Positions 1-10,388 of a stretch of DNA of 10,388 nucleotides are shown one piece after another. The position numbers and the translations under genes were made by a program. The notes beneath the pieces were generated by a model. That model did not search any database, was not told the origin of the DNA, and worked only from the letters and a program-made list of their open reading frames with translations. Position 1 is the stretch's first letter. Each line of letters starts with the position of its first letter. The DNA is from a candidate division WOR-3 bacterium. GTDB taxonomy: Bacteria > Hydrothermota > Tepidihabitantia > SM23-42 > JAOAFX01. The stretch is from positions 1-10,388 of the forward strand of contig JBBILZ010000069.1 of assembly GCA_037444665.1 (NCBI GenBank), given 5' to 3'.

Positions 1-140
1 TGAAATTCATCTACTTCATTTAGGTAAATAATTAATCCAGCATAAATCATTAGTAAAACGTAAATATTTGTGTTTCCCAAATTACTTTTTATTAAAATTG
101 CATATTATAAAACTGGGGGATGGCAAGCTGCACCTGCCTA

Positions 141-168
141 TTGACTTTTTATTTCTTTTGAATATAAT
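141..168 (+). promoter_or_regulatory. Putative sigma70-type promoter: -35 TTGACT (141-146), 16-bp spacer, -10 TATAAT (163-168)
   Basis: Near-consensus -35 and perfect -10 directly upstream of the first gene. The implied start site (about 174-176) is only a few nt before ATG 178. Confidence 0.7.
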
Positions 169-177
169 TCTGGTTTT

Positions 178-1182
178 ATGAATTTATTTTTGATGACCCC
201 TGAAAATTTTTCTTTATTTATTAAACGATTATCCGCGAAGGTGCAGATATTTTATCCATTTGTTGAGAATGGGAAGAGCCATATTATTGAATATAATCCA
301 GATACCAAACATTCATTTGATTTTACTAAAATCAGAACTGCTGAAAATATCAAACATTTCTTTTTTCCAAGTCGCGATATTGTTGCAAGGTTTACCAGGG
401 AATTAAATATAAGAGCAAAATCACAGGTTATAATCGGGGTCAAAAATTGCGATTTACGGGGCGTGGAAGTCTATGACCGGGTCTTTTTAAACTGGGAGCC
501 GAAGGATGATATATATAAGGAAAGAAGGGAGAATACACTAATTATCTCTGCTGATTGTCCTGAGCCTGAAGACAGTTGCTTTTGTAATCTTCTTGAATTA
601 AAACCTTATGCCACTGGAATTAGCGATGCCAATATATCTATGGTCAGTAATGGATACCTGTTTGAGATATTTACTGAAAAAGGGAAGGAGATATTGAATG
701 AATACAGGGAACTATTCAGCGAACCAAACCAGGAGATAATTAAAGAGAGAGAGATGAATCGGAAAAAAGCGGAGACAAAATTGAGTGAGATAAACAAAAA
801 GGGTCTTGGAGAGCCGATATTTGAACTTATTCCCTATGTAGGCAAAAATGAAATCAGAAATTTTCGTAATGAATGTGTTGAATGTCATTCTTGCTTACAT
901 AGTTGTCCAACCTGTTACTGTTTTCTCTTAAATGATTATAAAAAAGGTGAGGATATAGAGAGGATAAGGACCTGGGATGCCTGTTATTATGCAGCATATG
1001 CCCGGGTTGGTGGTGGTGCCAATCCCCGTAGCCGGATTGATGAAAGGTTCTGGAATAGATTCCAGTGCAAATTTGATTTTTTTTATCAATATGAAAAGAT
1101 TTATGCCTGTTCAGGTTGCGGCAGGTGTTTTTTGGGTTGTTCAGCAAAGATTGATATCAGGGAGATATTGATTAATCTATGA
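178..1182 (+). CDS. 4Fe-4S dicluster protein, AsrA / sulfhydrogenase beta (HydB) family
   Basis: 334 aa. Family motifs GVKNCD, C..(EDS)CFC, CVECHSCLHSCPTCYC, RTWDAC, RFWNRFQCKF and CSGCGRCFLGC. ATGA overlap with the AsrB-like partner. Confidence 0.9.
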   Translation: MNLFLMTPENFSLFIKRLSAKVQIFYPFVENGKSHIIEYNPDTKHSFDFTKIRTAENIKHFFFPSRDIVARFTRELNIRAKSQVIIGVKNCDLRGVEVYDRVFLNWEPKDDIYKERRENTLIISADCPEPEDSCFCNLLELKPYATGISDANISMVSNGYLFEIFTEKGKEILNEYRELFSEPNQEIIKEREMNRKKAETKLSEINKKGLGEPIFELIPYVGKNEIRNFRNECVECHSCLHSCPTCYCFLLNDYKKGEDIERIRTWDACYYAAYARVGGGANPRSRIDERFWNRFQCKFDFFYQYEKIYACSGCGRCFLGCSAKIDIREILINL

Positions 1183-1985
1183 ATCCGTATGAGCCTACTC
1201 TAACAAAGATCAAAAAGATTATTCCAGAAACACCGACCATTACTACATTTGTTCTTGAAGGAATGCCCATAGAATTTCAGGCAGGACAGTTTGCTGAGCT
1301 CACAGTGCCGGGTGTTGGTGAGGCACCTTTTACGCCGTCTTCATCACCGTATGCTAAGGACCTGGAATTTACCATTATGAAGGTTGGACGGGTTACTCAG
1401 GCATTGTTTACACTTAAACAAGGTGATACAGTTGGCGTGCGCGGACCATTTGGCAAACCTTATCCCTTAGCAAATTTTAAGAAAAAGGATGTATTTATTG
1501 TTGGTGGTGGTGTTGGTTTTGCGCCATTACGTTCGCTTTTTCTTGCTTTGGTTGAAAACATAAAGGATTATAAAAAGATTTATATACGATATGGTGCAAG
1601 GACGCCGAAGGATATCGTTTACAAATATCTTTTACCTGATTGGCATAAGATAAAGAATGTAGATATACTTCTTACGGTTGATGTTGGTGATGATGAATGG
1701 AAGGGCAGAGTTGGTGTGGTGACAACGATTCTTGATGAAATACCCGTGGATATTAAGACAACGCCGGCAATTGTATGCGGACCTCCACTAATGATGAAAT
1801 TTACGACGCAGAGGCTTGTTGACGCCGGGTTTAAAGATTCAAATATCTATCTTTCAATGGAAAAGAATATGTCCTGCGGTATTGGTAAATGTAATCACTG
1901 CCGGGTTGGTAAATTTTATGTATGCAAGGATGGACCAGTCCTGACCTGGAAGGATGTTAAGGATATAGAGGACCCCTTCCTATGA
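1179..1985 (+). CDS. FAD/NAD(P)-binding oxidoreductase with C-terminal [2Fe-2S], AsrB / sulfhydrogenase gamma (HydG) / PyrK family
   Basis: 268 aa. FQAGQF, GEAPF, RGPFG, VGGGVGFAPLRS (nucleotide binding), VCGPPLMM and SMEKNMSCGIGKCNHC-x7-CKDGP. Confidence 0.92.
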   Translation: MNPYEPTLTKIKKIIPETPTITTFVLEGMPIEFQAGQFAELTVPGVGEAPFTPSSSPYAKDLEFTIMKVGRVTQALFTLKQGDTVGVRGPFGKPYPLANFKKKDVFIVGGGVGFAPLRSLFLALVENIKDYKKIYIRYGARTPKDIVYKYLLPDWHKIKNVDILLTVDVGDDEWKGRVGVVTTILDEIPVDIKTTPAIVCGPPLMMKFTTQRLVDAGFKDSNIYLSMEKNMSCGIGKCNHCRVGKFYVCKDGPVLTWKDVKDIEDPFL

Positions 1986-3574
1986 ATGAATCAAATCCGA
2001 AATACGAAATAGATTCCAAAAGTCAGATTAGAAAGACTCTCTGCACCTTCTGCGGATTCGGTTGCGAATTAGGAATTATCTCTAATGACTTCGGGCTCAG
2101 TGGTGTGGAGTATTTGCGAGATACACCAAACCAGGGCAGGGTCTGTCCGCGCGGCAGTGCCTCAGTGTTATATTTAAACCATCCCCGTCGCCTCTGTGTG
2201 CCGGTAAGTAAAAATAAATACACTGGCTGGGATTGGGTAAAGGAAGAGTTTAAGAATATGCTGAAGAACCCGAATGAAGTGGCGATAACCGTGGATAGGA
2301 ATATTACCATTGAAGAAGAGTTAGCAATTTTAAATTTCAGCAATAAATATAAAATAAAAAATGTAGTTTCAACCTATTTTGAACCAGAATCATTATTGGA
2401 CCGTTTTATTGATGAAAAAGCTCCAGCTTGCCTTGAAGATATTGAGAGGAGTCAGATGGTGATTGTGCTGGGTGATATTTTCAATTATGCACCAATGATT
2501 TCTAAGAATCTAATTTCCTGGAAGTTCGCCGATAGAAAAAATCGGCTCGTGGTGATTGATTCCCTGCATACGCATACTTCTTACTTTGCTACTGATTTTC
2601 TCAAGACAGAACCAGGAGCCGAGGCTCTCGTCCTGCTCAGCCTTGCTCGGGAAAAATTATCCGGCATAGATTTTCAGAAATTGACGGGTGTTTCGGAAAG
2701 TTCTATCCTGAGTATTGCCGAAGATTTTAAGTCAGCAAAGAATGGTTTGATTATTGCAGCAATGCCATTTAGCCACAGTTATGAGCCACTATTAGTGGTT
2801 GAAGGGCTCCATAGGTTGAGTGAATTTAGTGGCAAAAAAGTAATGCCCATTTTTGAATTTGGTCATTACAGAAGATTGAATCCATTTGGCAGGGTATTAA
2901 ATTTAATAGAAGAGGGTGAGATAAAATATATAATAAATTTTGGAGAACTATTTCCTTTCTATTATCCACAATTTAATAAAAAATTTTCTAACATAAAGAT
3001 TTATTCTACATCAACACTGCGATTTAATAATTATGTTCAGTTGCCTGCTGCCTTAAATATGGAAAAGTCAGGAACGATTCTGACGACATTTGGTAAGAAG
3101 ACATTGGATGGTTCTGTATCAGCAGTGAGTGGTGCGAAAAATATTATTCAATTATTTGATTTACTTGGTGTGGAAACAGGTAGTTCAACATCAGAGTCTG
3201 CTGATGCAAAACGGATTGATATCAAAGATGGATTGAAGAAAATGACAGAAAAGATAAAACAAAATAGAGATGGAAAATTTATGCTTTTTGGAGAAAAAGT
3301 TTCGTATTATTATTTAGGCTTATTGGAAAAACCGATTTTGAAAATTAATCCCCTGGATGCCCAGAAATATGGTATAAAATCAGGGGAGACTGTTTATGTT
3401 GAATCAAAAAATAACAAGGTAAAGATGCCAGTTAAGATAACCAGTGATATTCCGCAGGGCACTTTATTTAGTCAAGCCGAGACACCTGAAGTCTGTGGTC
3501 TTTTTGACTACGAAATTTTTGATGATTATCTCTATTTTAATCCTACTGGAGTAAGGATATGGCAAGAAGAATAG
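1982..3574 (+). CDS. Shortened molybdopterin-oxidoreductase-fold (FdhF/NuoG-C-like) protein with an N-terminal [4Fe-4S] motif; probably non-catalytic
   Basis: 530 aa. CTFCGFGC...CPRG cluster motif, HPRRLCVP, LVVID, LPAALNMEKSGT and a C-terminal dinucleotide-binding-like domain (INPLDAQKYGIKSGETVYVES). ATGA overlap, with GAGGA upstream. Confidence 0.8.
   Translation: MNESNPKYEIDSKSQIRKTLCTFCGFGCELGIISNDFGLSGVEYLRDTPNQGRVCPRGSASVLYLNHPRRLCVPVSKNKYTGWDWVKEEFKNMLKNPNEVAITVDRNITIEEELAILNFSNKYKIKNVVSTYFEPESLLDRFIDEKAPACLEDIERSQMVIVLGDIFNYAPMISKNLISWKFADRKNRLVVIDSLHTHTSYFATDFLKTEPGAEALVLLSLAREKLSGIDFQKLTGVSESSILSIAEDFKSAKNGLIIAAMPFSHSYEPLLVVEGLHRLSEFSGKKVMPIFEFGHYRRLNPFGRVLNLIEEGEIKYIINFGELFPFYYPQFNKKFSNIKIYSTSTLRFNNYVQLPAALNMEKSGTILTTFGKKTLDGSVSAVSGAKNIIQLFDLLGVETGSSTSESADAKRIDIKDGLKKMTEKIKQNRDGKFMLFGEKVSYYYLGLLEKPILKINPLDAQKYGIKSGETVYVESKNNKVKMPVKITSDIPQGTLFSQAETPEVCGLFDYEIFDDYLYFNPTGVRIWQEE
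1993..2013 (+). repeat. Heptamer repeat remnant AAATCCG-AAATACG-AAATAGA inside the 5' end of the CDS
   Basis: 1982-2010 matches 5983-6011 at 25 of 29 nt (manual alignment). Confidence 0.65.
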
Positions 3575-4026
3575 TGCTTGACCTTGACCTGTGCTGTGGC
3601 TGCCGTTCCTGTGAGGCAGCATGTAAGGTTGCATTCAAAGGTGAATCACGGATAAGGCATGCAGATATTGAGAATACAGCATATCTTCCATTAGCCTGTA
3701 AACACTGTAAAGAAGCACTGTGCCTTGCTTCTTGCCCGGTAAATGCAATAACTCGTGATGAAAAGACCGGGCTTGTAACAAGGTCTTCATTTGTATGCAT
3801 TGGTTGCAAAAGTTGTGCCTATGCCTGCCCATTTGGGGTGATTGATGCACCACTTGTGCGCCATATTTCTCAGAAGTGTAGCCTCTGTCAAGATCGTGCA
3901 GAGGGTCCGCGATGTGTTTCTGCCTGTTCCTCAGGTGCACTCCAGTTCCTTGAAGAAGCAGAGATTAAAAAAATGGAAATTGGTGTGCGTATGGTTTCTA
4001 AAGATACTTTTGTGCGGAGACGATAA
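3559..4026 (+). CDS. 4x[4Fe-4S] ferredoxin-like electron-transfer subunit (HycB/HydN/DmsB family)
   Basis: 155 aa. CCGCRSCEAAC, CKHCKEALCLASCP, CIGCKSCAYACP and KCSLC...PRCVSAC. GGAG at 3548-3551. Confidence 0.92.
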   Translation: MARRIVLDLDLCCGCRSCEAACKVAFKGESRIRHADIENTAYLPLACKHCKEALCLASCPVNAITRDEKTGLVTRSSFVCIGCKSCAYACPFGVIDAPLVRHISQKCSLCQDRAEGPRCVSACSSGALQFLEEAEIKKMEIGVRMVSKDTFVRRR

Positions 4027-4946
4027 TGAATGTTATAAGACTTTTGTTCAATTATTTTATTTTTCCTGGTTTTCTGTTCACTGCAATTGTTGGTATGCTT
4101 TTGACTTGGATTGACCGTAAAGTTAGTGCCAGGGTTCAGATGAGGGTAGGGCCTCCCTGGTTTCAACCTTATGCTGATTTTTTCAAATTATTATTAAAAG
4201 AAACAATCGTGCCTGAAGGTGCTTCAAAAATTCTCTTTTTTCTCGGTCCGATACTTGGGTTGGTTGCAATGACAATCTTTTCCGTAATGTTATTCACTAT
4301 GAACTTTTCTTCAGCAAGATCTTTTGCCGGAGATTTGATTGTGATGATCTATCTACTCGCTCTACCACCAATCGGTGTAATAATTGGTGGCTCTGCATCA
4401 AAGAATCCGCTGGCGAGCGTTGGTGCATCCAGAGAGATGACCCAGTACTTTGCATATGAATTGCCATTTTTAATTGCCATCGCCGGTATCGTGCTCAAAG
4501 CAGGAGGCATAATTAAGGTTGGTGAAATTATTGAAGTCCAGAGGTCAGCCGGACCATTCCTGTATTCTATTTCAGGAATAATCTTTGGCGTGGTTATGTT
4601 AATGGCGGTCCAGGCAAAATTGGGATTTGTGCCTTTTGATATTCCTGAAGCAGAGCAGGAGATAATGGCAGGTCCATATATAGAATATTCTGGCGTTGCC
4701 CTGGCAATTTATAAAATTACAAGGGCAATGATGTTGTTCTTGTTACCGATATTTACGATTTCACTTTTGTGGGGTGGTATTGGAGACTGGTGGGCAATTT
4801 TAAAATTTTTATTAATAATTGTGCTCGTGATACTGATAAAAAATACAAACCCGAGATTGCGCATTGACCAGACACTGAAGTTTTTCTGGATTGGTATGGG
4901 AATTTTATCAATTGTTGGACTTGTTTTGGCAATCTATGGATTATAA
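4026..4946 (+). CDS. Membrane anchor subunit, NuoH/MbhM/HycD family
   Basis: 306 aa, hydrophobic. DRKVSARVQMRVGP, QPYADFFKLLLKE, PFDIPEAEQEIMAGPYIEYSG and PRLRIDQ. TAATG overlap. Confidence 0.93.
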   Translation: MNVIRLLFNYFIFPGFLFTAIVGMLLTWIDRKVSARVQMRVGPPWFQPYADFFKLLLKETIVPEGASKILFFLGPILGLVAMTIFSVMLFTMNFSSARSFAGDLIVMIYLLALPPIGVIIGGSASKNPLASVGASREMTQYFAYELPFLIAIAGIVLKAGGIIKVGEIIEVQRSAGPFLYSISGIIFGVVMLMAVQAKLGFVPFDIPEAEQEIMAGPYIEYSGVALAIYKITRAMMLFLLPIFTISLLWGGIGDWWAILKFLLIIVLVILIKNTNPRLRIDQTLKFFWIGMGILSIVGLVLAIYGL

Positions 4947-4951
4947 AAAAG

Positions 4952-4998
4952 AAGAGGCTAAAAAGGGCAAAAAAGGGCTCAAAATGGCTATATGGCTA
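4952..4998 (+). repeat. Degenerate 8-11 nt tandem repeat (A-tract plus GGC(T/A) core) in the intergenic gap
   Basis: AAAAAGGGC at 4960-4968 and 4970-4978; ATGGCTA at 4984-4990 and 4992-4998; GAGGCTA at 4954-4960. Confidence 0.6.
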
Positions 4999-5029
4999 AA
5001 ACAGCATATGAGTAAAAAAGGAGTAAAAC

Positions 5030-5446
5030 ATGGCAAATCTTAAACTCTGGGGTTTAAAAAAGTCTCCCTGGGTATTCCATGTTGCGGCAGCGTCCTGTAA
5101 TAATTGTGATATTGAAATTCTTGATGTTCTGACCCCAAGATGGGATGTGGAGCGTTTTGGGATTGTGCTTGTTGGTTCACCAAGGCATGCAGATGCCCTA
5201 CTGGTGACCGGTGTGTTAAATCGCAAAAGTTTGCCCCGTGTCTTGAGGGTTTATGAACAGACACCCAAACCCTGTTTGGTTATTGGTGTGGGCACCTGCA
5301 CCTGTCATTGCCATATGTTTGAAAAATCTTACAATGTTGTTGGTCCTTATGATAAACATCTGCCCGTAGATGTGTATATTCCGGGTTGCCCACCAAAACC
5401 TGAAGCAATTATTATGGGTGTGGTAAAGGCATTGAAGAGGCTATAA
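5030..5446 (+). CDS. Group 4 [NiFe]-hydrogenase small subunit (NuoB/MbhJ/EchC-like)
   Basis: 138 aa. SCNNCDIE (CxxC, hydrogenase type rather than the NuoB CC), SPRHADALLVTG, GTC and PGCPPKPE. AAGGAG ribosome site at 5018-5023. Confidence 0.93.
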   Translation: MANLKLWGLKKSPWVFHVAAASCNNCDIEILDVLTPRWDVERFGIVLVGSPRHADALLVTGVLNRKSLPRVLRVYEQTPKPCLVIGVGTCTCHCHMFEKSYNVVGPYDKHLPVDVYIPGCPPKPEAIIMGVVKALKRL

Positions 5447-5456
5447 TGGAAAACAT

Positions 5457-5520
5457 AAATTTAAATTCTAATTTCAAAGCACGAAATCCTAAACAATATA
5501 CAAATTTCAATTTTTCAAAC
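5457..5520 (+). repeat. Degenerate A-rich arm of the heptamer element family
   Basis: Contains AAAGCACGAAATCCTAAACAATATACAAATTTCAA (5476-5510). It shares CGAAATCCT/AAACAA with 6013-6057 and matches the reverse complement of 6101-6135 at 27 of 35 nt. Confidence 0.7.
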
Positions 5521-5549
5521 TTGTTTTTTTGCATTGGGTATTAGATAAG

Positions 5550-5990
5550 ATGAATAAGGAATATTCAAAAGAACTCTTAGATAAAATAAAAGAAAGATTT
5601 CCTGAAGTGGAGATAAAGATTCATTCACCAAGGCGCACCTATCTAAGGATTGAACGCAATAAGGTTTATGAGTTTGCCCGTTATCTTTTCCTTGAATTAA
5701 ATATGAGATTATCAATTGCTACGGGTATTGATACGCGCGACGGCATTGAAATATTATACCATTTTTCTCATGACCCTTCAGGAACATACTACAATATAAA
5801 GACTATTGTGCCCAAAGATGATCCCAAAATAAAGAGTCTTGCTGATTTTCTGCCTGCCGCAAACTGGATAGAAAGAGAGATTCATGAATTACTGGGAGTT
5901 AATTTTGAGGGACATCCAAATCTTGTGCCCCTTTTGACTGCTGAAGACTGGCCCGAAGGTGTTTATCCATTGAGGAGAGATTATGAATAA
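5550..5990 (+). CDS. NuoC/MbhK/EchD-like hydrogenase subunit
   Basis: 146 aa from ATG 5550, preferred over TTG 5529, which lies in the repeat-bearing spacer. RLSIATGID, EILYHFS and PAANWIEREIHELLGVNFEGHP. Confidence 0.9.
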   Translation: MNKEYSKELLDKIKERFPEVEIKIHSPRRTYLRIERNKVYEFARYLFLELNMRLSIATGIDTRDGIEILYHFSHDPSGTYYNIKTIVPKDDPKIKSLADFLPAANWIEREIHELLGVNFEGHPNLVPLLTAEDWPEGVYPLRRDYE

Positions 5991-5993
5991 TTC

Positions 5994-6149
5994 AAATTCG
6001 AAATTCGAAATCCGAAATCCTACGCCAAAGGCGAATCTGCCTCAGGCAGAGAAACAAATTCAAAGTCTCAAATTCCAAACAAATCAAAAATGTTTAAATA
6101 TTGGAATTTGGATATTGTTTGGTTCTTGGTGCTTGGGATTTGGGTTTTC
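5994..6149. repeat. Miniature palindromic heptamer-repeat element (A-rich left arm, T-rich right arm) with a nested double hairpin
   Basis: AAATTCG x2, AAATCCG and AAATCCT at 5994-6021. Perfect inverted repeat CAAATTCCAA (6069-6078) / TTGGAATTTG (6101-6110). The right arm is built of TTGG-xxx units. Hairpins CGCC-AAA-GGCG (6023-6033) and TCTGCC-TCA-GGCAGA (6036-6050). Confidence 0.8.
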
Positions 6150-6176
6150 AGACGAACAAGGCGAGGTTATCTTTTT

Positions 6177-7352
6177 ATGAGGCGGATTGTTCCTATTGGT
6201 CCTTATCATCCACTGCAGGAAGAGCCTGAGTTTTTTAAATTGATTGTTGAAGGAGAGAAGGTCGTTGACCTTGAAATAAATATTGGTTACAATCACCGCG
6301 GACATGAATACATCGCCCAGACAATGACCTTTGACCAGGTGCCATTTTTAGTGGAGCGTATCTGTGGAATTTGTTCAGATTCCCATCCATATGCCTATGT
6401 CCTTGCTGTTGAGGATATCTTAAAGATAAAACCACCAGAGCGAGCACAGTATATCAGAACAATAATTGGTGAACTGGAGAGGATCCATTCCCATTATCTC
6501 TGGCTTGGCCTTGCCGGACACTTTATTGGTTATAATACGGTCTGGATGTGGGTATGGCGTTATCGTGAGCCCCTACTTGATCTATTTGAATTGATAATGG
6601 GTAATCGGAACCACTATGCAATCAACAAGATTGGCGGGGCAAGAAGGGATATATTGCCCGAAGACTATCCAAAGATTGAAAAATATCTTGATTTGATAGA
6701 GGAGAAGACCGAGATGTTCACAAAGGCAATCCTTGATGACCCGGTAATTCGGGCAAGGCTTGAAGGTATAGGGGTCCTTCCTAAAGAGGATGCTATTGCT
6801 TATGGAGTCTTAGGGCCAACTGCCCGTGCCTCTGGTGTTGCGATTGATGTGCGTAAGGATGACCCTTATGATGCCTATGATAAGGTTGACTGGAATATTG
6901 TAGTATTTGAAGAGGGCGATGTTCTGGCAAAGGCAAAGGTGAGATTATTAGAATGCTTTGAATCAATAAAGATAGTCAGGCAGTGCCTTAAGAATATGCC
7001 TGAAGGACCAATAGAGGCACGAATAGATGATATTCCTGCGGGCGAAGGAATTGGCAGGCATGAGGCACCAAGGGGTGAGGTCTTCCACTATGTCCGTTCT
7101 GATGGTTCAAATATACCAATAAGGCACAAGATTCGGGCACCAAGTTATATGAACATTGCTTCCAATGTGGTTGCAGTAAAAGGTTATTCAATTGCGGATG
7201 CAGCACTTGTGCTTGCTGCAGTAGACCCCTGTTATTGCTGCACAGAGAGAACAATCGTTTATGAGAATGGAAAGCCTAAATACACAGGTAAGGACCTACT
7301 CACCTTATCCTGTAAAAAGACTGAAGAACTGCGCAGGAGATATAGAAGATGA
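6177..7352 (+). CDS. Group 4 [NiFe]-hydrogenase large catalytic subunit (NuoD/MbhL/HycE-like)
   Basis: 391 aa from ATG 6177 (MRRIVPIGPYHP, GAGG at 6163-6166); the track start at 6090 lies inside the repeat element. L1 motif ERICGICSDSH, EAPRGE, and L2 motif DPCYCCTER followed by a 33-aa tail. Confidence 0.95.
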   Translation: MRRIVPIGPYHPLQEEPEFFKLIVEGEKVVDLEINIGYNHRGHEYIAQTMTFDQVPFLVERICGICSDSHPYAYVLAVEDILKIKPPERAQYIRTIIGELERIHSHYLWLGLAGHFIGYNTVWMWVWRYREPLLDLFELIMGNRNHYAINKIGGARRDILPEDYPKIEKYLDLIEEKTEMFTKAILDDPVIRARLEGIGVLPKEDAIAYGVLGPTARASGVAIDVRKDDPYDAYDKVDWNIVVFEEGDVLAKAKVRLLECFESIKIVRQCLKNMPEGPIEARIDDIPAGEGIGRHEAPRGEVFHYVRSDGSNIPIRHKIRAPSYMNIASNVVAVKGYSIADAALVLAAVDPCYCCTERTIVYENGKPKYTGKDLLTLSCKKTEELRRRYRR

Positions 7353-8557
7353 ATATGGAATTTAATTTTCTATTTGACCGATTTGGAATATTTTTATCCA
7401 TCACATTTATCTTTATTGGGCTAATGTCTTTTATCTATGCCCTTGCTACTATTAAACAAAAAGGGCACAAACTTGAATACTATATAATGCTACTTTTGAT
7501 TGTTCTCTCTGGTGTTGGTGTTGCACTCTCTAACAACATACTGTTTATATATATCTGCTGGGAAATCGCAACATTTGCAGTATGGAGGGCAGTTGTTTTC
7601 TACCGTAATCCTGACCAGGTCTCTTCAGGTAATATTGTCTTTATCACAAATTTTATTTCAGGTGCAATAATGCTCATTGGTATTGGAATTTTGTATCTGG
7701 ATAATAATTCACTGGTAATTTCTCATATTGGACAGTTAAATCTTACTGCAATTATACTGATTACGATCGGAATCTTCACAAAATCGGTTATCCTACCTCT
7801 ACATTTTTGGCTCATTCCTGCGTATTCTTCAATCCCATCAGCAATTGGAGGTTCGCTTGCCGGTATTGCTGAAAATCTCGGTCTTATTTTATTTTACAGA
7901 CTCTTTTCTACAAATGTATATGTGCCTGATGAATTTTTTGCTGTTGTAGCCTGGCTTGCAGTCATCTCCAGTTTGATTGCTGGTGGTGCTGCATACAGGA
8001 CAAATCGTTTGAGATATCTGCTTGCCTATTCAACCATCAGTCAGGTGGGTTTTATTCTGTTAGGTTTTTCTGCCAGAGGACAGTTTGGTAATTCAGGGGC
8101 AATGTTATATATCCTTGCCCATGCTCTGGCAAAATCAGGGCTATTTTATGGAGTGGGCACAATTGAAGATATAACGGGTGAGGCAAATATAAAAAATATT
8201 TCCTGTATGTTAAAGGTTTCTCCTATCTTGACTGTGATGATGGCATTGTTATTCAGCTCTCTCGTTGGCTTTTTCCCGATGATTGGTTTCTTCTCAAAAT
8301 TGATGGTAATCATTGGCGCCCTACAGAAAAATATCTATTTTGGATTCTTTGCAATTGCTTCTGCAATATTTACCCTTTTATACAGTGACCGTTTCTATCA
8401 TGAATTATTCTATGGCGAGAAGTGTGATATTAAGGAAATTAAATCAACAAGAAAGGTGGGTATTGTGGAGATTATTGTGGTGTTCATTCTAATGCTATCT
8501 TCATTATTATTGGGAATATTTTTCTATGAAATCCTGGCATTTATTGGAGGTTTCTGA
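7349..8557 (+). CDS. Proton/cation antiporter-like membrane subunit (MrpD/NuoM-N/HyfF family), short at the N-terminus
   Basis: 402 aa, highly hydrophobic. ICWE, TKSVILPLHFWL, LLAYSTISQVGF, HALAKSGLF and GFFSK. ATGA overlap, with AGGAG upstream. Confidence 0.9.
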   Translation: MNMEFNFLFDRFGIFLSITFIFIGLMSFIYALATIKQKGHKLEYYIMLLLIVLSGVGVALSNNILFIYICWEIATFAVWRAVVFYRNPDQVSSGNIVFITNFISGAIMLIGIGILYLDNNSLVISHIGQLNLTAIILITIGIFTKSVILPLHFWLIPAYSSIPSAIGGSLAGIAENLGLILFYRLFSTNVYVPDEFFAVVAWLAVISSLIAGGAAYRTNRLRYLLAYSTISQVGFILLGFSARGQFGNSGAMLYILAHALAKSGLFYGVGTIEDITGEANIKNISCMLKVSPILTVMMALLFSSLVGFFPMIGFFSKLMVIIGALQKNIYFGFFAIASAIFTLLYSDRFYHELFYGEKCDIKEIKSTRKVGIVEIIVVFILMLSSLLLGIFFYEILAFIGGF

Positions 8558-10388
8558 TGCGTGAAATATATTATGTTCTGTTACTGCCAGTAATGTGTGG
8601 ACTTTTAGGGTTTTTAATAAAGAGATTGCGTAATGAAATGGGCTTTTTAGGTTTTGTTCTTACACTATATTTTTCATTAAGGTTCTTTCTCCTATTCCAG
8701 AATCAGTCATTTTCTTATGATATTGCCAGTATTGCAGGTATTGATTTCAGAATCTATGTGGACAATCTCACAAGATTTATTTTATTATTTAATGCGCTCT
8801 TTGCCTTTCTTATTTTGTTATATTCAGTTGTGGCAATGAGAAAGATGCCAGGTGAATCTGTGTATCAATTGTATCTTGGTTTGACCCTTTCTGGTGCAAA
8901 TGGCGTTGTGCTGAGTGGTAATCTTATTATGCTTTTAATCTTCTGGAATATGTTGGTGTTTTCGCTTTACGGAATTCTTCTTGTAGGTAAAAAAGATAGT
9001 GTTCTTGCAGCAAGAAAGGCATTGACGATTATTGGCGTTTCAGATTTTATAATGATGTTGGGAATTTTGATAATTTATGTGCTAATGGGTGATGCCAATT
9101 TTCCGGTGAGCCAAAAATTGCCCTTGGGCAATGGAATTTACATCGCAGTATATGTTCTCTTGCTTGTTGGTGCCCTTGCCAAGGCAGGAGCAATGCCACT
9201 ACATACCTGGATACCTGAATCTGCAAAGGTCGTGCCCGCATCAACTATGGCTTTTATCCCCGCAAGTCTTGATAAACTATTAGGCATCTATTTTCTGGTG
9301 CGTATCTCTTATTATCTTTTTGATATCAGTCAGTCAATGCCCATTAGAATAACACTTATGGTTATCGGTTCAATTACCATAATCTTTGCGGTGATGATGG
9401 CGCTGGTGCAGAAAGAAGTGATGAGATTGTTGTCTTTCTGCGCAGTATCCCAGGTAGGGTATATGTTTTTAGGCATTGGAACCTGTATTCCAATTGGAGT
9501 AGCAGGTGGGCTGTTCCATATGATTAACCATACAATATATGATGCCTGCCTGTTTTTATCTGCAGGTTCTGTTGAATACCGGACACGGACTACAGAACTT
9601 GATAAACTTGGTGGTCTTGGTGTGAAGATGCCGCTCACAATGTTCTGTTTTATTATTGCTGCATTTGCCATCTCTGGTGTGCCACCATTTAATGGATTTT
9701 ATTCAAAATGGATGATTTACCAGGGTGTGATTGAACTGCATAAACAAACAAATCTCTGGGTAATATTTTTGGTCGCTGCAATGTTCGGCAGTGTTCTGAC
9801 CCTTGCTTCGTTTTTGAAAATGATACACTCTCTGTTTTTAGGTGAAAGACCAAGAGAACTGGACAAGGTTTGTGAAGCACGATTTGGTATGGTGGCGCCG
9901 ACACTAATACTTGCCTTATTGTGTATTATTTTTGGCATATTTGCTGAACAGATTCCCCTTGCGCATTTAATCTATCCATCTTTGCCTTTTCTAAGGGTAG
10001 AAAAGATTGGTTTCTGGTCAGCAGAACTTACTACAATCTTGATGATACTTGGTATTGTCATCGGTTTGATTATCTTCCTGTTGGGCACAGGGCTCAAGCC
10101 CAGGAAGTCAAAGGTTTTTGTCGGTGGTGAAGTTCTTGATGCAGAACAGGCGCGTATCACCGGTCCGAATTTTTATTCTTCAGTCCATAATATTGATATG
10201 CTGGAGAAGACTTATCAATTTGGTGAAGGAGGTGCGTTTGACTTCTACAATTATCTGCGCGGTATATTCGGTGGTTTTTCTGTTATCTTTCGTGATGTAA
10301 TAAATCAATTTTTCGTAATTTTCTATCGCTCATTAGCAGGGGTTATTCAGGCACTGGGCAGGGTATTTTCTGCAATCCATAATGGTGA
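8557..10388 (+). CDS. Antiporter-like membrane subunit (NuoL/MrpA/HyfB family), 3'-truncated by the window and absent from the ORF track
   Basis: Translated by hand: ATG 8557 (TGATG overlap, GGAGG at 8546-8550) stays open for 610 codons to the window end. MREIYYVLLLP..., AKAGAMPLHTWIP, PASLDKLLGIY, SQVGYMFLG, ELDKLGGL, SGVPPFNGFYSKW and a C-terminal ...FSAIHNG. Confidence 0.92.
   Translation, partial: MREIYYVLLLPVMCGLLGFLIKRLRNEMGFLGFVLTLYFSLRFFLLFQNQSFSYDIASIAGIDFRIYVDNLTRFILLFNALFAFLILLYSVVAMRKMPGESVYQLYLGLTLSGANGVVLSGNLIMLLIFWNMLVFSLYGILLVGKKDSVLAARKALTIIGVSDFIMMLGILIIYVLMGDANFPVSQKLPLGNGIYIAVYVLLLVGALAKAGAMPLHTWIPESAKVVPASTMAFIPASLDKLLGIYFLVRISYYLFDISQSMPIRITLMVIGSITIIFAVMMALVQKEVMRLLSFCAVSQVGYMFLGIGTCIPIGVAGGLFHMINHTIYDACLFLSAGSVEYRTRTTELDKLGGLGVKMPLTMFCFIIAAFAISGVPPFNGFYSKWMIYQGVIELHKQTNLWVIFLVAAMFGSVLTLASFLKMIHSLFLGERPRELDKVCEARFGMVAPTLILALLCIIFGIFAEQIPLAHLIYPSLPFLRVEKIGFWSAELTTILMILGIVIGLIIFLLGTGLKPRKSKVFVGGEVLDAEQARITGPNFYSSVHNIDMLEKTYQFGEGGAFDFYNYLRGIFGGFSVIFRDVINQFFVIFYRSLAGVIQALGRVFSAIHNG

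Follow-up and report, generated by a model that had tools for sequence, protein, structure and literature searches.

The window, by which we mean the whole 10,388-nt stretch of WOR-3 DNA analysed here, covers the first half of a Hun operon, which encodes a group 4 [NiFe]-hydrogenase together with a complete Mrp antiporter, and on balance the encoded complex probably oxidizes NADH and forms H2 through a flavoprotein module of its own. The locus is a further copy of the Hun membrane hydrogenase operon, which has been named before (bioRxiv 10.1101/536078). Added here are the loss of the metal ligand from a molybdoenzyme-fold (Mo-fold) subunit, and an NAD(H) signature in the flavoprotein HunB that is seen alongside Rex-like boxes. 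Judged by sequence, the NAD(P)H coupling proposed in a previous, sequence-only reading of this DNA appears to fit better than the published ferredoxin reading.

A Pfam/NCBIfam profile search of the window recovered ten genes, all on the + strand and laid out as earlier described, with gaps from gene 1 to gene 10 of -4, -4, -16, -1, 83, 103, 186, -4 and -1 nt. The shared operon that had been claimed is supported: the ten genes are predicted to form one operon, which extends onto contig C68. The start of C68 overlaps the window end by ~80 nt, with mismatches, and continues with mbhDE, mnhB-G and a terminal HycF/NuoI-like gene, which supply the remainder of the Hun-type Mrp (MnhA-G-like) module. 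The same gene order runs uninterrupted on a single contig in a relative (G008, locus L036). The hydrogenase core had been called complete within the window; this has to be corrected, since C68 carries the NuoI/HycF-like gene together with the remaining Mrp genes. A sigma-70-like promoter candidate at 141..168 (+) is the best match of the window (11/12), a consensus match only, and the total of such sites in the window is at chance level (34 versus 32.9 expected); the combined scan for promoters and terminators gave no other informative site.

The hydrogenase genes encode a NuoH/HycD-like membrane subunit (306 aa, 4026..4946; PF00146, E 2e-66), a NuoB-like small subunit (138 aa, 5030..5446; PF01058), a NuoC-like subunit (146 aa, 5550..5990; PF00329) and the NuoD-like group 4 large subunit HunG (391 aa, 6177..7352). 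The four Ni-binding cysteines of HunG are intact in the motifs RICGIC and DPCYCC, CGIC-CYCC being the published HunG signature, and its best PDB matches are MbhL (6cfw_L) and HycE (7z0s_E). Genes for the maturation proteins HypD and HycI were found in the window's genome (G000), which is 99.5% complete. These features place the predicted enzyme among group 4 [NiFe]-hydrogenases, as against Ehr, Mbx or complex I, and with the NiFe ligands retained, the expected acceptor is protons and not quinone. Among NuoI-like chains, the best match of the ferredoxin-like subunit on C68 is HycF of formate hydrogenlyase (FHL). On the antiporter side, an extra antiporter-like subunit (402 aa, 7349..8557; PF00361), absent from most other-phylum loci in our gene maps, precedes an MrpA/NuoL-like subunit (8557..10388) that is cut by the contig end and has 633 aa in G008. 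The usual TM5 glutamate is absent from the MrpA-like subunit in 66/69 copies, which makes its pumping ability uncertain.

HunA (334 aa, 178..1182; Fer4_22) is an AsrA/HydB-like Fe-S protein whose cysteines are invariant in 57 alignment rows and whose sole PDB match is the beta subunit of sulfhydrogenase 1 (9nez_B, E 4e-30). HunB (268 aa, 1179..1985) is an AsrB/HydG-like FAD/NAD(H)/[2Fe-2S] flavoprotein (FAD_binding_6, NAD_binding_1, DHODB_Fe-S; 9nez_C, E 2e-52). Both score under the curated cut-offs for HydB, HydG, AsrA and AsrB. HunB has the sequence features of an NAD(H)-linked FNR-type flavoprotein: an FAD domain, a glycine-rich nucleotide loop, a CGPP motif, an acidic residue at the adenosine ribose and the [2Fe-2S] cysteines. 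That residue, D168, is Asp in 48/48 rows, and the four C-terminal cysteines are likewise invariant in these rows. At the sequence level the flavoprotein is intact and of NAD(H) type, in support of the sequence-only reading. An Asp at the adenosine-ribose position is the rule for NAD(H) specificity; the NAD+-using PyrK and NfnA also carry Asp in the aligned stretch, whereas the NADPH-type gamma subunit of sulfhydrogenase 1 has Thr there. HunB therefore looks NAD(H)-specific. The one group 3b gamma subunit that was aligned (L137) carries D168 too, so the residue is not Hun-specific.

Regulatory sites point the same way. Rex-like palindromes occur upstream of hunA in 15/86 loci against 0.2 expected, a count that includes kin and so is not of independent cases, with all boxes from other phyla. 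The palindrome core is common to CRP-family sites. A rex gene was found in 12/15 genomes with a box and in 12/35 of the others, and stands directly upstream of the operon in L089, with a same-sized gene there in L091 and L092. None of the WOR-3 loci scanned has a Rex-like box, and no Rex protein was matched in the window's genome. Together, the NAD(H)-type site of HunB and the Rex-like boxes favor NADH over the published ferredoxin donor.

The module and the hydrogenase travel together. The first five genes are in conserved order in 38/40 relatives' loci and the first eight in 37/40. Across many phyla, AsrA-, AsrB- and HycB-like genes lie upstream of the hydrogenase in 52/52 assessable loci (those in which nuoH is present and preceded by 3.5 kb or more of sequence, out of 80 fetched, chosen by the large subunit alone), so the synteny on which the earlier proposal depended is borne out. 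Elsewhere, locus L124 has nuoC-nuoD-nuoI and no AsrAB-type module within 9.5 kb upstream, and loci L046 and L068 end inside the module. Three genes inserted between hunB and hunC in L095, considered as a possible CO dehydrogenase, have no Pfam match at 1e-8, which lends that assignment no support. The lack of an AsrC or group 3b partner, first noted for the window, now extends to the genome: profile searches of G000 found no asrC family member (PF01077, NIR_SIR; control found in 11/14 genomes), no second asrA homolog and no group 3b alpha/delta subunits. The only other large subunit of group 3 found there adjoins mvhG and mvhD, so that MvhADG is the only group 3 enzyme seen. The genome also encodes a second group 4 enzyme, Rnf/Nqr-type membrane genes, a single FeFe-hydrogenase-family match of 422 aa and large flavoproteins on contig C18.

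Between hunB and hunC lies a gene for an FdhF-fold (Mo-bisPGD fold) protein (530 aa, 1982..3574) with one [4Fe-4S] motif. Its cysteines C21/C24/C28/C55 are kept in 44/44 copies, while the Mo/W ligand of formate dehydrogenases (FDHs), a Cys or Sec followed by His, is found in 0/44 in an alignment with two intact FDHs as reference rows. The subunit is also ~160 aa shorter than an intact FDH. Its AlphaFold model (pLDDT 92.3) is structurally closest to FdhF and NapA, the top TM-score among the matches listed being 0.80 to FHL FdhF (7z0t_A), and NuoG is also among the fold matches. The protein is present in 109/117 genomes of the class, where moaC occurs in 3/117 and fdhD in 1/117; searches for moaC and moeA came up empty in 60/61 genomes, and G000 gave no match to moaC, moeA or fdhD (controls positive in 11, 11 and 8 of 14 genomes). 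Since the Mo-binding residue is missing, the subunit is likely a molybdenum-free, cofactor-free scaffold and likely not a formate dehydrogenase, and since it is missing from 43/52 Hun loci, it is not an obligatory donor enzyme. The sequence-only reading had overlooked both this likely cofactor-free state and the absence from most Hun operons. A complex prediction of HunA, residues 16-520 of the Mo-fold subunit and HunC scored 0.28 and 0.17 against a mark of 0.32 and was set aside as evidence.

By the earlier reading's own terms, an already characterized architecture would have counted against it. This one is not new, being described and named in print, although we found no biochemical study of Hun in the literature searched, which covers few subscription journals. 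The published Hun supercomplex (hunA-P), as far as the accessible text goes, has a common gene set and order with our locus, an AsrAB-like head without asrC, a CGIC-CYCC large subunit and an Mrp module; in some MAGs, according to that text, hunB and hunC are separated by a 4Fe-4S molybdopterin-domain gene. Ferredoxin is predicted there as the donor and Kosmotoga is named as a carrier, with no analysis of the Mo-domain protein and no mention of WOR-3 (bioRxiv 10.1101/536078). The WOR-3 form differs in having a nearly class-wide Mo-fold protein that lacks the Mo ligand and one extra antiporter-like gene. Similar sets, with asrA-, asrB- and cooF-like genes, an unclassifiable one-[4Fe-4S] molybdopterin-family protein, a group 4 core and Mrp subunits, are described in the available portions of reports on the 'enigmatic' group 4 hydrogenase of Saganbacteria RX5A (PMC6349859, Supplementary Note 5) and the 'Mbh-Mrp-oxidoreductase type' of Elusimicrobia (bioRxiv 10.1101/765248). 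There the module is proposed as an oxidoreductase with a NuoEF-like role, no donor is named and the Mo-family protein is taken as a putative molybdopterin enzyme. Among characterized systems, E. coli FHL (group 4a; 7z0s/7z0t) likewise has FdhF-fold, HycB-like, HycF-like, small and large subunits, but in our locus the FdhF homolog has no Mo ligand, and the operon adds an AsrAB-like flavin module and full Mrp. Pyrococcus MBH (group 4d; 6cfw), the best match of the large subunit, shares the group 4 core with Mrp, yet has no flavoprotein module and is described in the sections available as ferredoxin-fed (PMC8542988; PMC6349859). For genes 1 and 2, the nearest homologs of solved structure are the group 3b sulfhydrogenase beta/gamma subunits (9nez), with AsrAB also related; the locus differs from these in that no alpha/delta or AsrC partner was found and in having Asp instead of Thr at the putative NAD/NADP-setting position. 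Complex I NuoEFG also combines flavin input with a Mo-free FDH-fold subunit bearing one [4Fe-4S] before the NuoI/B/C/D arm; Hun differs in its FNR-type flavoprotein, which is not NuoF, and in keeping the NiFe ligands.

The donor, wiring and direction we infer as follows. A hydride from NADH would reach the FAD of HunB, whose [2Fe-2S] cluster would carry electrons on to HunA. From there they may pass to HunC, a HycB/CooF-like 4x[4Fe-4S] protein (155 aa, 3559..4026; Fer4_11, HydN/DmsB-type NCBIfam matches and alignment), and on through the HycF-like subunit of C68 and the small subunit to the NiFe site, in an arm as in E. coli FHL. The FdhF-fold subunit could take the place that FdhF has in FHL and act as a catalytically dead scaffold or a one-cluster relay, comparable to NuoG in complex I, and turnover would be coupled to ion movement via the NuoH/Mrp arm. 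The role of such an enzyme would be to dispose of fermentative NADH as H2, near equilibrium. By our calculation, at NADH = NAD+, the free energy of NADH to H2 is about +18, -5 and -16 kJ/mol at H2 pressures of 1 bar, 10 Pa and 0.1 Pa, respectively. The reaction thus yields little energy to drive pumping, and beyond H2 pressures of roughly tens of pascals it is endergonic. In Mbh and Ech, H2 evolution exports ions. An enzyme with Mbh-like polarity could conserve energy only when H2 is below a pascal; failing that, Mrp exchange would need to render net ion flux favorable. Both directions proposed before, gradient-driven H2 from NADH and energy gain from H2 to NAD+, require the net ion polarity to be the reverse of the one in Mbh/Ech, and it would take an unusual Mrp stoichiometry to achieve this.

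Energetics are comfortable for a ferredoxin-driven, Mbh-like pump, in which reduced ferredoxin would bind to HunABC or to the HycF-like subunit, ions would be exported as H2 is evolved, and HunB would be an NAD+-reducing side exit or ferredoxin and NADH would be used jointly. Ferredoxin at -450 mV would yield ~-30 kJ/mol at 10 Pa H2, Mbh polarity would be kept, and among PDB entries the large subunit matches MbhL best. Ferredoxin has been proposed as donor for Hun (bioRxiv 10.1101/536078) and for group 4g generally (PMC8542988), in the parts of these papers at hand. However, the published argument assumes that AsrAB is fed by ferredoxin, whereas AsrABC is described, in the excerpt available, as NADH-linked (PMC10949509). 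A ferredoxin donor also leaves the intact NAD-binding site, invariant in 48/48 rows, unexplained, and ferredoxin could be handled by the second group 4 enzyme and Rnf/Nqr-type genes of the genome. Nor is a bifurcating flavin known in a HunB-type fold. We regard this reading as rather unlikely. Less probable still is an uptake enzyme that oxidizes H2 and reduces NAD+, driven by ion influx at nanomolar H2 (an Ech-like reverse) and downhill at high H2. The NAD(H) module would serve it equally, and H2 to NAD+ is uphill below ~10 Pa by calculation, so that a reversed Mbh polarity would fit low-H2 habitats; WOR-3 is also called hydrogenotrophic in the available text of one report (PMC12542636). On the other hand, Rex boxes imply induction at high NADH, whereas an enzyme that makes NADH would call for the reverse, and the genome encodes MvhADG for H2 uptake.

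It is highly improbable that HunAB is a co-transcribed but separate soluble NADH:ferredoxin or NADH:Fe-S-protein reductase, or acts with HdrA/Mvh in a Flx-like manner. AsrA/AsrB-type pairs do work with several partners (AsrC, group 3b and also Flx), and the genome has MvhADG and the C18 flavoproteins, but across phyla the AsrAB-type genes are linked to the Hun core almost without exception, which together with the overlapping reading frames argues against separate function, and gene maps gave no match to mvh-like genes inside Hun operons. A formate hydrogenlyase-like system, with the Mo-fold subunit as an active FDH or other Mo/W enzyme, is nearly refuted for this genome and the least credible of all, despite the likeness to FdhF and NapA, the annotation of FDH in WOR-3 in the literature, and two Clostridia loci where intact FDH genes, mobA and fdhD lie immediately upstream of Hun. 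Against it stand the missing ligand, the reduced length, the scarcity of Mo-cofactor genes and the absence of the subunit from most loci.

We return to NADH as the favored donor. Hun could, tentatively, be an NADH-coupled, complex-I-like hydrogenase with an FNR-type entry, in which the WOR-3 form repeats the history of NuoG independently: an FDH kept as a scaffold without metal in a class where Mo-cofactor synthesis has been lost, and dropped in most other phyla. Some of the formate dehydrogenases described in WOR-3 reports may be this Mo-free subunit, a point of importance for annotation. As the operon is already named, the value of our analysis lies in a sharper, testable hypothesis. To our knowledge, the characterized group 4 hydrogenases use ferredoxin, formate or CO. 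If Hun uses NADH, many uncultured anaerobes would own an unrecognized membrane route from NADH to H2, and the complex would offer a present-day parallel to the transition from hydrogenase to complex I.

The Hun architecture is an already published type, and the window, the whole of contig C69 in the 2.54-Mb, 99.5% complete genome G000, is another instance of it. The named sequences closest to its proteins are assigned to candidate division WOR-3, which would thus also be the host. In the available text of the preprint that named it, Hun is a 16-gene operon in which HunAB are likened to AsrAB without AsrC, HunG carries a CGIC-CYCC signature and belongs to group 4g, some genomes place a gene with a molybdopterin domain after hunB and before hunC, and ferredoxin is the predicted electron donor (bioRxiv 10.1101/536078). 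As excerpted, a report on Saganbacteria describes the same arrangement, Mo-family gene included, as an oxidoreductase module whose donor is left open (PMC6349859, Supplementary Note 5), and the name "Mbh-Mrp-oxidoreductase type" appears for it in the part of another preprint available to us (bioRxiv 10.1101/765248). Our literature search returned nothing further of relevance among later work on Hun, and no biochemical study of it.

What the sequence-only reading observed in the window, group 4 hydrogenase genes behind an AsrAB-like module, was confirmed, and the ten co-directional genes identified by domain and family searches agree with its list. Genes 1-5 each overlap the next, with later gaps of 83, 103 and 186 nt. 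The large subunit, HunG, keeps its two Ni-binding motifs, and G000 also encodes HypD and HycI, so the operon specifies a true hydrogenase. The last gene, truncated by the contig end, is completed on contig C68 (L002), whose start overlaps the window end by about 80 nt, with mismatches, and which continues the operon with mbhDE, mnhB-G and a 201-aa NuoI-like gene; in the relative G008 the complete run, C68 part included, lies on a single contig. Elsewhere, G000 encodes a second group 4 large subunit with a DPCICC motif (L001:4191-7044, contig C89), nuoEFG-like with nfnAB-like genes (L004:7166-13886, C10), mvhADG (L003:8596-11475, C16) and two Rnf/Nqr membrane genes (C12).

Window positions 1-129 recur almost unchanged in contigs C42, C17, C18 and C27, each time at a contig end or close to it; the assembly probably broke here at a repeat or at the end of an insertion sequence. 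A short AT-rich repeat that is frequent in G000 (one 11-mer occurs 27 times) lies in the spacers at 5447-5549 and 5991-6176; G008 has no equivalent of the second, 186-nt spacer. On C68, the Mrp genes are split by two 23S rRNA-intervening-sequence (four-helix-bundle) genes (L002:728-1132 and 2087-2524), and the positions of such genes differ among relatives. Spacer repeats and intervening-sequence genes likely form a small mobile element family.

The gene order is widely kept. Among 40 relatives' loci selected for holding gene 3, which encodes the Mo-fold subunit, the first five genes are in order in 38 and the first eight in 37, the exceptions being L046 and L068, which stop within the module, and L073, which stops at a contig edge. 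A module-independent set comprised the best 80 of at least 565 large-subunit loci, with the CYCC motif as one search pattern and five contigs shared with the relatives' set. The titles of these best 80 span Omnitrophota, Elusimicrobiota, Planctomycetota, Clostridia, Nitrospirota, Caldisericota, Eisenbacteria, Latescibacterota, Chitinispirillaceae and proteobacteria. Fifty-two could be assessed, having a nuoH preceded by 3.5 kb or more; asrA-, asrB- and hycB-like genes occur in every one of these 52, and the Mo-fold gene is present in nine and absent from 43. The other 28, excluded from this count, are mostly too short upstream; they include L112, which has the module, and one genuine exception, L124, with nuoC-nuoD-nuoI only. 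The Nitrospirota locus L095 carries three genes (153, 668 and 310 aa; 3378-6847) between hunB and hunC, with no Pfam match at 1e-8.

The Mo-fold subunit has the FdhF/NapA/NuoG fold in its AlphaFold model (pLDDT 92.3), with the top TM-score among the structure matches listed, 0.80, going to the formate hydrogenlyase subunit FdhF. When 44 copies are aligned with two intact formate dehydrogenases (FDHs) from Clostridia loci, every copy keeps the four [4Fe-4S] cysteines and none has the Mo-binding Cys-His of FDH; the window has TYFE where FDH has RLCH. At E <= 1e-30 a gene 3 profile matches 109 of 117 genomes in the class and 130 of 242 in the phylum, where three of the weakest matches are probably true FDHs, judging by length. 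Searches with working controls found moaC and moeA in one of 61 genomes each and, across the class, moaC in 3/117 and fdhD in 1/117. Since the subunit occurs in 109 of 117 genomes, almost all without these cofactor genes, it would most simply be a metal-free scaffold or single-cluster relay; that it is an active FDH, as its fold might suggest, is scarcely credible. Among the near relatives, moaC, moeA and fdhD occur in G015 alone (G015:C70:2122-3064, G015:C176:2253-2948), which may reflect recent gain or bin contamination.

The G000 arm resembles FdhF-HycB-HycF of formate hydrogenlyase, as the C68 NuoI-like subunit (L002:5574-6176) is closest to HycF among NuoI-like chains. Its invariant C125, C128, C186 and C189, outside the two cluster motifs, could form an extra metal site. 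Compared with L085-L154, HunC (window 3559-4026) diverges in its N-terminal half, from ~50-90% identity in Mo-fold operons to ~30% in others, as expected if that half is the docking face; some copies are without one first-cluster cysteine. In the Clostridia locus L089, Hun is immediately preceded by an intact FDH together with mobA, fdhD, rex and a second asrA-like gene (567-5711), and the gene map of L091 shows the same set (358-5500). These are candidate formate-linked Hun operons, and hint at an FDH-linked ancestor.

As for the electron donor, the nearest solved structures to HunA and HunB are sulfhydrogenase 1 beta and gamma, and HunB keeps its nucleotide loop, CGPP and [2Fe-2S] cysteines. 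Asp168 of HunB is Asp in all 48 aligned rows, one of them a group 3b gamma subunit, and the same stretch has Asp in PyrK and NfnA versus Thr in the NADPH-type sulfhydrogenase 1 gamma; from FNR-family work, we take this position to select NAD(H). No other partner for HunAB was found in G000. That they form a separate soluble module is very unlikely, since their genes accompany the Hun core almost without exception across phyla and overlap their neighbors. AsrABC is described as NADH-linked in the passages available (PMC10949509), which weakens the published argument for ferredoxin. A scan of the region before hunA in 86 loci other than the window, with up to two mismatches to the Rex-type consensus as it appears in the accessible text of PMC2883068, found the palindrome in 15 (0.2 expected from base shuffles). 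A rex gene, sought in G000 and 49 of 52 intended loci, occurs in 12/15 box-carrying genomes versus 12/35 others; there is no box in the WOR-3 loci scanned and no Rex match in G000. CRP-family sites share the palindrome core.

We rank first of five readings, at slightly better than even probability, that Hun disposes of NADH as H2. From standard potentials, NADH to H2 goes from +18 kJ/mol at 1 bar through -5 at 10 Pa to -16 at 0.1 Pa; ferredoxin at -450 mV gives -30 at 10 Pa. A pump powered by ferredoxin, the published donor, with a side branch to NAD, ranks below NADH disposal and seems rather unlikely. H2 uptake by Hun is unlikely. Mbh and Ech export ions during H2 evolution; with that polarity, our calculations suggest, NADH-fed Hun could pump only at sub-pascal H2. 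Gradient-driven H2 evolution from NADH, as the sequence-only reading proposed, would work only if the net flux were reversed by Mrp exchange, as it might be. Because the MrpA-like subunit mostly lacks the TM5 glutamate (missing in 66 of 69 aligned copies, with three lysines invariant), its coupling may differ from that of model systems; at this site, residue 131, the window copy (8557-10388) has Asn, and 58 of 69 homologs have Gly. In the WOR-3 loci L041, L047 and L048 the MrpA-like gene is a fusion of 830 aa that stands in swapped order, with no adjoining mnhB-G. Beyond the published work on Hun, our analysis adds a probably Mo-free subunit kept across the class and sequence evidence for NAD(H).
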